Part shown: positions 1 to 13,887 of the stretch, in pieces
Numbering within the stretch: position 1 is the first letter of the stretch
Layout of the letters: each line of letters opens with the position of its first letter
Virus genome (UHGV): UHGV-0185895
Length of the DNA stretch: 13,887 bases
Reading direction: 5' to 3' (one strand)
DNA from: a virus
The notes under the pieces: generated by a model
The model's database searches: none
Told to the model about the DNA's origin: nothing
Seen by the model: only the letters and a program-made list of their open reading frames with translations
Made by a program: the position numbers and the translations under genes

Positions 1-80
1 TTCCGAGTTGGGGCGTGGGTGCCCCCCCCGGCCGGGTTAAGCCATAACCGGCGACGTACACTACCCGGAAACGCATTCAT
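1..80 (-). CDS. Partial leftward ORF (start at complement 78-80, runs off the window); unknown, possibly the first gene of the leftward early operon
   Basis: ATG on the minus strand at 78-80, downstream of the PL-like promoter; visible translation MNAFPGSVRRRLWLNPAGGGTHAPTR contains an RRR cluster; only 26 codons visible and no clear RBS. Confidence 0.2.
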   Translation of the reverse strand, partial: MNAFPGSVRRRLWLNPAGGGTHAPTR

Positions 81-203
81 TGAACGGGTTTGGCTCGTCA
101 CGTGCGCATAGCCGCAATTACCACAACTGGAAGCGCACTCCTTCAGTAACAAACCAGTCCCCACGACGGATGAAGATGGAATGCGCTTTCATGTTGTTTC
201 TTT

Positions 204-238
204 TAGGTACATTATGTATCTGATAGGTACATTGTCAA
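204..238 (-). promoter_or_regulatory. PL-like leftward promoter overlapped by operator repeats
   Basis: Minus strand reads TTGACA (complement of 233-238), 16-nt spacer, CATAAT (complement of 211-216); direct repeat TAGGTACATT at 204-213 and 224-233 carries the same GGTACA half-site as the operators between the repressor and cro genes. Confidence 0.45.
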
Positions 239-242
239 GCGT

Positions 243-268
243 AAAAAAACCTGCCGCAGCAGGTTTTG
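243..268 (-). terminator. Rho-independent terminator downstream of the repressor gene, possibly bidirectional
   Basis: A7 run 243-249, 5-6 bp GC stem (cctgc / gcagg) with cgca tetraloop 250-263, T4 run 264-267; on the minus strand the hairpin is followed by a U7 run, directly after the repressor stop at 278-280. Confidence 0.5.
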
Positions 269-277
269 AGGGAAGGA

Positions 278-952
278 TTAATTTTTTATTCTATATCTTC
301 TTGGTTTTCCTGAAAAAATCACGGTTCCAATGATTGAGCAATTACCGTTGATTTTTATATAGGGTTCAGGCCAGTTCGAATTAAGAGCTTTTAAATAACG
401 GTTACCGGCATCTTCAATCAGGCGCTTAAATGTTGTTTCTCCAGAGTCGTGCATCAAAGCGATAACATCATCGCCATGGACTGCGGGGACCTCAGGGTCA
501 ACAAAAATCATATCACCAGGGCGATACTCATCGATCATGGAGTCGCCAATTACTCGAAGGATGTATGTCATCGGGCCACAAGGGACAGGACAGGGATAGT
601 TTTCCGTACTATTCAAATCTACCTCAGCATAACCAACTTCGGTCCATGCTCCTGCCTGTACCCAGGATATAACCGGAACCATCGTGATATTTCTATTTGT
701 ATCGGAGACATCAGGGGCCTTTGCCACGTTTGTGGTTTGGTGTTCTTGATCTAACCACCCAGTTGGCAAGTCGAAACATTTTTCAATGTGCCTTGCCATA
801 GCATCGCCGATGTTTTTTGTCGCGCCGTCCCCCATGAACCGGCTTGTTTGAGTAGGCTCGCGATCAATCATATTGGCAAAAAAAGTATTTCCACCAACAC
901 CATCTCTCAACTTTCTGGCGTTTAAACGCCTGATTTCCTGGATTGTTTTCAT
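278..952 (-). CDS. cI: CI-like prophage repressor (N-terminal HTH, C-terminal S24/LexA-type autopeptidase domain)
   Basis: 224-aa ORF; C-terminal domain has the Ser motif VIGDSM and a downstream Lys (TTFKRL), plus a candidate Ala-Gly autocleavage site (WVQAGAW); divergent from cro across an operator-rich intergenic region; no SD upstream of the ATG, consistent with a leaderless message. Confidence 0.88.
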   Translation of the reverse strand: MKTIQEIRRLNARKLRDGVGGNTFFANMIDREPTQTSRFMGDGATKNIGDAMARHIEKCFDLPTGWLDQEHQTTNVAKAPDVSDTNRNITMVPVISWVQAGAWTEVGYAEVDLNSTENYPCPVPCGPMTYILRVIGDSMIDEYRPGDMIFVDPEVPAVHGDDVIALMHDSGETTFKRLIEDAGNRYLKALNSNWPEPYIKINGNCSIIGTVIFSGKPRRYRIKN

Positions 953-1039
953 AGGGAAATTAAACCGCGTGTACCGTAAAGGTACAAGTACCTTGAAGGT
1001 TCATTTCTTTCGTGTAATATGTACACAGGAGGTACATAT
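953..1039. promoter_or_regulatory. OR-like divergent operator/promoter region (rightward PR and leftward PRM candidates)
   Basis: Perfect palindromes TGTACCGTAAAGGTACA (970-986), GGTACAAGTACC (981-992) and ATATGTAC-N7-GTACATAT (1017-1039, overlapping the cro RBS); rightward candidate TTGAAG (993-998), 16-nt spacer, TAATAT (1015-1020); leftward candidate -10 TTTAAT (complement of 959-964) a few nt before the repressor ATG. Confidence 0.6.
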
Positions 1040-1240
1040 ATGAAAGAGTTTTGGGATTCATTAACCAAAGAACAACAGAGCAAATTAGCAACAAACGTTG
1101 GCTCCACTACCGGTTACCTACGTTTGGTTTTCAATGGCTACAAGAAAGCTGGTTTTGACCTAGCAAAAAAGTTGGAGAAAAGCACCTCCGGTGCCATCAC
1201 CAGATCGCAGCTTAGGCCAGATATCTATTCCAAAACATAA
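1040..1240 (+). CDS. cro: Cro-like / YdaS-family small HTH regulator
   Basis: 66 aa from the ATG at 1040 with AGGAGG RBS at 1028-1033; small HTH-type protein ending ...GAITRSQLRPDIY, typical of Cro/YdaS-type regulators; divergent from the repressor gene. Confidence 0.75.
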   Translation: MKEFWDSLTKEQQSKLATNVGSTTGYLRLVFNGYKKAGFDLAKKLEKSTSGAITRSQLRPDIYSKT

Positions 1241-1284
1241 CAGGTACTTGCAACAGCAAGAACCACAGAAAAAGGGGGGGAACC

Positions 1285-1842
1285 GTGGGTAATGAGCCAA
1301 TTTGGAAAGTAGAGCGTCAACCAGCCTGGTTGGTGGCCGCGATCAAGAAAACGATTACTGAACTGCCTGGAGGTTATGCCGAGGCGGCTGAATGGCTGGG
1401 TATAACTGAAAACGCCTTATTCAACCGCCTGCGCGTCGCTGGTGATCAGATCTTCCCGCTTGAGTGGGCGATGGTGCTGCAGCGTGCTGGTGGCGCAAGT
1501 CACATCACCGATGCGGTCGCGCGCCAGTCCGGCGGGGTCTTTGTTCCGCTAGCGGATATTGAAGAAGTGGATAAAGCAGATATCAATCAGGGACTGCTTG
1601 AGGTTATCGAACAGATTACAGCCTATTCGCAACAGATTCGGGTAGCGATCGAAGATGGTGTGATTGAGCCGCATGAACGCGCGGCGATCGATGGAGAGCT
1701 GTATAGCTCTATTCAAAAACTTCAGGAGCATTCGATTCTTGTTTATCGCATTTTCTGCCAGCCAGAAAAGAGTGACGCCCGCGAGTGTGCAGCTCCGGGC
1801 GTCGTGGCGAATAAATCAATGTGTATGGAGAAATCCGCATGA
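1285..1842 (+). CDS. Phage early regulatory protein, YdaT-like / CII-analogue (family assignment tentative)
   Basis: 185-aa ORF with GTG start and a G-rich RBS; sits immediately after the cro-like gene as in repressor/ydaS/ydaT arrangements; family assigned from synteny and general resemblance only. Confidence 0.45.
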
Positions 1843-2036
1843 GCAATTTAACCGCAAATATCCCGCGTTCGCAACTCCGCGCATTGCCGGTTCGTGGTGG
1901 CAAAGGCGCGGTCACGTATTGCTATGCCGTAAGAGTACCCGGTGGCTGGGAAGAGGTGAACCACAGTTTTACCGAGTGGGCTGTGGGTGACTATAGATCC
2001 AGAGGAGTGAAACCGAATGACTCAGCAATCAATTAA
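1839..2036 (+). CDS. Hypothetical small phage protein
   Basis: 65 aa from the ATG at 1839; ATGA start/stop overlap with the upstream gene (translational coupling); GGAG 10 nt upstream. Confidence 0.55.
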
Positions 2037-2721
2037 TCGTGCCCCGGCTGTTGGATTTTCCCCTGTGTTCGGCGGCGTAGTGACAATGAGCAGTCGGGAA
2101 ATCGCCGCTCTGGTTCAGAGTAAACATGGTGATGTCAAACGCTCCGCTGAGCGCCTGAAAGCTGCTGGTCTTTTAACCGCGCCGTTGGCGCAGTTCGATT
2201 TTGAGCATAACGGAAACGTGTATAAGGAGTACCGCTTCAATAAGCGCGACTCATTGGTTTTGGTTGCCCGTCTGTCTCCTGAGTTTACCGCGGCGGTTGT
2301 GGATCGCTGGCAGGAGCTTGAGAACAAATCGGCCATTCCTCAAACGTTACCTGAAGCCTTGCGACTCGCTGCCGATATGGCTGAACAGAATGCGCAGCTG
2401 GCGCATAAGGTTCAGCAGGATGCGCCTAAGGTAGCGTTTGTAAACCACTACGTAGAGTCCGGCGGTGCCAAAAGTCTGCGTGAGACGGCGAAGATCCTCA
2501 ACATGCCAGAAAAGGCCATGATTGACACGCTACTGCGTGACAAGGTGCTGTTTCGCCAGTCCGGCAATCTGCTCCCTCATGCCCTGCGCCAGCGTGAAGG
2601 TCTGTTTACCGTCAAAACGGGTACTTCAGATTTTGGTCATGCCTACACCCAAACGCGAGTAACCCCCCGCGGCGTCCAGTGGATTGCACAGCGCTATGCC
2701 TCTGAACTGATGGGAGGCTGA
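2017..2721 (+). CDS. Rha-family phage regulatory protein / antirepressor with KilA-C-type C-terminal domain
   Basis: N-terminal segment [26 protein letters not shown] is typical of Rha proteins; C-terminal half ([23 protein letters not shown]...) resembles antirepressor C-terminal domains; GAGGAG RBS at 2002-2007. Confidence 0.8.
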
Positions 2722-2722
2722 T

Positions 2723-2902
2723 GTGGAAGAGCATATTCAACCGATGGACCTACTTTATCGTGACCAACACGGCATCGTTGTGCATGTGACTGGATACGAC
2801 GCTGGCCGCCAGCGTGTTATTTACCGCCGCCCGGGATATGAGTGGGAGTGTGCTGCTCCGATGATCATCTTCCGCGCCCGATTCAAGAGGATTGATAAGT
2901 GA
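2723..2902 (+). CDS. Possible small ORF (59 aa from GTG 2723, or 52 aa from ATG 2744), not in the supplied ORF track
   Basis: GGGAGG 5 nt upstream of GTG 2723; its TGA stop (2900-2902) overlaps the GTG start (2899) of the replication gene as GTGA; fills an otherwise 177-bp gap in a tightly packed operon. Confidence 0.35.
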   Translation: MEEHIQPMDLLYRDQHGIVVHVTGYDAGRQRVIYRRPGYEWECAAPMIIFRARFKRIDK

Positions 2903-3780
2903 GCGTTAAATTATCCGCATATGTCTGGGATGGTTGCGCCGCGGCAGGCATCAAAGGCAATAAATTACTGATCATGCTTCGCCTGGCTGATTACGCCAGT
3001 GATGAGGGGATCGCATACCCAAGCGTTGCGACGATTGCGCGCCAGCTCGGCGCCGGGCGCAGTACCGTTATCACTTTGATCGGCGAGCTGGTTAAAGATG
3101 GCTGGCTGACCAAAAAAGAACGGCGTCTCGGTCAGCGCAGCACCAGCAATCTCTACACCTTGAATGTGGCTAAGCTGCGGCAGGCTGCAAATGAACATTA
3201 TGAGGGTCCAAAATCTGGACGTTCAGAATCTGAACCTTCGGAATCTGGACGTCCAGAAACTGAACGTCCGAAAGAGCCAAAAAAACAGGGTTCTCAGGGT
3301 CCAGAAACTGGACACGATCCGTCAGTAAATTCAAAACCAGATCCATCAGTAGGATCTAAACCCCTTTGTCCGGTTCCTGCGGAACCCGACCCGGAAGTGG
3401 TTATTACCGATCTTGCTAAGCAGGCCCTTTCACACCTGAACCTCACAACCGGTTCACGTTTTCAGGTATGCAAAACCTCCCTGGAACATATCCGGGGGAG
3501 GCTGCGCGAAGGATTTACACCTGACGAACTGGCGCTGGTGGTCGATTACAGCGCTGAGAAGTGGGGAAAAGATCTAAAAATGGCTGAATATCTGCGACCA
3601 ACCACGCTCTTTCTGCCGTCAAAATTCCCTGGATATCTCCAGTCTGCAACCAAGTGGGCCGCTGCCGGTCGCCCGAAATGTGTTGATGGAAAATGGGCTA
3701 AAGCCGGAAGTGAAGACCAGGCATTCAAGTCCAGCTATTCAGATGTCAATTACACCGTGCCAAAAGGATTCCGTTCATGA
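2899..3780 (+). CDS. Phage replication initiator-like protein (N-terminal HTH domain plus conserved phage C-terminal domain)
   Basis: 293 aa; N-terminal region (YVWDGCAAAGIKGNKLLIMLRLADYASDEGIAYPSVATIARQLGAGRSTVITLIGELVKDGWL) resembles replication-initiator HTH domains; low-complexity Ser/Pro/Glu linker encoded by iteron-like DNA repeats; GTG start. Confidence 0.7.
   Translation: MSVKLSAYVWDGCAAAGIKGNKLLIMLRLADYASDEGIAYPSVATIARQLGAGRSTVITLIGELVKDGWLTKKERRLGQRSTSNLYTLNVAKLRQAANEHYEGPKSGRSESEPSESGRPETERPKEPKKQGSQGPETGHDPSVNSKPDPSVGSKPLCPVPAEPDPEVVITDLAKQALSHLNLTTGSRFQVCKTSLEHIRGRLREGFTPDELALVVDYSAEKWGKDLKMAEYLRPTTLFLPSKFPGYLQSATKWAAAGRPKCVDGKWAKAGSEDQAFKSSYSDVNYTVPKGFRS
3212..3316. repeat. Iteron-like direct repeats inside the replication initiator gene; candidate origin of replication
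   Basis: AATCTGGACGTTCAGAATCTGAACC (3212-3236) and AATCTGGACGTCCAGAAACTGAACG (3242-3266) are 30 bp apart with about 22/25 identity; a third partial copy TCCAGAAACTGGAC lies at 3300-3313; perfect 12-bp palindrome CTGGACGTCCAG at 3245-3256. Confidence 0.45.
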
Positions 3781-4034
3781 AATCGCAGGTTATATCACTA
3801 ACCCCTGAACAACTGCGCCGCCAGGCTGAAGACATGCTCAAACGTGCCGAACAACTGGAAAAGACGGGGGCCACAAAGGACGCGCTTAAAAAAGCGCTGG
3901 TACCGGCGTTGCGTGAACTGATGCAGGCCAAACATCGCGCACAGCTGGCAGTTGATGAGCTGGTTGATAGTGTTGCAGATCTGGAAGGCCGAGTGTCTCA
4001 TGTCGAGAAAGTAGTGCAGGAGGTGCTGGCGTGA
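3777..4034 (+). CDS. Hypothetical small, predicted coiled-coil protein
   Basis: 85 aa; ATGA overlap with the upstream stop and GTGA overlap with the downstream start; charged heptad-like sequence. Confidence 0.55.
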   Translation: MKSQVISLTPEQLRRQAEDMLKRAEQLEKTGATKDALKKALVPALRELMQAKHRAQLAVDELVDSVADLEGRVSHVEKVVQEVLA

Positions 4035-4927
4035 CGAATGCATATTGTGAATCGCTGGCGGCCATGCGCGCTGCACCGTCCCATTTTCTGAAAGACGTTG
4101 GTGATCAGTGGCGCACGCCTGATCTGCTGTTCTGGGGCGTTAACGCAATGTTTGGACCGCTGGTACTGGACCTGTTTGCTGACGATAGCAACGCAAAATG
4201 CCCGGTATGGTTCACCGCCGAAGACAACGCGCTGACGCAAGATTGGTCCGCTCGTCTGGAAGAACTTGGCGGCGCTGGCTTTGGCAACCCACCGTATAGC
4301 CGCTCCCAGTACCACGAAAAGCAGGCGATAACTGGCATGACGCACATCATGAATTACGCGTCAGCGCAGCGTGAGAAGGGCGGGCGCTATGTATTTCTCA
4401 TCAAAGCAGCACCGAGCGAAACATGGTGGCCAGAAGATGCCGATCACATCATGTTTATTCGTGGTCGTATTGGATTCGACCTCCCGGCGTGGTTTGTCCC
4501 TGCTGATGATAAGCAAAAGCCCACCAGCGCGTTTTTTGCGGGCGCCATTGCCGTGTTTGATAAGGCCTGGCGCGGGGAGCGGTTCGGCTATATCCACCGT
4601 GCGGATCTGGAAAGGAAAGGGCAAGCGTTCATGATGCTGGCGCAGTTTGCTGTTGGCAATACTCCAGCACAGGTAATGTCGCAGCCGGCGGCAGTAGAAC
4701 CACTCGCAACGCCTACGCAATTACCAGAGACGGAATCGCGTATTTGGCCACTGGAGGTAGGGCTTGTGTTTCGACAGGTAGAAGGATCCGAAGGACTGGA
4801 GCCGTCCCAGCAAAACAAGCTGATGGCGCAAATTAACCAGCTGTGGCTGGAGCGTATGCCCACCAGCGAGATCATCACTGTTGCTGGTGGACTGGTAGAA
4901 AGCATGCAGGGGGTGAGCCATGCGTGA
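4031..4927 (+). CDS. Phage-type DNA N6-adenine methyltransferase with a C-terminal extension of roughly 100 aa
   Basis: 298 aa; catalytic NPPY motif (GFGNPPYS); N-terminal region (WRTPDLLF...LDLFADDSNAKC) resembles phage Dam-family methyltransferases; the C-terminal third has no motif I recognise. Confidence 0.8.
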   Translation: MTNAYCESLAAMRAAPSHFLKDVGDQWRTPDLLFWGVNAMFGPLVLDLFADDSNAKCPVWFTAEDNALTQDWSARLEELGGAGFGNPPYSRSQYHEKQAITGMTHIMNYASAQREKGGRYVFLIKAAPSETWWPEDADHIMFIRGRIGFDLPAWFVPADDKQKPTSAFFAGAIAVFDKAWRGERFGYIHRADLERKGQAFMMLAQFAVGNTPAQVMSQPAAVEPLATPTQLPETESRIWPLEVGLVFRQVEGSEGLEPSQQNKLMAQINQLWLERMPTSEIITVAGGLVESMQGVSHA

Positions 4928-6770
4928 GCTGATTGTTGATAATTTTGCTGGCGGTGGTGGGGCATCTACCGGGATAGAAATGGCGATCGGCCGCAGCGTT
5001 GATATTGCCATTAACCACGACGAAAACGCCGTGGCCATGCACCGGACGAATCACCCGGACACGCTTCATTATTGTGAAAACGTCTTTGACGTTGACCCTG
5101 TCGCTGCGACAGGTGGAAAGGCTGTCTGGTTTGCATGGTTCAGCCCGGATTGTACCCACTATTCAAAGGCGCGCGGCAGTAAACCGGTAAAACGTGAGAT
5201 TCGTGGGCTGGCTTGGGTATCTGTTCGCTGGGCATTGGATGTTCGCCCTCGTGTAATGGCTCTCGAAAATGTTGAAGAATTTAAAACGTGGGGCCCGCTG
5301 CTTTCATGTGAGATGCGTCCTGATCCTAAGCGTTCTGGTGAAACCTTCCTGGCATTTGTTGGAATGCTTTCCACTGGTATACCTGCGGATCACCCGGCTC
5401 TGTACGAATGTTGCGAATTTCTCGGCATATCCTCGGATGGCAAACAAGCCAAACGACTGATTGCTGGCCTCGGGTATAAGGTCGAATATCGCGAACTGCG
5501 TGCCAGTGATTATGGTGCTCCGACGATCCGCAAGCGATTCTTCATGTTGATGCGTTGTGACGATAAACCCATTGCCTGGCCGGGAGTCACTCACGGTGAC
5601 CCTAAATCCGCAGCAGTTAAATCCGGAAATTTGGCACCATGGCGGACAGCTGCTGAGTGTATCGACTGGTCTATTCCTGCACCATCGATATTTGACCGTA
5701 AAAAGCCGCTGGCCATTAACACGTTGAAACGGATAGCGCGCGGCATCCAGCGGTTTGTCGTCGAAAGTGATAATCCGTTCATCGTCAAATGCAACCACAC
5801 CACAACACGCGGTAAATATGATTGCTTCCGCGGACAGTCGCTGGCCGATCCCCTGCAAACCATCACCAAAACCCACGGTTATGCGCTGGCGTTACCGACG
5901 TTGGTTCCATTCCTGGCAGGTAATGGGGGTAGCGAGTACCAGGCGAAACCGCGGCCATTGAATAAACCCGCTCATACCATCCTTAAACAGTCTCGCTCCT
6001 GCCTGGTTGCGCCAGTTATCGCGCGTCAGTTCGGCGCCAGCATCGGCCACCGGGCGGATGAACCCAGCGCAACAATTACCGCTGGCGGCGGGGGGAAGTC
6101 ACAGCTTGTCGCGGCCACACTTATTCAGATGGGGTATGGCGAACGTGTAGGGCAGTCGCCGCGCGTTCTAAATCTGCGTAAACCGCTGGGAACAGTTGTA
6201 GCTGGTGGCAATAAATTTGCCGTAACAACTGCGTTTTTGGCGAAACACTACGGCGGGAACTATACCGGCCCGGGCGTCGGACTGGACGATCCTGCACACT
6301 CAGTTACCACAGTCGATCACCATGCGCTGGTTACGTCTCATCTGGTTAAACTGCGCGGTACCTGCCGCGATGGCCAGCGCACCAGTGAACCAATGCCGAC
6401 AATCACCGCTGGAGGTCAGCATGTTGGAGAGGTTCGCGCGCTGCTGGCGGCTAATGATTACGACGAGCGCCGGGCGGATCAGGTCAAAGAGTTCCTGAAT
6501 TCTTTTGGCGTCAGCGAACTGGTGACGATTAAGGGTATTGTTTACCGCATTGTTGATATCGGAATGCGCATGCTGCAGCCGCATGAACTTTACCGCGCTC
6601 AGGGATTCCCTGACTGGTACATCATTGATCGTGACTACCGCGGCAAGAGGTACTCGAAAGAGAAACAAGTCGCCAGGTGCGGAAACGCCGTGCCGCCGCC
6701 CTTTGCTGAGGCGATTGTAAGAGCAAACCTTCCTGAAATTTGTGTTTCTGGTCGGCGTGAGGTTGCATGA
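4920..6770 (+). CDS. DNA cytosine-5 methyltransferase-like protein with a long repeat-containing variable region
   Basis: 616 aa; motif I FAGGGG, motif VI ENV, motif IX-like RMLQPHELYRAQGFPDWY and motif X GNAV are present in canonical order, but motif IV reads FSPDCTHYS rather than PCQ; ATG overlaps the upstream stop (ATGCGTGA). Confidence 0.8.
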   Translation: MRELIVDNFAGGGGASTGIEMAIGRSVDIAINHDENAVAMHRTNHPDTLHYCENVFDVDPVAATGGKAVWFAWFSPDCTHYSKARGSKPVKREIRGLAWVSVRWALDVRPRVMALENVEEFKTWGPLLSCEMRPDPKRSGETFLAFVGMLSTGIPADHPALYECCEFLGISSDGKQAKRLIAGLGYKVEYRELRASDYGAPTIRKRFFMLMRCDDKPIAWPGVTHGDPKSAAVKSGNLAPWRTAAECIDWSIPAPSIFDRKKPLAINTLKRIARGIQRFVVESDNPFIVKCNHTTTRGKYDCFRGQSLADPLQTITKTHGYALALPTLVPFLAGNGGSEYQAKPRPLNKPAHTILKQSRSCLVAPVIARQFGASIGHRADEPSATITAGGGGKSQLVAATLIQMGYGERVGQSPRVLNLRKPLGTVVAGGNKFAVTTAFLAKHYGGNYTGPGVGLDDPAHSVTTVDHHALVTSHLVKLRGTCRDGQRTSEPMPTITAGGQHVGEVRALLAANDYDERRADQVKEFLNSFGVSELVTIKGIVYRIVDIGMRMLQPHELYRAQGFPDWYIIDRDYRGKRYSKEKQVARCGNAVPPPFAEAIVRANLPEICVSGRREVA

Positions 6771-7828
6771 GAGCGTTACTCACCCCTGAGATTGTGCCAC
6801 GCCTCGGCGTGGTTCTATTTAAGCCCGGCCGTGATCTGATGCACCTGTTTTCTGCCGGGCGTGTTTTAGTCGAGGCTGAACCACAAAATATGGCCCGCTT
6901 GCCATCTGGTCGTGTCCCTGATGCCCGACAACCTTTAGCGGAGGATTCCAGCCTGCACGTATTCTTTTCCGATGAGCGTGTGATTCGTGCTGCTGGTGGA
7001 TTGCCAGCGCTTGAACGGTGGCTGTTTCTCCGGCTGAAGAGGTGCCAGTACCCTCATTCCGAGTACCACCATAACGAGATGGTAACGATGCGACATCCGC
7101 CTGGTGCGTTGCTGGTGTGCTGGCATTGTGACAATAAACTGCGGGAGCAGTCGACTCCAGCTATCGAGGCGCTGGCACTTCGTAATGTAGTCGACTGGGT
7201 AATAGATACTGTGCTGATCGGGCTCGGTTATAACAAAGAACGCTCTCTTTCAATCGCAGAGTTGTGCTGGTGGGCAGTTCAGTCAGGTATAGCCGATGCC
7301 ATTACGGAGACGATGGCGCAGCGTGGTCTAGGGTTGCCTGAAGAGCCGTTCCTGTCGGTGTATAAAGAAAGCGATATCCGGCCTACTTTACCGGCCACCA
7401 GCATTCTGCAGGAGAAACTGCCAGCTGCAGGCACAGCAAGGCAATGCAGGCGCAACGAAAATGTCCAGGCGCACCAGGACCAGCCGAAGGGGCTTGCGCT
7501 GACTGCCGATCCGGAATCGCCGGAATCTTTCATGCTCAGGCCAAAGCGCCGTCGCTGGGTAAGCAAGACTTATACCGACTGGGTTAAGCATCAACCATGC
7601 GAATGCTGCCGCAGACCAGCTGACGATCCGCATCATGTCATCGGCCATGGCATGGGCGGTACCGCAACCAAAGCCCACGATCTCTTCGTGTTTCCTCTGT
7701 GCAGAGAGTGCCACGACGAGCTACATGCCGATGTTAACGCCTTTGAAGAGAAGAATGGCACGCAGTTGGAGCTGCTGTTCCGTTTTCTTGATCGAGCTAT
7801 GGCGATCGGCGCAATTATAAAAGCATAG
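6767..7828 (+). CDS. DUF968-like prophage protein (YdfU-like) with a C-terminal Cys/His cluster
   Basis: 353 aa; C-terminal HQPCECCRRPADDPHHVIGHG...PLCRECHDELH cluster typical of DUF968; ATGA overlap with the methyltransferase stop; lies directly upstream of the Q-like gene, as ydfU does relative to quuQ in E. coli Qin (recalled, not searched). Confidence 0.75.
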   Translation: MRALLTPEIVPRLGVVLFKPGRDLMHLFSAGRVLVEAEPQNMARLPSGRVPDARQPLAEDSSLHVFFSDERVIRAAGGLPALERWLFLRLKRCQYPHSEYHHNEMVTMRHPPGALLVCWHCDNKLREQSTPAIEALALRNVVDWVIDTVLIGLGYNKERSLSIAELCWWAVQSGIADAITETMAQRGLGLPEEPFLSVYKESDIRPTLPATSILQEKLPAAGTARQCRRNENVQAHQDQPKGLALTADPESPESFMLRPKRRRWVSKTYTDWVKHQPCECCRRPADDPHHVIGHGMGGTATKAHDLFVFPLCRECHDELHADVNAFEEKNGTQLELLFRFLDRAMAIGAIIKA

Positions 7829-7848
7829 TGTATGGAGCGTTGAGCAGT

Positions 7849-8547
7849 ATGAACCTACAAAACCTGGAATATACCCGTATTGAAGTGCGTCGAGCGTTGT
7901 TGGATTTATCCGGCGCAACAAAGGGACAACTCGAGGCATTCAGCGAGAACCCACCGGCAGATAAGAATAAAAATCCGCGGTGCTCTCGCAATCTTGTCGA
8001 TCTGGAAGGGGGGATTGGTTGTGGCCCGTCGGTGGTTAAGGCACTGACTACTCCAGTTTATGTGATGGAGACCCGCAGCCGCCGCCGGCCAATGCCGCCC
8101 ATCAATGATATTGAATTCGGTTATTCACCGTGGAGGCGCGCTGTAAACCTGCTGGAAGAACATCACCAGGCATGGGTGCGCTATTGCTATGGCTTCGATC
8201 TAAATTTCCGTTACCAGACGCTGATGTGTGAACACGTCTGGACTGAATATCAGAACTATCAAGTAGGCAGGGCGATCCAATCGAGAGTAATAAAAAAGCT
8301 TGTGGGGCTGGTCTGGCTGGCTGGCCAGGAGGTTGCAGCGACCCGGAATAATGAGACGTATAAAACCTACGCTGGCGCAGCTCTGGCGCGTATGGTTTCA
8401 GTTGACCGCTCAACCTGGAAAAGGGTTTATGCCGGGCATTGGGAACGACTTAAAACGGCTTTCATTGAGATGGATAACAACGCATTGCAGAACATCTACA
8501 CATATCATGAGCAAATAGAAGAGGTCAGAACGGAAAAATGTGATTAA
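7849..8547 (+). CDS. Q-like late-gene antiterminator (tentative)
   Basis: 233 aa from the ATG at 7849 (GGAG at 7834-7837); last gene of the early operon, followed by a promoter-like region and a strong intrinsic terminator; call rests mainly on position and synteny. Confidence 0.5.
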   Translation: MNLQNLEYTRIEVRRALLDLSGATKGQLEAFSENPPADKNKNPRCSRNLVDLEGGIGCGPSVVKALTTPVYVMETRSRRRPMPPINDIEFGYSPWRRAVNLLEEHHQAWVRYCYGFDLNFRYQTLMCEHVWTEYQNYQVGRAIQSRVIKKLVGLVWLAGQEVAATRNNETYKTYAGAALARMVSVDRSTWKRVYAGHWERLKTAFIEMDNNALQNIYTYHEQIEEVRTEKCD

Positions 8548-8572
8548 AGTTGGCTATCTCCTTTAATCAGGC

Positions 8573-8601
8573 TTGCAAAATGCAACAAAATGAGCGATAT
8601 T
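8573..8601 (+). promoter_or_regulatory. Candidate late promoter (PR'-like)
   Basis: TTGCAA (8573-8578), 17-nt spacer, GATATT (8596-8601), between the Q-like gene and the terminator; hexamers are weak. Confidence 0.3.
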
Positions 8602-8638
8602 TTGAGGTAATTTGATATCTTGCCATTTTTATAAATAA

Positions 8639-8662
8639 CCTCGCTTCGGCGGGGTTTTTTGT
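8639..8662 (+). terminator. Intrinsic terminator (tR'-like) downstream of the Q-like gene
   Basis: Six-pair stem (one G-U) closed by a TTCG tetraloop, CCTCGC-TTCG-GCGGGG at 8639-8654, followed by a T6 run at 8655-8660. Confidence 0.6.
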
Positions 8663-8692
8663 TGGTTTATCTCGCACTCTCCCTCTCTCTGG

Positions 8693-8747
8693 ATAAACAA
8701 AAATGTTTATATTTTAGCTTGATTTAATAAACAAAAATGTTTATTAT
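8693..8747 (+). promoter_or_regulatory. hicAB promoter with two identical palindromic operator candidates
   Basis: Identical 18-bp palindrome ATAAACA-AAAA-TGTTTAT at 8693-8710 and 8727-8744; TTGATT (8719-8724), 17-nt spacer, TATTAT (8742-8747), with the second palindrome covering the spacer and -10. Confidence 0.5.
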
Positions 8748-8776
8748 TATCTCAAGTTAAACAGACAGGAGGAGGA

Positions 8777-8953
8777 GTGAAGCAAAGCGAGTTCAGGCGT
8801 TGGCTTGCAGCTCAAGGGGCAGAGTTTAAAGATGGTACCAACCACTTAAAAATTTACCTCAACGGCAAGCAAACGATAATGCCGAGACACCCGGGCAAGG
8901 AAATCCCGGAGCCGCTGAGAAAAGCAATTTTGAAGCAACTCGGTATCAAATAA
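8777..8953 (+). CDS. hicA: HicA-family toxin (mRNA interferase)
   Basis: 58 aa from the GTG at 8777 with AGGAGGAGG RBS; MKQSEFRRWL...HLK...MPRHPGKEIPEPLRKAILKQLGIK closely resembles HicA as recalled; below the 60-aa cut-off of the ORF track. Confidence 0.8.
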   Translation: MKQSEFRRWLAAQGAEFKDGTNHLKIYLNGKQTIMPRHPGKEIPEPLRKAILKQLGIK

Positions 8954-9000
8954 AAACCAGCCCTCCGGGGCTGGTACTCGTGGAGATTCACTTAATCAAT

Positions 9001-9408
9001 ATGAGATATCCGGTAAATTTTGAGCATGACGAAACCGGCTGGGCGGTATTTTTCCCAGATATCCCCGAGGCAATGACGGGAGGGGCAACCAGGGAGGAAG
9101 CGTTAGAAATGGCGCAGGATGCCCTGGTTACGGCGTTTGATTTCTATTTTGACGACCGCCGGGAGATCCCCGCACCTTCAGCAGAGGGTGAGGCGTTTGT
9201 TGAAGTGCCATCAAGCGTGGCGGCGAAGGTATTATTGCTAAACCGCCTGGTCAGTACCAATACCAGTAACGCTGAACTGGCCCGCATGATTAATACGCGC
9301 CCTCAGGAGGTACAGCGAATCGTGTCTCTTGGTCATAGCACCAAGATCGACACCATTCAAAAAGCACTATCGGTACTAGGACAAAAAATGGAAATAATTG
9401 TCCGGTAA
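9001..9408 (+). CDS. hicB: HicB-family antitoxin (N-terminal HicB fold, C-terminal DNA-binding domain)
   Basis: 135 aa from the ATG at 9001 (MRYPV...); DIPEA, TAFDFYF and VAAKVLLLN segments match E. coli HicB as recalled; lies downstream of hicA in the usual order. Confidence 0.8.
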   Translation: MRYPVNFEHDETGWAVFFPDIPEAMTGGATREEALEMAQDALVTAFDFYFDDRREIPAPSAEGEAFVEVPSSVAAKVLLLNRLVSTNTSNAELARMINTRPQEVQRIVSLGHSTKIDTIQKALSVLGQKMEIIVR

Positions 9409-9432
9409 TCAGTGCAGTCCCCACTATCAAAA

Positions 9433-9460
9433 GGTCGTCCTCTGTGGCGGCCTTTTTTAT
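9433..9460 (+). terminator. Intrinsic terminator downstream of hicB
   Basis: Hairpin 9433-9452 (7-bp stem including two G-U pairs) followed by a T6 run at 9453-9458. Confidence 0.45.
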
Positions 9461-9515
9461 TGCCCTCATTCCTCACTTCATTTCACGCACACAGCACCTC
9501 AACAGGAGGTGTCGG

Positions 9516-9764
9516 ATGAACAGAACCATGCCTGACAAAATTGCTTCGGCAGTGGGTTATTGCACTTCGGGCGGCCTCATCTGCTGGGGTGGTCTTGCCA
9601 AATGGATTCATGATCTCGACTGGAACCTGGTAGCGGTTATCGGAGGATTTGTAATTGGCCTGCTGACATTTTTCGTTAACTTCTATTTCAAGCGGCGCCA
9701 GACCAGAGCATATGAAAAAGCCCTGGCGCGCGGATATATAACCCCGCCACCGCAGGATCACTGA
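9516..9764 (+). CDS. S: Class II holin, phage-21 S-type (pinholin-like) with a dual-start motif
   Basis: 82 aa from the ATG at 9516 (AGGAGG 9504-9509); begins MNRTM with a second in-frame ATG at 9528; two TM-like segments; sequence (GYCTSGG...FVNFYFKRRQ) resembles phage 21 S as recalled. Confidence 0.75.
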   Translation: MNRTMPDKIASAVGYCTSGGLICWGGLAKWIHDLDWNLVAVIGGFVIGLLTFFVNFYFKRRQTRAYEKALARGYITPPPQDH

Positions 9765-9765
9765 C

Positions 9766-10305
9766 ATGGCATCGATGAAAACAAAACTCAGCGCTGCCAT
9801 GCTGGCGCTCATTGCTGCCGGTGCATCTGCGCCTACTCTAATGGATCAGTTCCTTGATGAGAAAGAAGGGAACAGGCTGACCGCGTATCGCGATGGCAGC
9901 CAGGGGATCTGGACTATTTGCCGCGGTGCCACGCGTATTGATGGTAAACCCGTCACGCAGGGTATGAAACTGACCCAGACCAAATGCGATGAGGTGAATG
10001 CTGTCGAACGTGATAAGGCGCTGGCGTGGGTTGATCGGAATATCCACGTTCCACTGACCCCACCGCAAAAAGTCGGCATTGCCTCATTCTGTCCGTACAA
10101 CATCGGTCCCGGTCGCTGCTTCCCGTCGACGTTCTACCAGCGGATTAACGCTGGCGACCGTAAAGGCGCATGTGAAGCGATTCGCTGGTGGATTAAAGAC
10201 GGAGGGAAGGATTGCCGGGTGCGCTCCAATAACTGCTACGGGCAGGTAACGCGCCGTGATCAGGAAAGTGCGCTGACGTGCTGGGGGCTTGATGATGGGC
10301 GCTAA
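9766..10305 (+). CDS. R: SAR endolysin, T4-lysozyme-like (R21-like)
   Basis: 179 aa; Ala/Gly-rich weakly hydrophobic N-terminus ([18 protein letters not shown]) consistent with a signal-anchor-release domain; E34, D43 and T50 spaced as in the lysozyme catalytic triad; ATG 2 nt after the holin stop. Confidence 0.85.
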
Positions 10306-10804
10306 AGCAAAAGGTTTTGTGATTGGTTTGATCCTCACCGGTGCATTTGGCGCAGGTGCATTCTGGAAGGATACACAGTGGCAATCGAAATGGCTGCAAC
10401 GGGATATTGACGAATCGGCACAGGCAGTGAATGCGCAAACCGTCGCCCGGATGATTGAACAGGGGCGCTTGATCGCCCGCGATGAGGCCGTACAAGATGC
10501 TCAAGCTCAAACCGCTGCAGCGCGTGCTGCTGCTGCTAATCTCTCTGGCACTGTTAACCAGCTGCGCCAGCAGGCAAAAGCCTTTGCCACCCGCCTGGAC
10601 GCCGCAAAGCACACCACAAGTCTTGCCGCTACCGTCAGAAGCAAAACAACCGGCACCACCGCCGGAATGCTCGCCGACATGCTTGGAGACCTTGCAGAAG
10701 AAGCTCGACGGTATGCTGAAATCGCTGACGAACGCTACACCGCAGGAATGATCTGTGAGCGGATTTACAAATCGGTGAGAACTTCTATCCCTGCTAAGGG
10801 ATAA
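10292..10804 (+). CDS. Rz: Rz-like i-spanin
   Basis: N-terminal TM segment ([17 protein letters not shown]) followed by a long Ala/Gln-rich helical region; overlaps the endolysin 3' end; Rz1-like ORF embedded in another frame. Confidence 0.7.
10497..10751 (+). CDS. Rz1: Rz1-like o-spanin lipoprotein, embedded within Rz
   Basis: [23 protein letters not shown] has a lipobox (LTSC, Cys23) and is followed by a Pro-rich mature region (PLPPAWTPQ...), resembling lambda Rz1; wholly inside the Rz gene in a different frame. Confidence 0.7.
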
Positions 10805-10830
10805 CATAATCAAAATCCCTACTAGGGGAT
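10786..10830. repeat. Two related palindromes at the Rz stop and just downstream
   Basis: TATCCCT-GCTA-AGGGATA (10786-10803, perfect 7-bp arms, overlapping the Rz stop) and ATCCC-TACTAG-GGGAT (10815-10830), each followed by AAC. Confidence 0.4.
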
Positions 10831-10843
10831 AACCGAGGACAAT

Positions 10844-11029
10844 ATGACCTTAGCCCAGTGCATTAAAATGCAGGAAGATGCAATATGTAACAAGGATGTG
10901 GAGGTTATAGATCTGAGAATGATTAATATCTGGGGACAGCGGCAAGCACCATGTGATAGCAAGCCGCTGATGGGGGAGCCGCACTCAGAAACCACAGTAG
11001 TATTTCTACCGGCATGGCTTAACTATTAA
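10844..11029 (+). CDS. Questionable small ORF (61 aa), AT-rich, convergent with the protease gene
   Basis: GAGGA 5 nt upstream of the ATG; 3' end overlaps the protease gene 3' end by 11 nt; no recognisable motif. Confidence 0.3.
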   Translation: MTLAQCIKMQEDAICNKDVEVIDLRMINIWGQRQAPCDSKPLMGEPHSETTVVFLPAWLNY

Positions 11030-11480
11030 ACAACAACTCGAATTTGTTATTTTTGTAGTCAAGCGTGAATGAGCAGTGTTGAAGAAACTCCATCCCAAGA
11101 ATTGCTTTGAAGTGTCGCCCATTATTAACTAAAGGGGTTGCATGAAATTCTTGAGAAAAAAGGCGCCCGTCGTTTGTTAGGCTCATAACCGCCCTGCGAG
11201 CTGTTGAATTAATTGTAGAAGTTCCTCCCCGAACTTGGATTTCGCTGGTAACTGGGAGTTCTAATTCATCAGCAAAATCATTATCGATATAACAGGCGGT
11301 AGCACCAGTATCGATCAGAACCATAGCTGATTCATGTTTCTCGGGGTTCGGTATTTGATAATGATTATCTTTGTCAACCGCTGCAAATGTGACAACTATC
11401 ACGGGTACAGCCATTGGTTGCGGTGTAGTTGAAAATTCCCCGCTGCTGTTCATAAAGTACACTGGTAAATTAATTGCCAT
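11019..11480 (-). CDS. Retropepsin-like aspartic protease (single-domain, presumably active as a homodimer)
   Basis: 153 aa; active-site signature LIDTGAT (D57-T58-G59-A60), Gly-rich flap VRGGTS and C-terminal ILGMEFL motif; opposite strand to all neighbours; sampled 60-nt stretches give roughly 35-45% GC against about 60% near the terminase genes. Confidence 0.7.
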   Translation of the reverse strand: MAINLPVYFMNSSGEFSTTPQPMAVPVIVVTFAAVDKDNHYQIPNPEKHESAMVLIDTGATACYIDNDFADELELPVTSEIQVRGGTSTINSTARRAVMSLTNDGRLFSQEFHATPLVNNGRHFKAILGMEFLQHCSFTLDYKNNKFELLFNS

Positions 11481-11612
11481 CTCATTTCCTTAAGCAGAAC
11501 TAATCAGCCAGTTCTCTGCCATTACATGTTCGTCAGTGTCCCACCACGGACGGGCTGAGCCGTAACCTTACACGCTGAGGTTTCACAGTAACACCCTGAT
11601 ATTTAGCCAGTA

Positions 11613-11639
11613 GCCTCGCATACGCGGGGCTTTTTTATT
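11613..11639 (+). terminator. Intrinsic terminator-like hairpin immediately upstream of the two unknown ORFs
   Basis: GCCTCGC-ATAC-GCGGGGC (7-bp stem with one G-U) at 11613-11630, followed by a T6 run at 11631-11636. Confidence 0.45.
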
Positions 11640-11655
11640 CGTAAAAGGTAACCCG

Positions 11656-11982
11656 ATGCAGAGTTTAAAAATTGAATACGTTAACGGGGTGCTGGTGAGC
11701 CTTGAACGCGATGGCAAGTCCTATATGGGCCTACCTGTCAGCACGGTTCACTTCACTCATAGCATGAAAACGACCCCTTATCTCAAGGTCGAAATTGAAG
11801 CTGGTGGCGAGCCATATACACCACCAGCGAAACAGGCACCAGCACCAGCAGCAGCAGCGCCCGCATCTGCTCGGGTGAGTGAGCAGCCACCAGCGCGCGA
11901 GGGTGAGCTCCTACCTCAGGAGGAGAACCAAAAGCAACGTTCACGCCGTAACCGCAACCATCGAAATCATCGGAGCCAATAA
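11656..11982 (+). CDS. Hypothetical protein: small N-terminal domain, Ala/Pro-rich linker, Arg/Asn/His-rich basic tail
   Basis: 108 aa; C-terminus QKQRSRRNRNHRNHRSQ; TAATG stop/start overlap with the next ORF. Confidence 0.5.
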   Translation: MQSLKIEYVNGVLVSLERDGKSYMGLPVSTVHFTHSMKTTPYLKVEIEAGGEPYTPPAKQAPAPAAAAPASARVSEQPPAREGELLPQEENQKQRSRRNRNHRNHRSQ

Positions 11983-12401
11983 TGTTTAACCGTAATGAGC
12001 TGACCATCTCGATGTTCTACGCGTCGAGCACCAACAATGACGGTAATAAAGTCGCCGCCATCACGGTGCAGGTGAATAACCTTGAATCGGTGGCAGTGCA
12101 AACCAGCCAGCTGCTTTGCGTCACCAACAAAGCCAAGAAAAAGGCCTATTCAGTAGGCGAACAGATGACAAAGAACGGCTCTGATCCGCTGCTGGTCGCT
12201 ATCGAAAACTACTGGCGGCAGAACACAGAGGCAGTGGTTGGTGGCCTGTTGGCTGACGTTGCTGACTTCATTGCGGGAAATGTGAATCAGTCCTCCACCT
12301 GGATTGGTTTCAATGGTCTGAAGGTATTCGAGAATGAGACGTTGGAAACTCACATTCCCGAAGCTGTTCTGCAGGCTGACGGCGGCGCGTCCTCAGACTG
12401 A
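11982..12401 (+). CDS. Hypothetical protein, translationally coupled to the upstream ORF
   Basis: 139 aa; GGAG 6 nt upstream of the ATG; ends about 100 bp before cos; no recognisable motif. Confidence 0.55.
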   Translation: MFNRNELTISMFYASSTNNDGNKVAAITVQVNNLESVAVQTSQLLCVTNKAKKKAYSVGEQMTKNGSDPLLVAIENYWRQNTEAVVGGLLADVADFIAGNVNQSSTWIGFNGLKVFENETLETHIPEAVLQADGGASSD

Positions 12402-12506
12402 GCATTCACAGAGGCTGTTCAATGAGCGGCCTCGATGAATGACCATTCAAACATTAATGATAACCATTATCGTTACGGGTCCTTTCCAGAAGTTCGAGTG
12501 ATTACG

Positions 12507-12518
12507 GGGCGGCGACCT
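12507..12518. other. cosN cohesive-end sequence GGGCGGCGACCT
   Basis: Exact match to the lambda 12-nt cohesive end as recalled; flanking sequence (CTCGCGG...TATGAAAATTTT...TTTAAGGCGTTTCCGTTCTTCT) closely resembles the lambda left end; lies 188 nt upstream of the terminase small-subunit start. Confidence 0.8.
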
Positions 12519-12694
12519 CGCGGATTCTCGCTACATATGAAAATTTTGAGATTTAAGGCGTTTCCGTTCTTCTACTTTTTAACTCATTGTTTATTAATTG
12601 GTTGATGCCTGAAAAGAAAGGAAACCATCAGACCGTTTCCTGTCCGGATCACCCATGATCGTTTCCGTACCCCGTTTTCGCCTAAGGAGTGCGT
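12519..12694 (+). promoter_or_regulatory. cosB-like region with candidate terminase small-subunit binding elements
   Basis: CGTTTCC-type elements at about 12559-12575, 12609-12626 and 12633-12646, arranged as in lambda cosB between cosN and the small-subunit gene. Confidence 0.55.
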
Positions 12695-13240
12695 ATGGAG
12701 GTGAACAAAAAACTGCTCTCCGATATTTTTGGTGTCAGCATTCGTACGATTCAGAACTGGCAGGATCAGGGGATGCCGTTTGTGCGTGGTGGTGGCAAAG
12801 GTAATGAGGTTCTTTACGATTCCGCTGCCGTGATTAAGTGGTTTGCCCAACGTGATGCTGACATCGAAAACGAAAAGTTGAGAAAGGAAGTTGAAGAGCT
12901 CCGTAAGGCTGGTGAATCTGATCTGCAGCCAGGAACAATTGATTATGAGCGCTACCGTCTGACCCGCTCGCAGGCTGATGCCCAGGAGCTAAAAAACGCC
13001 AAAAGTTCCGCTGAGGTGGTGGAGACCGCATTCTGCACGTTCGTGCTTTCACGCGTGGCCGGCGAAATAGCCAGTATCCTGGACGGGATCCCCCTGTCGG
13101 TGCAGCGGCGGTTTCCTGAGCTGGAGAATCGACACATTGATTTCCTTAAAAAGGACGTAATCAAAGCCATGAACAAGGCAGCTGCGCTGGATGAAATTAT
13201 ACCGGGGTTGCTGAGTGAATATATCGAACAGTCAGATTAA
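12695..13240 (+). CDS. nu1: Terminase small subunit (lambda Nu1-like)
   Basis: 181 aa from the ATG at 12695 (AAGGAG 12684-12689); MEVNKKLLSDIFGVSIRTIQNWQDQGMPFVRGGGKGNEVLYDSAAVIKW is near-identical in pattern to lambda Nu1 as recalled. Confidence 0.9.
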   Translation: MEVNKKLLSDIFGVSIRTIQNWQDQGMPFVRGGGKGNEVLYDSAAVIKWFAQRDADIENEKLRKEVEELRKAGESDLQPGTIDYERYRLTRSQADAQELKNAKSSAEVVETAFCTFVLSRVAGEIASILDGIPLSVQRRFPELENRHIDFLKKDVIKAMNKAAALDEIIPGLLSEYIEQSD

Positions 13241-13887
13241 GGGGCTGCAGTCATCCGCGCGCGCCGGGCTGCGCTCACTCTATCGCCCGGAGCCGCAAAC
13301 GGCAGTGGAGTGGGCAGACAATAATTATTATTTGCCGAAAGAATCAGCTTACCAGGAAGGGCGCTGGGTCACGCTGCCTTTCCAGCGCGCAATAATGAAT
13401 GCGATGGGGAATGACTACATACGGGAAGTGAACGTTGTGAAATCTGCCCGTGTCGGTTACTCGAAGATGCTGCTGGGCGTCTATTCCTATTTTATTGAGC
13501 ATAAGCAGCGAAATTCCCTCATCTGGCTGCCGACCGACGGCGATGCCGAAAACTTCATGAAGTCGCATGTTGAGCCGACGATCCGTGATATTCCCGCACT
13601 GCTGGCGCTGGCGCCGTGGTATGGGAAAAAGCACCGCAATAACACGCTCAGCATGAAGCGATTCTCTAACGGTCGCGGTTTCTGGTGTCTCGGCGGTAAG
13701 GCTGCAAAGAACTATCGTGAGAAATCGGTTGATGTTGCCGGATATGACGAACTGGCGGCATTCGATGAGGACATCGAGAAAGAAGGTTCGCCAACGTTTC
13801 TGGGTGATAAGCGAATCGAGGGTTCTGTCTGGCCCAAATCAATCCGCGGCTCTACCCCAAAAATTCGTGGTACCTGCCAGATTGAAC
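13215..13887 (+). CDS. A: Terminase large subunit (lambda gpA-like), 5' portion; continues beyond the window
   Basis: GTG start at 13215 overlapping the 3' end of the small-subunit gene; translation MNISNSQIKGLQSSARAGLRSLYRPEPQTAVEWADNNYYLPKESAYQEGRW... closely matches the lambda gpA N-terminus as recalled; no stop before the window end. Confidence 0.9.
   Translation, partial: MNISNSQIKGLQSSARAGLRSLYRPEPQTAVEWADNNYYLPKESAYQEGRWVTLPFQRAIMNAMGNDYIREVNVVKSARVGYSKMLLGVYSYFIEHKQRNSLIWLPTDGDAENFMKSHVEPTIRDIPALLALAPWYGKKHRNNTLSMKRFSNGRGFWCLGGKAAKNYREKSVDVAGYDELAAFDEDIEKEGSPTFLGDKRIEGSVWPKSIRGSTPKIRGTCQIE

Follow-up and report, generated by a model that had tools for sequence, protein, structure and literature searches.

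Positions 4031-7828 of the virus genome UHGV-0185895 (the window, by which we mean the whole stretch of DNA analysed, 13,887 nt) hold three genes, which encode a phage-type N6-adenine DNA methyltransferase (Dam), a C5-cytosine DNA methyltransferase and a YdfU/PdcB-type DUF968 protein (Table 1). Searches against Pfam and PHROG identified an S24 repressor, cII, Ant, an O-like replication protein, Q, a holin, a lysozyme and Nu1 in the window, whose source probably is a lambdoid temperate phage of a Klebsiella/Raoultella-type host.

Operon layout and related phages

Table 1 Features of the locus and of the proteins encoded there
Feature	Position	Strand	Size	Basis or remark
Ant/Rha	2017-2721	+		Pfam and PHROG matches
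orf59	2723-2902	+		
O-like replication initiator	2899-3780	+		Pfam and PHROG matches
orf85	3777-4034	+		
Phage-type N6-adenine DNA methyltransferase (Dam)	4031-4927	+	298 aa	PF05869, TIGR01712
Dam C-terminal module (residues 233-298)	4727-4924	+	~65 aa	phrog_16025 match
C5-cytosine DNA methyltransferase	4920-6770	+	616 aa	PF00145
Tandem array in variable region between motifs VIII and IX	5841-6455	+	six ~34-aa units	
YdfU/PdcB-type DUF968 protein	6767-7828	+	353 aa	PF06147, phrog_96
N-terminal DUF968 domain (residues 55-160)	6929-7246	+		AF2 model and conservation
C-terminal zinc-bound His-Me (HNH) finger of DUF968 (residues 273-330)	7583-7756	+		
Q-type late-gene antiterminator	7849-8547	+		PF06323; start per source-contig gene call
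Intrinsic terminator 3' of Q	8637-8666	+		eight-pair stem, 5 G-C pairs, then TTTTGTTGGT

An earlier note on this DNA had described three genes with overlapping junctions, coupled as a unit within the early operon. All three junctions agree exactly with that description: GTGA (4031-4034) between orf85 and Dam, ATGCGTGA (4920-4927) between Dam and the C5 methylase, and ATGA (6767-6770) between the C5 methylase and DUF968. Since GTGA couples orf85 to Dam, however, this junction lies outside the trio. Gene by gene from Ant/Rha to DUF968, the gaps in the junction table are +1, -4, -4, -4, -8 and -4 nt, an unbroken chain of junctions of 1 nt or less from the start of Ant/Rha (2017) to the stop of DUF968 (7828); because the chain begins at Ant/Rha, the overlaps belong to the whole early-right operon and do not delimit a trio. 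Overlapping stops and starts are the usual tight packing of an operon. The layout thus supports the view that Dam, the C5 methylase and DUF968 would be co-transcribed and translationally linked early genes, as the note had it, but not that they form a discrete unit. No promoter-like sites were found on the + strand of 4031-7828 and no + strand terminator inside the operon, the sole strong one (8637-8656) lying 3' of Q, where its position would suit a terminator overridden by Q, judging from lambda biology. If Q is given a mechanical GTG start, it shares 1 nt with DUF968; in the gene call of the source contig, Q begins at an ATG (7849) with a GGAG Shine-Dalgarno, 20 nt past the DUF968 stop.

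The three genes occupy an ordinary interval of a lambda-like Klebsiella-type phage, from its replication gene to its late-gene switch, and we regard this interval as the likely counterpart of the lambda ninR region, running from the O-like replication initiator to Q on the early-right transcript. The window's gene order is common to Citrobacter rodentium phage phiNP (OR565852) and seven other loci; phiNP and prophages of Klebsiella, Raoultella, Kluyvera and Citrobacter have the identical succession Rha/Ant, O, Dam, C5, DUF968, Q, with a Dam of ~293 aa, a long C5 methylase, the same 8-nt Dam/C5 overlap and protein identities of 69-92% across the group. We found no experimental studies of phiNP-type early-right regions in the literature. 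In the ninR region of SfV/mEp460/Qin-type phages (Dam, LexA-like, RusA, KilA-N, YdfU, Q), the location in the operon agrees with that of the window, Dam is from the same family, and the gene directly before Q is a YdfU-type DUF968 with 55% identity to that of the window. There, however, three genes separate Dam from DUF968 and the C5 methylase is absent, whereas the window lacks the LexA-like, RusA and KilA-N genes; the Dam of mEp460 (217 aa) is moreover too short for the C-terminal extension discussed below.

The two methylases

Dam scores 141.8 bits against PF05869 (cutoff 28.1; catalytic domain at residues 17-199 of 298) and 186.7 bits against the TIGR01712 equivalog (cutoff 97.05), and the PADLOC MTase_II model PDLC03332 matches it over residues 1-293 of the model's 297 positions. 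The AdoMet-binding DLFA (residue 47) and the catalytic NPPY (residue 86) are both intact. Equivalog-level score, NPPY and DLFA are shared with the T1/HP1/VT2-type phage Dams (PF05869, TIGR01712), from which the window's enzyme differs by its additional C-terminal module. The usual target of phage Dam-like enzymes of Gammaproteobacteria is GATC (PMC5537653). The extension of roughly 100 aa pointed out in the earlier note is a tail of 99 aa with no Pfam match; the domain search suggested there did find a match in PHROG, where phrog_16025 (85 aa) corresponds to the module behind a Pro-rich linker (residues 206-232). This module is conserved and separable: it is common among enterobacterial prophage Dams, short stand-alone homologues exist, it forms a free-standing 85-aa ORF ahead of the C5 gene in one related locus (L006), and in another (L017) it lies ~190 aa past the methylase domain of a 439-aa Dam.

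The C5 methylase matches PF00145 with 76 bits (cutoff 22) in three stretches, which are split by a long variable region. Its motifs stand in canonical order: I (FAGGGG, residue 9), IV (PDC with the catalytic Cys, 76), VI (ENV, 116), VIII (TIRKR, 202-206), IX (MLQPHELYRAQGFP, 551-564) and X (GNAV, 588). The protein can be assigned from its sequence to a very large phage family, with full-length identities of 51% to ARM81mr_p29 (a match covering 100% of the query) and 44% to ARM81ld_p31, both from Aeromonas. The earlier note had called both methylases orphans, and so they are, the window holding no restriction partner; the catalytic motifs are intact in both. In two studies (PMC5537653, PMC3925955), ARM81mr_p29 and ARM81ld_p31 are cited as m5C methylases of relaxed specificity, and similar large (~700 aa) Paracoccus prophage m5C enzymes are reported to protect CCNGG, CCWGG, AGCT, CCGG and GCN7GC in part. 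Because relaxed specificity is reported for two relatives, protective methylation is the likely role of the window's enzyme. The specificity of the ARM81 and Paracoccus enzymes comes from restriction-protection assays.

The six units of the tandem array (residues 308-341, 347-380, 379-412, 419-451, 455-488 and 490-512) each contain a PxxT[IV] motif, share a 34-aa consensus and have a partly fixed order. A profile HMM of the unit detects them in the window's protein with i-E values from 7.5e-5 to 1.5e-14 and gives zero hits in shuffled sequences, and the unit profiles mutually align in register. Close homologues vary by insertion or deletion of whole units. The line-up is R.OHBA in phiNP and R.DCHB in the window, and the family as a whole has 1-12 units per protein in 152 distinct line-ups among 157 proteins. 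ARM81mr_p29 and ARM81ld_p31 carry the same array, with five units each, and are likewise sited amid early/replication genes; both genes, as well as Paracoccus JCM7686_0772 and JCM7686_2655 (large m5C enzymes similar by description), stand alone with no adjoining Dam or DUF968.

The C5 methylases of the Bacillus phages SPbeta (MtbP), SPR and phi3T likewise have a single catalytic core and a long variable region, and they, too, are orphans carried by phages and presumed to give protection from many restriction systems. Their multispecific enzymes have dissimilar recognition domains, unlike the consensus units of the window. PxxT[LIV]-type motifs number two in the variable region of MtbP (SPTLTT, PAFTVNT) and six in the window's protein; BLASTP aligned the latter with the SPbeta, SPR and phi3T enzymes in the core motifs only (best E 0.016), and the unit HMM found no unit in MtbP. 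We tentatively propose, as a possibility which may well prove mistaken, that the array is a modular DNA-recognition device in which a given unit type would add a target specificity or broaden it. If so, gain, loss and reshuffling of units would adjust the set of restriction systems that the phage evades, phages of Gram-negative bacteria and actinobacteria would have in this family an independently arisen counterpart of the Bacillus multispecific methylases, and the modular array would account for the relaxed specificity reported for the relatives.

The DUF968 protein

DUF968 matches PF06147 with 231.7 bits (cutoff 27.8) over residues 161-348 and phrog_96 over its full length (residues 1-350). 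It shares 55% identity with YdfU-type proteins found in E. coli phages; with PdcB of P1-like phages the figure is 25% over the full length. Its C-terminal Cys/His cluster (C278-x2-C281, H289-H290, C312-x2-C315-H316...H320), which had reminded the earlier reader of HNH-type modules, is a real HNH/His-Me finger with the features of that superfamily, namely a beta-beta-alpha fold, a catalytic-type His and CxxC...CxxC zinc ligands; the YdfU/PdcB family is already classed as a His-Me finger. Of the residues that an active HNH site should have, H290 shows no variation even in P1 PdcB, and conservation reaches at least 90% for H289, H316 and H320; H304 and D305, situated between the two strands of the finger, are invariant as well. 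The nearest solved fold, with strong similarity, is Ref of phage P1 (PDB 3plw), a RecA-dependent HNH nuclease; lambda Rap (NinG) and DLP12 YbcO (PDB 3g27) also count among the nearest known proteins, and the modification-dependent nucleases McrA and ScoMcrA are weaker fold matches. In comparison with Ref, DUF968 is three times longer and has an N-terminal Cys/His domain in addition, and against the Ref family PF16786 (RecA_dep_nuc) it stays below the threshold (17.9 bits against 26.9; 25.9 bits for the homologue P0236). No PADLOC family matched it at E 0.01 or better.

A further Cys/His cluster, also conserved, lies in the N-terminal domain on a beta-beta-alpha element spanning residues 105-125; it comprises C93, H101, H102, C118-x2-C121 and N123. 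The AF2 model is partly of low confidence (mean pLDDT 69) but confident for this domain, with 10-residue blocks of pLDDT 67-96 across residues 51-160. C93, C118 and W119 are invariant even with P1-type PdcB included; hhalign places this cluster in register with the C-terminal finger, but weakly (E 0.095), and fold comparison recognised no catalytic fold in the domain. DUF968 directly precedes Q here and in lambdoid relatives, as pdcB directly precedes lpa in a P1-like phage. Given its Ref-like fold and its place before the late-gene regulator, a role in recombination or replication fits better than one in methylation. Database records label some DUF968 homologues as antitermination or regulatory proteins, and phiNP labels its own a second 'antitermination protein Q'; such Q labels look like annotation carry-over.

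Distribution and probable functions

Upstream of DUF968 in 128 related loci, Dam is found in 82% and the C5 methylase in 35%: 61 loci (48%) have Dam only, 44 have both, one has C5 only and 22 (17%) have neither. The C5 gene directly follows Dam in 44 of its 45 cases; the two methylases are a real pair, and the genes are separate mosaic modules. In two loci (L001 and L046), methylases and DUF968 are separated by a LexA-DBD/RusA gene and by a KilA-N gene, and the same LexA-like/RusA/KilA-N set is interposed before DUF968 in mEp460. Phage records number 437 for Dam, 350 for the C5 family and 185 for DUF968, and Dam and the C5 family occur mostly in phage groups giving no DUF968 match. In a P1-like phage, where PdcB follows phd-doc-pdcA, no methylase is among the annotated genes within 3 kb on each side.

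We consider it reasonably probable that the interval carries two functionally separate cargoes, the Dam and C5 pair on the one hand and the YdfU/PdcB-type DUF968 on the other. The orphan methylases would be produced during lytic growth and most likely methylate progeny phage DNA, which would then survive restriction in the next host, while DUF968, acting just before late gene expression, would most likely cut recombination or replication intermediates, like lambda Rap and P1 Ref. In this account the gene identities, motifs, operon layout, mosaic distribution and fold similarity are observed, whereas the enzyme activities, target sequences and nuclease substrate are what we infer.

The earlier note had envisaged the methylases and a nuclease-like partner as an anti-restriction module or a modification-dependent system. 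Anti-restriction remains plausible for the methylases, in view of the reportedly relaxed specificity of relatives of the C5 enzyme, but without DUF968 as a member. A single three-gene system, where DUF968 as a nuclease would be guided by the Dam and C5 marks and would, for example, degrade unmethylated host or rival-phage DNA while sparing methylated phage DNA, is in our judgement very improbable. The adjacency and overlap of the trio would suit it, as would the HNH fold that McrA and ScoMcrA also use, and since Dam accompanies DUF968 in most related loci and in the distant Vibrio phage 1.232.O Dam adjoins a short DUF968 gene, a functional link between these two is possible. However, nuclease and methylases are not co-inherited, as the loci with neither methylase or with Dam only and the many methylases in groups without a DUF968 match indicate. 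RusA and KilA-N genes are commonly interposed, and PdcB has no methylase in its neighbourhood in the P1-like phage; the best-matching fold is that of a recombination nuclease and not of a restriction enzyme, and the constant neighbour of DUF968 is a late-gene regulator. A restriction-modification or modification-dependent defence identity was rejected on the 22 loci without methylase, the 61 with Dam only and the missing PADLOC match.

For the methylases, the main competitor to protection is that they chiefly regulate the phage itself (replication timing, packaging or the lysis-lysogeny decision), in the manner of the P1 packaging Dam sites or the alphaproteobacterial CcrM-mimics. Their genes come right behind the replication initiator, phage methylase genes were found to cluster in replication modules with a regulatory role proposed (Decewicz et al., PMC5537653), and P1 packaging requires Dam methylation according to a review (PMC12707154). 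We nevertheless hold this to be rather unlikely as the chief role: the relaxed specificity reported for the C5 relatives suits broad protection better than site-specific regulation, and since only 35% of related phages possess the C5 gene, it is dispensable for the basic life cycle. Both functions may coexist. As to DUF968, a zinc-finger DNA-binding or transcription cofactor of the late-gene regulator, devoid of nuclease activity, would agree with its position immediately upstream of Q or lpa, with the antitermination and regulatory annotations, and with an N-terminal domain of no recognisable catalytic fold. This seems improbable to us, as the HNH-site residues are conserved, the nearest fold belongs to an active nuclease and the Q annotations resemble carry-over; furthermore, the same DUF968 type precedes different Q families (PF06323 here, PF03589 in L046), which disfavours a specific partnership of DUF968 with Q.

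Gene order and the early-right operon

The window is a segment of a 39.4-kb phage-sized contig (assembly of run SRR29106598) and, judging from the content and order of its genes (see table), reads as a lambdoid temperate phage; its interval 4031-7828 is the ninR-like cargo region of such a phage. The closest relatives are prophages of Klebsiella, Raoultella, Kluyvera and Citrobacter, and a nucleotide search of the phage collection and of the complete E. coli genomes returned zero matches of at least 80% identity. Neither the three gene families in this interval nor their order is new to the record, which makes the finding itself an ordinary one.

Features of the window and their coordinates
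Feature	Coordinates	Remarks
S24 repressor	278-952	minus strand; Cro-like gene beside it
cII	1285-1842	
Ant/Rha	2017-2721	
O-like replication initiator	2899-3780	
orf85 (85-aa ORF)	3777-4034	between O-like initiator and Dam
Dam (phage-type N6-adenine DNA methyltransferase)	4031-4927	
Conserved module of Dam tail	4727-4924	residues 233-298
C5 methylase (C5-cytosine DNA methyltransferase)	4920-6770	
Repeat units of C5 methylase	5841-6455	residues 308-512
DUF968 (YdfU/PdcB-type protein)	6767-7828	
N-terminal domain of DUF968	6929-7246	residues 55-160
Q (late-gene antiterminator)	7849-8547	probable start
Terminator	8637-8656	plus strand
hicA toxin	8777-8953	
hicA/hicB pair	8777-9408	between Q and the holin gene
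Holin, lysozyme, spanin-like DUF2514 protein, Nu1		after the hicA/hicB pair, in this order
Aspartyl-protease-like ORF (153 aa)	11019-11480	minus strand

The earlier note took the gene overlaps as the mark of a three-gene unit. Its reading of the junctions as GTGA (4031), ATGCGTGA (4920) and ATGA (6767) is correct and the overlaps are real, but the unit does not follow from them: GTGA couples orf85 to Dam, upstream of the trio, and the chain of junctions with a gap of no more than 1 nt begins as early as Ant/Rha (+1, -4, -4, -4, -8, -4). In line with the source-contig annotation, Q probably starts at an ATG that is preceded by a GGAG motif and located 20 nt past the DUF968 stop. No promoter-like site was seen on the plus strand within the interval, and the sole strong plus-strand terminator lies downstream of Q, which, taken together with the overlap chain, argues for a single tightly packed early-right operon, from the rest of which the overlaps do not single out Dam, C5 methylase and DUF968. 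In a lambdoid early operon, stop codons that overlap start codons are no evidence of a functional module, and the main value of this result is negative. The short product of orf85 aligns solely to the final ~80 of the 204 positions of profile phrog_2565, to which no function is assigned.

Co-occurrence of Dam, C5 methylase and DUF968

Joint inheritance was scored in 128 loci, which encode DUF968 proteins 53-80% identical to that of the window and offer at least 5 kb of upstream sequence. Upstream of DUF968, Dam alone was found in 61 loci, Dam together with C5 methylase in 44, C5 methylase alone in a single locus and neither methylase in 22. The exact layout of the window occurred in only 7 of the 68 loci of the first scored set, and in 24 of these 68 Dam and C5 methylase were located 1.4-2.4 kb away from DUF968. 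Both gaps of this kind that were annotated (n=2) contain a LexA-DBD/RusA gene and a KilA-N gene, and the same gene set likewise lies between Dam and DUF968 in phage mEp460. The sole stable pairing is that of Dam followed by C5 methylase (44 of the 45 C5 genes come directly after Dam), with an 8-nt overlap common to the window, Citrobacter phage phiNP and phage Flotzy. Phage records of the three families also differ: Dam has 437, including ~59-kb Salmonella phages such as iEPS5 as well as Proteus and Staphylococcus phages, C5 methylase has 350, chiefly from Gordonia, Mycobacterium, Pseudomonas and Arthrobacter phages, and DUF968 has 185, chiefly from Escherichia, Vibrio and Klebsiella phages.

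The position of DUF968 beside the methylases is an outcome of mosaic gene order. That the trio acts as one system, as had been proposed from the sequence, is not borne out, given the loci with neither methylase (22/128) or with Dam only (61/128) and the lack of any match of DUF968 among the PADLOC defence models; on the same two lines of evidence the reading as a defence system was rejected.

The gene order of the window recurs in phage phiNP (OR565852), the publication on which does not discuss the genes of the Dam, C5 methylase and DUF968 region. There, the DUF968 homologue (5225-6292 of the fetched locus, L075) is annotated as 'antitermination protein Q', which looks like a misannotation, the true Q gene coming next. 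In a distant phage, Vibrio phage 1.232.O (locus L082, 2465-3372), a member of the same Dam family, 178 aa long, has one base in common with the start of a 123-aa DUF968 protein, which aligns solely to the finger region of the window's DUF968; Dam and DUF968 are thus neighbours in an independent instance as well.

The two methylases and the repeat array

Dam scores above the cutoff of the phage N6-adenine methylase equivalog model and contains the NPPY and DLFA motifs; no solved structure related to it was found. Its C-terminal extension, described in the earlier note as ~100 aa without a recognised motif, indeed gave no match in a Pfam search even at E 10. These 99 residues comprise a Pro-rich linker and a conserved module of ~65 aa, which is common (it lies within phrog_111 and within a full-length PADLOC methylase model) and separable: in one related locus (L006, 4280-4537) it stands alone as an 85-aa ORF ahead of the C5 gene, and in another (L017, 5141-6460) ~190 extra residues separate it from the methylase domain of a 439-aa Dam. 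The Dam of mEp460, with only 217 aa, is too short to hold the module, and a word-index homologue search with the tail retrieved only 27 proteins, short or partial. Upstream of the free-standing tail ORF, locus L006 has a 200-aa ORF.

All core motifs of the C5 methylase are present in canonical order, with an interval of ~340 residues between motifs VIII and IX. This variable region holds six tandem units of ~34 aa, each of which opens with PxxT[IV] and continues with two hydrophobic strands. Self-BLAST of the region yielded no significant internal repeats and profile methods are needed to see the units, whose profiles mutually align in register (best E 2.5e-5). A 34-residue HMM derived from these units and run on the window protein and 150 diverse family representatives recovered 6/6 window units (i-E 7.5e-5 to 1.5e-14) and a total of 1,008 units in the 151 sequences, but zero in shuffled copies. 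Copy number in the family, which counts at least 2,502 clusters (50% identity; E < 1e-30), ranges from 1 to 12, the median protein length growing by ~35 aa per unit, and among homologues of 576-716 aa whole-unit insertions or deletions separate close relatives. Unit types recur in a partly conserved order (...D-C...H-B-A), and still 152 different line-ups were counted among 157 proteins, that of the window being R.DCHB. The unit profile had no match among solved structures at E 10 or better, and an AlphaFold2 model (37-sequence alignment; mean pLDDT 45) was too poor for a fold search. The unit presumably resembles the TL recognition loop of M.HhaI. The variable region of MtbP, an SPbeta-type multispecific methylase, contains two short motifs of a similar kind; homology of MtbP to the units was not detectable. 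Each unit may be a recognition module of its own, or the units may together make up a single repetitive domain. We found no description of the array in the papers covered.

Two homologues of the window enzyme with five units each, ARM81mr_p29 (51% identity) and ARM81ld_p31 (44%), are cited by Decewicz et al. as relaxed-specificity m5C methylases, and the same paper ascribes to similar large (~700 aa) Paracoccus prophage enzymes a partial protection of CCNGG, CCWGG, AGCT, CCGG and GCN7GC (PMC5537653, PMC3925955). The anti-restriction role considered in the earlier note is therefore plausible, and most likely the Dam and C5 methylase pair would provide broad protective methylation of progeny DNA. 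A countable and reshuffled repeat array could relate to sets of methylation motifs, a relation of relevance to phage host range and to phage therapy in Klebsiella.

DUF968 and the genes beyond Q

The family match of DUF968 is strong in a profile search of the window protein, and the suspected HNH resemblance of its terminal Cys/His cluster proved right: together with DUF1364/YbcO the family belongs to the His-Me finger superfamily (PMC5714182), and the closest solved fold to the finger is that of Ref, the RecA-dependent HNH nuclease of phage P1. Its typical neighbours are RusA, Q and antirepressor genes, a role in recombination has been proposed as for NinG and RecA-dependent nucleases (PMC5714182), and fusions to Erf, Rad52 and RusA are on record (PMC4118853); no experimental study was found in the literature. 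The N-terminal domain contains a second conserved Cys/His set (C93, H101, H102, C118-x2-C121, N123) on a confidently modelled beta-beta-alpha element, with C93, C118 and W119 invariant even when P1-type PdcB is included. Aligned with hhalign against the C-terminal finger, this region is in register but weakly so (E 0.095), and the modelled element possibly represents another His-Me finger of a divergent type.

Full-length DUF968 genes lie directly upstream of a late-gene regulator in the window (6767-8547) and in loci L081 (3001-4585) and L077 (4001-5756), the cases coming from two unrelated phage types. The regulator is Q in the lambdoid phages and Lpa in the P1-like phage RCS47, where the gene for PdcB, a full-length family member, directly precedes lpa, which encodes the late promoter activator; the pdcB-lpa order mirrors the DUF968-Q order of the lambdoid phages. 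Most likely, DUF968 would act as an independent YdfU/PdcB His-Me finger protein processing recombination or replication intermediates. For this uncharacterised family of E. coli K-12 prophage and P1 proteins the lead now is a predicted Ref-like nuclease before the late-gene switch.

The hicA/hicB pair occupies the site of the toxin genes in Stx phages; the mechanical ORF of hicB starts at 8980, and the product annotated for hicB on the source contig has 135 aa. The 153-aa ORF, which is flanked by the lysis genes and Nu1 and coincides with a local drop in GC content (0.41), matches retroviral-type aspartyl protease domains (PF13975, PF13650, PF08284) and seems to be an accessory gene gained by acquisition.

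Follow-up and report, generated by a model that had tools for sequence, protein, structure and literature searches.

The window analysed here, a stretch of 13,887 nucleotides from virus genome UHGV-0185895, encodes a cytosine-5 DNA methyltransferase (MTase) of 616 aa that carries six tandem repeat units between motif VIII and motif IX. We lean towards the view that these units form an array of recognition modules, through which a solitary enzyme would act on several targets and shield the phage from many restriction enzymes. Protection against many enzymes by a single methylase is probably the purpose of the array, and it is plausible that each unit would have a target of its own.

An intact methyltransferase in a lambdoid early region

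4031..4927 (+): Dam-family N6-adenine methyltransferase, overlapping the start of the C5-MTase gene (Pfam PF05869, E 2.1e-41)
4920..6770 (+): cytosine-5 DNA methyltransferase ORF, 616 aa (ORF list, Pfam, motifs, fold matches)
4920..5843 (+): N-terminal catalytic core (motifs I-VIII) with a family-specific conserved segment, aa 209-308 (AlphaFold2, invariant and near-invariant columns)
6465..6503 (+): helix, aa 516-528 (AlphaFold2 secondary structure, family consensus, unit orders)
6555..6728 (+): motifs IX and X, reading DIGMRMLQPHEL ... CGNAVPP, with the catalytic domain's C-terminal helix
6767..7828 (+): DUF968/HNH-like ORF, overlapping the stop codon of the methylase (Pfam PF06147, E 6.8e-69)

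Judged by its sequence and motifs, the 616-aa protein is an intact cytosine-5 DNA methyltransferase, in agreement with an earlier sequence-only reading of this DNA. The ATG of its ORF (4920-6770, plus strand) is preceded by the Shine-Dalgarno-like run GGGGGTGAG. Its match to Pfam PF00145 (C-5 cytosine DNA methylase) has an E of 4.5e-21 and 76 bits, above the cut-off of 22, and is broken into three separate stretches because the repeat array interrupts the profile; with the NCBIfam model TIGR00675 'dcm' it scores 56 bits, under that model's cut-off of 100.65. All six motifs are present in canonical order, namely I (FAGGGG, aa 9), IV (PDC, aa 76), VI (ENV, aa 116), VIII (RKR, aa 204), IX (RMLQPHE, aa 550) and X (GNAV, aa 588), and the motif residues are invariant among 110 homologues. 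In the AlphaFold2 model, pLDDT is mostly above 90 in the N-terminal core up to about aa 290 and 85-96 in the motif IX/X region. A Foldseek search of the PDB matched the catalytic fold alone, with the C5-MTases 3g7u, DNMT1 and M.HaeIII. Similarly, sequence and profile searches of solved structures aligned motifs I, VIII, IX and X alone, the motif IX/X region being aligned to DNMT1, 3g7u, M.HaeIII and M.HhaI; no structure of a multispecific C5-methyltransferase was found in these searches.

The gene order (cI, cII, Ant, O, Dam, the C5-MTase gene, DUF968, Q, lysis genes, Nu1) bears out the lambdoid setting proposed in the earlier reading. The MTase ORF has its first 8 nt in common with the end of the upstream Dam ORF, which places two methylases in one early operon, and it shares an ATGA with the downstream ORF, in which a weak HNHc_6 match was also seen. 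The nearest relatives of the element are Klebsiella and Raoultella prophages; no near-identical DNA was found in the phage collection, and the E. coli collection gave a partial, 72%-identical match in two genomes. The gene would be expected to yield an active, solitary phage enzyme that, being encoded in the replication-to-Q segment of a lambdoid prophage, is produced early in the lytic cycle.

Six repeat units between motifs VIII and IX

5700..5762 (+): aa 261-281 (KKPLAINTLKRIARGIQRFVV), previously taken as the first copy; not a repeat unit
5844..5960 (+): unit 1, type F, aa 309-347, ADPLQTITKTHGYALALPTLVPFLAGNGGSEYQAKPRPL (HMM 41.3 bits; leave-out 15.3)
5961..6056 (+): unit 2, type E, aa 348-379, NKPAHTILKQSRSCLVAPVIARQFGASIGHRA (HMM 35.3 bits; leave-out 22.9)
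6057..6176 (+): unit 3, type B, aa 380-419, DEPSATITAGGGGKSQLVAATLIQMGYGERVGQSPRVLNL (HMM 46.8 bits; leave-out 36.5)
6177..6284 (+): unit 4, type C, aa 420-455, RKPLGTVVAGGNKFAVTTAFLAKHYGGNYTGPGVGL (HMM 48.2 bits; leave-out 37.5)
6285..6383 (+): unit 5, type A, aa 456-488, DDPAHSVTTVDHHALVTSHLVKLRGTCRDGQRT (HMM 51.0 bits; leave-out 43.3)
6384..6479 (+): unit 6, type D, aa 489-520, SEPMPTITAGGQHVGEVRALLAANDYDERRAD (HMM 39.4 bits; leave-out 24.9)

The array consists of six tandem units of 32-40 aa each (aa 309-520, nt 5844-6479). Since motif VIII lies at aa 204 and motif IX at aa 550, the repeats sit between the two, as had been claimed. Over aa 255-520, the best off-diagonal local self-alignment scores 93, against 30.7±4.2 and a maximum of 43 in 100 shuffles, and the ten top scores sum to 643, against 241±26 in shuffles. 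The self-alignment that had been suggested as a check on the repeats is thus significant. In line with this result, a leave-out unit HMM built from 150 diverse representatives only detects the six units at 15-43 bits, whereas the best domain in 500 protein shuffles reached 5.9.

The sequence-only reading had counted about seven copies; the repeats are real, and they number six. All seven peptide strings that it quoted are found exactly at the positions given for them, but the first of these, aa 261-281, does not belong to the array: its pairwise scores against the units (14-20) equal those of the shuffled null (17.4±3.9), and it has no match to the unit HMM. This segment is instead a conserved helix of the core (H266-281, pLDDT about 92 in AlphaFold2), in which R271 and G275 are invariant in the homologue alignment.

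At the DNA level the repeat is faint, a single pair of 44 nt with 70% identity being detected (6045-6088 and 6372-6415), and the duplications are therefore old. The two DNA strings that had been cited as visible copies are indeed present, at 6072 and 6399. As the DNA-level search gave only that one weak pair, we reject recent slippage and phase variation. The DNA copies of the units have diverged, yet every reading frame is intact.

AlphaFold2 was given the 616-aa MTase with 110 homologues and a short four-unit homologue with 60. In both models the core is confident and the array is left unfolded, with pLDDT of 28-59, and therefore they lend no structural support to a modular reading of the units. 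Structure prediction, also named beforehand as a check, was informative for the core and led to no structural conclusion about the array.

A constant frame and type-specific loops across a large family

Each unit combines a fixed frame, P-x-x-T-[IV]-T ... V...L ... G, with a loop that varies by unit type. Among 1,044 units drawn from 150 diverse representatives, P3 is conserved in 100%, T6 in 95%, G31 in 91%, L21 in 70% and V17 in 69%. Positions 10-15 hold 0.9-1.7 bits overall versus 2.8-3.4 bits inside one unit type, a measure of within-type conservation that is partly circular because the types were defined on the same columns.

The family comprises 2,502 clusters at 50% identity (E<1e-30) from phages and prophages, and its hosts include enterobacteria, Vibrio, Aeromonas, Pseudomonas, Burkholderia, Rhodobacterales, Mycobacterium, Gordonia and others. 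Both the copy number and the composition of the units vary across it: homologues carry 2-12 units, which fall into 226 types at 50% identity and occur in mosaic orders, and the type B unit is present in 159 of 270 homologues. Homologues that are 72-92% identical are separated by indels of one or two periods, and the orders seen include FEBCAD, IFEBCAD, FEBCAAD, IFEBCAAD, FEBNAD and IFEBCNAD. Order is constrained in part, with B always before C and H-G nearly always last, while the middle units occur in nearly all possible combinations. Indels between close homologues are out of phase with the units as delimited here, removing or adding a tail plus a head. If the units are recognition modules, the target repertoire of the enzyme would change whenever recombination inserted, deleted or exchanged a single repeat period. 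Some long homologues of 900-1,100 aa have N-terminal fusions.

These patterns bear on the proposal that one unit beside the core sets a single specificity and that the others are inactive relics or spacer, gained and lost neutrally. Lange et al. reportedly described, in 1991, inactive 'pseudo' recognition domains in Bacillus phage methylases, a precedent with which the lack of ordered structure of the array in AlphaFold2 would agree. However, relics would decay, whereas in more than 1,000 units the frame residues show a conservation of 91-100%, the same unit types recur in proteins that are about 50% identical, and the old, diverged DNA copies keep all their reading frames. Moreover, the tested relatives act on many sites (PMC3925955). 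A single specificity is thus improbable.

Experimentally tested relatives

Two relatives allow the array to be set against experimental data, each at most 51% identical to the 616-aa MTase. ARM81mr_p29 of Aeromonas phage phiARM81mr, with five units by HMM, aligns over its full length (50.7% identity over 623 columns, BLASTP), and Pyei1_p05 of a Paracoccus phage, with eight units by HMM, is 41.3% identical over 702 columns (BLASTP). Unit types A and C are common to the 616-aa MTase and these proteins at 71-74% identity: unit 5 (type A) has a counterpart with 74% identity in ARM81mr_p29, which has been studied experimentally, and unit 4 (type C) has one with 71% identity in Pyei1_p05. The assayed enzymes of Paracoccus aminophilus are JCM7686_0772 and JCM7686_2655; a genome scan with the Paracoccus phage protein returned neither gene, and Pyei1_p05 therefore serves as their proxy, being about 69% identical to both (PMC6536676).

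JCM7686_0772 and JCM7686_2655 partly protect AGCT, GGCC, CCGG, CCWGG, CCSGG, GCGC, ACGT and other sites (PMC3925955, Additional file 8; PMC6536676), and give zero protection at CGCG, GATC, GGNNCC, CCGCTC and CCATGG (PMC3925955, Additional file 8). As several m5C-sensitive sites are left unprotected, recognition by the Paracoccus enzymes is selective. For ARM81mr_p29, a relaxed specificity has been described (PMC5537653). The accessible text of PMC3925955, PMC5537653 and PMC6536676 mentions no internal repeats and makes no link between this behaviour and a recognition-domain array, and full-text searches of the literature gave no description of the repeat array. The Paracoccus (JCM7686_0772, JCM7686_2655, Pyei1_p05) and Aeromonas enzymes share the family, the core and the repeat unit with the 616-aa MTase and, like it, come from the replication or early region of temperate phages; they differ in the number and set of units, and the usual head of the last unit is missing from the 616-aa MTase. 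Because the tested relatives act on many short sites, we think it unlikely that the units work in TALE fashion, each reading one base of a long site.

The partial protection by the Paracoccus enzymes fits degenerate recognition as well as it fits discrete multispecificity. The array could accordingly be one composite DNA-binding domain of loose, degenerate recognition, in which copy number tunes affinity or reach rather than targets. Such a domain would account for the partial protection of many sites by tested relatives, called 'relaxed' by the authors (PMC3925955, Additional file 8; PMC5537653); the partly fixed order of units, B before C and H-G at the end, would fit it too, and indels out of unit phase are what a periodic structure would show. 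Against this, CGCG, GATC, GGNNCC, CCGCTC and CCATGG are wholly unprotected (PMC3925955, Additional file 8), which points to selective recognition; loops of one type stay strongly conserved even in proteins that are only about 50% identical, yet differ from one type to another; and the middle units are combined in nearly all possible ways. We consider a composite domain rather unlikely.

Proposed mode of action and implications

Under the explanation towards which we lean, the six tandem units that make up the variable region would be small recognition modules. Each would probably be built of a strand P-x-x-T-[IV]-T, a type-specific loop, a second strand V-x-x-x-L and a glycine-rich linker, and the modules would be paralogues of the single 'TL' element that precedes motif IX in ordinary C5-methyltransferases. 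We infer that one unit confers one specificity, and that units alternate, singly or in pairs, in docking and presenting DNA to one catalytic pocket. The enzyme would thus methylate several short sequence contexts, and phage DNA would be shielded from many restriction enzymes in an anti-restriction role. We know of no explanation of how many recognition elements can share a single catalytic pocket, and the family is a good system for asking that question.

If this explanation holds, the array device is very widespread, reaching 2,502 protein clusters at 50% identity and extending beyond the handful of Bacillus phages to which the accessible literature credits it. The 'relaxed specificity' reported for some family members would be explained, and it could become possible to predict which restriction systems a temperate phage evades, which is of interest for phage therapy and for the prophages of Klebsiella and Salmonella. 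The units would also be small natural modules for engineering the specificity of cytosine methylation. A bolder form of the proposal, which we put forward tentatively as a possibility, is that the units of about 35 aa are autonomous, portable mini recognition domains drawn from a combinatorial library of more than 200 types at 50% identity, present in up to 12 per enzyme and shuffled by recombination in steps of one repeat period. With autonomous units, no known methyltransferase would have a more modular way of reading DNA sequence; the units would also form a parts list for programming cytosine methylation, and they would show that the TRD-array strategy reaches beyond a few Bacillus phages to temperate phages of Proteobacteria and Actinobacteria generally.

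Comparison with multispecific and monospecific methyltransferases

A recognition-domain array within one methylase is a classic anti-restriction device, and the mapped classical recognition domains of the Bacillus enzymes span about 38-54 aa. In M.HhaI, the recognition loop reads TLSAYGGG and T250 precedes the arginine of motif IX by 22 aa; the usual last unit of the present family lies 24 aa ahead of that arginine. The sequence-only reading invoked tandem modules as the known basis of multispecificity in Bacillus phages, which agrees with a 2025 review in which multispecificity in temperate phages of Bacillus is put down to recognition-domain arrays, a design attributed there to Bacillus phages alone (PMC12707154). 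It had also likened the unit core to the target-recognition core of monospecific enzymes. The published TL consensus, (YFW)X(RK)X5P(STCA)PT(ILV)(TASV)X5-16H(PFYWL), which has a role in recognition (PMC2413257), fits in full none of the six units of the 616-aa MTase; the core P..T[ILV][TASV] occurs in four of six (0.11 expected), and the relaxed core P..[TS][ILV][TASVL] occurs six times (0.31 expected), confined to the six units.

Scored against five Bacillus enzymes, the unit HMM gave only short, insignificant matches (at most 4.5 bits). A profile-profile comparison with hhalign (probability 91.9%, E 7e-7) matched the C-terminal region of the Bacillus enzymes with the family's last two units together with motifs IX-X. 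In it the usual last unit, EP.HT..TKDR.GLV, aligns column for column over EPAFTVNTIDRHGVA, a segment that four multispecific Bacillus phage enzymes (SPR, rho11s, H2 and SPbeta) have conserved ahead of motif IX. The 616-aa MTase itself is without the head of this canonical last unit: where most family members have it (type G, EPlHTvTTKDRfGLV), the helix at aa 516-528 stands.

These alignments also bear on a role of the repeats outside recognition, such as binding a partner from host or phage, anchoring the enzyme on replicating DNA or serving as a decoy for defence systems that depend on methylation. The low-confidence, possibly flexible array and the N-terminal fusions of the 900-1,100-aa homologues leave room for it, but the units occupy the exact place of recognition domains, with a TL core, and one of their paralogues is the element aligned with the Bacillus phage segment before motif IX. 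Such a role is very improbable.

Like the 616-aa MTase, M.SPRI, M.Phi3TI, M.Rho11sI, M.H2I and M.SPBetaI are solitary phage enzymes with one catalytic core. They likewise carry several recognition elements in a row between motif VIII and motif IX, each with a core of the T-[ILV] kind, and among their relatives, too, elements have been gained, lost and exchanged. The differences lie in scale and in build: the Bacillus enzymes have 2-4 elements, versus six in the 616-aa MTase and 2-12 in its family; the units of the 616-aa MTase are shorter (32-40 aa) and more regular; and family units, unlike the Bacillus domains, show a strictly kept P at position -3 and a linker rich in G. The family, moreover, belongs to phages of Proteobacteria and Actinobacteria rather than Bacillus, and the catalytic cores are only distantly related. 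If the repeats work like the Bacillus ones, the device would be far more modular than the Bacillus examples.

The monospecific M.HhaI and M.HaeIII share the catalytic fold and motifs with the 616-aa MTase. Their TL element likewise lies about 22-24 residues before motif IX, with a glycine-rich loop after T-[IL]. They have one such element, whereas the 616-aa MTase has six, and theirs follows the full TL consensus, including the upstream aromatic and basic residues that the units of the 616-aa MTase lack.

Genomic setting and methylase core

The window covers the early-right and late parts of a lambdoid prophage.

Gene order in the window
278-952, minus strand, cI-like S24 repressor
next in order, YdaS/Cro-like ORF
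next in order, cII-like ORF
next in order, Ant/Rha antirepressor
between the antirepressor and the Dam-family methylase, O-like replication protein
4031-4927, plus strand, Dam-family adenine methylase (Pfam domain)
4920-6770, plus strand, C5-methyltransferase ORF (616 aa, Pfam PF00145)
6767-7828, plus strand, DUF968/HNH-like ORF (weak HNH-nuclease match)
3' of the DUF968/HNH-like ORF, antiterminator Q
8777-8953, plus strand, HicA toxin, between antiterminator Q and holin
8980-9408, plus strand, HicB-like antitoxin, between antiterminator Q and holin
3' end of the order, holin, lysozyme, DUF2514 and terminase Nu1
11019-11480, minus strand, retropepsin-like aspartyl protease ORF, between the lysis genes and terminase Nu1

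The C5-methyltransferase ORF is preceded by a GGGGGTGAG run, overlaps the upstream Dam-family ORF by 8 nt and shares an ATGA stop/start overlap with the downstream DUF968 ORF. In this early operon a nuclease-like gene adjoins two methylases. The Pfam domain of the Dam-family methylase covers only aa 17-199, its final ~100 aa being without a family match, and the retropepsin-like ORF on the opposite strand looks like an inserted accessory gene. The identity of the 616-aa product as a cytosine-5 methyltransferase is borne out by its match to PF00145, by the presence of all six diagnostic motifs in the correct order and by the C5-methyltransferase fold of its predicted model. An identical database protein comes from a Caudoviricetes metagenome assembly, and the nearest named relatives (85-92% identity) are encoded in Klebsiella and Raoultella genomes.

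Six repeat units with type-specific loops

A sequence-only reading had proposed about seven tandem repeats in this protein, and all the strings it quoted are found where it placed them. Self-alignment of aa 255-520 gives a top off-diagonal score of 93 (30.7±4.2 in shuffles), and a unit HMM recognises six units, starting at aa 309, 348, 380, 420, 456 and 489. An HMM trained solely on units taken from 150 diverse representatives, which share 42-77% identity with the window protein, still scored the six units at 15-43 bits; the highest score among 500 shuffles was 5.9 bits. The repeats are therefore real and statistically strong, but number six: the putative first copy (aa 261-281) was rejected, as it aligns with the other units no better than the shuffled null. 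This segment is a confident helix with invariant residues. The repetition said to be visible in the DNA is confined to a single detectable 44-nt pair at 70% identity, and the unit duplications are thus ancient. Additionally, the strongest self-alignment offset, 108-109 aa, equals three units and aligns types E-B with A-D (5961-6479, aa 348-520), suggesting that a block of several units was duplicated long ago.

Across 1,044 units from the 150 representatives, P3 (100%), T6 (95%) and G31 (91%) are the most conserved positions, followed by [VI]7, T8, V17, L21 and G26 (63-80%), whereas positions 10-15, which directly follow T-[VI]-T-A, vary almost freely (0.9-1.7 bits). Within one unit type the latter rise to 2.8-3.4 bits, a partly circular value because those columns also served to define the types. 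In each unit, a constant frame surrounds a loop specific to the unit type. This frame includes the core of the published C5-methyltransferase 'TL' recognition motif (PMC2413257), and a relaxed TL core occurs six times in the protein (0.31 expected), only in the units. The full published consensus is matched by none of the six window units. AlphaFold2, run on two family members, placed the array in neither. The units may be ordered only on DNA, or the result may equally be an alignment artefact arising from variable unit numbers.

Unit shuffling in a large family

An exhaustive search (E<1e-30) returned 2,502 clusters at 50% identity, with proteins from about 470 to >1,100 aa, 2-12 units per homologue and 226 unit types at 50% identity. 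A translated search of a phage collection matched 350 records, including phages of Gordonia, Mycobacterium, Pseudomonas, Arthrobacter, Vibrio, Aeromonas, Klebsiella, Burkholderia, Bacillus and others. Some homologues of 1,000-1,100 aa (P0127, P0176, P0201 and P0235) are about twice as long and carry the methylase in their C-terminal half behind N-terminal fusions.

Unit orders in homologues sharing 72-92% identity with the window protein (letters denote unit types)
FEBCAD, 74 proteins, the window's included
IFEBCAAD, 24 proteins
IFEBCAD, 10 proteins
FEBCAAD, 6 proteins
IFEBCNAD, 3 proteins
FEBNAD, 2 proteins

These orders differ by indels of one or two repeat periods, whose boundaries often do not coincide with those of the units as delimited here. 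Across diverse members, the middle units form mosaics in which B always precedes C, and the final two, of types H and G, hardly vary. Neither the window protein nor its enterobacterial relatives have the head of unit G (EPlHTvTTKDRfGLV), and a helix takes its place (6465-6503, aa 516-528); the unit nearest motif IX thus differs in type from that of most family members. A second clade, in Rhodobacterales, varies similarly (3-10 units), and the Paracoccus sp. ME4 chromosome carries four different family copies of 7-9 units each (loci L010, L013, L038 and L047), presumably on four prophages.

A putative multispecific methylase

Several relatives have been studied experimentally. ARM81mr_p29 of Aeromonas phage phiARM81mr, 51% identical to the window protein over its full length, has five units, one of them 74% identical to window unit A, and has been described as a relaxed-specificity m5C methylase (PMC5537653). 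The Paracoccus phage protein Pyei1_p05 (41% identical, eight units) shares ~69% identity with JCM7686_0772 and JCM7686_2655 (PMC6536676). These two enzymes, cloned in E. coli, conferred partial protection at many sites, namely AluI (AGCT), BsuRI (GGCC), HpaII and MspI (CCGG), EcoRII (CCWGG), NciI (CCSGG), Hin6I (GCGC), TaiI (ACGT), PvuII, XhoI, BglI and others, and zero protection at CGCG, GATC, GGNNCC, CCGCTC, ACGCGT and CCATGG (PMC3925955, Additional file 8). Since many sites are partly protected and others not at all, both enzymes are selective but broad. Such protection would be expected from a set of several short specificities; degenerate recognition is a possible alternative source. The accessible text of these three papers makes no mention of repeats (PMC3925955, PMC5537653, PMC6536676).

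The interpretation of the window protein as a multispecific enzyme is reasonable, and experiments on these homologues back it indirectly. A single catalytic core would work with a row of small TL-type modules, which would use their variable loops to read different short contexts. The hypothesis at its centre is that each repeat unit would account for one DNA target. The methylase would be made early in lytic growth, together with the Dam-type methylase, to pre-empt host restriction, and its repertoire could be edited by recombination shifting one repeat period per event.

Relation to known recognition domains

A 2025 review credits recognition-domain arrays to Bacillus temperate phages alone (PMC12707154). 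A profile spanning the last two units and motifs IX-X matches the C-terminal region of the SPR, rho11s, H2 and SPbeta enzymes (probability 91.9%, E 7e-7), aligning EP.HT..TKDR.GLV over EPAFTVNTIDRHGVA, a segment kept before motif IX in all four. GGCC is methylated by all of these enzymes. The usual last unit places a Thr 24 residues upstream of the motif IX arginine; in M.HhaI, the recognition loop T250-L251 lies 22 residues upstream of R272. The remaining units are significant paralogues of the usual last unit by the unit HMM. Compared directly with the classical Bacillus phage recognition domains, the unit HMM gave no significant match. The resemblance in design to the Bacillus phage enzymes is clear, and homology appears supported for the terminal element, though not for every unit.

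Follow-up and report, generated by a model that had tools for sequence, protein, structure and literature searches.

Cytosine-C5 DNA methyltransferases (C5-MTases) typically carry their catalytic cysteine in a Pro-Cys-Gln motif, and the 616-amino acid C5-MTase-like protein examined here, encoded in a 13,887-nucleotide stretch of the UHGV virus genome UHGV-0185895 (hereafter the window), reads Ser-Pro-Asp-Cys (SPDC) at this site. An initial annotation of the locus left two readings of the motif: either the protein belongs to a divergent subfamily and is still a methyltransferase, or it is an enzyme of altered chemistry, possibly connected with hypermodification of phage DNA. The question was therefore which of the two readings the locus favours.

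Gene and genomic setting

The prophage is lambdoid, of the Klebsiella/Raoultella type, and carries the C5-MTase gene in its early region, at positions 4920-6770 of the window (+ strand); the assignment is based on the open reading frame and its translation, a match to PF00145 and an identical protein in the public collection, named 'DNA cytosine methyltransferase [Caudoviricetes sp.]'. Upstream is a gene for a phage Dam-type N6-adenine methyltransferase with an NPPY motif (4031-4927, + strand; PF05869, E = 2.1e-41; phrog_111 'DNA methyltransferase'), the stop codon of which overlaps the C5-MTase start (ATGCGTGA), and downstream is a gene for a DUF968/HNH-like protein (6767-7828, + strand; PF06147, E = 6.8e-69; phrog_96 'HNH endonuclease'), the start of which overlaps the C5-MTase stop (ATGA). 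The neighbours in the window further include a replication protein and Q, and the same setting, an early/replication region with a second methylase adjoining the C5-MTase gene, was seen in other phages. The upstream protein had been considered as a non-specific Hia5 adenine methylase and this was dropped; Hia5-type enzymes carry DPPY and form another subfamily, so no Hia5-type inference is made for the NPPY protein. Scanning the window against Rfam and for tRNAs gave no match. A nucleotide search with the C5-MTase gene against phage genomes gave no match, and a nucleotide search against complete E. coli genomes gave only two partial matches (72% identity).

The protein matched PF00145 in three stretches (E = 4.5e-21; 76 bits, with the gathering score at 22) and scored 56 bits with NCBIfam TIGR00675 (dcm), below the curated cutoff of 100.65. 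It was found to have the two-domain C5-MTase fold, which is a fold of C5-MTases only, and motif I, the catalytic Cys, ENV, R-x-R and, after the variable region, motifs IX and X were all present. The features of a PF00145-type protein that were missing were the Pro directly before the Cys and the Gln (or Asn) after it, which are here Asp77 and Thr79.

Catalytic and cofactor motifs

The codons at 5139-5159 (ttc agc ccg gat tgt acc cac) translate as F74, S75, P76, D77, C78, T79 and H80, exactly as initially annotated, and the complete motif IV variant is F74-S-P-D-C-T-H-Y-S82 (5139-5165, + strand). In a gap-free profile alignment with solved structures, the family string 'wasPDCkhfska' was placed on 'CAGFPCQAFSIS' of M.HhaI and on 'IGGPPCQGFSSI' of the prophage enzyme PDB 3g7u, so that the variant lies on FPCQAFS and PPCQGFS, respectively, with Cys78 in the column of the M.HhaI nucleophile Cys81 and Asp77 on Pro80. 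From this alignment Cys78 is predicted to be the nucleophile, with Asp77 in the canonical Pro position. The annotation had correctly stated that the Cys is retained and the Gln absent, but had described the Asp as inserted; as Asp77 occupies the Pro position in an alignment free of gaps, it is a substitution. It had also been considered that the motif assignment could be shifted, with a canonical dipeptide aligning elsewhere. No Pro-Cys dipeptide was found anywhere in the 616-amino acid protein, and thus none is hidden at another site. Across the family S75, P76, D77, C78, S82 and A84 were invariant, position 79 was K, T or R (the Gln being missing) and a His was conserved two residues past the Cys (His80).

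Motifs I, VI, IX and X were located where they had been annotated (amino acids 9-14, 116-118, 561-567 and 588-591). Motif I, for AdoMet binding (F9-A-G-G-G-G14; 4944-4961, + strand), aligned to FAGLGG of HhaI, with F9, G11, G13 and G14 invariant in 28 diverse relatives, and motif VI (E116-N-V118; 5265-5273, + strand) was invariant and aligned to ENV of HhaI, which contains Glu119. The motif IX region (R550-M-L-Q-P-H-E-L-Y-R-A-Q-G-F-P-D-W-Y567; 6567-6620, + strand), which ends in QGFPDWY, aligned to motif IX of DNMT1 and 3g7u, with R550, M551, L552, E556, L557, F563 and P564 invariant, while G588, N589 and V591 were invariant in motif X (G588-N-A-V591; 6681-6692, + strand). Motif VIII (P201-T-I-R-K-R-F-F208, or T-x-R-x-R; 5520-5543, + strand) aligned to PQKRERIY of HhaI and PTIRTRYF of 3g7u, such that T202-x-R204-x-R206 fell on HhaI Q161-x-R163-x-R165; P201, T202, R204 and R206 were invariant in the 28 diverse relatives. 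The exchange of Gln for Thr reported in the annotation was confirmed, but because both Arg residues are kept and 3g7u also reads PTIRTR, motif VIII is less deviant than was claimed. In motif II, the AdoMet-ribose-binding Glu40 of HhaI aligned with Asn32 in the SPDC family and Trp41 with an invariant His33.

Conservation of the motif IV variant

Conservation of PDC within a clade had been proposed as a check on the annotation, and homologues were searched for the motif. Cluster representatives with E <= 0.001 numbered 8,181, and those with E <= 1e-30 numbered 2,502; the best 150 were read. SPDC was found in 146 of these 150 representatives of 50%-identity clusters, as well as in all of 120 close homologues and all of 120 profile matches. 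The four remaining representatives comprised one protein with RPDC, one with SPTC, an N-terminally truncated fragment and an intein protein in which the N-junction was not found. Canonical inteins were observed exactly at SPD|C in six of the 150 representatives, and their position directly before the Cys indicates a functionally constrained site.

More distant viral relatives (actinobacteriophages, a Cellulophaga phage and a haloarchaeal virus) had SPEC, GPEC or SLEC. Together with SPDC, these variants indicate a large viral clade that is recognisable by an acidic residue preceding the Cys and in which motif IV takes the form S-P-(D/E)-C-(K/T/R)-H-(F/H)-S as against the usual x-P-C-Q-x-F-S. 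Judged from these alignments, the odd motif IV characterises a large, virus-encoded group of DNA cytosine methylases, in which it is conserved. A literature search on the SPDC and Pro-Asp-Cys motif strings found no methyltransferase paper.

Tandem repeats in the variable region

The variable (target-recognition) region, between motifs VIII and IX, consists of six tandem repeats of approximately 36 amino acids (amino acids 305-524; 5832-6491, + strand), which scored 35-57 bits each with a repeat HMM and in which a P-x-x-T-[IV]-[TV] element is followed by a hydrophobic strand. Across the family there were between 1 and 12 repeats per protein, and protein length tracked repeat number. Repeat types were assigned by community detection (single-linkage clustering at 55% identity merged all repeats into one cluster), giving about ten stable types, which follow the order B-D-G-E-A-C in the 616-amino acid protein and occur in 145 different orders in 151 proteins. 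For 99.9% of the repeats, the nearest repeat belonged to another protein. The presence of the repeat types in different orders across the family suggests that recognition is modular and multi-target, and, by analogy, each repeat may be a separate target reader.

The repeat profile gave no match to solved structures at E <= 10. In the AlphaFold2 model of the full-length protein, the repeat region had a pLDDT of about 21-31 and its fold was not modelled; a relative with two repeats was well modelled by AlphaFold2, with the recognition loops at low confidence.

Comparison with known enzymes

M.HhaI, M.HaeIII and 3g7u have the same motifs I, VI, VIII (R-x-R), IX and X in the same order, with the catalytic Cys in the same column. 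The SPDC family differs from these enzymes in the replacement of Pro by Asp and of Gln by T/K/R, in the His two residues past the Cys, in the replacement of the motif II Glu by Asn with an adjoining invariant His, and in the expansion of the variable region into tandem repeats.

The Bacillus phage enzymes M.SPRI, M.Phi3TI and M.SPBetaI, the work of Trautner and colleagues, are orphan, multispecific methyltransferases with several short tandem target-recognition modules between motifs VIII and IX, but with far fewer modules than the SPDC family. Two P-x-x-T-[LV]-T elements were present in the variable region of M.SPBetaI, where the repeat profile matched marginally (i-E of 0.03 and 0.12). Unlike the 616-amino acid protein, M.SPBetaI has a canonical motif IV (GFPC), and the best BLASTP match between the two had E = 0.017 and spanned 45 residues, with no significant similarity outside the catalytic motifs. 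M.BatI was set aside as a relative, being a small unrelated prophage enzyme, and the Proxi-RIMS-seq2 paper contained nothing on multispecific phage enzymes.

Two Aeromonas phage proteins, phiARM81mr_p29 and phiARM81ld_p31 (locus tags ARM81mr_p29 and ARM81ld_p31, both confirmed), were 51% and 44% identical, respectively, to the 616-amino acid protein over 100% of the query; in the account cited they are m5C methyltransferases of relaxed specificity (Dziewit & Radlinska 2016, as cited in PMC5537653). Common to all three proteins are FAGGGG, SPDC, ENV, PT.RKR, GNAV and, in the variable region, P-x-x-T-[IV]-T repeats arranged in tandem. They differ in the number of repeats, five in the ARM81 proteins and six here, in the order of the cassettes and in the residues after the Cys, which are K/R-H-F in the ARM81 proteins (SPDC[KR]HFS) and T-H-Y in the 616-amino acid protein. 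Both ARM81 enzymes come from temperate phages, where their genes belong to the replication module or lie close to it. The Paracoccus aminophilus prophage m5C methyltransferases JCM7686_0772 and JCM7686_2655, of approximately 700 amino acids (PMC3925955), are ARM81 homologues according to the same authors, and are likened here by quoted identities only (44% and 34%, via Phi2LM21_p23, as given in PMC5537653); a search with an Agrobacterium phage protein returned no Paracoccus phage homologue among the matches listed.

The phage DNA cytosine C5-carboxymethyltransferase CmoX (PDB 8yf3) has SPPC and binds carboxy-SAM via Arg350, which corresponds to HhaI Asn304 in motif X; CmoX candidates are defined by SPPC plus that Arg, and are linked to cmoA and an amide ligase (PMC12783734). 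The 616-amino acid protein differs from CmoX in having SPDC, in having Asn589 in place of the Arg and in having no cmoA or amide ligase neighbours.

Probable function of the protein

As SPDC is a clade hallmark and tested SPDC relatives are reported to protect DNA from many restriction enzymes, the gene most likely encodes a methylase that serves anti-restriction in the ordinary way and belongs to an under-described type. The first reading of the annotation, a methyltransferase of a divergent subfamily, is supported by the invariance of the motif, the retention of the other motifs, a fold seen in C5-MTases only and homologues reported to be active. The protein is quite probably an active orphan AdoMet-dependent C5-MTase with standard catalysis, relaxed or multiple specificity conferred by its cassettes and an anti-restriction role. 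Cys78 would attack C6 of a flipped-out cytosine by the standard C5-MTase route, the base would be held by Glu116 (of ENV) and Arg206, and AdoMet, bound by FAGGGG and GNAV, would donate its methyl group to C5. The role of Asp77 may be to orient the thiol or make it more reactive, possibly in concert with the conserved His80; alternatively, it may assist in removing the C5 proton. The six shuffled cassettes of about 36 amino acids would allow cytosines to be modified in many sequence contexts. The gene would be expressed from the phage early operon, in translational coupling to the Dam-type adenine methylase, and probably serves to shield replicating phage DNA from host restriction enzymes.

Several other explanations were weighed against this. 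The same fold and covalent Cys-C6 chemistry could leave a non-methyl mark (carboxymethyl from carboxy-SAM, or hydroxymethyl-type) or prime hypermodification, with Asp in place of Pro fitting the pocket to another donor. A motif IV that is non-canonical and yet invariant speaks for this, as do the change of the motif II Glu to Asn32 and the nature of the published homologue assays examined, which are of restriction protection and do not tell 5-methylcytosine from another C5 adduct. However, the specificity of CmoX depends on Arg350 at the position of the motif X Asn, and CmoX candidates are recognised by SPPC together with this Arg (PMC12783734); the protein described here has SPDC in motif IV and GNAV in motif X, the Asn being invariant. 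Neither cmoA, a ligase, TET/JBP, a glycosyltransferase nor any other tailoring gene was found near the C5-MTase gene in the window or in the other phages inspected, no hypermodification partner gene adjoined it here or in seven other phages, and homologues are described as working when expressed alone in E. coli. The altered chemistry put forward in the annotation thus gained no positive support and is very improbable. It is extremely unlikely that the protein is a dead or weakened methylase, which would have become a DNA-binding regulator or decoy on loss of Pro-Cys-Gln: the absence of the Pro and the Gln, an NCBIfam score under the cutoff and the homologue Phi2LM21_p23, tested by the ARM81 group and described as inactive in E. 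coli and giving no protection (PMC5537653), are to be set against the invariance, across thousands of sequences, of all catalytic and cofactor residues except that Pro and Gln, the targeting of the Cys codon by inteins and the reported activity of homologues with the same motif. There is equally little likelihood that the target is RNA (as for Dnmt2 on tRNA) or only single-stranded or replicating DNA, rather than duplex phage DNA, given that plasmid DNA from homologue-expressing cells is reported, in the account cited, to resist restriction enzymes and that a large DNA-type variable region is present between motifs VIII and IX.

A further alternative concerns the repeats, which in an active C5 methylase may form one extended DNA-binding domain of low discrimination (reading, for example, CC or another dinucleotide) in place of independent modules. 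In the model of the two-repeat member, the repeats form strands of a single small domain, and the protein as a whole superposes on enzymes of single specificity (with 271 of the 327 HhaI residues aligned); the weak match of the repeat profile to two M.SPBetaI target-recognition elements is also in keeping with a single domain. Against this, the repeats fall into about ten discrete types that are found in nearly every possible order and number, and they are far more alike across proteins than within one. Such likeness and shuffling would be expected of exchangeable functional cassettes and are hard to square with a single cooperative domain, which we regard as possible but rather doubtful. The boldest proposal, that the Asp/Glu-Cys site and the shuffled cassettes define an undescribed class of viral C5-cytosine-modifying enzymes, appears unlikely; each cassette would read its own short target, giving up to a dozen recombinable specificities, and the acidic residue would take over catalytic work left to solvent in canonical enzymes, either thiol activation or C5 proton removal, with a mark other than plain 5-methylcytosine in the extreme version.

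Implications

The gene call itself is ordinary, namely a temperate phage with an orphan cytosine methylase beside an adenine methylase, for restriction evasion. The 'invariant' Pro-Cys dipeptide of the C5-methyltransferases is nevertheless not invariant, and the acidic-Cys clade will be missed or wrongly flagged by annotation rules or motif screens in which P-C is a requirement. Should each cassette read its target independently, these proteins would be natural, recombinable multi-specific methylases, which would bear on phage-host arms races, on the interpretation of m5C methylomes and on the engineering of methylase specificity.

Genomic context of the cytosine methylase gene

The window was found to carry early, lysis and packaging genes of a temperate lambdoid phage or prophage. 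An S24 cI-type repressor (278-952, - strand) is followed on the + strand by genes for a Cro-like protein, a CII protein, a Rha/antirepressor, a DUF4222 protein, a replication initiator, a small coiled-coil protein, a Dam-type N6-adenine methylase (4031-4927; PF05869, NPPY), the cytosine methylase (4920-6770), a DUF968/HNH protein (6767-7828) and antiterminator Q. Antiterminator Q and the holin are separated by a HicA/HicB pair (8777-9408, + strand), made up of a 58-aa HicA toxin (PF07927) and a 142-aa HicB-like antitoxin (PF15919), and the holin is accompanied by a lysozyme, a DUF2514 protein that is probably a spanin, and Nu1 (all + strand). A gene for a retropepsin-like aspartyl protease of 153 aa (11019-11480, - strand; PF13975/PF13650), between the lysis genes and Nu1, has the appearance of a moron.

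The cytosine methylase gene overlaps the upstream Dam gene by 8 nt (ATGCGTGA, 4920-4927) and the downstream DUF968/HNH gene by 4 nt (ATGA, 6767-6770). Because their start and stop codons overlap, the three genes are probably one translated unit, which suggests translational coupling upstream of antiterminator Q. The Dam-type methylase carries a C-terminal extension of approximately 100 aa and shows a further match, to the C-terminal half of a PHROG with the annotation 'PAPS reductase'; in other phages (e.g. Flotzy CDS0062) a protein with that annotation precedes the cytosine methylase, and such phages probably encode a fusion of PAPS reductase with Dam. The proteins closest to the cytosine methylase (approximately 91% identity) were from prophages of enterobacteria, namely Klebsiella, Raoultella and related bacteria, and an identical protein has been deposited from a Caudoviricetes metagenome assembly.

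A substitution in catalytic motif IV

The codons at 5139-5159 of the 616-aa cytosine methylase were confirmed to read F74-S-P-D-C-T-H80, and the positions initially annotated for motifs I (FAGGGG), VI (ENV), VIII (PTIRKRFF), IX (QGFPDWY) and X (GNAV) were also confirmed. No canonical Pro-Cys aligned elsewhere, the protein being devoid of any Pro-Cys dipeptide. It matched Pfam PF00145 well above threshold, while its score against the curated NCBIfam dcm model fell under the cutoff.

An alignment of the catalytic N-terminal halves from 28 diverse relatives served as the profile in a search of all PDB sequences. The profile alignment was gap-free through motif IV against the canonical enzymes M.HhaI and 3g7u (a prophage enzyme) and against the phage cytosine C5-carboxymethyltransferase CmoX, with the family string wasPDCkhfska aligning with CAGFPCQAFSIS of M.HhaI and IGGPPCQGFSSI of 3g7u. 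In this alignment Cys78 corresponds to the M.HhaI nucleophile Cys81, Asp77 to Pro80, Thr79 to Gln82, Glu116 to Glu119 and Thr202-x-Arg204-x-Arg206 to Gln161-x-Arg163-x-Arg165. The variant motif described in the initial annotation is thus real, but the Asp was misread as an insertion; it substitutes for the Pro of Pro-Cys. Similarly, the reported departure in motif VIII holds for Thr202, which stands in the place of Gln, but both arginines are kept and a Thr is also found there in 3g7u, a canonical PPCQ enzyme. A departure was also seen in motif II, where a near-invariant Asn32 takes the place of the AdoMet-ribose-binding Glu40 of M.HhaI and the next residue, His33, is invariant (5013-5021 encodes N-H-D, aa 32-34). 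His41, His45 and His50 (aa 41-50, 5040-5069) likewise show no variation; the corresponding residues of canonical enzymes are aromatic.

An AlphaFold2 model of the protein gave a catalytic domain of high confidence, with residues 286-515 left unmodelled, and its Foldseek matches were exclusively C5-methyltransferases. A C5-methyltransferase fold is strongly supported, as are the nucleophile Cys, the Glu and Arg that hold the cytosine, and the AdoMet motifs. In M.EcoRII, mutation of the Pro of Pro-Cys reportedly lowered activity and did not abolish it, which would fit a viable replacement. Asp77, perhaps together with His80, might tune or activate the thiol or aid removal of the C5 proton.

Distribution of the acidic residue preceding the nucleophile

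When 1.84 billion cluster representatives were searched exhaustively with HMMER, 8,181 relatives had E <= 0.001, of which 2,502 reached E <= 1e-30. The SPDC motif is conserved across the clade, being present in 146 of the best 150 of the 8,181 representatives, as well as in 120/120 close homologues and 120/120 profile hits; the four others among the best 150 were an RPDC protein, an SPTC protein, an N-terminally truncated fragment and an intein protein whose N-junction was not found. The residues past the Cys are K/T/R, then His (128/140), then F/H, then Ser. The third of these is Tyr81 in the protein studied here (C-T-H-Y-S, 5160-5162); Phe (106) and His (34) occupy this position in the representatives, and Tyr was seen only in the protein's own cluster.

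Among distant viral relatives, the residue preceding the catalytic Cys was likewise acidic; these relatives included Gordonia phage Kita gp64 (locus L004, 2501-4078), Dori gp72 (L005, 2492-3994), Isolde gp77 (L014, 1489-3060), dcm5 of the haloarchaeal virus phiH (L006, 2483-4369; GPECTHFS) and Cellulophaga phage phi4:1 gp028 (L013, 1486-2778; SLECTHFS). Those from phages of Gordonia, Mycobacterium and Arthrobacter read SPECTNHS. The feature is thus common to phages of Actinobacteria and Bacteroidota and to a haloarchaeal virus.

Six of the best 150 representatives contain a canonical intein (C-F-P-x-G-T ... V-V-H-N) placed exactly between the Asp and the Cys, so that the nucleophile of the methylase is at the same time the +1 residue used in splicing. 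The intein-bearing relatives were P0127, P0176, P0201, P0222, P0252 and P0235 (CFPAGT ... VVHN). Inteins typically occupy the most constrained catalytic sites, and their presence at this site argues that the Cys is functional.

Methylation or altered chemistry

The initial annotation had considered both a divergent methyltransferase and an enzyme of altered chemistry. The first is supported by ARM81mr_p29 and ARM81ld_p31 of Aeromonas phages phiARM81mr and phiARM81ld, full-length tblastn matches (51% and 44% identity, respectively) which carry SPDC[KR]HFS, ENV, PT.RKR, GNAV and five repeats. Decewicz, Radlinska and Dziewit (PMC5537653) describe both as m5C methyltransferases of relaxed specificity; since they carry exactly this motif, SPDC enzymes are reported to be active, in protection assays which do not themselves identify the base chemistry. 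By analogy with these homologues, the protein probably methylates C5 of cytosine in duplex DNA in many sequence contexts and probably serves against restriction.

A mark other than methyl would find its precedent in CmoX, the nearest solved structure and a natural phage carboxymethyltransferase, in which the cofactor switch needs Arg350 in place of the motif X Asn; its family is defined by SPPC and that Arg, and often adjoins cmoA and an amide ligase (PMC12783734). In contrast to CmoX, the protein keeps Asn589 of motif X, which is invariant in its family, and motif IV is SPDC. No tailoring genes were found near the methylase gene, nor beside its homologues in Flotzy, ZF40, BgManors32, YMC/01/01/P52, phiARM81mr, phiARM81ld, Kita, Dori and phiH, where the neighbours were other methylases, PAPS-reductase/Dam fusions and replication or recombination genes. 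On these grounds altered chemistry is unlikely.

Tandem repeats between motifs VIII and IX

Residues 305-524 (5832-6491) comprise six tandem repeats of approximately 36 aa; in each, a hydrophobic strand and a Gly-rich turn come after a [D/E]-P-x-x-T-[IV]-[TV] element. Family proteins contain 1-12 copies (repeat HMM), longer proteins tend to have more of them (r = 0.63), and the minimal members (409-426 aa) have two. The predicted structure of a two-repeat member of 424 aa (pLDDT 82, pTM 0.83) showed one beta strand per repeat, with the P-x-x-T-I-T stretch in a low-confidence loop, as would be expected of DNA-recognition loops.

When 863 repeats drawn from 151 proteins were clustered, they fell into approximately ten stable types, each with its own signature (modularity 0.56), and the types occurred in 145 distinct orders among these proteins; the order here is B-D-G-E-A-C, and one type is almost always last (100/151 proteins). 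The nearest relative of 99.9% of instances was in another protein (median best identity across proteins 66%), whereas most had no detectable match within their own. This sequence pattern is that of exchangeable cassettes, and suggests that recognition cassettes have been shuffled.

Multispecific C5-methylases of Bacillus phages also carry short target-recognition modules in tandem. One of these, M.SPBetaI, has a canonical motif IV (GFPC) and two P-x-x-T-[LV]-T elements; as these matched the repeat HMM only marginally and the repeat profile matched no solved structure, the likeness appears to be architectural, with homology unproven. Each cassette may read its own target, or the array may act as a single low-specificity domain.

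The gene joins a known, poorly described group, the relaxed-specificity m5C methylases of phages. The variant motif itself is of modest interest, and the leads are the acidic-Cys clade, whose breadth had gone unrecognised, and the cassette architecture.

Follow-up and report, generated by a model that had tools for sequence, protein, structure and literature searches.

In Stx and other lambdoid phages, cargo genes lie between the Q/PR'/tR' region and the lysis genes, downstream of the Q-controlled terminator. The virus genome UHGV-0185895, analyzed here as a window of 13,887 nucleotides, holds two small genes in that slot, which raises the questions of whether they form a self-regulated toxin-antitoxin cassette, which of the surrounding signals belong to it, and how it fits into the late transcription of the phage. 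The best explanation, in which we place high confidence, is a self-regulated hicAB moron in the Q-to-lysis slot of a Klebsiella/Raoultella lambdoid prophage, with the late module upstream and the lysis cassette downstream (Table 1). An earlier sequence-only reading had proposed much of this arrangement; every feature that it listed was found in its place, and its interpretation held on nearly all points, the one correction being to what the upstream terminator does.

Table 1. Features of the hicAB cassette and its flanks (positions in the window)
Feature	Position	Strand	Description
Q82-family late antiterminator gene (context)	7828-8547	+	PF06323 Phage_antiter_Q, E 3.9e-35, 122 bits
Invariant block, candidate PR'-like late promoter	8570-8602	+	-35 TTGCAA 8573-8578, -10 GATATT 8596-8601, 17-nt spacer
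Intrinsic terminator, tR'-like	8637-8662	+	Scan 8637-8656 plus T-run; -14.8 kcal/mol, z = -4.7
hicAB cargo (moron), extent relative to sister phage KpnBHU6	8661-9494	+	834 bp, blastn
Distal HicB operator candidate	8693-8710	.	ATAAACA-AAAA-TGTTTAT; upstream of -35
Candidate cassette promoter	8719-8747	+	Scan; -35 TTGATT 8719-8724, 17-nt spacer, -10 TATTAT 8742-8747
Proximal HicB operator candidate	8725-8746, core 8727-8744	.	9-nt arms TAATAAACA/TGTTTATTA
Shine-Dalgarno region of hicA	8767-8776	+	AGGAGGAGGA; read from sequence, shared by homologues
hicA	8777-8953	+	Predicted 58-aa toxin, mRNA interferase family, GTG start
GC-rich hairpin	8956-8975	+	3 nt past hicA stop, eight pairs, -17.7 kcal/mol
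hicB	9001-9408	+	Predicted 135-aa antitoxin/repressor; N-terminal HicB (partial RNase H), C-terminal helix-turn-helix
Intrinsic terminator of cassette	9429-9460	+	-14.0 kcal/mol, z = -3.3, then TTTTTTATT; between hicB and holin gene
P21-type (pin)holin	9516-9764	+	PF04971, E 4.7e-23; opens lysis cassette

Identity of the hicAB pair

The two genes are an ordinary HicA/HicB toxin-antitoxin pair that had been annotated before now. They are co-oriented neighbors with a gap of 47 nt, a promoter-like site upstream, and a terminator after hicB only, as in a type II operon, and both products match their Pfam families above the cut-offs and align end to end with the E. coli K-12 pair. The 58-aa, GTG-started toxin of the sequence-only reading is borne out by the open reading frame on the plus strand, and hicA of E. 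coli is likewise GTG started. Its product scored 38.1 bits against HicA_toxin (PF07927; cut-off, 27), which places it in that family, and residues 1 to 57 align with E. coli HicA (6hpb_A; E 3.5e-22). His23 in "GTNHLK" of the window falls on the histidine in "GSNHLK" of E. coli HicA, which we take to be the catalytic histidine, His23, of that protein. We predict HicA to be an RNase of the HicA toxin family (dsRBD-like fold family).

The HicB-like antitoxin proposed beside it scored 34.8 bits against HicB_lk_antitox (PF15919; cut-off, 27), which identifies the N-terminal domain, and its residues 1 to 133 align with E. coli HicB (6hpb_B; E 2.6e-34). [quoted passage not shown] Alignment with the RHH-type HicB of Klebsiella phage KpnBHU6 covers the N-terminal 61 residues only. 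Structure prediction was skipped because the solved structures were matched end to end by sequence, and NCBIfam returned no match for HicA, HicB, or Q. The start of hicB was set to the ATG at 9001 by homology and public gene calls, while the ORF tool gave a GTG at 8980.

NCBI names the exact sequences HicA family toxin and HicB family antitoxin (Klebsiella/Raoultella). The exact 135-aa HicB product is called in public assemblies, and the order Q, hicA, hicB, holin accompanies an identical HicB in 10 of the 10 public contigs listed. A near-identity DNA search with the cassette returned only a 113-bp Q-proximal block from phage records and nothing from complete E. coli genomes, the latter result ruling out the cassette as an E. 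coli element; a distant search returned chromosomal hicA only, at ~69% identity.

Such a module might be kept mainly for HicB, which would act against HicA-type toxins of the host or of competitors or cross-repress chromosomal hicAB, with HicA incidental or decaying. Phages often gain antitoxins or antitoxin mimics (PMC11594946, section 5.2), the operator core described below is common to many chromosomal hicAB loci, which makes cross-regulation conceivable, and the annotation of Cronobacter phage ENT39118, a carrier of the same cassette, has HicB only. We nevertheless consider this counter-defense role unlikely. The window holds an intact hicA that has a strong ribosome-binding site and encodes an aligned catalytic histidine; the gene lies directly upstream of hicB in 76 of the 83 homologue loci examined and beside it in all sister prophages listed; and in ENT39118 hicA is unannotated yet present and intact. 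The sequence-only reading proposed that the pair may serve prophage stabilization or abortive-infection-type defense, and either benefit is conceivable. For a defense role, PADLOC offered no support: it found nothing for HicA and related HicB only weakly to PDC-M64B, a candidate family (E 1.5e-4), and no catalogued system was recovered.

The upstream terminator and the Q module

Beyond the Q gene, which starts 21 nt further downstream in public calls (232 aa), a block of 33 nt is identical among the window, KpnBHU6, and Escherichia phage LLS, while its flanks diverge. The 29-nt core of this block was found in 17 IMG/VR contigs with Q detectable in 16 of them, and in those 16 it begins 26 to 55 bp past the end of the aligned Q homologue (66 to 96% identity). 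The block appears to hold the late promoter, with hexamers (8573-8601) that match the consensus at 8 of 12 positions, under the scanner threshold, and it probably also carries Q recognition sequences. The intrinsic terminator that follows is kept in KpnBHU6, and in LLS its stem is changed yet paired. Q, the conserved promoter region, and the intrinsic terminator together make up an antitermination module of the Q82 family (PF06323).

The sequence-only reading took this terminator and the one behind hicB as brackets that insulate the cassette as a Q-independent transcription unit, and a terminator-like hairpin does stand on either side. The downstream one is the cassette's own. It had been placed at 9433-9460; folding gave a hairpin at 9429-9456 plus the T-run, the hairpin being missed by a simple scanner, and hicB of ENT39118 is also trailed by an analogous hairpin and T-run. 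The upstream one, however, belongs to the Q module, since it is conserved beside Q and the invariant block in phages that lack this hicAB, and the similarity to KpnBHU6, with its other cargo, stops at 8660, directly past the T-run. Furthermore, late transcription has to run through the cassette to reach the lysis genes, which follow it in the same orientation and have no other evident late promoter. These observations make insulation from both sides very improbable; the terminator at 8637-8662 is most likely the late terminator that Q overrides, a part of the phage backbone, and should be annotated under the Q antitermination module. Expression in the lysogen independently of Q, which had also been proposed, would be permitted by a promoter of the cassette's own, although in lytic growth the cassette would stand inside the Q-dependent late unit.

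A variable cargo slot

KpnBHU6 aligns to positions 6640-8660 and 9495-10807 of the window and carries 2.27 kb of different cargo in between, and ENT39118 shares 8693-9368 only (both by blastn). The view of this region as a cargo slot between Q and the lysis genes was upheld by the alternative cargos in KpnBHU6 and related contigs. There are several of these, and the most common is a different hicAB, of the RHH class. Within one Klebsiella prophage family, the same slot is filled by the HTH-class hicAB (+ strand) or by an unrelated RHH-class hicAB (- strand), an alternation which suggests selection specifically for an RNase module of the HicA type where the late operon begins. The presence/absence polymorphism among related phages, together with a predicted promoter and a terminator of its own, marks the cassette as a moron. 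Its downstream flank consists of the P21-type holin gene, followed by a lysozyme gene and an Rz-like gene.

Candidate HicB operators and the cassette promoter

Two identical copies of the 18-mer ATAAACAAAAATGTTTAT lie 34 bp apart upstream of hicA, at the coordinates where the sequence-only reading had reported palindromes and proposed HicB operators. They are not perfect palindromes: each consists of 7-nt arms around a nonsymmetric AAAA center (7-4-7), with the core TAAACA-N4-TGTTTA, and the string printed in that reading had lost one A (17 letters). The proximal repeat extends across the promoter spacer and 3 nt into the -10. In the 13.9-kb window the core has these two exact sites only, against a chance expectation of 0.5 with up to 2 mismatches, and it was found nowhere else in the window, the immunity region included.

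In the 226 nt that precede hicA in E. coli, the sole close inverted repeat is GTAAACA-N4-TGTTTAC, which ends 32 nt ahead of the GTG, and the proximal repeat of the window matches it in both the half-sites and the 32-nt distance to the hicA GTG. In E. coli, HicB binds the inverted repeat hicO, which lies in P2, the promoter nearer to hicA (bioRxiv 10.1101/2023.12.08.570793; PMC11594946); from its position and from reviews, we infer that the E. coli repeat found here is hicO. Among 70 loci of HicB homologues, most have the motif (up to 2 mismatches) ~50 nt ahead of hicA, and the loci that bear it reach down to ~50% HicB identity in Enterobacterales, Burkholderiales, Pasteurellaceae, Moraxellaceae, and Acidobacteria MAGs. 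Many of them have a second copy 31 to 34 or 21 to 22 bp further upstream (31 to 34 bp in the close clade). Given the match to E. coli in half-sites and position and the recurrence upstream of homologous hicA genes, the two 18-mers are very probably HicB operators. The 34 bp between them do not amount to whole helical turns and relatives differ in this spacing, so cooperativity between the two sites is not implied. Their place in an AT-rich intergenic stretch directly past the late terminator, at the edge of the variable slot, might instead suggest sites for some regulator of the phage (repressor, Cro, Q, or an integration-host-type factor) or a scar left by recombination when the cargo was inserted. 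Such an origin is extremely unlikely, because the motif accompanies hicAB in nonphage chromosomes (beside yncJ/ydcR in E. coli and beside sugar-kinase genes in Photorhabdus) and alongside Q genes that belong to three separate families, and is missing from the rest of the window and from sister phages with other cargo.

The promoter that had been suggested for the cassette is matched by the promoter scan at 9 of 12 consensus positions, with a transcription start expected near 8754, and homologous loci keep TTGnnn between the operators and a TAnnnT -10 that overlaps the proximal operator. Two further promoter-like sites, within hicA (8853-8880) and, on the minus strand, within hicB (9260-9231), were not adopted, since the scan total of 3 sites is close to the 1.8 expected from shuffles and ENT39118 has weaker hexamers at the site inside hicA.

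Relation to known systems

The E. coli K-12 system (hicA/yncN and hicB/ydcQ; 6HPB; Gerdes class 3) shares the gene order, the GTG start of hicA, the C-terminal HTH of HicB, and the operator half-sites with their distance. HicA has 58 aa in both and HicB has 135 aa here against 138 aa in E. coli, at identities of ~61% and ~49% (tblastn), respectively. The E. coli pair is chromosomal (yncJ-hicAB-ydcR), whereas that of the window is prophage borne. E. coli hicAB has one operator and two promoters, of which the proximal one yields HicB only. The window has two operators and a single predicted promoter with its -10 under an operator, which would give a 23-nt leader with a full ribosome-binding site. 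It also has a hairpin behind hicA, which E. coli lacks.

Yersinia pestis HicA3-HicB3 also has a promoter with an operator pair around it, and its main operator overlaps the -10 (PMC11594946); by this review description the operator layout of the window is the same. The Y. pestis sites are 15 bp, its hicA-hicB spacer is 174 bp, and HicB3 is a tetramer that binds through exposed DNA-binding domains (PMC11594946). The same cassette as in the window occurs in Cronobacter phage ENT39118 (NC_019934), with HicB 79% and HicA 83% identical, both operators 34 bp apart, the hairpin, the terminator, and a location between a Q-like gene and the holin gene; ENT39118 differs in its lambda-type Q (PF03589) and in an additional minus-strand gene in the slot. 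In lambda-like phages of Mannheimia, hicAB lies within the late operon (PMC4553209), and HicA/HicB are listed as lysogen-expressed morons of the E. coli LF82 prophage Cyrano (PMC9928086). With the cargo of Stx phages the cassette shares the slot and its logic; unlike that cargo, it has its own terminator and a promoter predicted to be autoregulated, and it encodes a toxin-antitoxin pair rather than an exotoxin.

Proposed working of the cassette

[quoted passage not shown] In the lysogen, the sigma-70 promoter (8719-8747) would place hicA and hicB on one mRNA, HicB dimers on both operators, ahead of the -35 and across the spacer and -10, would hold expression low, and HicB would neutralize the HicA RNase. 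The terminator at 9429-9460 would halt this transcript ahead of the holin gene. In lambdoid phages, RNA polymerase modified by Q reads through the late terminator into the lysis and structural genes. During lytic growth, polymerase so modified at the late promoter would pass the terminator at 8637-8662, the cassette, and the cassette terminator and continue into the lysis and structural genes of this phage.

A conserved hairpin between hicA and hicB

The 7-bp hairpin reported at 8957-8974 is present as part of an eight-pair stem, with no U-tract on the plus strand. Hairpins occur in 37 of 55 distinct homologous intergenic regions (at least 35 nt) compared with 4.6% of shuffles, 5 of the 7 pairs show compensatory changes, and the homologous hairpins, in loci of Enterobacterales and Burkholderiales, start 2 to 9 nt past the hicA stop codon. 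Viewed in the window alone, the hairpin is read by the scan as a minus-strand intrinsic terminator. Termination on either strand was rejected as its conserved function, a plus-strand U-tract following in 0 of the 37 and the upstream A-tract that a minus-strand terminator needs being present in 5 of the 37. A search of Rfam over 8400-9600 found no family above its gathering score (the best, istR, at 25.9 versus 45 bits, lay over the terminator), so no known RNA family accounts for the hairpin.

The HicB:HicA ratio could be adjusted by the hairpin at the RNA level, for instance if it capped a processed hicB mRNA at the 5' end or formed a barrier to decay. If so, it would do the work of P2, the promoter that yields HicB only in E. 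coli, where the hairpin is missing. Taken jointly, control of the ratio by the hairpin and selection for a HicA-type RNase module in the slot form a reading that we offer tentatively, as possible and far from assured. Our literature search found no description of a post-hicA hairpin or of HTH/RHH hicAB alternation in a slot.

Implications

HicAB systems are well studied, prophage hicAB morons are documented, and the exact proteins are named in public records; the discovery value of the pair is accordingly small. The Q-to-lysis slot in this group of Klebsiella prophages is a swap site with methylase and HicAB cargo, and the comparative evidence is good enough to annotate the 18-mers as HicB operators. 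The conserved hairpin offers a small, testable lead on how the balance between toxin and antitoxin may be set in toxin-first operons.

Identity of the hicA and hicB genes

A hicAB pair is present in the window, including the GTG-started 58-aa toxin proposed by an earlier, sequence-only reading. [quoted passage not shown] The GTG start of hicA is no concern, since E. coli hicA likewise begins with GTG. For hicB, the ORF tool lists GTG 8980; the ATG start was adopted because it agrees with both the E. coli HicB structure and the gene product annotated in public assemblies. The pair is a class-3 hicAB (HTH-type HicB) in Gerdes' classification (bioRxiv 10.1101/2023.12.08.570793). NCBI already lists both exact sequences, under the names "type II toxin-antitoxin system HicA family toxin" and "HicB family antitoxin," for Klebsiella michiganensis and Raoultella planticola. 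Their 90% clusters take in over a thousand contigs of Klebsiella, so that a Klebsiella/Raoultella prophage is the most likely identity of the window.

Features of the hicAB cassette and its upstream flank
Feature	Position	Strand	Description
Terminator-like hairpin and T-run	8637-8662	+	
Distal and proximal repeats	8693-8710 and 8727-8744		Two identical 18-mers, ATAAACAAAAATGTTTAT, 34 bp apart
Promoter-like sequence	8719-8747	+	TTGATT-17-TATTAT
hicA	8777-8953	+	GTG start, 58-codon ORF; AGGAGGAGGA directly ahead
Intergenic GC-rich hairpin	8956-8975	+	8 bp, without U-tract; 3 nt past hicA stop codon
hicB	9001-9408	+	ATG start, 135 aa; 47 nt after hicA
Cassette terminator	9429-9460	+	Hairpin and T-run

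Probable operator repeats and the candidate cassette promoter

The two 18-bp repeats upstream of hicA had been described as identical palindromes, the second covering the -10. Their identity, positions, and overlap with the -10 hold, but they are 7-4-7 inverted repeats rather than perfect palindromes, and the string originally given was one A short. The arms of the proximal copy grow to 9 nt at 8725-8746, and the core TAAACA-N4-TGTTTA has no third site within the 13.9-kb window. The cassette has its own candidate promoter, as proposed, with the distal repeat upstream of the -35 and the proximal repeat over the spacer and first -10 bases.

The 226 nt preceding hicA in an E. coli K-12-type hicAB locus contain a single close inverted repeat, GTAAACA-N4-TGTTTAC, whose end lies 32 nt ahead of the GTG; the proximal window repeat shares its half-sites, its 4-nt spacer length, and its spacing from the GTG (32 nt). 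In E. coli, HicB is described as repressing P2, the hicA-proximal promoter, via an inverted repeat, hicO (bioRxiv 10.1101/2023.12.08.570793; PMC11594946), which would correspond to GTAAACA-N4-TGTTTAC. A wider survey drew on 80 loci, taking a single genome for each species along with two phage and E. coli references, and scored the 70 homologue loci with a placeable full hicA start. In most of these, the motif (≤2 mismatches) precedes hicA by ∼50 nt, and motif-bearing loci reach ∼50% HicB identity across Enterobacterales, Burkholderiales, Pasteurellaceae, Moraxellaceae, and Acidobacteria MAGs. The clade nearest the window has a second copy 31 to 34 bp upstream, with a conserved TTGnnn -35 between both sites, while in the Pantoea/Brenneria clade the second copy lies 21 to 22 bp upstream, its right half doubling as the -35. 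Yersinia pestis HicB3 has a similar layout, with two operators, the main one over the -10 (PMC11594946). Both the E. coli match and this conservation support the proposal that the 18-mers are HicB operators, and on such sequence comparisons HicB very probably binds both.

Six hicAB loci from Pantoea, Pseudescherichia, Brenneria, and Enterobacter (L028, L030, L034, L039, L051, and L053) show a 21-bp operator spacing (versus 33 to 34 bp); the right half of their distal copy, TGTTGAC, supplies the -35 element, an alternative promoter-operator layout within the same HicB family. The hicA leader GTTAAACAGACAGGAGGAGGA (8756-8776) is near-invariant over the close homologue clade and includes a third TAAACA half-site (8758-8763), and a half-site-like GGTTTAT lies at 8665-8671.

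The window -10 overlaps the 3′ end of the proximal operator, which would set the start near 8754 and leave a 23-nt leader with a full ribosome-binding site, so that hicA and hicB would both be translated from the cassette promoter. In contrast, the best E. coli -10 (TATACT) lies 8 nt further downstream, placing the start at or inside the ribosome-binding site, which would agree with the published P2 transcripts yielding HicB alone.

A conserved hairpin between hicA and hicB

The GC hairpin without a U-tract previously noted between the two genes is present, with 8 bp rather than 7. Among distinct hicA-hicB spacers of ≥35 nt, a stem of ≥6 bp starting ≤9 nt from the hicA stop was found in 37 of 55, versus 4.6% of shuffled controls; stable tetraloops are common. 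A terminator on either strand was rejected, as a downstream U-tract accompanies none of the 37 hairpins and an upstream A-tract only 5, although in the window the hairpin has the look of a minus-strand terminator. An alignment of 36 spacers, selected for bearing the hairpin, shows pairing-preserving double changes at 5 of 7 pairs. Together with the shuffle contrast and the scarcity of U- and A-tracts, these changes identify the hairpin as a conserved RNA structure with no terminator role. The hairpin is absent from E. coli K-12 hicAB, which has a second promoter for HicB alone. Speculatively, it might make the two cistrons differ in stability or in how they are processed.

The upstream terminator and late transcription

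A near-identity search with 8548-9470 returned phage records matching the first 113 to 116 nt only. Window positions 6640-8660 have a collinear counterpart in Klebsiella phage KpnBHU6; collinearity then breaks off for 2.27 kb of other phage DNA and resumes at window position 9495. When the window, KpnBHU6, and Escherichia phage LLS were aligned, a 33-nt block (8570-8602) that includes TTGCAA-17-GATATT was invariant, as was TAATTTGATA (8609-8618), between the candidate late promoter and the terminator. The terminator is kept in all three, the LLS stem being altered in sequence with its pairing intact. Of 17 IMG/VR contigs that contain a 29-nt core of this block, 16 have a detectable Q, and in these the core begins 26 to 55 bp past the point where the alignment to a Q82-family Q homologue (66 to 96% identity) ends. 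The segment 8570-8662 thus bears the predicted signature of a lambdoid late promoter, Q-loading region, and tR′-type terminator. Separately, TAATTTGATA appears to resemble the -10-like element of sigma-dependent pausing where Q proteins load.

The upstream terminator had been read as a cassette boundary, but it is conserved with the Q block in phages without this hicAB, and KpnBHU6 similarity stops at 8660. Because this terminator belongs with the Q block, the cassette (8661-9494) lies within the Q-dependent late transcription unit. The stx genes of Stx phages sit inside the same kind of unit, and hicAB is placed alike. In the lysogen, the cassette promoter would let hicAB be expressed, and the hairpin and T-run after hicB, present as described, would keep the transcript from the holin gene (9516); for lysis-gene expression, Q-modified polymerase would have to pass both terminators. 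The earlier claim of lysogen expression from the cassette's own promoter is retained, whereas Q-independence is not, given the position inside the late unit.

Alternative cargos in the Q-to-lysis slot

Contigs sharing the Q-proximal block carry three alternative cargos between Q and the lysis genes. In the first, an N6/N4 DNA methylase is accompanied by a small winged-helix-like ORF and by a different hicAB encoded on the minus strand (HicA, 63 aa; HicB, 136 aa); in the second, no hicAB was detected, and the methylase occurs either alone or alongside the small ORF; the third is the HTH-class hicAB (contig L100 and the window). Cargo 1, with a 63-aa winged-helix-like ORF, was seen in KpnBHU6 (3114-5384) and in contigs L096, L101, L102, L106, L107, and L109. 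Its HicB aligns with the window HicB over the N-terminal 61 residues only, and its C terminus is read as a putative ribbon-helix-helix type.

In Cronobacter phage ENT39118, a lambda-type Q and the holin flank the same cassette, complete with its two operators, hairpin, and terminator. Our neighbor survey covered 28 close-homologue loci, namely, 27 from different species' genomes and ENT39118. Q proteins of two further families lie nearby (PF03589 in six, PF06530 in two), neighboring holins belong to at least three families, and other loci are plainly chromosomal. The cassette is thus a mobile element that has entered one functional slot again and again. The proposed placement in a Q-to-lysis cargo slot agrees with the sister contigs and ENT39118, and prophage hicAB morons are documented (PMC4553209, PMC9928086, PMC11594946).

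Elsewhere in the window, a 616-aa C-5 cytosine DNA methylase (4920-6770, plus strand; PF00145 in three stretches) overlaps the end of a Dam-like methylase gene (4031-4927). Several sister prophages with the identical HicB lack it, and so does KpnBHU6, where window positions 4960 and 6640 are joined; it is a second presence/absence cargo. A 153-aa retropepsin-like aspartic protease (11019-11480, minus strand; Pfam gag-asp_proteas/Asp_protease_2), between the lysis cassette and the terminase genes, weakly matches the PADLOC candidate defense family PDC-M08B (E 1.2e-6); since it is found in only some sister prophages (L091 and L093), it is probably a further moron. The lysis cassette (9516-10804) is of the pinholin/SAR-endolysin type, with a P21-type holin that has two close in-frame starts (MNRTM...), a lysozyme with an N terminus that looks hydrophobic and signal-anchor-like, and an Rz-like gene (10289-10804) in which a +1-frame ORF (10482-10751), probably Rz1, is embedded.

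Significance

The sequence-only observation is confirmed, and its interpretation is substantially correct; one point, the upstream terminator together with Q-independence, needed correcting. A PADLOC search gave no match for HicA and a weak match of HicB to a candidate family; the suggested defense role extends beyond the evidence. This hicAB is a routinely annotated member of a well-characterized toxin-antitoxin family in a documented type of location, and it offers just two modest leads: the hairpin's conservation and the way two HicAB classes alternate within a single prophage slot.

Follow-up and report, generated by a model that had tools for sequence, protein, structure and literature searches.

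A retropepsin-like aspartic protease gene in a reverse-moron-type cassette of a lambda-like Klebsiella phage

The window, i.e. the whole analysed stretch of 13,887 nucleotides from the virus genome UHGV-0185895, comes from a lambdoid phage of the Klebsiella type. The region downstream of its Rz spanin gene contains the following features, given in window coordinates.

10787..10805, no strand assigned: palindrome 1 (ATCCCTGCTAAGGGATAAC), 19 nt, overlapping the Rz stop codon; part of the backbone, direct-repeat family D1
10815..10833, no strand assigned: palindrome 2 (ATCCCTACTAGGGGATAAC), 19 nt; part of the backbone, left edge of the insertion
10834..11611, no strand assigned: inserted moron cassette, ~778 bp, 44% GC, replaced by ~10 bp in related phages
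10844..11029, plus strand: small convergent ORF of 61 aa, a diverged copy of a coiled-coil gene (MTLEQRVEALEK...), with a GAGGA Shine-Dalgarno sequence upstream
11019..11480, minus strand: retropepsin-like aspartic protease gene, 153 aa, with DTGA at residues 57-60, a VRGGTST flap hairpin and ILGMEFL including Gly129
11481..11558, minus strand: predicted structured 5' UTR, ~78 nt, from pair counts in a 70-leader alignment
11559..11611, minus strand: promoter-like part of the leader, from conservation in 70 leaders
11612..11639, plus strand: intrinsic terminator (AGCCTCGCATACGCGGGGCT then T6; hairpin 11612-11631), abutting the leader and present at empty sites

The slot after Rz is occupied by an inserted accessory island. 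Klebsiella phages KpnBHU6 and ST846-OXA48phi9.1 have an empty site at the exact island boundaries, and both keep Rz, the two palindromes, the terminator and the next ORF. The island is thus a true insertion, because ~10 bp in these two phages take the place of ~778 bp. Homology to L014 and L015 ends at 10807/10831 and restarts at 11611/11613. These empty sites confirm the accessory insertion in the post-Rz slot of lambda bor that the first-pass annotation had proposed. The paired palindromes and the terminator described there as bounding the island do exist, but they are features of the phage backbone; we rejected the idea that they arrived with the island, since none of them is missing from the empty sites. 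The terminator stem is kept and its loop varies between the window and L006. Equivalent hairpins with covarying stems adjoin the leader in other cassettes, and the terminator is annotated as such in ES18 and HK97. On the minus strand, downstream of the protease gene, there are only weak hairpins, at 11011-10995 and within palindrome 2 (10830-10815, followed by a T-rich tail).

The GC content of the island (10832-11612) is 43.9%, as against 52.0% for the remaining window, and the third codon positions of the protease gene have a GC content of 37%. The AT-rich dip noted at first pass is therefore real, but the contrast is ~44% against 50-56% and not 35-45% against 60%: values are ~52-54% by Nu1 and the terminase genes, and the window maximum of 59.7% is at 6.0-6.3 kb. 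Similarly, the slot had been placed between the spanin genes and cos; it does follow Rz, but two more ORFs, of 108 and 139 aa, intervene before Nu1. Nor is the protease gene the only one to face the phage operons as had been claimed, since a CI-like Peptidase_S24 repressor is also encoded on the minus strand (278-952). As defined in the HK97/HK022 comparison, a moron is extra DNA relative to collinear relatives, with a divergent base composition, its own promoter and terminator, and expression from the repressed prophage (PMC3594210). The island is both extra DNA and deviant in base composition.

The position of the gene, between the lysis and the packaging genes, and the fact that maturation proteases are common in phages might suggest that the protein acts directly in the lytic cycle, for instance by processing a virion or lysis protein. 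Nevertheless, we consider this extremely improbable. The phage already encodes an S49 head-maturation protease downstream, closely related phages have no island, tail operons also harbour the same cassette, and the protease gene opposes the late operon.

The 153-aa ORF starts with an ATG codon preceded by an AAGGA Shine-Dalgarno sequence (11491-11487). It contains LIDTGAT (with Asp57), VRGGTS and ILGMEFL in that order, as reported at first pass, and the retropepsin-like identity proposed on this basis stands. Tested for membership of the retropepsin-like aspartic peptidases (clan AA; PF13975/PF13650), the protein scores above the curated cut-offs of the Pfam profiles gag-asp_proteas (33.9 bits, cut-off 28.2), Asp_protease_2 (32.9 bits, cut-off 24.3) and RVP_2 (23.4 bits, cut-off 20.3). 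We rejected membership of TIGR02281, the NCBIfam clan AA family of the DTGA subfamily, since the score of 26.9 bits is below its cut-off of 57.95. The AlphaFold2 model of the single chain (pLDDT 91.2) fits a retropepsin beta-barrel: it has a flap hairpin, and a short helix comes after the C-terminal hydrophobic-hydrophobic-Gly motif. A family-specific N-terminal extension of ~45 aa is added to this fold. The D57-T58-G59-A60 catalytic loop and Gly129 are invariant in 25/25 aligned homologues, and the motifs are unchanged at 24-34% identity. With a dN/dS of 0.25, the gene is under purifying selection with its catalytic motif intact. Altogether, profiles, invariant motifs and predicted fold support the assignment as a retropepsin-like aspartic protease. 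As there is one DTGA motif per chain, a homodimer is required to form an active site, in agreement with the first-pass annotation. No signal peptide, lipobox or membrane segment was found in the sequence or the model. The protein would be a soluble, cytoplasmic homodimer, probably endowed with proteolytic activity.

Neither the protease nor the small ORF was assigned to a PHROG family or had a tblastn match among 50,697 deposited phage genomes. Megablast gave no match in E. coli genomes, and phmmer only chance-level matches of the protease among PDB sequences. Literature searches on retropepsins in prophages or in anti-phage roles, on PDC-M08 and on DUF1327 yielded nothing relevant; like the first-pass annotation, we thus found no role assigned to the protease. 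The only defence-database match, a weak profile match (E 1.2e-6) of residues 49-146, is to component B of PDC-M08, a PADLOC candidate; this and the other PDC systems are guilt-by-embedding candidates, experimentally unproven. Three distant homologues of the protease have no PDC-M08B match. We rejected membership of PDC-M08, given the weakness of the component B match and the lack of an A component among the neighbouring genes.

The DNA preceding the protease gene is a leader of ~130 nt that is also found upstream of HK97 gp23, HK022 gp23, ES18 gp25 and HK633 gp65. BLAST matches were obtained in HK022, HK633, ES18, mEp213 and mEp043, and the HK97 and HK022 leaders were read directly. We counted 144 leader instances, using an exact 18-nt anchor that fixes much of hairpin P2 (see below) and misses HK97 and HK022 themselves. 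The leader occurs in more than 120 viral contigs. Full or partial leader matches are present in 224 of 5426 E. coli genomes (~4% of complete genomes). In enterobacterial phages the leader precedes ~24 unrelated cargo families. For 129 of 138 cassettes, the phage ORFs to either side are mainly on the opposite strand. A terminator in the phage direction adjoins the leader in every cassette, and convergent phage-direction ORFs follow the cargos. In the HK97 and HK022 gp22-gp23 and ES18 gp24-gp25 pairs, as in the island, the ~130-nt leader with its abutting terminator is combined with an antisense cargo and a convergent gene. The island belongs to the gp22-gp23 type of reverse-moron cassette, first annotated in HK97 and HK022, a relationship that had escaped the first-pass annotation. 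The HK97 record calls gp23 a 'reverse moron product' and the HK022 record a 'moron gene product', and we found no functional study of either in the literature. The cargos of HK97, HK022 and ES18 have 73-95 aa and no assigned function, in contrast with the 153-aa retropepsin-like protease of the window. The sites differ as well: those cassettes are located between tail genes I and J, or M and L, and that of the window after Rz.

The leader is better conserved than the coding sequence. In Enterobacter cassettes, the protease is only 45% identical to that of the window, as against 74% identity for the leader DNA. In two Enterobacter elements the cassette, 94% identical over ~770 bp, is at two different sites. 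The protease is the most frequent cargo in the leader sample, and its cassette was found at phage sites of at least three kinds, with at least five different neighbouring sequences flanking the gene. Four distant homologues are encoded on the opposite strand in tail operons of Pseudomonas prophages. One distant homologue is found in a head-tail module, and one is adjoined by defence-type ABC-ATPase and HNH genes.

The other cargos are small proteins without assigned function, so the genomic context does not reveal how the protease acts. The many diverse, small, fast-turning-over cargos show a pattern that is also typical of anti-defence loci, expression could be early if the promoter does not depend on the late operon, and the protein has neither a signal peptide nor a membrane segment. 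It might therefore be a counter-defence or host-takeover factor, expressed early in infection from its own promoter, that cleaves an immunity protein or some other protein of the host for the benefit of the phage instead of the lysogen. We regard this as unlikely, since the systematic antisense orientation and the low GC content represent the classical signature of lysogen morons and no cargo was found to match a known anti-defence family.

The small ORF at 10844-11029 is convergent with the protease gene and overlaps its 3' end by 11 nt, as described at first pass. Relative to the copy in K. oxytoca, its own reading frame has a dN/dS of 0.29, compared with 1.8 and 0.5 in the other two frames. 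Relatives of this ORF, with synonymous codon variation and Shine-Dalgarno sequences, follow unrelated cargos, and a short coiled-coil gene closes many cassettes of the same type. Only the N-terminal coiled coil is conserved. Because many unrelated cargos are also accompanied by such an ORF, and its C-terminal part is not conserved, we rejected a role as a protease-specific partner or antitoxin.

The leader was analysed on the minus strand. Its promoter-like part is composed of an inverted repeat, CTG-N9-CAG (11610-11596), followed by TGTTAC (11593-11588), a 17-nt spacer and TAAGGT (11570-11565). The conserved TGTTrC-17-TAaGGT box is present in 70 leaders, with column counts of T70 G66 T69 T65 for the upstream box and T70 A69.. 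G66 T70 for the -10-like hexamer. A sigma-70 consensus scan of the minus strand of 11481-11650 called no promoter. Conservation suggests that the -10-like box may be a promoter element.

In the 5' UTR, the 5' arm of helix P1 (UCAGCC, 11558-11553) precedes hairpins P2 (11551-11532) and P3 (11518-11494), and the P3 loop GGCUGA (11509-11504) is complementary to the P1 arm. In the 70-leader alignment, P3 shows covariation in 5/6 pairs. P2 is 98.8% paired, with U·G in 49/70 and G·U in 10/70 leaders, and P1 is 97.6% paired but invariant. The P2 helix of the window itself harbours a C·U mismatch; both this helix and the small ORF of the window are degenerate versions of the consensus. The stability of the window UTR is not above that of shuffled sequence (z = -0.36), and neither the window region nor any of six loci with consensus-type leaders, searched on both strands, matched an Rfam family with an E value of 1 or less. 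It is the covariation that argues for an RNA that is apparently structured. Folding of the antisense strand was rejected, because the U·G and G·U pairs of P2 become A·C mismatches on that strand.

These features bear on the possibility that the protease is a toxic abortive-infection effector, held in check by the small protein or by an antisense RNA ending at 11612-11639. The convergent 3' overlap of the two genes, a leader more conserved than the coding sequence, as in antisense-controlled loci, and the phage-direction terminator next to every leader are in line with such control. Nevertheless, it is quite improbable: the coiled-coil ORF accompanies unrelated cargos and its C-terminal part is variable, the G·U-rich helices point to a fold in the sense strand and not in an antisense RNA, and the terminator is also present at empty sites.

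The degeneracy of P2 and of the small ORF might instead indicate that the protein is a non-catalytic or decaying passenger, with a retropepsin fold but no proteolytic function of consequence. Furthermore, the N-terminus of the protease copy on plasmid p16773_4 of E. asburiae is disrupted, and retropepsin domains of the Ddi1 type can be very weak enzymes. The low dN/dS, the invariance of D-T-G-A and Gly129 in homologues of 24-34% identity, and the frequency of the protease as a cargo with at least five different flanks make this very improbable.

Among known systems, lambda bor occupies the same slot downstream of the spanin gene, also on the opposite strand. It is a lysogen-expressed accessory gene, dispensable for lytic growth (PMC3594210). 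The products differ: Bor is an outer-membrane lipoprotein, whereas the window protein has a protease fold and no signal sequence, and the Bor profile is absent from its Pfam matches. Retroviral proteases and the RVP domain of Ddi1 are 13-22% identical to the window protein, which has an extra N-terminal beta segment and, unlike them, is neither part of a polyprotein nor a ubiquitin-shuttle protein. APRc (RC1339) of Rickettsia conorii (PDB 5c9b/5c9f), a bacterial retropepsin-like protease with 14-17% identity, is membrane-anchored and processes autotransporters (PMC10414592); in contrast, the window protein is prophage-borne and predicted to be soluble, and it has the ~45-aa N-terminal extension. 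RimB of Pseudomonas, encoded in the chromosomal rimABK operon, is a retropepsin-like protease whose substrate is ribosomal protein S6, from which it trims polyglutamate (PMC11957791). Small, cytoplasmic and stand-alone like the window protein, this bacterial retropepsin-like enzyme acts on one narrow substrate and demonstrates that activity and specificity are possible for proteins of this kind. Nevertheless, it has no detectable sequence relationship with the window protease, is absent from the Pfam matches and is not carried on a phage moron.

In our reading, the region is a reverse moron inserted into the late genes of a lambda-like Klebsiella phage, directly after the spanin gene. With it come a conserved promoter-like region, a predicted structured 5' UTR of ~78 nt and a cargo pointing against the late operon. 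The cargo would be transcribed alone from the repressed prophage, and after induction, convergent Q-antiterminated late transcription would oppose its transcription. The protease would act on a superinfecting-phage protein or a host protein, and its cleavage would benefit the lysogen by exclusion, defence or conversion, a role suggested by the context. As a whole, including this favoured lysogen-benefit cleavage, we hold this explanation to be slightly more probable than all others taken together, and our leading guess is that the protease is expressed in the lysogen, works as a dimer, and either keeps out phages or alters the host. A more tentative proposal, possible but rather doubtful, is that the leader is an undescribed cis-regulatory RNA controlling a plug-in expression platform for phage genes expressed in lysogens, with the protease as one of the commonest cargos and a hitherto unrecognised proteolytic phage-exclusion effector in prophages of Enterobacteriaceae and Pseudomonas. 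In that proposal the RNA would consist of a 5' hairpin and a second hairpin, with the loop of the latter paired to the 5' end.

Most morons have no known function, although they are part of how prophages change the abilities of their hosts. Here, a retropepsin-like protease, a type rarely characterized in bacteria, is among the commonest cargos sampled for the archetypal HK97/HK022 reverse-moron cassette. As a defined enzyme in which one catalytic residue can be mutated, it allows the action of a moron to be tested. Lastly, the leader is unannotated, and if it does control expression, it would provide a handle for finding cargos and for learning at which stage prophages turn them on.

Alignments of two Klebsiella phages to the window are interrupted around the protease gene. 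That of KpnBHU6 ends at 10807 and resumes at 11611, and that of ST846-OXA48phi9.1 ends at 10831 and resumes at 11613. Both empty sites display, in this order, the Rz stop codon, palindromes 1 and 2 and, after ~10 bp, the terminator hairpin of the window followed by the next ORF. Based on these junctions, the island is a true insertion of 778 bp. The features of this region are as follows.

10787-10805 and 10815-10833: paired 19-nt palindromic repeats
~10834-11611: island
10844-11029, plus strand: small convergent ORF, 61 aa
11019-11480, minus strand: protease gene, 153 aa
11612-11631, plus strand: terminator hairpin, followed by a T-run

The repeats and the terminator had been proposed in the first-pass annotation to border the island. 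They are indeed present, but as they are found at the empty sites they belong to the phage backbone instead. The AT-richness of the island was borne out (43.9% GC vs 52.0% for the remainder of the window, with a GC3 of 37% for the protease gene), but not the ~60% GC reported near the terminase genes (~52-54% for Nu1/terminase). Five metagenome contigs carry the window phage, with 99.9% identity. As initially noted, the island occupies the post-Rz position, the same slot as that of bor in lambda. In phage HK633 also, a cassette with the same leader, i.e. the ~130 nt at the 5' side of the gene, is located downstream of Rz. The 108-aa ORF that follows the island begins with ~33 nt (ATGCAGAGTTTAAAAATTGAATACG..., 11650-11682) that, at 88-91% identity, also open a second gene in related phages (9296-9328 in the Klebsiella oxytoca relative L006; 3883-3923 in L015, a Klebsiella phage with an empty site), pointing either to paralogous N-termini or to a recombination linker.

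The protease ORF was found as first described, with an AAGGA Shine-Dalgarno sequence upstream of its ATG and the LIDTGAT (Asp57), VRGGTST and ILGMEFL motifs in that order. The profile searches called for at the outset placed it in the retropepsin-like clan, as it exceeded the curated cut-offs of the Pfam families gag-asp_proteas (33.9 bits; cut-off 28.2), Asp_protease_2 (32.9; 24.3) and RVP_2 (23.4; 20.3). TIGR02281 membership was rejected, as was assignment to the PADLOC candidate system PDC-M08. An exhaustive HMMER search collected 79 representative homologues (E <=1e-3), ~25 of them full-length (~150 aa, 24-34% identity). In the alignment of the latter, P26, L55, D57, T58, G59, A60 and G129 are invariant, and the family consensus reads IxFM..G, PVI, ALIDTGAD..YID, V.GATST, PL..NGR.Y..ILGM.FL. 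The AlphaFold2 model generated with the homologue alignment (pLDDT 91.2, pTM 0.86) has APRc as its top-ranking Foldseek match in the PDB, and uncharacterized phage 'aspartic protease' proteins among viral models. Approximately 100-116 residues superpose, and the N-terminal ~45 residues form a beta extension specific to the family. The protein has neither a predicted signal peptide nor a membrane segment. With a single DTGA motif per chain, any active enzyme would have to be a homodimer. The fold assignment is not new, since the NCBI pipeline already names homologues 'retropepsin-like aspartic protease', and no function was found for them in PHROGs or in the published literature. The dN/dS ratio is 0.25 relative to the K. 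oxytoca copy (87% identical). The protein has a retropepsin fold, its catalytic loop is intact, and it is under purifying selection.

One homologue is probably a pseudogene, judging from its reading frame. In the Enterobacter asburiae plasmid p16773_4 (L017), the protease copy (~5940-6405) has N-terminal stop codons, and its annotation begins at an internal start codon. It belongs to one of two circular, 50-kb Enterobacter elements with phage genes (L016 and L017), whose proteases are 45% identical to that of the window and occupy two different sites: one follows the lysis genes, and that of L017 is between tail genes M and L. The elements have in common a ~770-bp segment of 94% identity, which is delimited by the start codon of a small convergent ORF and, at its other end, lies next to a terminator hairpin. 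Between them and the window, the DNA preceding the protease gene is 74% identical over 130-150 nt, whereas the coding DNA no longer aligns. Relative to K. oxytoca, the identities are 91.6% for the leader, 90% for the protease gene and 80% for the small ORF.

We searched for the leader in IMG/VR and in Enterobacteriaceae genomes using an 18-nt anchor, and removed chance matches in high-GC taxa by demanding the remainder of the leader. At least 120 IMG/VR contigs and ~16 Enterobacteriaceae genome loci matched, which is an undercount because the anchor misses HK97 and HK022 (CCGCC in place of CCGTC). Among the matches listed, the ORFs downstream of 144 leader instances fall into 25 families, two of which correspond to a chance match outside Enterobacteriaceae and to the disrupted protease copy of L017. 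The protease is the largest cargo family among these matches (26 instances, six of them from the same phage as the window). Most other cargos have 56-95 residues, and all those tested are of 'unknown function' in PHROGs, one being a DUF1883 protein. The cargos are mostly antisense genes: in 129 of the 138 cassettes among the matches listed, the flanking long ORFs are mainly on the opposite strand. One viral contig (IMG/VR UViG_2582580856_000003) harbours two leaders ~2 kb apart (2301-2318 and 4353-4370), the cargos being the protease in one cassette and, in the second, a 73-aa protein of the HK022 gp23 family; therefore, one phage can hold several cassettes.

BLAST searches with the consensus leader identified it in HK022, HK633, mEp213, mEp043, ES18, SPN3UB and Oslo, and in 224 of 5426 complete Escherichia coli genomes, with matches covering at least 80% of the leader length in 48 of the 224. 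All E. coli matches lie on the chromosome, and none of them bears an annotation. In annotated phage records, the gene that follows the leader is gp23 in HK022 (labelled 'moron gene product' and located between tail genes I and J), gp23 in HK97 (labelled 'reverse moron product') and gp25 in ES18 (labelled 'possible moron'); the ES18 record lists the hairpin as a terminator. Therefore, the island is, as a genetic element, a reverse moron of the HK97/HK022 type with a new cargo. A leader common to about two dozen cargo families, with covarying helices, is apparently undescribed, although the founding HK97/HK022 paper may have noted leader similarity. The presence of a retropepsin-like protease among its commonest cargos is apparently also undescribed in the literature searched.

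In all cases, only a few bases separate the beginning of the leader from a terminator hairpin in the phage direction (11612-11631 in the window, ~5807-5827 in L016, ~5791-5811 in L017). This hairpin is also found at the empty sites of the two Klebsiella phages, it differs between the two 94%-identical Enterobacter cassettes, and its commonest version, GCCGCACGATGGCGGC, adjoins several different flanks. It may be part of the cassette, a preferred landing site or both.

An alignment of 70 non-redundant leaders (A3) revealed a promoter-like part. A CTG-N9-CAG inverted repeat is invariant in 70/70 sequences (columns 70-84; 11610-11596 on the minus strand of the window). It lies just upstream of a -35-like box, too far upstream to be in the predicted transcript, and could be a protein-binding site. 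The upstream box TGTTrC (T70 G66 T69 T65 of 70) is separated by 17 columns from the hexamer TAaGGT (T70 A69.. G66 T70), which retains the three most important positions of a sigma-70 -10 element. The promoter remains inferred, because a simple promoter scan did not call it. Downstream of this part, we propose from the alignment a 5' UTR of ~78 nt with three predicted elements.

P1: possible pairing of 5' UCAGCC with GGCUGA in the P3 loop
P2: GUCNGUG-GUGGGA-CACN'GRC
P3: CAGAGG, loop AUGGCUGAUUA, CCUCUG

In the 70 leaders, 90.7% of the paired alignment cells can pair, vs 24-51% with partners slid by one to three columns, with the reservation that the leaders are mutually related and the structure was derived from the sequences used for scoring. 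Nine pairs are changed on both sides, and none of 500 shuffles reached the observed values. Covariation affects 5/6 pairs of P3 and 3/5 pairs of the terminator hairpin. P2, most of which is fixed by the anchor, is 98.8% paired; one pair is U·G in 49 sequences and U-A in 20, and another is G-C in 60 and G·U in 10. These wobbles fit folding in the cargo sense, as the opposite strand would have A·C mismatches in their place. For P1, pairing reaches 97.6%, without variation. The UTR of the window itself does not exceed shuffles in stability (z = -0.36), and its P2 has a C·U mismatch. Neither strand of the leader had an Rfam match.

The small ORF overlaps the 3' end of the protease gene by 11 nt, in agreement with the initial description. 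Comparison with its K. oxytoca copy gives a dN/dS of 0.29 in frame, vs 1.8 and 0.5 when the two alternative frames are read. Phage-direction ORFs starting with MTLEQRVEALEK close many cassettes with unrelated cargos, and the MTLAQCIKMQED of the window is the most diverged version. They always have a Shine-Dalgarno sequence and show synonymous variation (CGT/CGA/CGC/AGA for Arg, TTA/CTG/CTT/TTG for Leu), and their C-terminal parts differ and extend antisense into the cargo. We take the small ORF to be a genuine gene for a short coiled coil, common to many cassettes of this kind. HK97, HK022 and ES18 have different genes in its place, that of ES18 (gp24) coding for a DUF1327 protein. That it might be a specific partner of the protease was rejected, given its presence with unrelated cargos.

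The protease had been considered the only gene facing the phage operons, but a CI-like Peptidase_S24 repressor is also encoded on the minus strand. The genes concerned are the following.

278-952, minus strand: CI-like repressor
1019-1240: Cro/YdaS-like gene, faced by the repressor
1285-1842: CII-like gene, faced by the repressor

A second AT-rich stretch (37-42% GC, with a dip at ~8400-9000) contains a HicA toxin/HicB antitoxin pair (8777-9408, plus strand), flanked by the genes for the Q antiterminator (7828-8547) and the holin. The pair resembles a further accessory insertion, although in the phage direction. It is inverted in the K. oxytoca relative, where it adjoins an extra N6/N4 methylase. 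The region 4031-6770 (plus strand) is a large methylation module of the early-right operon, encoding in succession a 298-aa Dam-like methylase, a protein of 616 aa that weakly matches DNA_methylase and a DUF968 protein.

Distant homologues of the protease are found in other settings. In four Pseudomonas prophages, the gene is on the opposite strand directly after a gpK-like tail gene, and in one prophage it lies among head-tail connector genes. The Pseudomonas loci have a conserved leader of ~120-170 nt, unrelated in sequence to the enterobacterial one, which includes GCCAGTAAC, CCGTAGTAGC, a hairpin CCCAGUCC...GGACUGGG and then TAGGAGG. Two of their proteases that were compared are only ~51% identical.

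Positions of the Pseudomonas leader
L007: 6830-7003
L011: 6830-7003
L012: 302-475
L013: 3487-3660

In one metagenomic locus (L009 2669-7765, and L010), the homologue is upstream of an OLD/Gabija/Septu-like ABC ATPase, whose best PADLOC matches are NsnB, AriA, Old, GajA and PtuA. Genes for an HNH protein and for an ATPase of histidine-kinase type are further neighbours, and the setting looks like a defence island. Thus, the family repeatedly occurs as a solitary, opposite-strand accessory gene of temperate phages in two bacterial orders.

In the mechanism that we propose, the cargo would be transcribed in the lysogen from the putative promoter of the cassette, and the phage-direction terminator would halt read-through that is not antiterminated. 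After induction, convergent, Q-antiterminated late transcription would oppose that of the cargo. The protease would dimerize and cleave a cytoplasmic target. Rival readings, which we consider less likely, are that the protease is a counter-defence factor, a toxin held by an antidote, an inactive passenger or a protein of the lytic cycle. By analogy with the characterized morons HK97 gp15, cor and bor (PMC3594210), we favour the hypothesis that the protease would benefit the lysogen. The most plausible such benefit would be the exclusion of other phages by proteolysis, although we consider this specific function less likely than not.
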